From NCBI RefSeq assembly GCF_000315625.1, contig NW_005434411.1, positions 1 through 41,285 of the forward strand: a stretch of DNA of 41,285 nucleotides, in the 5' to 3' direction. The translations under genes were made by a program, and so were the position numbers. Shown here piece after piece: positions 1 to 41,285 of this stretch. Numbering within the stretch: position 1 is the first letter of the stretch; every line of letters begins with the position of its first letter. The notes below the pieces were generated by a model. That model was given only the letters and a program-made list of their open reading frames with translations. It made no database searches and was not told the origin of the DNA. Origin of the DNA: Guillardia theta CCMP2712 (taxonomy: Eukaryota > Protista > Cryptophyta).

Positions 1-127
1 TGATGGAGATGATTATAATGATGGGGATGATGGAGATGATGATGATGACGACGATGGAGATGATGGAGATGGAGATGATGATGATGAAGAAGAAGTTGGT
101 GAACACACTGAGATGATCGTTAACACA

Positions 128-1131
128 GCAAAACTTCGACAAGTCAAGAATGCTGGAGTCTATGCAGCAACAGAATGTTGACAAGATGATACAACTGGAA
201 GTGAGAGATCACGGAGAGGAGGCTGCTCCTGCACCTGCCCTCCCTCCTTTCCTGCACCTGCCCTCCCTCCTTTCCTGCTGCTGCTGCTGCCGATATTGCT
301 GCTGCTGCTGCTGCTGCTGCTGATAATGATGATGATGATGATCGAGGAAGTGGAGGTTGGCGTTAATGATGGTGGTGATATGACAGGCTCTCGCAGCGGA
401 GAACGCTTCTTTGAACTCTGCATATCAAGGGATAGTGAGCAAGTACGACCTGATAGTGAAGGATCACGAGAAGCTGCTGCAAGACTTCGTCGCAACCAAG
501 AAATCTCTGACAAGGTTGTGGACGAGGAGGAGCAGGAGCAGGAGGAGCAGGTGCAGGTGCAGGTGCAGGTGCAGGTGCAGAAGCAGGTGCAGAAGCAGGA
601 GTAGGAGCAGGAGTAGGAGCAGGAGGAGCAGGGGAGAGTGGGGAAAAGTAGTGAATTCAGAAGCACTCGTGTTCACGCGCAGACCAACTAATGGCAGAGG
701 AGGTGTAGTGTCCTCCTGGAGGACAATCCTCCCCAGGATTCCTTGTGAAGTTGCCAGTGACGTTGAGGTCTGAGCCAGTGAGATCTCGATGCTGCTGGCC
801 TACAACGAGGAGATGAAGAAGAAGCTGGAGCCTTACAGGGATCACATGCGTGACATCCATCCCCAGCTGAGGTCAAACGTCCTCCTCCTCCACCACCTTC
901 TTCTCTTCTCCCACGTCCTTAGCTCTGTCCTCTCCTCTGCCCTGCTCTGCCCTGCTTTCCCATCTTGGCAGACTTGTCTTATGTTTCCTCGTCCTTCCAT
1001 TCAACTTGTCAAGCAGGTCAGGTCAAGGGCAGTCGATTTTCATCGCCAGCGAGGTGAAGCCTTCTGTGTTCTGCTCCTGCTCCTGTGTCTTCTCTCCTCC
1101 TCCTCCTCCTCCTCCTCCTCCTCCTCCTCCT

Positions 1132-1181
<50 letters not shown>

Positions 1182-1787
1182 CGATCATCTTTATCTTGTC
1201 TCAGGTTGCTACAAGGACCATCGACTACCCAACCATCGAGCAGGTATACGAGACCGCCTCCTCTCTTCTGCTTTTCCCTCTCACCTCCAACGCTCATCCC
1301 ACCACAGCTCCAGCAGCAGCTGTCCTCCAAGGTACATCTTGGTGACGGACCAGCAGCACCAGCTGCATCAGCAGCAGCGAGAACAGGAGCGTCGCTAGCG
1401 TCTGTTCCTGGGATTGTCTTCAATCCTTCCAGGAGCGGCCGCTTCTTCTCCATCCTCAGCCTCATCCCCGGCACCGTCGCCGCCGACTGCGGCATGATGC
1501 ATGCGGGCGACATCGTCTTCAAGGTCGACGGGGTCGAACAGGACGAAGTGGAGCTGGACACTCTGCTGCAGGCGCTGGAGGGAGCGGAAGGATCAGAGGA
1601 AAACAGCTGTTCCCCTGCTGCTGCTGCTGCTGACGCTGACGCAGGTCACGCTGGAGATGGGAAGGCGAACCAACGGAGAGGAAATGCGATATCGCATCAC
1701 ACTGTGAGGGACCCCTACCTCCTCCTTGTGCATCCGCTGCTGCTGCTGCTCCATGTGATTCGCTGTTGCAGGGCTCGTGGGACTTGA
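128..1787 (+). CDS. 3' part of a multi-exon coiled-coil protein with a C-terminal PDZ domain (5' end outside the window or unresolved)
   Basis: Exons with GT-AG borders encode helical segments (ENASLNSAYQGIVSKYDLIVKDHEKLLQDF; MLLAYNEEMKKKLEPYRDHMRD), then GIVFNPSRSGRFFSILSLIPGTVAADCGMMHAGDIVFKVDG...VTLEMGR...RITL|ARGT*, a typical PDZ pattern. TGA at 1785-1787 after splicing. Confidence 0.7.
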
Positions 1788-1976
1788 CGGCGATATGGGG
1801 GAGGGAAGTTGGAAGGAAGGGCATATACGATGACAAGAACTTAAAGGATTCGTTTGTGAGAAAACCAACGACATGCCTGCGAGACAGCAGATGGCGCATG
1901 AGGTAAGAATCGAGTCAGAGACTTAGGGATTGGGGGGGAGGGAGGGAGAGGAACGACATTTAGATCCGGCAAATCC

Positions 1977-4425
1977 CTAGAAACCTCCGCTCCTCAATGC
2001 CTGCATGCTCATATGAGCTCGTTCAAGTCACTTGGACCGTCTTACCTGCTCCATCGCGTGCCAGTTTGGAGCCGAGACCGGCCGATGCTTCTTGACTGCA
2101 TGAGAGATCAGCAGACCTGTCATTGTGGTTTCCTTGCCCATCCCCTTGCCGGTCTCATCCCCTCCTCCTTCCCTTCCTCCTTCTCTTGAACTTCCTCTTC
2201 CTCTCCTTCCTCCTCCTTCCGTTCCTCCTTACCGTGAGCGAGAGCGTCTTGGAGGCTGAAGCCGTGCCTGCACACGAGGTAGACGCAGGCGACAGCAGGC
2301 GCTCTGTCACTCGCGTCACTCGCAACCTTATCGCGTCCAAGTCCTCGTCGCATCTCACCTGCCCATCCCAGCAGTGCAGTGAATGTAGACCTTGGGCTGC
2401 TTCCCCTCGCTCTGCTCGCCACGTCAACACGCGGTGCATGGAGTCGTCAGACCTCACCTTGGCACGGTGGACAAGTTGGTCGACAGCTTTCGCTCCTTCC
2501 TTGACGAGTCTTGCGAGCTCCTCTCCGTTGAAATCCTCGATGGGAACACGGATAGCATGAATCCCTGCCTCGTGGTAGTACTTCTCCATGCTGTTCCAGT
2601 TCACCATCCTCCTCTGGTGGTCACCGTCCGTCTGGACATTCAGCACCCCCGTCACTCCTGCCTCCACCATCGTCTGCACATCTCCTTTGCTCTGCGGATA
2701 GGGGCCGATCGCCAGGCAGGGAGGAACATCATCAAAGGACAGATGCGGCGGAACGAAGTTGCCGTCGTAGACTTGCCACTCTCGCTGTCGGAATCCTTGA
2801 TTCTTGCCTGTCACCTGCTGCCCCAGCCCGAGCGTGGCGTACTTGACTCTGCGATCAAGGTCAGAAGATCGTCAGAGTGACGGAGCTTGTCAGGCGAGTG
2901 GAAGCAGAGGGAGGATGACTCACCCAAGGGCGCTCTGAGCCCCAGGAACGCGGTGCAGAGCTCGGTTAGGCTCGCGCTCGAACACCGCCGTCCCCTTCTT
3001 CCCATCGATGATGCAGTAGCGATACTGCACGTTGACCGAGTCCTGTGCTGGGGCTGGAAACGTCATCTCCCAGCAGCGGCCCTTCACTCCTGTCAGCAGC
3101 GTCCGCTCATTGCCAAGTCCCATCTTCCTGGGAGCTCCCAGCCAACCACCGAGAGCCTGCATGGATCCAGAGCATGCTAGGACCGAAGAAGGGTCTTGCA
3201 GGGGATGATAGATCAGGAAGCGCAGGAGCAGACCTTCCCAGATGCTTTCTAGGTCTACCACTCTGGTCAGCCCAAGGGATCCTGTTTTCGGATCAAACTC
3301 TCTCTGCGGTTCCACCAGGTGCGCGTCGCTCTTTCGGTTCGGACCAGATTCGTACTGCCCTGAAGGATATTCGAAGAACTTGTACTCGAACTCTCCGACC
3401 ACATCGCTCGGGATTGCAACGATGGCCTCGAAGGTGTTTCCCTTGCTCCGAATCAGCTCCACTGCCTTGGTCTTGTCCCACTTGCCCAGCGCGGGGATGG
3501 ATCCAACTACAAAGATCTTCTCCGCTTTCTCTCGTGCTACCTTGAATCGAACAAGCTGCACGGTGTCGTCTTCCACCAGAAACCCTTCCTCCAGCTTAGC
3601 ATCTTCAATGATCGAGGAAAGCTCAAAGAAGTAGTCGGTGGTGTATCTGATTTCAGAAGCCTTGTGATCGCCTTGCGAGTGATCGTCCTTCTTAATGAGA
3701 TATCGGTACCTGGCGCCATCAGGAATGTTCGGCACTGTCACACTCCACAAGTCTGAACCCATGTGTTTCATCCTGATGGCTTTGTTGGGGTTGCCGTCTC
3801 CCAGAGCCTCTACGTTGCCAACGATATAAAGAGCGTCTCCAAACTCCACCCGAGTCAATCGCTTGAACTGCACGTTCCACATCTTCAGCCTCTCCAGTCT
3901 GCTCTCAAAGCTGTCCAGTGCTGCAAGGATTTCTTCACTGGCTCGTCTGAGAAGCTTTGATGCTGCTGTAGTCCGCATCCTCGAACCAGTCGATCGCTGA
4001 GGAGGAGGTGAAGGCTTCTTCAGTACAGGTTGCAGTACCAGGTCGGCGGCCCCCGTGACCTGCTGCATGAAACTCTGAAGCTGGCTGTCGATGTTAGCCT
4101 TGGGAAGCTCCTCTTGTCCGCCTCCTCGAACTTGCATACACAACCGCGTTTTGCCTGATTCATCATGCATCCTCGAAGGTGGAAGACCCAGGCTGTTGCT
4201 AGGAACCCGGCCAACTGTGGATCTTCTGATATGATTGTCATTGTGCTTACACGTGAGTCTTTCAACAGTATTATGAATGCAGCGAATCGTGTTTGACCCA
4301 GAAACGTCAGCTCGGACATCTTGACAACCCATTGCTGAGCTCACAAGAGCCAGTACGACGAAGAGGATCCCGAGGTCGTGTCTCAGCTTCTCGACACAAA
4401 ACCTCGCCCCGTTGAAACGATTCAT
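1977..4425 (-). CDS. Glucan (starch) phosphatase: presequence + three CBM20-like modules + dual-specificity phosphatase domain (laforin-like architecture)
   Basis: Exon 1 (4425-~2924) has three CBM20-like units (LYIVGNVEALG...YRY; IFVVGSIPALGKWD...FEYKF...YESGPNR; GSMQALGGW...YRYC...FEREPNR). Later exons give LAIGPYPQ, GVTGVLNVQT, IRVPIEDF and, across intron 2304-2358, KVYIHCTAGMG|RAPAVACVYL (CX5R P-loop). It ends VKKHRPVSAPNWHAMEQ|ALRSGGF* (TAG 1977-1979). Confidence 0.92.
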
Positions 4426-5492
4426 ATTATTACAACAATCCGAGCCCAGCTATTACCAGGAATCTTCAATTTATGCAAGCTCCTGATTGTTACAAAATTC
4501 AACCTGTCGTTCAAAAGTCGCCGCAAAGGTGTTCCAGCAAATTCATTCAGACAGCTGTTCTTGCCCCGGCCCTCACCATGCACGCTGCAGGTGCACAGAG
4601 ATGTTGCCTGTCAAGCCGATCCACTTCTGAACTGTTGTGCTGACATCAATACAGACTTGCGTGCTGATGCAGAACTCGACAGAACTCCATCACGGCTGAG
4701 CTGGCTATTTACACCTCCCAACGATGTCAGTGTCTACGATTACGATTTGAACAAGACAGCAACAGCGCAGAAGGGGAATGGTCCCTAACCTCTCTATCTG
4801 TCATTCTCTGATACACAGACAACACCCACAAACTGAAGCTCCTGCTACGCACCCCTCACCCGCGCATCTTCCTTACACCTCCTTGAATTCACAATGCCGG
4901 GAACTAAACGGTGAAGCATCTCCTCTTGAAAAGGCAGGTCAGCCCTCCACTCCTCTCATCATGTGCTGTCTTCCTCTGCGCTACTCCCCTTGCAACATTC
5001 TCGCTTGTCTCTTCCCGCTCCCTTCCCCCATTGCGCCTGCGTCCGCCGCGGGGTCGCATCAACGGGCAGATCATGAACATATCATGAAAGGAGTGGTGGC
5101 GAAAGAGGCAAAGCTGGGGGGTGGGGTTCGTACTCACAAGGGTGGTGGCGACGTGAATTTCGAATGTACCCGTCTCTTTTACCAGCATGAAGGGGGTACA
5201 TACACACTTCAGGGCAGGGGAACGGAATCCCGGCCTCGCATACAAAAAGAAGTACCGGTGGTGTTGGTCTAAGGATCTCTCATGCAATGGGGGGTGGGGG
5301 TATGGTGCTTACATTGTGAGCAGGGGTCCTATAGTAGGATATCGGGTAGTATCCATGGGGGTAGGGTACACATAGGATTGCCAAACGTCCATCTTCCTCT
5401 ATATGTGGGGTGGGAGGCCGGGGGGAGGTCAGGGGTGGCCCTGCAGCTAGCTGGATGGCACGGTAGCACACGAATGTCTCCTATACATGGCC

Positions 5493-5497
5493 AAAAA
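5493..5497 (-). terminator. Probable Pol III oligo-T terminator of the tRNA-Met
   Basis: First T5 run on the minus strand, ~25 nt downstream of the tRNA 3' end. Confidence 0.55.
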
Positions 5498-5522
5498 GGT
5501 AGCTCCCAACGTTTTTGCTCAT

Positions 5523-5596
5523 TGCCGCGGATGGGGATCGAACCCATGACCTTTGGATTATGAGACCAACGCGACTACCAACTGCGCCACCACGGC
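5523..5596 (-). tRNA. tRNA-Met (anticodon CAT), elongator type, intronless
   Basis: Reverse complement GCCGTGG TG GCGCAGTTGGTAGTCGCG TTGGT CTCATAA TCCAA AGGTC ATGGG TTCGATC CCCAT CCGCGGC A folds as a cloverleaf. G1:C72, the TTCG T-loop and the T31/T39 mismatch fit a eukaryotic elongator Met tRNA. Confidence 0.97.
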
Positions 5597-6765
5597 TTGG
5601 GAGATGCTGCTCTGGTGCCAACAAGGATTTATATACTAGGTATTCAACTGGATGGAAAAGGGTGGGTTGATACCCACCTCTTCTAATACCAGGTCCTGTG
5701 ATAGGGTAGACGGGGTAGGGTACCCAAAGGGTCGAAATCACCCGAGCACGTGGGGTGGGTTGTCGACACTTGCTCCAAAGAAATTGAAAAGACTTCTTTT
5801 CAAATTGTCCGTCACAGACAGACATTGAGCTGACCTCTTGGCTGGATATCAGGATGATACCACCCCAATTACAGACCTCGGTGCAGGGGTGCAGCATGAT
5901 TGAACAAGTCCTGGTTCCGGACCTCGATGACATTGCTATTCCAATGAAATATGGCGTGCAATACCTGCCTAAAAGCGACCTAAGATCGGAAAGATTTTCT
6001 CAAAAGATCCTCAAAACTCGAGCAGATCACGCCATTATCAAAACAATTATTTTTTATGCTGACAATTGAATCTATAATCGACATATAATAACGAGCATAT
6101 ATTGAGGCCATGAGTACCAAGTGAATTTTAAAAATAGCATCATATCATCTTCATTTGTAAATATCTAAGCCGTGCATGTCATCAATGAACACGTGTGGTA
6201 GTAAAGATTTTGTAAAGACTATCTGCAGATCGAAGTTTTACCACAGGGAAGGCGCATAGAGAGGAACAGCAACAACTCTGTAGGGCATCGACGAGCCGTC
6301 GGATCAGAATACAAGCACAAGAACAGGAGCAAGAAACAATCAGCGTAGCAGGAGAACAAGAGTGATCGAGACTGACTGAGCTCCTAAGGCCTCCATCTGC
6401 TCGGTTTCTGGGGGGGAGACGGCTGGCTCCGTCCCGAGATGCGCTCGTGCTCCCGCGCACAGCAGAGTCTCATAGTTGATTTATCAAGTCAACGAACGTT
6501 CGAGAAGTCCAATGCAAAGGAGAAGCATTCAACTGTGAAAGTTCTTGAGCTTGAAGTTGAAGAGGCCGAGCGTCATTCACCTTCTCCTCATGATTTTGGT
6601 CGCAATGATTGTGATGCCAAGACTGAGGCGGCTGAGTACCCTAACTGCAACTCCCAGCTTCTCAAGATTCTCTTGAATATTTGGTAGAAGGCGGGGGTGT
6701 CGGACTGAACATTATTGATAGATGTAAAATATCTTGTTCTCATGGAGAATCTTTTGTTTTATTAT

Positions 6766-9081
6766 TTAAATTGTTTTCGGCATATCTGGCTGCAGTCTTG
6801 TTGTCTGCCGTTTGTCCACAATGCTCATGTATCCCTGCTTCAGATCCAAAGTGATGGTAGTCCCCTGCCAAGTCTCGTTGAGCCACATGGCATCGAAGAG
6901 GAAGGGTCACCTCGATGAAGGACAGCCCGAGCACGAGCAGCCGGGCTGTTCCAACAGCTTCAGTGGGGTCATCGGGCAAGGAGAGCTCTCACATCGAAAC
7001 TTGGGCCATGGGATGTCGACGGGTGTGGTGATGGGGTTGCGAGCCTGGTAGTGATGGGTGAGGGACACGCGAGAGATACTGACACGCTTGTACCTCGATC
7101 TCCACTCCTCCCTCCGTGCCCTCCAGGCTCACTGAGACTTTCTTCCACAGGCGAGCCTTGCTGTCGCGCAGCGATCAAACGCATGCCTCGCCTCTCCCAT
7201 GTATACCTGCTGATCTTCTTGCTTGCATACAGGAACAATATCTCCTCGTAGAGCTGAAACTCCACTGAGCTCGTGCTGCCGCCAACTTCTCCCGCTCACC
7301 TCCCTCGACATTGTCAGCCCTGTTGTTCCGCTACGGGCATTTCAGAAGCTTGAGAGGATACACTTGTTCTCTCACGTGTCAACTATCGTGTATACAGGGT
7401 CATCGCCTGTGATGCGTCAGGGACAGTATGATCAGCACACAGCCATCGACCAAAGTCAAGTTTGTATCCGTTGACAGTCATCGAGTTTGCCAGGCCTGCC
7501 AGGCTCGTTCATGACAGAGAACCGTAGAGCAAGTCTCTTCACAAGCGTAATGCTGCACAGGATCTCCGAACACACGCAGATCTTGCAGTTGAATGAGAGA
7601 ATGGCTGCTGCAACCTTGTCATCCCCCTTCACCCCACAGTCACTTCACGTTGCCCATTACCCACGCGCAATGAGTGGCCTCGTCGAGAGGACCAGACTCT
7701 TGGAGGTAGAGAGATCGATCTGCCTGTAGCGCTTGTCATCCCTCCCTCCCTCCCTGCCTCCCTGCCTCCCTCCCTCCCTGCCTCCCTGCCTCCCTGCCTC
7801 CCTGCCTCCCTGCCTCCCTGCCTCCCTGCCTCCCTCCCTCCCTCCCTCCCTCCCCTTGTCTACATGGAAGTGAAGTCAGTTTGTCCCAGGAACGTGGGCC
7901 GGATATCGTCCTCCCGCTCCTGCCCTCAACCGTCAGCTCACGGGAGGGACATGAAATTCACCTTGATGAGCCCCAAGAAAACTCCCCCGGGCCGGGCGAC
8001 CAGCACGTCGCTCAGCACGCCGAAGACCAGCGGGATCCCGCCCCGGACACCTCGGACAGCTCCTGCGATTTGAGGGAGGGCAGGTTGAGAGAGGAGGGAG
8101 AGGAGGGGAACGGGGGAGGTACAGGAAGGGGACAAGAATAATCTGACAAAGCAACTGCTGCTCACCAGCAAACGCTGCTCCTGGACCTGTCGCATTGAGG
8201 AAGGATATTCTTGCCTGCAAAAGAAAGTCAGAAAGGGAACAAACAAGTTCGGAAGGAGAAGAGAAATAAACAAGATCGAGGGAACGGGGGAGGGTAATCA
8301 GTAGGGGGAAGGGAGGTGGGAGGGCGGGATGGTCGAGAAGGAGAAGGACAAATCGGCAGAAACTTTCCGTCTTCCAGACGACCTCTCCTTCCTTGGCTGC
8401 ATAGACCTTGATGACAGATTGGCTCAAGAATGAAGCAGTGTAGACCATGCACACCTCGTAGGTCGGCGCCAACCCGCTGTCGCTCCCCTGACCCTTATAG
8501 CATCCCCAGCGCTGCTGGCGAGTCAGCGAGGCAAGGCCTCATGCTCATGTTGCTACCTGCGTGCATGAACCGGCAACAGTGAAGAATGGAGATCCTGTAT
8601 CGACCTGACACCGGCACGTCACAGGCAGCGCAAGACAATCGCTGCTCAGGCACCACAGCACGGAAGGGGCCTGCATCGTTGATGTTGAAGAAGATGCAGT
8701 AGCTGTCATCGCAAACCTGCAGGGGGATGCGAACAAGACTGAGATGATCAACATTTAGCACGGGAGAGCGTCACTCGAGCTTCGTACCTCCCGTCCTGTC
8801 CCCAGGGATCAGCCTGGCAATCTGCTAGGACATAAGTTTAATGGAGAGCAGGAAGCGTCAGTGTTACCTTGTTTGGTTGTCCAGTAAGATAGGAGGATGA
8901 GGAGGAAGCGAGACAGCAGCGTCCTCCTTCGCCATGCTCCTCTGACGTCTTCCAGCGATCCGGCAGGACTAAGACGCGAGACTGGCGTCTCAGCTCGCAG
9001 AATCCCTCGCACCCCTGCTCGACCGACAGATGCTCTGCTCCAGCTAGCCCGCGAGAAGCATGGAGCTGGAGCGAACAGCAT
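6766..9081 (-). CDS. Pepsin-like (A1) aspartic protease, many short exons; start uncertain (9081 or ~9205)
   Basis: Manual splicing gives LVRIPLQVCDDSYCIFFNINDAGPFRAV|VDTGSPFFTVAG (first catalytic Asp, ~8591-8604), DPVYTIVDT|GTTGLTMSRE (second Asp, split by intron 7331-7375) and the C-terminal LLVLGLSFIE|GTTITLDLKQGYMSI. TAA at 6766-6768. Confidence 0.85.
7738..7856 (+). repeat. Intronic (CCTC/CCTG)n microsatellite
   Basis: Directly visible; lies in an intron of the aspartic protease gene. Confidence 0.9.
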
Positions 9082-9308
9082 GGGTCCTCGCAGGGAAGGA
9101 CGCTGAGGTTCGAAGAGGAGGAGAGGAGCGAGGAGGACAAGCAGGAGCAGGAGCAGGAGCAGGATCGGGGGGCGAAATGGTTGGGATATTCCAAGCCAGC
9201 CTCATGGTATCCTATAGACTTAAAATAAAGGCAGTAACTTTGATATAGTCCAAGTGTGGTAGAGAAGGCGCAGATCGTTTGTACCTTCTCGCCGGGACAT
9301 CTAACGCG

Positions 9309-10653
9309 ATGCTAAGACGGATCATGACGGTGATGGCGACCATGACGATGGTGAGAGGAGCGACAGCTTTCACCAGCTCCGCTCCCACCACAGCCTCCCG
9401 CATGTTCTCCTCCTCCTGCCCGAGGATGGCCTCCTCGGCCTCGCAAGCTTCGTCCTCCTCGGCCAAGAAGGGTAAGATCCTGGTGCTGGGGGGGACAGGC
9501 TTCGTAGGCTCCAACGTAGCTCAGCTCGCGATCGAGAGAGGATACGAAGTGAGAAATTCTGAGGGTCGGACGTCTTGCTGACCTCGATGCGCCATGGCAG
9601 GTCGTTGCCCTGAGCAGGAGAGGGGAACCCACGGGAGCAAGCAGGTCTGGCGCAGCCAGCAAGATCGCATGGAGGAAGGGAGACGCGACGAAGAAGGCCG
9701 ACGTGTGCATCTTGATGCTGTTGCGAGTACCATGACCTGTTGCATGCAGATAGAGAAGGTGATGGAGGAAGGAGGCTTCACCGCTGTGGTGCATGCGATC
9801 GGGATGCTCTTCGAAACCGAGCTCAACAAATACGTGAGAAAGGAGGAGAGGAGGGGAGGTCAGTCAAGTTAGGGTCGAGCATGGCAGGCGTCGGGATCAG
9901 GATCTGTTCCTCGAGCTGGGTCGACGTACGATGAGATCACGAGGCAGGTGAGGGAGTTTGCTCGAGCTCTTGTTCTGTCCTGTGAAGGGGAAGCCTAGAC
10001 AGCCTTCAATGCCATGGAGGCCGCCGCTTCCTCTTCCTCGGCGTCCTCGGACCCGATTCCTTTCGCGTTTGTCTCAGCAGCAGAGGTGAGATGGACGTTC
10101 GACAAGTCGTTCGAAGGAACGCCGGTAAGAGGAAGCGAGTCTGCGACCAACATGACGCGCGGCAGCTTGACTGGCTGCGACGATACCTCATAGCCAAGCG
10201 AGCTGTGGAGTCCGAACTCATCGATGTCTATGGGGCAGGAGGATTGTGAGACACTCTGCTCCTCCTCCTCCTCCTCCTCCTCCTCCTCCTGCTTTCTCGC
10301 TTCTGTCTTCTTCCTCTCTCATTCTGGGCTAGGCTGAAACCGATCATCGTCCGTCCAAGCCTCATCTGGACTTGGGACAGGCCGGGGTGAAACTCATGAG
10401 CCTGCTCTTCCTGTGGTGACGTCTGCCGGTCAGAGCGCTCCTGCCTGTCGCTGCCTTCACCTTCGGGAATAGGCTGGGCCTTCCTTTCGTCGACAAACCT
10501 GTATCGCCTCCTCCTCTCTTCCTCCTCTCTTACGCTTCCTCCCAGGTTCAAGTGTCCACGCTGTCCAAGGCCATCTTGAAGGGCCTGGAGAGCAAGAGCG
10601 AGAAAGGAGTGTACAACTTCGAGGGGATGGAGCGACTAGCCAAGGAGTTCTAG
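9309..10653 (+). CDS. NAD(P)-binding Rossmann-fold atypical SDR/epimerase-family protein (COQ11/At5g10730-like) with a bipartite plastid-targeting presequence
   Basis: KILVLGGTGFVGSNVAQLA, AVVHAIG, FAFVSAA, RYLIAKRAVE (YxxxK) and IIVRPSLIW in successive GT-AG exons. N-terminus ...MVRGATA-FTSSAPTTASRM has the AxA-F cleavage motif plus a Ser/Thr-rich transit peptide. TAG at 10651-10653. Confidence 0.85.
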
Positions 10654-10738
10654 ATGCAAATCAAGGCACATCGGCTGTGGTCGCGTTGGACATGCAAGTG
10701 AAGGTCGACATCTTAATTTTCCTTTACCAAAATTCCCT

Positions 10739-12916
10739 TCACAAGTAGGAGGTGCACAGCTGGTCGGTCCTCCAATGGAAATGTCCCACCACACAAAAGA
10801 AGTGCAAGAAAGCAGCTGAGAGCACAAGCTGCGGGTCAAAGTTCGTCAGTCGCTCCCAGCAGCGTCAGAGCTTGCAGAGCTTACGATGTGCCAGAGCTGA
10901 TGGGAGCTGAAGACGATATCAAACTTGCCTGCATCCATTGGGATCAGATGGGGCTACGAGAGGAAGGAGCATGGACCTGGCCAGTAGCGCTCGGGGAATC
11001 GGTAGTAGTAAATCACACTCCCGAGAGCGTAGATGCCAATCATAGCCGAGATGTAGACGAGGCCTGGCGTCCAGCATGGCTCGCCGTGGAGGTAGCTGCG
11101 TTCGCATGTCAGTTGCCTCCTGTCTCGTTCCCTTCCTCCGCCCACCGGAGCAGGAGATGACCGCACGGGACCACAGCGAAAAGAGCGTTTCCACTGACAG
11201 TGAAGGTGAGGGGCAGGAGAGCTGTCTGAGGAGCAACCAGACCTGTAGACCAGCACCCGCATGAGGCATGAGGAGGGCGATGGTTTCAACCCGCTGACGC
11301 GACAAGTCACAAGTAGCCGAGGTTTGACAGGCAACAAGACATGTTGTATGATACAAACCTGTAGATTCCAATTCCTGCAGAAGATATTGAAAACACTGCG
11401 ATGATCGCCTGCCAGAGCATCAGTCTGTCTAACTGTAACAACATCGTCGGCACACCAGGTACATGTTTCGAAGCGACACATCGCAATAGAACCCATAGAA
11501 GATGGGAGGAACGAAAGAACCTCCGATCAAGATCGAGATGCTGGCAGACGGAAAGAAGATCAGTATCAAGACATCTTGTCAGTACCAGGAGATCCAGTGC
11601 TTACCCAGCATAATCCAGAAACAAGAGAACATTCGCTAGAGTCAAGCTGTGGCAGTTGAAAAGGTGATACGAAGCACTGGAACCTCGTAAGCACTAGTTT
11701 ACCGGCATGCTCAGCATACCTCGTGAGAAGACATGTGAAAGCAGAGAGCAAGAAAATGACAATTGGCCATCTTTCAACGATCGCCTGAGAGTTTAACGTC
11801 TCTCCGTTGATCTTGAATCGATGGAAGAAATCTTGGTTGATCACTTCTCGGACTTTCTGCATCTCGTGCACCATTTCTCCTTGGATGTTCACAGATGCGT
11901 GTATCAGCGCCCTGCCATCTTTCGTGAAATGCCATAGCAGCATCGACACTTTCTTACCTCTTCGCTGCCGATATCCCGTTGTTCAGAGCAGTAGTGACTG
12001 AAGACACTTCAGAAGCTGTGTACTCTGCCCACTCGGAGGGGCTCAGGCCCCAGACGAGGCTGTTGTGATCATCGATGTGGCCCATGCTGGTTGTGATGGA
12101 GGAGACCTGATCCTGCAGCTTCTGCTTCACGCTGGCAAGTCTTCGCACTAGATCTGCCCAGCACATCACGCAGCCTTCCATGGAGACGGAGCCCAGCTGA
12201 GAGAGCTCGTGCCTGATGGTCTCAAGCGACTTATCAAGGTTGTGCATGGCATTCTCAAGCTTCTCTTGCACAAGAAGCTGCGCTGCATGTGCTTCTTCCG
12301 CCATGTTGCGTCCCATCTCCTTGGTATTCGCCTGTACAATCTCCCGCCAGCGCTCGAGGCCTGGCAGCTTGAATTCTGCATGCTTCAAGATATCCTTGGC
12401 GGCCGCGAAATGTCTCTGAGCCATGCTGAAGGCATACTTCTCAGGAGACAAGCCAGTAAAGTTAGTCTGGTTCGAGCAGTTAGCACTACAGAAAGCGCTG
12501 GCATTGCTGCCTCCGATCGGCATGCTCTGCACTACACTGCGAACCATCCTCTTAGGTCGTTCGAAAGCAGGCATGTCCTTCACGTAGAAGAGGAGGCACA
12601 CAAAGAGGATGCTTCCCAGCAGGTGCGACCAGACATTGATCGTCTCATTGTGCAGCTGAAACATGGACCGGATGCACTGCCAGAACGAGAGGCCGAGGCG
12701 GTATCCCCGGAAGATGTGGGAACCCTCGCTCACCATGTAACCCCACCGCCCCTGGCAGTCTGTGATGGTGTAATCGATGCCAGGCTTCAGGCCGACTGGA
12801 GAGGACAACACCTTCCTACATTTACGTTGACGTAGCCCTTGCTTTCCCTCGCTCGCACAACCAGAAGGAGTCTCGCATGAGCTGTTGGTAGCATGAATTT
12901 CTGCTGGATCGGACAT
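10739..12916 (-). CDS. PAQR / adiponectin-receptor / hemolysin-III (CREST) family 7-TM protein
   Basis: IFRGYR...CIRSMFQLHNETINVWSHLLG, ERWPIVIFLLSAFTCL, SASYHLFNCH, RFPERYWPG|KFDIVFSSHQLWHI|LVLSAAFLHF are PAQR hallmarks. TGA at 10739-10741. Confidence 0.92.
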
Positions 12917-15139
12917 CGTGCTTGATCTGAACGAACAGGGTGGGTCGGTCCGAGTCTGGCGGGGACAAGTTCTGGTACTGCGTCTAGTTCGGTGCCTCTT
13001 CCTCCCCTCTACCTCTCCTCGGGTCCTGCCTTGCAGCTTTTGTTTCCTCCCTCCTCCCTCTGCACTCTCAGCTCTCTAACTCTCTCTTCTTCCCCACGTC
13101 CTGCTCACTCCCTCCCTCCTTCTTCCTCCCTCCCTCCCTCCCTCCCTCCTCCTCCCTCTCTCGTCCTCTCCCCCTTGAAAGTGCTCGCCCTGTTCACAAG
13201 CCCCGTAGCTCGCCGTGAGCATGCTCAGACACTTTTGAAAAGAGGTTGCTGAATCCCTCTTGTAAGTTGAACTTTTCCTAGGAATAATTTGAAATCACAA
13301 GACAGGATTCTCCTCTACTGCTGACGAAAGAGAACGGTCCGCCTCAGAAAATCTCAGTACTCAAGGCAGGGCCCGGTCCCTGGCCTGGGCCCGGGCCGGG
13401 TCGCCGTCACTGAGCCGGGACGCCCATCATCCGCCCCCTTCAGCGTGTTCAAGCAGGTCGTTCACTCAGATAACCCCCACCCCCTCTTTGTCTAAGATTC
13501 ACCCCTACTCCGAAGGGTAATTCGACCCCTTTGAGCAAACAGGGGTCTTGTCTCTCTCTCGACCATCCTTGTGCCGTACCCTCACCCCCTCCGGGTCCTG
13601 ACCCCTACCCCCCATCCCCCCGTGCCCTCAACGAGCCTGTAACCCCAGAAGTACATTATTAAATTTACTATGAGTACGGCTTTAAGTACCCCTGGTACCT
13701 CGATAACACCCTCACGTATCTCGTCGAATGGGCTATTGAGGACCCCTCCTTTATCCTACCCCCTATACCCCAACCACCCTACGGGTACTTGTCGCACTGA
13801 CAAAATTTTGAATCAGCCGGTACTCAAATGTATAAAGATTATAGACTTGAAATCATATTTTGTAATATTATTTTATTATGTATCAGCTGAAAGTACCATG
13901 AATGATAATTATACCAATGAAAAAAATATATTTAAAGATTTTTTTATATAAGTTCTGAATACCTTGGTACCACTGATGGAGCCACTACGCAGTTTACTCC
14001 CTAGAATATTTTACATATCTTGGTACTATTGCGTGGTTTGTACCTTAATTATTACTGTTAAGCTAAATGAGATACCGCTGTCTCCCGTACTACCTTCTGA
14101 CAGAGAGGCCTTTCTACAAATCTTTTAAATCGAACCAGTAAAGTAGGTGCGGGGGGTGGGGTAATTGTGTATAAGGGTAGTGTAAGGAGGGGTCATTCTA
14201 GAAGACTCTTGTTTGAATTAGAAAGGGTGGGTACTCTGGATGATTCATGGACGTCAGACGGGTTGAACTACCGAAAAGGGGGTGGTGAGACCGGTGGGGA
14301 TGTGGGGTGATCAAGGGAATAGGTAGGGGTACTGGAATTATTGGAAGTAAGGGATGAGATCAGACAGAGGGAGCAGACGGGGGTGGAGCGCACAGAGGGG
14401 GTGGAGGGGGCGGGGCGGTGAGGAATTGAATACTCTGGAAGGGGTGGGTCATAAGAATATGAGATGCTGGTACAGATCATTGTTAATTAAATAACAATAC
14501 CATACAAATAATAGGTTCACCTGGGGGTCATTTGAAACAGAAGTTGAGGGTCTGGAGACACGACGGGGGAGAGAAGGAGTCAGCGCGCCATTGTCGGCGG
14601 AGAGGACGACAAGGAGGAGGGGAGGGGATCGACAGGACGATCGGAGCACCTGTTCTGATTCCTCCTTTCACCTGTCGCTTGCTCTTTCAAGCTTCTCCTG
14701 GAGGCAGGGCGGGTGATTGACGTTCTTTCGAAACCAGAGAGTTGGTGCTGATGCACAGGCAGTTGGGAAGTGATTCGAAGTGGGCACAGTTGAAAGAACA
14801 TGCGGCACGATGAACAATTCTCCTGAATGACGTTTCATCTTGATCAACTATTCATCAAAAAAGGGGCTCATTGAAGATTCATCTATCATTTAGCTTGATA
14901 CGGACACTTGTTGATCCATACCTTGTTACTTTGAATTTACCAACACCGAATGGAGTGTAGGCCTGAGCTTTGCCTCTAATATTTGTTTGCGATTCGATTT
15001 TACCTTACTTGGTTTGAAGCTGACCATTTTGAGAGCTCCGATACCTTACCCTGAGATTCTAGGAGGTTTGTTTCGGTACAAGCCTTTCGAACAAGCCTTT
15101 CGTTGATTAGCCAACCCCTTCACCCTCTTCGTTGTGACC

Positions 15140-18100
15140 ATGGACGAAGGAGTCATGGATCTTGATTCGAACTCAATGTTTCTAAATGAGCTGTTCGGTG
15201 ATGGGCTAGAATCTGGGGGGCAAGATGGCGAGCTAGCCTCGGACAGCTTCTTGAACCTGGGTCCTGCACCCTCCGACTTCTCGGGGTCGAAAGGGGAATT
15301 CGACTCTCTTGAAACCCCAGAATCTCTCTTGTGGGGCGGTGAACAACTTCCTACTAGTGGGCCAGCTAGACCTCCAACAAGCGGTCCTCCAGCTCAAACT
15401 GAGACCGTCGTTTCACCACCTCAGCTTGTCCGACAGGGCTCTGCCTCGGGACGACCGCCTACAGGAGCCAGGACATCGTCGTCAAGTGGAGCAAACAAGC
15501 GTCGAAGTAGTGGAAATCCGTCAACTCCCCTGAATTCGTCATTAGATGATGGTCAGAATGGCGCGTCTCACCCTCAGATGGACACATCTGGCGATCAAGG
15601 TAGTGGTCATGCAAGAATGCAAGTCTCTGGGAAACAGGTAGCATGCGATTGATATGTGTTATGTTAGAAAGTAACCTGATACAAATCCAGCAGCAACAGC
15701 TTCATCATCAGATGGTGCAGCAGCAACAGGCACAGCAGCAGGCACACATCCAGCAGCAGCATGTGCAACAGGCGCAACAGCACATGCAAGGCTCCATGCC
15801 GAGCGGATGGTCCTCATACGGAGGTCCTCCGAGTCGGGGAAGCTCATCATCGAATCTTGCTGCTCATATGGGGCCAGGAATGCAATCGGCCTCAGGCCCA
15901 AGCATTCCCGATGGCATGTCCATGGCTGGTATGCCTGCGGCTTCTATGCCTCAGTCTGCCATCTCACAAGCAATGATGTCTCATGGAGGGCTACCTCCAG
16001 GAGCTGTAGGCAGCAACATGATGCCGAATGCCATTCAAGGATCCGGAATGTCTCAAATGGGAATGCCCTCTGGAATGAGTCCTGGAATGTCGCAAGGGAA
16101 TATTTCCCAAGCAAATTTAGTTCAAGCAGGGATGCCGCATGCAAACCTTGCACAGGGAGGGATGCCCCATCCAAGTATGTCGCAGCCGGGCATGTCGCAG
16201 CCGGGCATGGCACAGGCAGGTCTCTCACAGCAAGTAAACATGCCTCCTGGTGCTTTGAACCCGAATGTTATGGGTGCTGGTGGGATGAATCAAGGTAGTG
16301 TAATTTATCTGGGAGTGAGATACGTCCTTGATTGCATGTCGAAAGGTGGAATGGTGCAAGGATCGATGATGCCACACAACCAATCTGGACACATGCAGGT
16401 GATGACTGCAAGAATCGAAGATTAGCATTAAATTGCTGATGTCACAGATGGGATATCCATCTCCCGGGCAAGGGCAATCGTTTCCGGGTCAAGTATGAAA
16501 CATCAATTTTCAAATGAAGTACCTGCATTGTTCTTATAGACTTTCAGGTTGGGGGACAAGTACATCCACATGCTCAATCGCAGGTAGAATTTGACCTCGT
16601 TCCTTTTTGTTGATTGTTCTAAACATAATTGCAGCTTCAGCAACAGCATTCTCATTCTCAGTTGCAGCAGCAGCAGCAGCAGCAGCAACACCAGCAGCAG
16701 CAGCAGCAGCAGCAGCAACAGGTGCGTCTTCTTGTTTATTGCTGCACTCTGTTCCATCGGATTTTTGTTTTTGTTCCTAAATCCAAATTTCTACAGCATG
16801 CTGGCATGCAGCGTGCTCCGTATGCTATGCAAAGATCCCATTCTTCACAGAATATGGCGGCTATGAGCCCTCAGCATGCAGGTGTGTGACCCGAATCTTG
16901 ATGTCTTGTTCTGAAATGACGTTGATTTAAGCTCATGGAGGGCAATATCCTCAGCAAAATATGTCTCCGCACGCACAGCATATGCAACAGGTATTTGTTG
17001 AGTCTTGTTCATTCTTTGAAGAAGTGCTCTGCTGTAAATGTATGACTTTCATCCTTTTCTTCTTTCTGGGAATATCAGCAATCTCAACAACATCCTCAAT
17101 CGGTGAGATTTGCTTGTGAGTGCAATCAAATTGATCTGGAATTAGATGCAAGGATACTCAAGAGATTCGATTGGACAACCAACAAGCGCACAGGTGATAA
17201 CTTGTGTCATGTTCATTTCGTTTTGTCAATACTGAGATATGCACATAGATACAGCAACAAAGATTTCAAGCGATGGTGAGTGTCTGCAGAGAGAACAACT
17301 TGCAGCTGGATTCATAGTTTGAGTTCTTAATTTTTCTTGAATCAGCAGGGCTCTGCTGGACAAGGTCAACCAAGCCCTTCACACTCTATACAATCTCCAC
17401 AGCAAGCGGCACCGCAGCAGGCATCTCCAAGTGTTCAGCCCAGCCCTCAAGGCCCTCAGCAGCAGCTGCAAGCGTACGTGTACGCTAGTCATGTTTGATC
17501 CTGATTTTGGCTTTAGTCAGGGCAGTGGACAGATGTCATCGGCATCGTTTCAGAGTGTGGGTGCGCGGCTTCAAAGCTGTCAGGTACTGTAGTTTCTCTC
17601 TCAGTCTGTTGTGCCTGAAGCACTTTCTAGTCGAGACTTGTGGAAGCATTGCAACGCTGTTCGTCTCTACTAAATACTGCCAGGTGGATTTAGGAGATTC
17701 AAGTATTTTCTTTTAACCCTTTTGTAGGAGAATCTGCCCGCAAGAAACCGTTATGCAACTACAATCTCACATGCCAAATCTAGCTTTAGAATCCGCACAT
17801 CAATACCTCGTTGCTGCGCAGCAGGAGTTAGCGTCCTTGGCAAGGTCATCGAATATGTCGCAATCCATGGCTAGCTCGCATTCTTCTTCGAGCATGTCTG
17901 GGGCTGGTGTGCCCCTGTCTAGAGGAGGGTCCATGACAGGTTCGGGTCCAAACAATCCGATGGCAACTTGGTCACAGAATCAGGCCTTGCAGCAGCAACA
18001 GCAACAGCAGGCTGCGAGTCCGTCGGTTGGAGCAACCCAGCACAACCAGCAGCAACAAGCTCTTCAACAGCAAATGCAACAATCCTCGCAGCAGCAGCAG

Positions 18101-21100
18101 CAACAGATGTTGCAACATCAACAGCAGCAACAACAGCAACAACAGCCATCAGGAATGATGCATCCACATCCTCCCAGCAGGCAGTCAAGTGGTATGCTTG
18201 CAACCGCGGGAAGGTACTTGTGATTCCTTCATCATCCGGGATACTCACATGCTTTCAGCCCAATGCCGCCACAGCTTGCTTCACCCATGGCAATGCAAGG
18301 CGTCTTTCAAGGTCTACAAATGCAAAGCAATGCTGTGCCTATGGCTGGAACTCATTCTCAATCTCCCATGCCGCCTCACTCAGCTGATGCTCAGTCACAG
18401 CAGCAGCAGCAGATGAACAACTCTCAGGTATTGCCGTCTCAATCCGCCCAGGCGAATCAGAACAACTCCAACGCGGGTGGTGGTTCTGGAAACAACGCTC
18501 CTCAAAGACCGGTGAAATCTGACATGATGAATGGGTCCCAAGAAGCCGATGAAGATGATCTGGTGATCGTTGGAAGCACTGGTACATTCAGTTCAGACCT
18601 TCCCCACGCGAGAGCGCATTGTGTAAATAGACCTTTTCGATCGACAAAAGAACGTGTTGGAAAGGAGGAAGGGGGGAACAACGAGATGTTTTGCCCGAAC
18701 TGCTTTTGTTACGTATGCGACGTTAAAGCTTCAGATTGTAAAGGTTGGCTCAAGGTTGGACACTGTCATGCTCATGACAAGGACCCATACTGGAGGGCTT
18801 TGAGAGAATTTACAAGGGCTGAAATGTTGTCGAACAGTCCGTTGCTGCAAGCACTAGGCTGTGATGAAGCAGCGCAAGTAGAGGCACAAAGGCATGTTTG
18901 TAAGCTTCTATTTCTAGAACTCACTTTGTTCGTGTGCAGGTGGTGCGTCAACGGCTTGCTTGCTTTCCACCGTTACCGCGATGGGGACCCGGGGCCAGGA
19001 GATACGATCAATCACTCGTTCCAGCATGTGACAGATGTAGCCTCCAGTGCCATGAAGGCGATTGTTGGACATCTATCGGGCCCAAAAGGCCCCCGAACAA
19101 CTCTTGCAGTTCTTGATGGCATCACATCTGCTATTGTCATCAACACATGGCGCCCTGGTGCAGCACAGGACGCCAAGCACAAGTGGTGTAAGGGAACATA
19201 CGCGGCCTACAAAGCTATCATCGAGCAACTAGAGAAATACTGGGTTCTTGCAATCGTGCACACATCAACGAGGAGTGTTCCTCCTCAGGCGTTGGCTGTG
19301 ATGGCAAATCGCTTGAAACGTTTGTCTAAGCTTGCAGCAAAGGAAGTGGCTGGTGGTACCCCGCAAATCTCCCACGTTCCTTTAACGCATGCTGTTAGCG
19401 CATGCGAGCGGGGATGGACGCATCCTGTTGTAGTCGCCATTCTTGAAGGACAATGTACAGACTTGTCACAACGCGAAGCTCCGACGCTACAAAGAGCGAG
19501 GTTGCATGTGCTCGAGAGGGCGCAAAGGTGGAAAGAGGCTTATCACTATGCAATCTTTCATGGACATGTGGCAAAATCGCTGGCGTACATGGCGAGGGCT
19601 GGAAGGCATGGAGATGTTCTTCCGATGGTGTTCAGACAGAGTGCTCTAGCGTGTGGGGGGAAGTGCGTGCCAGTATGCGCAGAGCTTGCTTCATGCAATC
19701 AAAGCGACACGGCAGTCAGATTAGCGATGTATTGCGCTTTTGGAGACTACGAAAGAGACTGTCCTCCAGAGCAGCTCATACAGAATCGAATGCCATACGT
19801 GCAGTGGATATTGGAGCATCTCACCGGGCACTTGAGTCAATCAGAGTGGCAGCAACGGAATTCCAACCCCTCCAACAACGGGGGAGGTGGAGTTATCGAA
19901 CCTGCCCGGAGAGACGCGGAGGAATGGGCGAGGCAAGTGTCGGAGGATCTCGTGACACACTTGAGCCAGCCTCTCTCTGAAGCCCCTCTGGGATCGCTCT
20001 ACTCGGCTGCGACATACACGGTGGAAAGAGCAGCTGCCTTGTGTGCGGTCGCTATGCCGGTGTTGGCCTTGAACTGCGCGAAGCTGTTCTACAGGCTGGG
20101 TGACTACTGCGGAGCCGCATCTGTGGTTCTTGTTGCTGGCAACCGGAACCAAGAGGCCTTACTGTGGGCCCTCCAAGAACTTACTCCTAAAGTAGGAATG
20201 CAGCCGTTCGCCAGCGCGCTCAAGCAGATACAAATCGAGAGTCTTGAGCCCACGGCCCAACTGCAGGTCGCGACAGCGTATCTGCAGTCATCTGATGTCT
20301 CTGCTGCAATCAAGATGGCAATTACGGCAAGTTCCATCGGTGCGCCAGAAGCCCAAGAACTCCCTTACGCGCAATTTGAAAATACCAGGAACTACAGACC
20401 TTGCAATTTGCAAAGTTTCATTGATGCCGCTGAAAAATCTGGGGACAGCAACTCCGCCTTGCAACTGGCAGAGCTTCAAATGTGGTGGGAGCCAAGTTGG
20501 AATCATTTGCAAGCCTTGCAACGATTGTCTTCTCCTCAGAAGTTCTCTCTGAGACAACAACAGCTCCAATCCCTTGCACTGAATGATTCACGATTCAAAC
20601 TAGAAGTCAGATTCGAAGTGCTTGTCAGAGACGGGCTGCATTCGAGGGTTAGTTTCATTGCTATGACGTTCCATCCGATTTACTTGTTGCAGGCTGCGGC
20701 AATATTGGCTTCTGTAGCTGAAGAGGATGTGAACGCCGCTGTAAATGCTGTAAAGGTTTGGCTTTTCTACATCTTGGTTCTTCATTTGACTCAAGGCCAG
20801 AATGGTTTGGAAGCACTAGGGACAGACGTGATAAAGCAACCCAACGGCATTATAGATGCCATCTGGCCTTGGTTAGAACAGGTAAGCACTTTCAAATCAG
20901 TGAAATTACACTGACAATTAACTTGATAGATCGTGAGCAATGGGGAAGCCGCAGATTCTGTGATGGAGGTTAGTACAAGAATGGATATCATGTGTGAAAC
21001 ACAACTAATCGTGGTCTAGTTCTTGTGTCCGACACTGTCTTCAAAGATTTTGCCGTTGTATGAACAGGTTTGATGTAGTTGTTTGACATTCTCCTTCCTG

Positions 21101-21579
21101 ACATGCTATGCAGAACGTGGAGACATGGTTCAAGCACTGCCAACAAAATGTTGTCAACTCACAGACCAAGACCACCATGAGGTCGGCTGAGCTTGTTTGC
21201 CCGATGCTTGTGAACAAGTTGCAGGTCATGGTTAATACGAGCCCGACGCATGTTCTATGCTACCGGCCAAGGGGAACAATGGGAGAGGAGGTCAAGTTTG
21301 CTTTGCTGCCCCCTGAGGCTGATAGATCATTGCAGATTCTCCGACCTGACAAACACATTGCGTCGGAAGAGTTCGCTCTCCGCAGTGTGGCAAGATCTGA
21401 TATCACCAGATGGCAAGTCCATCGATCCCAATGAGTTCAACGCCAACCAGCAGCAGGTTGTGACGTGTGATGGTTTTGACGTCTGCGAGTAACTCGAGAT
21501 GCAGGGCGGAGGAAGTCTCAGTTTGCCTCAAACTCCTCTGCCTCAAACTCCTCTGCCTCAGACGCCAGGAGTTCCTTGA
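15140..21579 (+). CDS. Very large protein: Q/M/G/S-rich low-complexity N-half, RIN13-like Cys/His module, helical solenoid resembling bacterial SWIM-family C-termini
   Basis: Chain of GT-AG exons from ATG 15140; polyQ tracts; DLPHARAHC...FCPNCFCYVCDVKASDCKGW...HCHAHD...W at ~18595-18795; 883-codon ORF 18263-20914; spliced end SWLIRARRMFYATGQGEQWERRFSDLTNTLRRKSSL...LPQTPLPQTPLPQTPGVP*. Confidence 0.8.
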
Positions 21580-21748
21580 ATGATTCTATTAAACTAAAGC
21601 CACCTCATCATCGGAATGACCATCGTTGTAGTCGATTGTGTGACAAGACAGAATCATCGCGTCTTCCTCTATTGATGGCTATCACAACGGAACGAGGGCA
21701 GCAGATATCCCTGCTCGCTTCTTCTTCTTTATTGTACACGGAGGCACT

Positions 21749-22490
21749 TCAAGCAAAACGATTGCCAGTCCTACCGCCGCCCATGCCGCCCATTCCTCCC
21801 ATTCCTCCCATACCGCCCATGCTATTGGGATCGATGCCGGCTTGCTTCATCTTGTTCATCGCCTGTGGTAAGGAGGTGAGGAGGATCAGGAGAGTGAAGA
21901 GGCCTCACCCTCTCTCCCATCTGCTGCATGTACTCGGGGTTGTTCTTCATCATCTCCATGTGCCTGCGCATCGATGGGTCCTTCATCATCTGAGCCTTCA
22001 TCCTCTCCACTTCCGCGCCTGCAAGCAACATGTCATGGCCTGTCACTCGTCTTCCAGTCAGTCTCACGGAAGTTGGGATCTTGCATCATCTCCTGCACTT
22101 TCTGCATCGTCTCAGGGTCCTGCATGTCCTTCATGGCATCGGCCATCAGGGAAGGGTCTTGCGAAGCATGCTTCATGAACTCAAAGCCAAGTCTGGCATT
22201 GTGAGCTCCATCCACCGGCTTCAAGAAATAATATCAGAATGAATTACATGACATCTGAGTTTACACAAGCTGATACAACACATGCAGATCGATGAAAACA
22301 GATTGGAAAAACTTGCAATAAACTAGGACTGCTGTATGTCTATGTTCACCTGGTCGCCAGCCTCCTCCTCAACACCAGTAGAACACGTCTTGGGTGCTGG
22401 AGCCGAGCTTGAGGAGGAAATGAGGAGGAGGAGGAGGAGGGAGGAGAGGGAGAGGGAGAGCAGCTTCATAGAAACTGGAAGTCCTGCCAT
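21749..22490 (-). CDS. Signal-peptide-bearing STI1/DP-repeat co-chaperone-like protein with a GGM tail
   Basis: MAGLPVSMKLLSLSLSSLLLLLLISSSSSA; QDPSLMADAMKDMQDPETMQKVQEMMQDPNFR|AEVERMKAQMMKDPSM...NNPEYMQQM; GGMGGMGGMGGMGGGRTGNRFA*. Three GT-AG introns. Confidence 0.8.
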
Positions 22491-22894
22491 GGCACGGCCT
22501 CCGTTGTCGGAGATTACAACAGATATACATTTAAAATGCATTAATACCCACTTGCGAGGGTGTTGGTACAAAATAGTGTATGAAATCAACTATAAATAGT
22601 TTTTAAATGTGGTACAGTTCGATATTCTTATATTTATTTTATATATATTGTATCAAATCTTTGAGAGACCACAGGTATTTGACTAATTTATAAATACATA
22701 ATATATCTCTGTACGGCGATGAAGGGGTAGGAGCATTGGGATGGTATTCCAAACCGGTACTAATAACCTCAAAATGAGGGGTACTCAGACACTTGGCGTG
22801 TTTGGGCGGTGATGGGGTTCAAAATAACCTGTAATGGGGCACAACCCTTAGTGGTAGGTTTAAATCAGTTTAGTTCTACGATTCGATCTGATTT

Positions 22895-23400
22895 TCAGTT
22901 CAAGTTTGCAGTGGGCCGATCATCGGATCGGATCGGCCCGGCCCGAATCATCCGGTGAAGGCTTCCGAGCCTGGAGGGCGATCGGACTCGAGTCATCGGT
23001 CACAATGATGCAGCCCGGCCGAGCCCCCGGGCCCGCGCCCGCCGGGCGGTCCGGGTCGGACGGTCAGCCTGTGCACCGTCACGGACTCGGACGGTGCCTG
23101 ACTCTGAGCCTCAGCGGTCACGGGTCCGGTCACTGGCTAGCCCGGCCTCAGACTCCCCGCCGAGCGCTCGGCGCACAGCCTGAGTGCGGCGCCGTGCCGG
23201 TCACCGGGTCGGACCCGCGCCTGGCCAGGCCCGCGACAGTGACAGTCACGGTCAGGGTCAAGCCTCCTCGACTCTCCTGATTGTCCTCGTACTGATTTTT
23301 AACTTAACTTTGAGTAAAGGCCCGCGTACTGGGTCACCGTGACTGCCCGGCGGCCCGGCCCGGGGGGGGCGGGCGGGCGGGCCGCCCACCGGATGCCACT
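22895..23400 (-). repeat. GC-rich interspersed repeat, copy A (inverted relative to copy B)
   Basis: Reverse complement shares collinear blocks with 24880-25185: GCCTTTACTCAAAGTTAA, TCAGTACGAGGACA, GAGTCGAGGAGG, CTTGACCCTGAC, ACTGTCGC, ATCCGATGATC, AAACTT-AACTGA. Confidence 0.85.
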
Positions 23401-23829
23401 GACCGGCGAGAGTCACTGTCCGTCACGGACTCACAGTCACAAAGCCTGAACTGAGTAAGTCAGTGACGGTCTACCAGTGACGGTCAGAGGCTGTCAGATA
23501 GCAGCGGGTTGCACTAGATGCTTTCAACTAACATCCCTCAAATCAGAGACAAAGCAGCTCGGGGATAGATCCACAATCCGACGAGTTCGCAATCAAACGG
23601 TCCGAGTAGAGTCGGAGGGTCGTGAACATGGCAGAGACCCCATTCGGAGTTCCCCTGAACCAAACATTGAAGTAGGAGAACAACAATGCGCAGGGAGGTC
23701 GCCTCTTCATTCTTTCTGCTTTCAAAACAAGGAGGAATCAGGCTGAGAGGCTAAAGCTCCCGTGGAGTATGTACAGCGAGATATCTACATTGCTATGGAG
23801 ACAGCCGGTATCCGTATATCCGTAACGGA

Positions 23830-24090
23830 TCACCAGACGTGGCACATGAAGTAATCATTGAAGTCTCTGACCTCGCTTGTTGTGAGGTTGTCGAGAGACT
23901 CAGATCCTGTTACAACATGAGAATTTGAACCACAGCGCTCTCTCGACTCACCTATTCTTGCAGCTTCGATGCCAGACAAGATGCCACCGCCAATGACAGA
24001 TGTTACCACAGCAGCCTTGACAAGAACACGATGAAAGTTTTCATTTCCGCCCATGTGAAAGGCCCTTCGGATCGCAGCTGATGCCTTCAT
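23830..24090 (-). CDS. Small hypothetical single-TM protein (~70-87 aa)
   Basis: MKASAAIRRAFHMGGNENFHRVLVKAAVVTSVIGGGILSGIEAARIG..., with a probable ~45-nt in-frame GTGAGT...AACAG intron and normal coding composition inside an otherwise repeat-rich interval. Confidence 0.5.
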   Translation of the reverse strand: MKASAAIRRAFHMGGNENFHRVLVKAAVVTSVIGGGILSGIEAARIGESRERCGSNSHVVTGSESLDNLTTSEVRDFNDYFMCHVW

Positions 24091-24879
24091 GATCAACTTT
24101 GTGGTTCTTCAATTGATTGACAGCACTGGTTTGTAGTGTTGAAACGGAGCAGCAGATTGGCTAGAGATCAAGAAAACACAACGAGAGGAAAGAGTTAAAG
24201 GTCGAGAAGTAGCTCAAAAGGAACGATAGCGTGGAAGAGGAGGAGAAGGAGGAGGAGAAGGAGGAGGAGGAGGAGGGAAACGAGCCTACGGTAGATGCAA
24301 GTTGTGGGCAGATAGATATAAAGATGGCTACCCTACCCATCCATTGATTACTACCCCTACCCCCATCTTTAGCTTCTCTTAACCCACCTTCATCTATTCT
24401 CCACCCACCCCTGTCGTGATGCGCCTTCATCCGTCAAGACCGGTCCACCCACCTTCACTTGGTAGTGCAGTCAGGAGAAACTGGGGGGTAGTGGATGAGA
24501 ACCTAAAAACTTATAAGTCAGCACTACAACATATTTATAAAATGATGCGACCCCCTGTCGGCCCCCCTTCAGACATTTTCAAGAGTCATCCCTGAAAATC
24601 AAAATACTTCATTGAAATATTGAATTATTTCAAATAAAAATGAAAGATTTGACCTTGTTCCAATTTCTAATAGAACTTATATATTGTACAATGTTAAGAT
24701 TCAGTACAAGATATAACTAAAAATAAATTATAAAACTAATTCGTACAAATTGGATAGAATCAAGTACAAGTAATAACCTTTTACGGAACTTGTTGTTTAT
24801 CGTTACAATACCGTTACGATGAATGGGAGGCCCAACAGATGGCCTCACAATTATCTGTCAGCTATCAGTCACGGTGACG

Positions 24880-25185
24880 TCATCCAGCGGCCGGCCCCCA
24901 TCCGAGTCCGAGTCCGGGCCGGGGCCGCCCGGGTGACTTGAAAGTTGAGGTCGGACTTGAACTCGCAACTTAAGTGAGCCCCGGCTAGTAGTGCGGCCTT
25001 TACTCAAAGTTAAAGTTCAGTACGAGGACAGACGGTCAGGCCCTGAGCTGAGTCGAGGAGGCCCGGCTTGACCCTGACACTGTCGCCGCACAGGCCAAAC
25101 GGCGAGAAGAGAAAAGACAGTGACAGCGAGAACCAAACCTAATCCGATGATCCTGCCAACTGCTGTCCCCCAAACTTAACTGATA
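24880..25185 (+). repeat. GC-rich interspersed repeat, copy B
   Basis: Same anchors as copy A in the same order, with less filler between them. Confidence 0.85.
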
Positions 25186-25305
25186 CCTTCACTTAACTGC
25201 GCGCAGGTGAGCCCCGTGCAGCCATTTTCTAGTAACTTGGTCACCGTAACGGTGCCTAGTACTACCGTAACTTAGTAGTAACGGTTAGAGTCGTCGCGCG
25301 TCCGA

Positions 25306-26661
25306 TCACCAACCCGAGGTCGCAGTGGCCGTGAGCCGGAGGACCTGCAAGAGAGTCACAAGCCGAGGGGCATGGAGGCGCCGGTGAGACGCGGACTCTC
25401 GGGTGACCTGCCCGACGGACTCCGTTGAGAGTCCGAGGCTCTCCTGGACATGTACGCCTCCTCCCTCAGGTTGCTCATCTCTCTCGCCGCAGACCTCTGA
25501 CTGTCTTGCCCTGCTCTGCCCTGGCCGCGGGCTGTCGGGTGAAAGCTTGAAGCTGAAGAAGTAAGTGAGCTGGGGCCCGAGGAGGAAGTGAAGGAGACAT
25601 ACCGTACTGCTGGTCCTCTGGTTCAAGCTTGTTGGACATGACTTGGCTGTCAGCCCCGTCAGAGTCTCGGCCCCTCCCCTCCCCTTGTCTTCACATGGTG
25701 TTGCCGATGTCTTCCGGGCACACTTGCAGCGCAGGATCATAAAATGTTCCAATCTGACGCAGCAAGTCAGGAGGAGGTGAAGGTGAAGGAAGTGGAGAAA
25801 GTGAAAAGGAAGAGCAGGAGGAGAATCGTGGCGGTTGCGGTGGAGGAGAGTGGAGGAGGAAGAATGGGGGAGGCGGAGGGGAGGAAGAGGGTGAGCAGGA
25901 AGCGGCTGAGATGCCCAACATCTTCGTAGGTGGTCAGGTTATGAGGCTTGAGCTGCTCGTGGACTTCGTGGCAAAGCTGCTGACGAGTCAGACACGAGGG
26001 AGGAGAAGCTGCTGGACCTTCTCCAGCCTTCGACGAGCAGCTCCTCGAGGAAGAGGACCTGGTGTGAGTGAGCAACGAGGAGAGGAGAAGGCAAGAGGAC
26101 GAGGTGGACAAGGTGATGGAGGTCGAAGACGACAACTGGGCGGAAGGAGGACAAGGACAGGGAGGATGAGGACGGGAGCAGCAGGAGGCTGGTTCACCCT
26201 GGAGGTCTCGAACGCTTGCGATGCTGCAGTTGGGGACGGCGCTCTCGTTGTAGGTCTCTTCCGGAGGCATCATCTCCTCCTCGAGCTCGACGATTCCCCA
26301 GCAAGTCCATGCTTGACCATCCGCACACCATCCCCCCTGCCCTCCAGCTCAGTAGCCAACCTCCTCCTCTCACTCGATCGTCTCGCATGCTAACTCTCCG
26401 TGGCTCAACCCTCCTCCGCCACTGCCTCCCTCTGTTGCGCTACTGACACGTAACTCCACCTGCTGCCATCGACGGCGAAGAGCGGCAAGGCAGATGTCGA
26501 CGAATTCTTGGCGGATCTTGAGAAGCGAGTCAAGACGAACACAACAGGAGGTCGACCAACATCCAGCCTTGATGCGAGCAGCTCCCGCAGAGGATAAAAA
26601 TCTATCCATCCTCCTGCTGACAACCGACCAACCTGCAGTTGCATTACTGTCCGATAGGTCC

Positions 26662-26712
<51 letters not shown>

Positions 26713-27098
26713 CTGGTGATCCTCACCAGACTTGCTAGCACAACGATGGTTCTTGGAAAGCGAGATCGAAGGTTGTCAATGCCCTGAACGTTTCCGTCAC
26801 AAGATTGTCTGACGGCGAGGAGGGGGAGGCAGGAATTAACGAGGGTGCCGGCAGACCTGTAGAGTTGCTGTGGTTGCTAGAGCGATGACACTTGGGCTCA
26901 CTAGCTGGAGACGAGAGGGTCACTAGGTCGACTCCTCCCTCCTCCTCAGTTACCCTCCTCTCGGCCATCTCCTCGATCAGATTCATCAAGGCTTCCTCCT
27001 CCGCCAACAGCTCGCAACTTCTGTTGCCCTTCCCCATACCCCAGGTCATCCCACACACTGCCGGCCCATCCATACTGGCAAAGAAGGCGATCTGGTCA

Positions 27099-27129
<31 letters not shown>

Positions 27130-27862
27130 CTTCCGTCTCTCCCACTCTCTCTCCGCCCTCCTGCTGCTGGCAATGTTCCTCAAGTTCCCTTCCTTCGATC
27201 GACCCGACAGCCACCAGCAGCCTCATCGTCTTCCTCAGCACGCGATGTGCCAGCGGACCTGCGCGAAGGTGAGGAGGAGGAAGTTCGAGGATCGCGCGAC
27301 CAGCTGAGACTGTCGATATCGCACATGTGCCCTGAGAGAAAGAAGAGCGTCAGAAAGACAGAAACAGCGACAGAGAACAGGGAACAGGTCAGGGCCCACC
27401 AGAAGATGTTGTGTGATGATGTTCTTCGCCCTCATCTCCTGCTCATGCGTGAGAGATCGCATTCTCTCTCCTCTCCAATCACCATGTTGCTCTCAGCTTC
27501 CTCCAACTTCTCACGTTGAACTGCCTCCATCACCTGTGACCCGACGTCTCAACCGCAAGTCGCCTCGACTTGTTCTCATCTCCGTCACCTCAGGGCAGAC
27601 TGTCTGCAAGTAGTTGCGATGTTGCTCAACCGCCTCTGAGTCCGGCAGGAGAGTCTGGGGGAGAGTGAGACGAGACGAGCGACTGCGAGCAGGTCCACCT
27701 CGAGGAGTAGGAAGAGCTCCGCGGCCTCGTGATACCTGCCGCCTGCTCGTCAGCTCCTCTCGTTCCTCCCCTTGCTTCCTGCCCTCACCTCTCTCGCCCC
27801 GGGAATCTCGATAAGATTGACATAAGATCTGCGACAAGGTCATCGACACAGCAGGGCAGGCA

Positions 27863-27940
<78 letters not shown>

Positions 27941-28630
27941 CTTGTCCTCCCACCTGTCAGCCCCGTGCGCCTGATCTCCTCTGGGAGGTCGTCGAGCATC
28001 AGCAGCTCCCTCAACTGAACGACAAGAGGAGTCAACGAGGAGCGACAGACGAGGCATGCCCCACCTTCTCCTCTGCTTTCACAAAGTCCTTCGATCCCCT
28101 GCAAAATCTCAGTCTGCATGCTCAAATACAAGACCCTTACTTCCAGTAGACTTGTGCTATCAACAACTTCGTCTGCCAGAATCTTATTTCTCGAACCTCC
28201 TCTCCTCCCTCCCCTGCCCTCCTCTATCCTCGTCTTACCCGTGCATGTTTGGGGTCCAGCTCCTCTGCTGACTTGAGGGCAGATAGCGCTTGCTCGACGT
28301 CTCTGAACAGGAGGAGATGAGGAAAGGCGGGCGATGACGTCAGCAGTCTCACTTCTTGTGCTCCCACTGGACGAGTGCGAAGTTGAAGTAGCAGGGGACG
28401 AGAAGCGTTGGGACCTGAGAGGCTGTGAGAAAGTGGCTGCGACCTTAGAGGAGCCGATGACTTGACCTGAACTGTCTGCGCTAAGAGAAGAGCTCGAGAG
28501 GCGATGGACTCGAGCTCCTCCAGGTGCTGCCTCTCTGAACAAGCTCGTCAACCCTCGCACATCATCAGTGGCGTCTCTGACTCATCGCTGGAGAATAATG
28601 CGACGAGCTTGCAAGATCCTTTCAACATCA
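25306..28630 (-). CDS. Multi-exon hypothetical protein, predicted helical/coiled-coil; boundaries approximate
   Basis: Regular short exons with minus-strand GT-AG introns full of microsatellites (NKILADEVVDSTSLLE, QLRELLMLDDLPEEIRR, EMRAKNIITQHLL, EEEALMNLIEEMAERR, QEFVDICLAALRRRWQQ). No family recognised. Confidence 0.6.
27850..27941 (+). repeat. Intronic (GGCA)n microsatellite
   Basis: Directly visible; source of the LPAC/QAGR pseudo-peptides in the ORF track. Confidence 0.9.
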
Positions 28631-28649
28631 AAAGTCAGGATGAGAAGAG

Positions 28650-31600
28650 TCAAGGATCATGATCGTCGATCGACATCATCTCGATGGTCTAAAAGTATTC
28701 TTTGGCATCACTCCCATCACAACTACAACGCTCGTCAACCTCAACCTTCAAACTCATCATCTTCCACGTCTCATCTACAACAACATGCTCATCTTCCTGC
28801 CCAGTCCTTTCTTCTTCATCTTCATCGCAGCGATGAAGAAGAAGTCCTTTCTTCTTCATCCCCTCCTCATCGCCCTCACCATCTTGAGGTGCGTCAGCTC
28901 GAGCAGCACGAGCATCAGAGAGATCTGCACTTCCCGCGCCTCTGCAGGGAGGGAGCGACACTCGACCAGCTGAGTCTCCAGCATCTCAATCGCCTCCTTG
29001 AGCACTGCCGGAGCGTTAGAGGCGAGCGAGTCCGAGCGACGCTCACCTGCTTCTCCTTCCGTCTTCTTCCCCGTCAGCTTCATCAGCGTCTTTGCTCGTC
29101 CTGCCAGGCTGACGGCATTCCCCAGCCGATCCTCCGGGTCCACCTGGACGTGACAGCAGGCCTGTCAACCAGCTGGGCAAGAGCTCCCTGCTGACCTGCA
29201 GGGCGAGAGCTGACAAGTACTCGGCCGCATCGAAGTACTCATGGACGCTGCGAGCTACATGAGAGGAGAGGAAGAGAAGAATTGGAAGAGAGGAAGAACA
29301 CGTGGAGGAGATCGAGTGAGGATGATGGAGTGAGGATGATCGAGTGAGGATGATCGAGTGAGGATGATTGAGTGAAGACTGGACTCATCCTTTCTCGGCT
29401 TCTCAGCTCGCTTCACCTGTGCATGTAATTCGCTGCCTCATCCAGCACGCTCCTCAGGGTCTTCTTTGAGACTCCTTTCACCCGAAAGTCCTTCCACAGC
29501 AGCTCTTCTCCTATCTTTGTGTTCATGTTGCAAAGTTGATGGTGCGGATCGTTGCGAACGTTCGACCTCGTCTTGTAAGAGTTGTTGAACCTGTCGAGGT
29601 GACGAGCCTCCAGCATTTTCACCTCCTCTTCCGTCAACTGCATGCACTTCTTCACAGCCTTGGCTGCGCTCTTACGGAGAGCCTCCTCCTCTCCGCTCGT
29701 CTTGAGAGCTTCAAAGAAATCTTTGAAAACTTCCTTCTCGTCTAGTCTATTGATCTTCTCAATGTCCTTGGCATCTTTCTTCGACTCCATGTACTCCATG
29801 TCGAGCTGCGAGACACCCACGTTCAGCTCCCTCCCTCCTCCCTCCTCTCCTCTCCTCTCCTCTCCTCTCTCCTCTTTTTCCTCCCTTCCCTCTCTCTGTT
29901 TCTCTCTCCTCTCCATCACCAGGTTCGGGGTAGCATACATGAAGGTGGCATACAAGGCTGTGGTGAGAGCATGTTCGGCAGCTTTGAACGAAAAGAGTCA
30001 GGGCAGGTCACAGGAGGAGGAAAAGTGCGACAAGACTGTGCAAAGAGGGGGAGGACGAGAGGAAGATGAGGACCTGGCAGATCTCCTTTTACGAGCCAGA
30101 GGAAGCGAAACAAGATCAGCCAGGTCTGAACGTCCATGTAGTTGATGGTGATGGCACGGAGGAGAAGCGGTTCAACAGCGAGGCATCTGAAGGCTCCCGT
30201 GACAAGCGACCAGACGGCAAGACAACCAGACACAGACAATATCCGAACCTCTCAAGGCGACGAGCTCGAGGCAGACAACTCGACGACTACAAGCAAGTCA
30301 GCACGTGCGTCTCACTCTTCCTGCCTTCACTTGTATCAGAAACTCAGAGAAGCTGACTAGAGCGAGGGTGAAGCACGGGTCCTGCGCACCTCAATCACCC
30401 TCTACCCCACCCCTCCTCCCCGTCTCACAGATTTCAGAGCCCTCCTAAAACAATCTTCTGCTCGATTCAAGTCTGGCATGAAAGCTTGTCCCGCAGCTGC
30501 ACACCCAGTCACGTCTCCTCCTTCACCTCCTCTTTCCCGTCAGGTCACACTTGCGGAGAGAGGAGCTCCCTTCCAGTAGAGGATGCCAAGCAGGCAGAGA
30601 GAAGGCGCGTGCTCCGGTCGTAGCTCTAGCGCTCTCAAGAGCAGCTTCTCCGCTTCCGCTCCTTCTCCGTACGAGAAGAGAAGGATCTGCGATGACGTTG
30701 AGCGCGGTCCTCCCCCCTCCTGCCTCACCTCGCCCATCAAACTGACGATCTTGTGGTCATTAGGATCGAGTTCTAATGCTCGTTCCACCAGCCGTCTGAT
30801 AAATGTTCAGACATGCGGAGGGGAAGGGAGGGGAAGGACGAGCAAGCATTGTCTAAAAGGCAGACAAAGCTTTCTTGCTTCAGACTCTTACCTGCTTTCA
30901 TCGCACTGCCCATACTCAACCTTCAGCGATGCTAACAGACTGCCAGCTGCGTCAAATCTGATACTCATCCTCTTCCACAAGATCACCAAGCAGCCTGTGT
31001 GTTGTTGGGCTCTACCGACAGAGCACTTTCGAACTGCACATAAATGAGAGGAGGAGAGGAGAGGAGAGGAGAGGAGAGGAGAGGAGCAGATCACCATTGC
31101 CAATGCTTCCTCAGGTCGTCTTCGTTGCTGCAAGATGATTCCTGTTGCAATCATCGGGCCTGCCGAGACATCAGCGATAAGCGATGGGATGGGATCAAGG
31201 CTAAGAACGACGAAGAAAACAAGAGAGCGAGGGTAAAGAGAGCATGGTAATCGACCGGGATCTGCCGGATCCAAATCCATGGCCAGTTTGAAACATTGTA
31301 TAGACGCCTCATCATCGCTAGATTGATTCCCACGTATCATACAAATTCAGAATCCACAATGAGCACAAACATATGGTAATTTCACCTGGACCTCCAAGAC
31401 GCCATAGCCATAGACAGAAGCTCGGTCTTGTTTGTAATGTTCTCCTCCGCAAAATCTTTATCCTGCCATCGTTCGTCATGCCTCAAACCGGCAAGTGTGC
31501 GGTACCGTGATGGTATACAGCACGTCTCTCCTGTTTCGGTTCTGATGTGATTGAGGCTGGTGACCTCGCTGCACGCGCGTCACGCAAATCGTCGTCGAGC

Positions 31601-31798
31601 TTTTACTGACTCGCTCACCTGCCCTGGCCTTCGCTCGTACCTGCCACTTCCATGCACCTCTCCACCACGCAGACTGAGCGTAGAAGTCTGAGGTCGGTCG
31701 AAGGCGTGCACGTCGAGGCCGCGAGCTAGTGAGAACGCCAGCACAAGACATGCGGGGGCGAAGCTCCGCCTCTGCGCCGCTGAGTTGAGATGCGTCAT
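28650..31798 (-). CDS. TPR-repeat protein with a probable signal peptide and LRGG-containing presequence
   Basis: TPR-like exons SIQCFKLAMDLDPADP, ERALELDPNDHKIVSLMGE, EAEKLLLRALELRPEHAPSLCLLGILYW, RAEDCFRRALKS, EPLLLRAITINYMDVQTW. N-terminus MTHLNSAAQRRSFAPACLVLAFSLARGLDVHAFDRPQTSTLSLRGG. Start and stop are tentative. Confidence 0.75.
29309..29378 (+). repeat. 14-bp tandem minisatellite (GATCGAGTGAGGAT, ~5 copies) within an intron
   Basis: Directly visible tandem copies with single substitutions. Confidence 0.85.
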
Positions 31799-32111
31799 GG
31801 CGCGTCAGGTTCCATGAGTCACCCACTGCTCAAAGAAGACGTGAGAAGAACGAGACGGTCATGGAGTTGGGAAGGAACAAGAGAAGACAGGCAGACAGGA
31901 ATGAAGCGGGAGAGCCAAGCAGAGACAGAGAAGGGAGGGAGGGCACAAGGAGATGGAGAGGAGAAGGGAAAGGAGAGAAGGGGAAGCGAGTGAGGGAAGG
32001 GAAGAGAAGAGAAGGGAGACGAGGGTGATGGGGAGGAGACGGAGAGGAGGGAGGGACCTGCTGCTCTTGTCCCGGTCGCCTTGCGGTCGCATCTGCAGGC
32101 ATTCGCTTGTG

Positions 32112-32280
32112 AGTATCCGGGAAATATTCAGGAGTATCCATAAAAGTATCCATCTGAGTATCCGTGAAAGTATCCATCTGAGTATCCGTGAAAGTATCCA
32201 TCTGAGTATCCGTGAAAGTATCCATCTGAGTATCCGTGAAAGTATCCATTGGAATATCCGTGAGAGTCACTTGGTATCCG
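32112..32280 (+). repeat. 24-bp tandem minisatellite (GAGTATCCGTGAAAGTATCCATCT, ~4 perfect copies plus degenerate flanks) with a 12-bp sub-period
   Basis: AGTATCC recurs every 12 bp. Confidence 0.9.
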
Positions 32281-32344
32281 CGACTTGCGGCAGTAGAGAC
32301 CAACTGGCATGAAATTGACAAGCAGGAGAGCAAGGGGAAGAGAG

Positions 32345-32346
32345 AA

Positions 32347-32395
<49 letters not shown>

Positions 32396-32464
32396 GGCAG
32401 GCAGGCAGACAGGCAGGCAGGCAGGCAGGCAGACAGGCAGACAGGCAGACAGGCAGGCAGGCAG
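32345..32464 (+). repeat. (GACA)n/(GGCA)n microsatellite
   Basis: Directly visible. Confidence 0.9.
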
Positions 32465-32541
32465 ACTTTCAGGAGAGGGAGACGGTGTAGGTGCACACTG
32501 CCAGACTTTCAGGAGAGGGAGACGGTGTAGGTGCACACTGC
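32462..32541 (+). repeat. Perfect 40-bp tandem duplication
   Basis: CAGACTTTCAGGAGAGGGAGACGGTGTAGGTGCACACTGC x2. Confidence 0.9.
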
Positions 32542-32668
32542 TGTCAACTCTGTGCTGTGAAGTGACTCAGTGCTGAGTTGCCTCTAGTCAGGGTCCCTCA
32601 CGGATCGACTTAGGGCCTCTCCCGCATGTCAGAGATTGAAGCAGCAGAGCTCTCGGGTTGAACGCAGC

Positions 32669-35600
32669 ATGTCTTTCAACCTGTCGCAAGCCCTGTGGCT
32701 CCTTGCGCTTGGAGTTGTTGGAGTGCTGTCAGCAGCTGCCTCACTTGACCCCGAGGCGACCATCTACATCACATCCAAACAAGATGCCCCTGCCTCCTCA
32801 AGCAGCCGCAGACTCCTGAGCTCAAGCCAGATTGACTTTGTGCTCTCCCTCACCTTCGACCCGATCCTCGTGGGCTCGTACACGTCCATGAAGCTGCAGG
32901 TCACCAGCATGGTCGACATCCATCAGCTCGACAACATCGCCATCACTCTGCCGGGTCTGCTGGTTGCCTGCTGGAGCCATGGAGCCTCACTGCTATGCAG
33001 GTTTCTCCGTGGACAGCGACGTGCAGCCTGATCCCACAGCGCTGGTGACAAGGTGAGGCAGAGGAGAGGAGATGTGAGCTGATGCTTGCGATAGGGGAGG
33101 GACATTGGGGTGGACGGCTTCTTGGGAAGCGACGCAGCAAGTGATGAAGTTCACTTATGTCATGCCGACAAGCATTCCTGCCCTTCATATCACAAACCTC
33201 TCACTTCCCCTCTCTTCGGGCCTGAGGACTCCACCAGATGGTCCCTGCCCGATCATCACCTGTGACGCATCTGAGATGATGCGACAGGGATGAGCAACTT
33301 CATGGAGAACGTGAAGATCGTCTTCAACTTGCGAGATCTCAACAACTCGCTGCAAGTTTTCAAGAATTTCTCCTTCGTCAAGTTTGCGGGCATTTCGCTC
33401 TCCTTCTCCCCCTGCGGGAGACTTGCTCACAGCATTGCAGCGGGTGAGGCCCGTCACGTGCTTCACTCCTGGTCACTTTATCTTGCCAGGCTGCGCGACC
33501 CTCGACTTGAAAGTGACGATCAACCAGAAGCTGCAGAGCGATGACGTCATCTACCTCCGTCTCTTGGACTTCTCCTCCTCCTCGGGTGACATCATCAACG
33601 GCTCGGTGGTCAGCAAGCGTGCTGGGGCCCCTCTAGGACGATCGTTCTCGCCCATCAGGCGCGCGAGTTGGAGTCAGGTTGTGAGACTGAGGCTGCTGCT
33701 GCTGCTCTCGTTCACTGTTGGCAGTTGGACGGGCTGCTAATGATCCACGTGGACGAGACGATAGTGAGCAATGAGGCGATCGAAGTGTTTGTGCCTTCCA
33801 CGTTCGGCCTCAGGTGATGGAGCTCGCTCCTCTCTGAGATTTCTTGTGACTCAGGCACTCACTTGTACTCGCACCTCCTCCTCCTCCTCCTCCTCCTCCT
33901 CCTCCTCTTCTACTGCTATGTTCCTTCTGCTTCTGCTTCTACTGCTGCTGCTGCTTCTGCTTGTACGTCTTCTACTTCTATGTATATACTCTGCAGGTTT
34001 CCCTTGCAAGGCGTGACGCCAGGCATGTGGCAAGCAAGGCTTGGTCTCTCTGCGTCTTGGGGAAACGTCGGGCTCTTCAACTTCGAGAGTTGCTTGCATG
34101 TGAACCCCCTCCTCCCTCCTCCCTCCTCCCTCCTCCTCCTCCTCCTCCGCCGCCCTCCTCCCTCCGCCCTCCTCCCTCCTCTTCACCCACATCCCTTCAT
34201 CTCTTCGTCCATTCTTGTTTTCTTTCATGCAAGTGAAGTTGAAGACGCAGGTCCCTCGGTCGGTCCTCGAGTTCTCCCGGCCGGTGCTGCGAGAGGACAC
34301 GAGCGTCACGTTTGGCGTCACGTTGAGCTTCGACTTGTACCCGAGCGATGACATCATCCTTGAGCTTCCTCTGCTGCCTCAGCCGCCGCTCAACCAATCC
34401 GTCGACCTCACCGAGTACCTCTCCGTCTTCCATGGCGAGCAGAAGCTCTCCTCGACCTTCTCGGCTCTCTTCTCTCCTTCCAGCTCCCTTGCTCTCCAGG
34501 TGGAGCCCAGCAGAGTCTGTCAGGACGTCAACACCAGCAGCTTCTCGATTGTTCCCTCGGGTCTGCGGTGCTCCGGGTACGAGACGACCTGCTGCGTAAC
34601 CTCCTCGTGGGTCAACGCGACTCAAGGCTCTCGGCTTACCCTGCGCTCTTCTCGCCTCCTCCCTCAGGGTTCTCCGCTTCTCTTCCTTGTCAACCGATCC
34701 TTCCTCCTCCCTCCTGCTCCCATCCCACCCAAGCTCGAGAGCTTCAGTATGGACTTCTCCTCTCAGCTATGGAGCGGACTGCGTCCTCCACCCTTCGGCC
34801 CGTCCTCGGCTGTTCCCGTCGAGGTCTTGCAGTCGGTAGGAGACGCCCCCCTCTTCCACCTGGACTTCGCTCCTCGAGTCGCCTCCTCCTCCTCCTCCCT
34901 CTTCATCCAGGTTAAAACTTCCTCGCTCCTGCTGCCAGGCGAACGTGTCCTCCTCCTCCTCTCAGGCTTTGCAACCAACAGCACATGCGAACTTGACGTC
35001 ACGGCCAACGTTTCCAGCAGCGTCAAGTTGAGGACTGCGAGCTGGTCGTGCACAGACGAGACGCTCTTGTTGGAGTTTGCGGTGCCTGTTGCTGCTGGAA
35101 TTCAGTTGGACGTCAACGTGAGCCGGCTTGAAGAGCTTCGCATCCCTGCCTCTGGCGTGGCGCTAAACAGCCCGGAGCTGCGCCTGAGCGTGCAAGCGAT
35201 GTGCGGGGCTGTGACAGCTCGCGTCGTTCAGTGCGTTGGCGTTGGAGTGGTGGAAAAGTCGGAAGTGACTTTCACCCCCCCGGCTCGAGCTGGGGAGGTG
35301 GCAGGAGTCCAGCTGTCACTGAGCTACCAGTCACCCCTGTCACCGCAAGACGTTGTCATCTTCCGGCTCTTCGGCTTTTCTCTTGCCCCGCAAACCCCCG
35401 GCGACAACTTGACCTGCGTCAACTCGAGTCAGACAGTCGCCAGCGAGTCTGCGCGAGTCGGAGGAGAGGAGAGGAGCCTTGTCCTGCCCGGGTGGTACCT
35501 GACGATGGCGCTTTCAGAGGAAGGAACCGCTCTCCTCCTCCTCCTCAGTCCCAATTCTACCATTCCTGCTCTCGAGCTCATTCAGCTTCAAGTCCCTCTC

Positions 35601-37965
35601 TGTGCTGGGGTGCAGCTGCCGGGGGAGGGAGTGCTTGCAAGCACGAGGATTGAGATGATGATCGACTCGTCGGTGAGGTCAGTCAGCTGGATACCCTCCT
35701 CCTTCCCGCTCATCGGCAAGTGCGACCTGACGATGGACATTCTGTTCCCCTCCGCGGGTCAAGTCTCTCCCCTTGCCTTTCGCTTCTCTTGCTCCATGCC
35801 CATCGCACGGGGGGAAAGCCTCTCAATCCGCCTCCCGTCCTTCTTCCTCCTCAACGTCTCCAACAGTTCTCTCCTAGACTTGACCGCAAACCTGCTCGCG
35901 GGTAACTTCAGCTGGAATATCTCCTGGAGTAGCCCGACCTTGATCATTACTGCCAACCATCTTATCCCTCCCTATCAGCTCGAGTCACTTCTCCTCTCTT
36001 CATCAGCAGGTTATCTTCTTTCTACTAATATTCCCTCCTCCTCCTTCCTCCCTCCGCCCTCCTCCCTCCGCCCTCTTTCCTTCTCCCACACCCTCCTCCT
36101 CTCATTTGCCATGCCCAGGTCTTCATCTTCCGCCTCAAGGCGTGCAGGCACGTTCTCCTCTCCTCACCTTCTCCAGCGACGCACAGGCAGGCGCCATCGC
36201 TGAGACGGGAGGCTGGAGCCCTGGCCTCGGAGCTTTCCTTCTCTCCTACGTAGGGGTATCACCGGCGCGGGCAGGGAGCAACGCGGAGGTGGTGATGCTG
36301 TGGGAACTCAGTGCGGACGTGCTGGAGGGAGAGGACGTTGTGGTTGACCTGCGGGAGATGCTCGGGGGGCAGCTGGTGGGAGAGCTGAGCGTATCAAGCA
36401 AGACAGGAAGTGAAGCTCAAACGCTGCTGGCAGAGTTTGGGATGGAAAATTTGAGGAGCGATGAGAACGTGTTCTTCGACCTGCTCTACCAGAACAACAT
36501 TTCCTTCTTGTCTTCCATCTCCTCCTCCTCCTCCTCCTCCTCCTTTCATGTGACAGCGGTCGATAACAATATCGTACGTCTTACCGCTCAACAACTCATC
36601 GTCGCGAACACAACTGTTCTCCTCTCCCTCTCCTCATCTTCCATCCTCCTTGCAGCCTGCGGACTTCCGACAGGTTTTGATGGATTGTTGTTCCCCGAGG
36701 ACTTTAATCTTCATGACAGGTAGCAAGGTGACGATCGAGTCGAGAGCCTCGCAGGGCCTGGCAGCTCCTCATCTCTTCGCTCACATCATCGCCTTCGGCA
36801 GCTTCGCCATCGCGAGGTTTGACCTTTCCTCTCCCCTCTCCCCTCTCCCCTCTCCTCAACTTTCTAGGCTGACGAGGGTCAAGGATGCTGGTGGAGAGGA
36901 AGGAAGCGGATCCGTTTAACATGCAGAAGCTCAAGCTTGACCTCAAGACGTGCATGGACGTCGAGGTGAACGAACAGCTCGACCTTCTTCTCCCAGGCTT
37001 CCAGCAGCAGGTACACCAGCTGCCAGCTCCTCGTGCCTCACCGTCAGCTCAGGGAGTCTTCAACTTGACCAACAACTACATCTCCTTCTCTTGGGACCCT
37101 TCACAACAGAAGCTCAACGGAATCCTCAAAGTCAAGCTCATGTAATCTTCTCCTTCCTTGTCTCCATCATCCTCAACCTTCTTCCTTCTCTCCTCCCTTC
37201 CTATCCTTTTCCTTTTCATCGTCGTCGTCCTCCCCATCCCCTCTATTATTCTTACCCACCTCTTATTCATCTCTCATCTCTCCCTCCTCTCCCTCGCCTC
37301 GTCCTCCGCTCACTGACTCCACTTCTCACGCCTTCTAGCTCCCACCCTCCCCCCTCCTCCCTCCCCCNNNNNNNNNNNNNNNNNNNNNNNNNNNNNNNNN
37401 NNNNNNNNNNNNNNNNNNNNNNNNNNNNNNNNNNNNNNNNNNNNNNNNNNNNNNNNNNNNNNNNNNNTCCGACCGCCCCACTAACCCTCCCTCCTCCCTC
37501 CCCTCCCCTCCCTTCCTCCCTCCCCCTCCCTTCCTCCCCTCCCCTCCTCCTTCGTTCTTGCCTGACGTAGAGCAGGCAGCATAACCTCCGACAGCAGCAA
37601 CTTGGTCATCTCGACCAACGCGCAGGCAGGACGAGTGCTGGGTGAGGCGAGGGGGAGGAGAGGAGGAGGGAAGGGCTAAGATCGAGCAGGAGAGAGGCTG
37701 GGGCTGTCTGAGCTGCTGCCTGCGGTCTGCGACAACACGTGCGGAGGTTTGCTGGTCTCTCGTCCCCTCGTCTTTCCTCCTCTCAACCCCAACGACCTCC
37801 GGCAACTCCCGCGGTGCTGCCACTCAGTCTCTTACCGCCCTCTCACTCCCCTTCATAGGCCCCCGCCCCTCCCCGCTGGCTGCACGACTATCGCTGAGGC
37901 CAAGCAAGACACGTGCGGCTGCTTGTGACATAGATGAAGTCTCTTACGCCTCGTTCTCCTCCTAG
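32669..37965 (+). CDS. Large secreted protein made of at least 8 divergent beta-rich repeats; spans the assembly gap, 3' end tentative
   Basis: Signal peptide MSFNLSQALWLLALGVVGVLSAAA; recurring unit pattern hxFxPxxAGxxxxhxhxh...hxxxDxhxhxLPGF...SW; 662-codon ORF 34215-36203; flanking GT-AG exons. Confidence 0.75.
37368..37467. other. Assembly gap (100 N) in a pyrimidine-rich intron
   Basis: N run flanked by CT-rich low-complexity sequence. Confidence 0.99.
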
Positions 37966-38009
37966 CCCCTTCAACTTCACCCTCCCGTCTCCCCTCGCAC
38001 TCTTTCCTT

Positions 38010-38930
38010 CTACTTGGAGCCACAGTAGCAGCAATGCGGTAGTGATGAGCATGCGGGGATGGCAGGCATGGTGATGCAATCGACACCACCACAAGCACAA
38101 GCACAAGCACAAGCACAAGCACAAGCACAAGCAGAGCATGAGCAGGGTGGGCCGAGAGGAGCAGGAGGAGTAGGAGGAGGGGCAGAAGCCGGGGTAGAAA
38201 CAGGGGCCTCTAGGAGACCTCCCTTGTCGGTCAACAGCGTGAGGCAACTGGCAAGGCCTATGCCACTCCGCAAGCATTGCGGGGGGTCAGCGTGAGCATC
38301 GTAGAAGAACAAAGCAATGATCATGGTAGAACCAGGCATTGATTATCATAGTGGTGTTGTTGAACATCTCACTGTACAGCGAGTAAGACAAGAAGGACCC
38401 TTCGATGCGGGAGGCAAGCTGCTTCATTTCATGAAAAAGCATCTTTGTTCTTTGTGAGGTTGCATGAGACATGGTCAAAGACCATCAGCCTTGCTGCCAT
38501 CCACACCTGCAGCATCCGTGGCTTGACGTTGAGATCATGGGCACCATAGCTGACTTGAAGGCCGCGAAGGGCTGCTGGAGGGCGAGACGGCAGCGACTTA
38601 GAAGGGAGAGCAAACACTCGAGGTAGATGGATGATGCTTCAATGATCTTGAGCTTCCAATAGTACAAGCAGCTCATGTCGAGCCACCTTGACTCCTTTCA
38701 GCTCCACAGGCTCAACGACAGGATTTGAGAGAAGATCAGCCACAAGCACATTCACGAGCACTTCCTCCCCTCCCCTCCTTCCTCCCCTCCCCCTCGTCCT
38801 CCTCGTCCTCCTCCCTGTCGACGTCGTCGTCCTTCTCCTCCTCCTCCTCTGCCTGACCACTAGATGGATCGTCGGAGGGTTCTCCCGATTTCAGATGTAC
38901 CGGTACTTTACACTTGGATTACCCTGCATG
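38010..38930 (-). CDS. Possible multi-exon hypothetical gene, head-to-head with the eIF4E gene
   Basis: Protein-like segments (EVLVNVLVADLLSNPVVEPVELKGVK, ALRGLQVSYGAHDLNVKPRMLQ, HEMKQLASRIEGSFLSYSLYSEMF) separated by plausible GT-AG introns. Start and stop not resolved. Confidence 0.35.
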
Positions 38931-38952
38931 GGTGGGTAGGGTGGTGCCGAAG

Positions 38953-40575
38953 ATGAAGTCAGGAGGGGAGCGGCGACATGCGCTGCGATACGCATACAGG
39001 TGAAGGAGAAGAGGCGAAAATGAAGGGAAGCATGGGGGAGAGAGGCGGGAGAGCGAGAGCAGGAAAAGACAATGAGAGCGGGGGCGAAGAGGAGGAGGGG
39101 AAGAGGGAGGAGGTGGAGGAGGAGAGCTGGTGTGTGGGCTGGAGAGAGTCATCAGAAGGTTGCTGATCAAGGAGTGGATAGGTTTCATTTCCTGCAAGAC
39201 AACGAGGACGAAGAAGGTCACATCCACGACAAGACTGCTGACGACTTGACCTCCACCGGAAGTTTCGACAGCGTGGAGGCCTTCTGGTCCTACTTCCATC
39301 ACCTCGTCCGCCCCTCGGATCTGCCCAACAAGCACGACTGGTGCATGTTCAAGTGTGGGATCCTGCCGTTCAGTCACCACCCAGACAATGTGGGAGGAGG
39401 GAAATGGACGGTGAGAATGAGTGGAAGAGGAGAGAGGAGGTTGACGATGCGTTGAAGCTGAGGCTCAAGAAGACCCTCAACATCAACAGAGTGTGGGAAG
39501 ATATCATGCTCGGAGTGCTTGGAGGAGTAGACAACGTCGATGAGTACATGTGAGATGAAAGATGGAGATTGGGGAGTAGAGGGTGTGGGAGAGGCGGAGC
39601 GAGGGAGAGGGAAAAAGGGGGGGGCGGGGAAGGAGGGAGAAAGGGAGGAGGAGGGAGAAGACGGAGGTGCAAAGTTGATCCTGCAAACAGAAATGGAGTA
39701 GTGATCTCATCAAGGCATGATGAAGACATTATCTCGGTGTGGACCAACCACAGGTGAAGCAGCCGCTAGCTTCTCTTTGCTCCGATGACTCTGAATGTGT
39801 CTTGACGGGCAAACAACAGAAATCGCGGGAAAACCATTCACATTCGACTAGTGCTCATGAGGCTGTTGGCATACACCAAACAGGTGCTTGCAGCCTGCTT
39901 GTCTTGTCTCTCTCCATCTGACGCTGCTTGTCTTGTTGTCTCTCTTCGTCTGACGTCGCCCCGTCGCTCACTCACAGACTTGGGAGTTCAAGAGGTTTTC
40001 ACACGTGAACGGGACGACGGAGACCCTGAGATACTCCTTGGCTGACCTACAGCAAGTTCGTTCTTCTCCTCCTCACTCCCTCTTCCCCTCCCCCCTTTGC
40101 TCCGATCTCCATCTCCGCCCCGTGTCTTTCCCCTTGTGCCCCTTCCATCCACTCCACTTGTCTTGCATCTCCTCGTGCTCGCTGACTCTCCTCAAACACT
40201 CACGTCTGCTTCTGCTTCTCTCCCCTCACCTTGATCGTTACAGTTGAACTCTCCCGCTCGTGACCCTCCCATCTACGTGTGGGAGAGCTACGAGGTCTAC
40301 CAGGAGCTCAAGATCGGTAGACTCCTCCTGCTCCTGCTCCTTCCTTCGCCTACTCAACTGTCCTCTTCCCCATCTCGCAGATTCGCTACAGGGCACAGAT
40401 TGACCTGGAAGCAGGTGCACAGGGAAGAGACCGTAGGAGAGTGGAGGATCAGGAAGACTCGAAGAACGGGGATGGAGGGCGAGGGATGAGAGAAGAGGAG
40501 GACGAAGAAGAGAATGCGGCGACGGGAAACGTGTCCATGTCGATGAAGGCGCAAGAGAAGGAAACGAAGACCTGA
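38953..40575 (+). CDS. Divergent eIF4E-family protein, class II (4EHP/nCBP)-like, with a C-terminal extension; stop at 40403 or 40575 depending on the last splice
   Basis: MKSGGERRHALRYAYR|FHFLQ (intron 39000-39181; cf. HPLQYNYTFWY), FDSVEAFWSYFHHLVRPSDLP, MFKCGILP...NVGGGKWT|LRLKK...RVWEDIMLGVLG, NGVVISSRHDEDIISVWT. Confidence 0.9.
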
Positions 40576-41187
40576 TTGAATGGCTCGCATGAAAGCAATG
40601 AGCTCGAGGGAAGGGAAACAGAGTTGGGGAGCAGGGGGGGATTAAACTTGTTCATATCTACAAATCGAGTCGATCAGGAGCTTCTGAGCAGGCGATCTTC
40701 CAAGCTGAGGTGAGCAGGTCAGTGCTGGAGTTGAGCTGAGGAGGGTGACCTGTAGTATTCGGCGAGGAGGCGGTAGATGTAGGAGGGGTTGTGACCTCCT
40801 GCGTTGGTGATGAAGAGAGAAACTAACTCTGAGCAAACGTGAGCCGAATACCTCATGCTGAACCTCACGACCCATCATGTCATGTCATGTCATGTCACCG
40901 TTCAAACCTCACCACGTACATCAGATCACCTTATACCATTTTTCCTGTACCACATAGAGCACATCTCGCTTCCTCGCATTGTATCAAATCACTTCATCTC
41001 AACCAGCAACTACACAAAGCAGAGGCATATCATCTCTGATCGTATCCTACCCATCCTCCCTCATCCTTCACCTCCTCTCTCCCCATCACTGGCATCAACA
41101 TCACCGGGAGGAACATAGTCTGAGGTAGGATTTAACACCCTCACGATCCGCGGAATCGCCTCGTCCCCTGTTAACCCGTCAAAACTC

Positions 41188-41225
<38 letters not shown>

Positions 41226-41285
41226 CCACCCCCTCCCCTCCCCCTCCCCTCCTCCGCCCCTCCCCTCCCCTCCCTTCCCCTTCCA
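41188..41285 (+). repeat. (CA)n followed by a (CCCCT)n-like tract at the window end
   Basis: Directly visible. Confidence 0.9.

Follow-up and report, generated by a model that had tools for sequence, protein, structure and literature searches.

An eIF4E-family clade in Guillardia theta and uncultured eukaryotes that lacks the stacking residues of the m7G cap slot and may act independently of the cap

Background

Can a protein of the eIF4E family be maintained once both residues that stack the m7G cap have been replaced, and what might such a protein then do? This question is raised by a locus in the nuclear DNA of Guillardia theta CCMP2712 (contig C263), for which the sole database model is "hypothetical protein GUITHDRAFT_51700, partial". 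The window analysed here is the whole stretch of 41,285 nucleotides that holds the locus, and all nucleotide positions refer to it. W102, E103, and W166 were identical in all members classified by Joshi et al. 2005 (PMC1260017), Glu103 has been termed non-variable in all eukaryotes studied (PMC11791286), and Jagus et al. 2012 described W102/E103 as universally conserved, treating for G. theta the nucleomorph eIF4E alone. In the literature that we searched, coverage of which is incomplete, we found no published description of the clade reported here.

An earlier, sequence-only reading of the window had proposed an eIF4E paralogue that has lost the cap-binding sandwich and kept the partner-binding face. 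Here, we combine profile and homology searches, phylogenetic trees, a comparison with a close metagenomic relative, and a structure model of an orthologue. Our main reading, to which we assign a probability of roughly 0.55, is that the locus encodes a cap-independent, 4EHP-derived adaptor or decoy of the eIF4E fold that would have given up the canonical m7G clamp. Of its two parts, the loss of canonical cap binding appears quite likely from the residues present, while an adaptor or decoy role is one that we would give about an even chance.

Results and discussion

Family membership and gene structure

The claim that the locus encodes a real member of the eIF4E family, with a spliced frame that stays unbroken, held up well. 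The Pfam IF4E profile (PF01652; curated cut-off 28.7 bits) matched exon 2 alone with 53.4 bits (E 3.2e-14), the open frame at the locus with 57.9 bits, and the GUITHDRAFT_51700 locus with 56.3 bits in a scan of its own genome (an 87-Mb assembly of 669 contigs), and exon 1 joins exon 2 in frame via a GT..AG intron (Table 1). The profile scan of the G. theta contigs found six eIF4E-family loci, two of them of a type without W102, and Trp102 is retained at the remaining four (on C8, C117, C45, and C142), of which the C8 locus is a canonical eIF4E. Among the open frames nearby, at 33.8-37.8 kb, none matched a Pfam profile, and a word-index protein search with the exon 2 region matched its own locus and one near-identical metagenomic copy only.

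Several hallmarks of the family are present. The dorsal (S/T)VxxFW motif reads SVEAFW at 39270-39287, with Val69 and Trp73; Trp166 and Arg157 are found in SSRHDEDIISVW of exon 4; and the cupped-hand alpha/beta fold is predicted for the orthologue P0003, which is 59% identical in exon 2. The hallmarks of the cap slot are missing, with Thr and Ser instead of the aromatic pair W56/W102 around m7G, and with His instead of Glu103 both in this gene and in the metagenomic contig L011 (ENA ERZ930064).

Homology searches run exon by exon gave seven exons, all bounded by GT..AG, whose alignments run one after another along residues 17-226 of P0003, an intronless gene, with single-residue gaps in that alignment filled by split codons; the seven are likewise colinear with the intronless P0008. 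Judged from the sequence, the predicted gene would most likely comprise about 202 codons in seven to eight exons, the short ending at 40403 being the likeliest. After the second intron, the NCBI model inserts 16 residues (GGGGRRRRCKVDPANR) that are absent from every homologue and that we take for an annotation error. P0003 and P0008 run on into RGG-rich tails ending SLWD, and the GUITHDRAFT_51700 gene is probably without such a tail. A candidate Arg/Gly-rich tail in frame 0 at 40447-40591 (ending EDLIEWLA) was rejected, its comparison with the P0003 tail being non-significant and its acceptor having no pyrimidine tract.

Table 1. Exons and introns of the predicted gene, with their content and alignments
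Feature	Positions	Strand	Content	Alignment and comparison
Exon 1	38953..38999	+	ATG, MKSGGERRHALRYAY, 2 bases of a split Arg codon; His37 equivalent, W43->Tyr, beginning of strand 1	P0003 residues 17-24; P0008 residues 12-20
Intron 1	39000..39181	+	GT..AG, 182 nt, purine-rich simple sequence; frame restored across it	4 substitutions within the part covered by L011
Exon 2	39182..39410	+	FHFLQDNEDEEGHIHDKTADDL...GILPFSHHPDNVGGGKWT; full translation FHFLQDNEDEEGHIHDKTADDLTSTGSFDSVEAFWSYFHHLVRPSDLPNKHDWCMFKCGILPFSHHPDNVGGGKWT; acidic S1-S2 loop, Thr at W56, SVEAFW, D90, W102->Ser, E103->His, K112/W113	Pfam IF4E; ungapped 4EHP alignment; 59% identity to P0003 across all 76 residues
Intron 2	39411..39457	+	GT..AG, 47 nt; in-frame stop at 39453-39455	Same junction in NCBI model P0002; splice dinucleotides unaltered in L011
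Exon 3	39458..39549	+	LRLKKTLNINRVWEDIMLGVLGGVDNVDEY + 2 bases; W130, dorsal helix with Leu135 and Gly139	P0003 residues 102-129
Exon 4	39691..39753	+	(I)NGVVISSRHDEDIISVWTNH; R157 (39713-39715), K159->Asp, K162->Ile (39728-39730), W166 (39740-39742)	4EHP GAVVSVRFQEDIISIWN; P0003 residues 132-151
Exon 5	39820..39883	+	(R)NRGKTIHIRLVLMRLLAYTKQ, final core helix	Colinear with P0003 residues 153-168; one synonymous change in L011
Exon 6	39978..40055	+	TWEFKRFSHVNGTTETLRYSLADLQQ; last strand (EFKR), C-terminal extension begins	EFKRY of P0003; EYKRH...LQYSVTTLK of P0008
Exon 7	40244..40316	+	LNSPARDPPIYVWESYEVYQELKI + 1 base; clade-specific P-P-x-Y-x-W-E motif	P0003 KEPPLYVWESLEAAGELR, E 2e-7 (BLASTP)
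Putative last exon	40381..40403	+	(D)SLQGTD then TGA, from sequence reading; acceptor cag 40378-40380 behind a long pyrimidine tract; protein end ...KIDSLQGTD	

Residues of the cap slot

When exon 2 was compared by phmmer with all PDB sequences, the best match was human 4EHP (eIF4E2; E 1.8e-10), in an ungapped alignment that sets GIKPMWEDDANKNGGKW of 4EHP against GILPFSHHPDNVGGGKW of this gene. The W102 position is occupied by Ser (codon 39372-39374) and the E103 position by His (codon 39375-39377). At the W56 position, which is Tyr in 4EHP, the protein has Thr (codon 39234-39236), 17 residues ahead of the kept W73 (39285-39287), and the closest flanking residues are His, with no ring of the Trp/Tyr/Phe type; all three replacements are those that had been proposed before. 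V69, W73, D90, R157, and W166 are retained. In a 126-sequence alignment of the eIF4E family, 97% of the rows outside the clade described below have W at the W102 column, 98% have E at E103, and 95% have Y/W/F at W56, so the departure is far from chance variation.

We considered whether these assignments could be an artefact of alignment, with the true stacking residues lying elsewhere in the sequence. Some room for this is left by the HMMER alignment to 4EHP, which begins at query residue 21 and leaves three residues around the W56 column unaligned. However, the W102/E103 assignment needs no gap and lies between the invariant motifs G-x-x-P and GGKW, and the stretch of the translated sequence from strand 1 to the SVEAFW helix is free of Trp, Tyr, and Phe. 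Misalignment is thus largely excluded, and we regard it as barely credible.

Position K162 had also been counted among the losses. The residue is indeed Ile (4EHP GAVVSVRFQEDIISIWN vs GVVISSRHDEDIISVWT in this gene), but its status as an added loss does not survive comparison, since Ile162 and the acidic "EDII" stretch are ordinary in class II, as in 4EHP, and the 2024 reclassification defines class II by the change of K/R162 to Ile/Val/Leu (PMC11791286). Because 4EHP reads likewise here, the state of K159/K162 is the class II norm and no special loss.

Predicted fold and affinity to class II

An AlphaFold2 model was built for the orthologue P0003 with the 126-row alignment. Its pLDDT exceeds 90 over residues 11-185, with a weaker S1-S2 loop, and lies below 50 over residues 188-311, which include the clade-specific C-terminal extension; docking of this extension on the core was considered and is unsupported at such pLDDT values. 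The P0003 model has low confidence in the loop where a His or Phe precedes the W56 column by 4-5 residues, and this loop could rearrange; Phe101, His103, and His104 of the G. theta protein sit in a loop.

Foldseek searches with the P0003 model returned human 4EHP for all of the top 12 matches (TM 0.88-0.91 by target, 38-40% identity), so that this orthologue is predicted to take the 4EHP fold, and the nearest cluster in the protein atlas is "eIF4E type 2". Of the residue changes that characterize class II (Joshi et al. 2005, as amended in 2024), the protein has Tyr for W43 (class II: Tyr/Phe/Leu), found in RYAYRF in register with P0003/P0008 and canonical rows, and Ile for K/R162 (Ile/Val/Leu), and it departs at W56 (Tyr/Phe), where it has Thr. 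The fold match, the atlas cluster, Tyr43, and Ile162 together make a class II (4EHP-like) origin of the protein likely.

A clade without W102

A HMMER search with exon 2 yielded 547 eIF4E-family proteins. The best matches (P0003/P0151, P0008, P0006, P0010, P0012/P0166, P0004/P0005, P0022, P0101, and P0007) carry S, P, I, or C at the W102 column, never Trp, and T, S, or A at the W56 column, the exception there being the fragment P0022 with Phe. P0007 is the second G. theta paralogue (GUITHDRAFT_145647, contig C107), which reads GIKPFPDDPANMGGGKW. The leader annotated for this paralogue (MQLLIPFPLL...) has the look of a read-through intron. In a maximum-likelihood tree of 110 rows, 11 W102-less proteins including P0007 form one group (SH-aLRT 98, stem 0.82), and the clade received a support of 95 when the set was cut to 77 rows, in a tree where each branch carries a single support value; the tree alignment had 238 columns, the three trait columns included. 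The protein is thus no one-off paralogue, as a second G. theta gene and environmental proteins share the loss in one clade (98 and 95).

By this distribution, the loss of W56/W102 would be ancestral to the clade. P0014 and P0123, which also lack W102, branch outside it on the 110-row tree and would be independent losses of W102, and the W102-less P0027 (R,H) was left out of the tree. Support for the branch that links the clade to class II-like rows ranges from 22 to 89 across trees.

Regarding the organisms, the contig of P0003 also holds a TIP49 gene, and because this gene is 88% identical to TIP49 of G. theta, the organism is probably a cryptophyte. Further members come from marine contigs of TARA Oceans (GC 63-66%) and from freshwater contigs of JGI (GC 47-49%), and since the genes next to these marine and freshwater members are only weakly similar to those of G. 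theta, the clade may extend beyond cryptophytes. A search started from a UBX protein encoded next to a clade member matched metagenomic proteins only.

In the 126-row alignment, the clade keeps His37, Val69, Glu70, Trp73, Tyr/Phe76, His78, Trp113, Trp130, Leu135, Gly139, Arg157, and Trp166, to which reading of the sequences adds Asp90; these residues span the structural core and the dorsal docking surface for YxxxxL-hydrophobic motifs. For the G. theta protein, alignments to 4EHP, to P0003/P0008, and to the family bear out that the partner-binding face is kept ((S/T)VxxFW, His37, Leu135, and Gly139 are present), and R157 and W166 are kept as well, their codons lying in exon 4 (Table 1). The changes in the clade comprise W43 (to Tyr/Phe), W46 (to His/Phe/Tyr), W56 and W102, both replaced, and in part E103; the K162 column has I/V. 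His at the E103 column occurs solely here and in L011, with Gly in one member and Asp/Glu elsewhere, so the proposed loss of E103 applies to this gene and its close relative and does not extend to most clade members. Positions 56 (T/S/A), 101 (F/D/L), and 102 (S/P/I/C) vary within the clade, a pattern that fits relaxed constraint better than a newly conserved contact.

In the clade, the S1-S2 loop that covers the cap slot bears a conserved acidic motif, D-E-[ED]-G-[HF]. Where the N-terminus of a member is sound, this loop carries a net charge of -5 to -8 (about -7 here); other eIF4E-family members average +0.6 (sd 1.8). All full-length clade members have in common a C-terminal extension, P-P/x-x-Y-x-W-E, which in this protein is DPPIYVWESYEVYQELK and matches that of P0003 (E 2e-7).

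Purifying selection on the gene

The metagenomic contig L011 is 96% identical to the window over 39091-40154. Exon bases differ at 10/526, against roughly 7% of positions plus several indels in non-exon sequence. Seven of the exon changes are synonymous and three non-synonymous (dS 0.066, dN 0.0074, dN/dS 0.11, binomial p 0.0013, from this one relative), the splice dinucleotides are all the same, and the Ser-His-His stretch is identical. The gene is maintained under purifying selection and shows none of the marks of a pseudogene that were looked for, be it a broken frame, the loss of splice sites, or a dN/dS near 1. Neutral evolution, which had been named as evidence that would speak against the earlier proposal, was thus not seen.

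A decaying or unexpressed paralogue, that is, a young pseudogene whose frame is still open by chance, would account for the missing key catalytic-type residues and for a sole database model that is partial and partly wrong. Yet besides the dN/dS and the count of synonymous changes, exons are 3-4x better conserved than introns, splice sites are all intact in both genomes, and the same losses recur across a deep clade whose branches are long and whose fold residues are conserved. Moreover, the second G. theta paralogue is 38% identical only (first BLAST segment of exon 2), which suggests that the W102-less family is old. The pseudogene reading is therefore largely refuted and, in our estimate, very improbable.

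Comparison with known eIF4Es

Class II proteins (4EHP/eIF4E2 and plant nCBP) are the best match both by sequence and by structure, and the resemblance includes W43->Tyr, K162->Ile, the size of the core, the "R-x-x-E-D-I-I-S-x-W" strand, the "W-E-x-x-x-L" dorsal helix, and the RLxKG stretch. Whereas class II keeps Tyr/Phe at 56 together with Trp102 and Glu103, this protein has Thr, Ser, and His; unlike class II, it also has His at W46, its S1-S2 loop carries a net charge of about -7 where that of 4EHP is basic, and the PPxYxWE C-terminal extension is extra.

Among proteins studied by experiment, LeishIF4E-6 (W56Y, W102F) shows no binding to m7GTP, yet it does bind an eIF4G, and its overexpression reduces translation (PMC8657474). 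Like the G. theta protein, it is a paralogue of eIF4E in which neither stacking Trp remains (PMC8657474), but its replacements are still aromatic (Tyr, Phe), Glu103 is kept, and it belongs to trypanosomatid group 3, with no relationship to this clade on the evidence here. By analogy, LeishIF4E-6 is the nearest experimental precedent for a cap-blind, partner-binding eIF4E. At W102 itself, a single reported exception is Amphidinium carterae eIF4E-3b with Arg (bioRxiv 10.1101/2024.02.20.581179), which shares with this protein a non-aromatic residue at that position and differs in keeping Glu103 and an aromatic residue at W56, as a member of dinoflagellate clade 3. P0014, P0123, and P0027 resemble eIF4E-3b in lacking W102, and P0027 (R,H) has the same Arg at this column. 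Metazoan eIF4E3 (class III) is similar in its non-aromatic Cys at W56; in contrast, it binds the cap and has W43, W102, and E103 in place.

We give even odds to the view that the clade constitutes a new eIF4E class in cryptophytes and uncultured freshwater and marine eukaryotes, one whose ancestor would have abandoned the m7G clamp, with an acidic lid over the slot, kept the dorsal face, and gained PPxYxWE. By the 2024 criterion, which looks to non-conservative changes among the cap-contact residues, it would rank as a new class. If true, the invariance reported for W102/E103 would be broken for the first time by a conserved clade, whose members would be naturally evolved cap-independent adaptors of the eIF4E fold. 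A maintained clade with neither stacking residue and with a variable E103 would indicate that the fold has been reused beyond cap binding, and its members would be natural "separation-of-function" proteins, with the cap slot lost and the partner face retained. Cryptophytes may suit studies of how translational control diversifies, since two of the six eIF4E-family loci in G. theta are of the W102-less type.

Proposed function

How might such a protein work? With no aromatic residue on either side of the slot and a loop charge of about -7, m7GpppN would not be held in the canonical way, and the acidic S1-S2 loop would be expected to repel the triphosphate and RNA. The dorsal surface would still be offered to proteins with a YxxxxL-hydrophobic motif (eIF4G, 4E-BP-like, or GIGYF-like), as the residues for dorsal docking are retained (His37, Val69, Glu70, Trp73, the Tyr76 equivalent, Leu135, and Gly139), along with the Asp90-Arg157 pair and Trp166. 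Because the aromatic clamp of the cap slot is lost while this docking face is kept, the protein could serve in translational control as a cap-independent adaptor or as a competitor (decoy), and the PPxYxWE extension might provide a second, clade-specific contact site.

The main rival to this reading is that the slot has been remodelled and still binds the cap, another nucleotide, or another ligand, which would make the protein a specialised rather than a blind eIF4E. Candidate contacts are His103/His104 or Phe101 in this protein, and Trp166, Arg157, and an acidic residue at 103/104 in the clade. Odd cap pockets can still bind, if mouse eIF4E3 is taken as an analogue, which binds the cap with one stacking Trp (PMC1260017), and the S1-S2 loop is flexible in the P0003 model. 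Most of the clade also conserves W166, R157, D90, and an acidic side chain at 103/104, and with Glu/Asp at 103, R157, and W166 in most members, the slot may still hold some ligand. Against this, residues 56, 101, and 102 vary within the clade in a manner that points to relaxed constraint rather than to a new contact, the strongly acidic loop speaks against ligands that bear phosphate, and LeishIF4E-6 loses binding despite its aromatic substitutions (PMC8657474). We therefore hold a remodelled slot to be unlikely, if still a reading of some weight, and continue to prefer a cap-independent adaptor or decoy.

As for possible partners, candidates for eIF4G are the MIF4G loci on C8, C12, C25, and C116, and the GYF-domain protein is encoded on C169. 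A 4E-T profile had no match in the G. theta genome, where positive controls gave none either, and the stretches examined near G. theta MIF4G loci held no convincing YxxxxL-hydrophobic motif. Profile searches of the genome found one GYF-domain locus and several MIF4G loci.

Gene model and orthologues

The NCBI model of the eIF4E-like gene, GUITHDRAFT_51700, is cut off at its 5' and 3' ends alike and contains a 16-residue piece that is missing in all homologues (see table); a model colinear with the orthologues was obtained using donor 39550 and acceptor 39690. The metagenomic orthologues P0003 and P0008 carry long Gly/Arg (RGG) tails that both finish with the C-terminal sequence SLWD, and this RGG tail is probably absent from the G. 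theta gene.

Coordinates of the features discussed
Feature	Location	Description
Extra piece in GUITHDRAFT_51700	window 39643-39690	16 residues, GGGGRRRRCKVDPANR
GUITHDRAFT_145647 (P0007; L006)	G000 contig C107, ~153.2-154.0 kb	second G. theta eIF4E-like gene
P0003	contig L012, 2309-3244	intronless on its contig
P0008	contig L015, 359-1252	intronless on its contig
Open frame	window 34215-36203 (+)	662 codons; Ser/Leu/Pro-rich, repetitive-looking
Long dinucleotide and simple repeats	window 37850-38300 and 41190-41285	on either side of the gene
(CA)n/(TG)n repeats	window ~38060-38130 and 41195-41222	
CT-rich runs	window 38750-38860	

Other W102-less proteins and G. theta paralogues

The stacking residues are also gone from GUITHDRAFT_145647 (W56 is Ala, W102 Pro and E103 Asp, human numbering); MQLLIPFPLLRVPSSLW, which the annotation gives as its N-terminus, seems to stem from intron read-through and not to be a leader peptide. 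The canonical-looking eIF4E paralogue L001 (G000 contig C117) reads PMWETFPHGGAW and keeps Trp102 and Glu103, with a 16-residue insertion separating the W73 helix from the W102 loop. Three independent eIF4E-family matches of the exon 2 HMMER search lack Trp at the W102 column, where P0014 has Phe+Ser, P0027 Arg+His and P0123 Ala+Glu. P0014 and P0123 fall outside the W102-less clade in the tree, among whose rows P0027 was not included; P0027 is reminiscent of the published dinoflagellate eIF4E-3b.

Surroundings of the gene

No Pfam match was obtained for the 662-codon open frame, and no family match for the adjoining open frames at 33.8-37.8 kb of the window. Long repeats lie on both sides of the gene.
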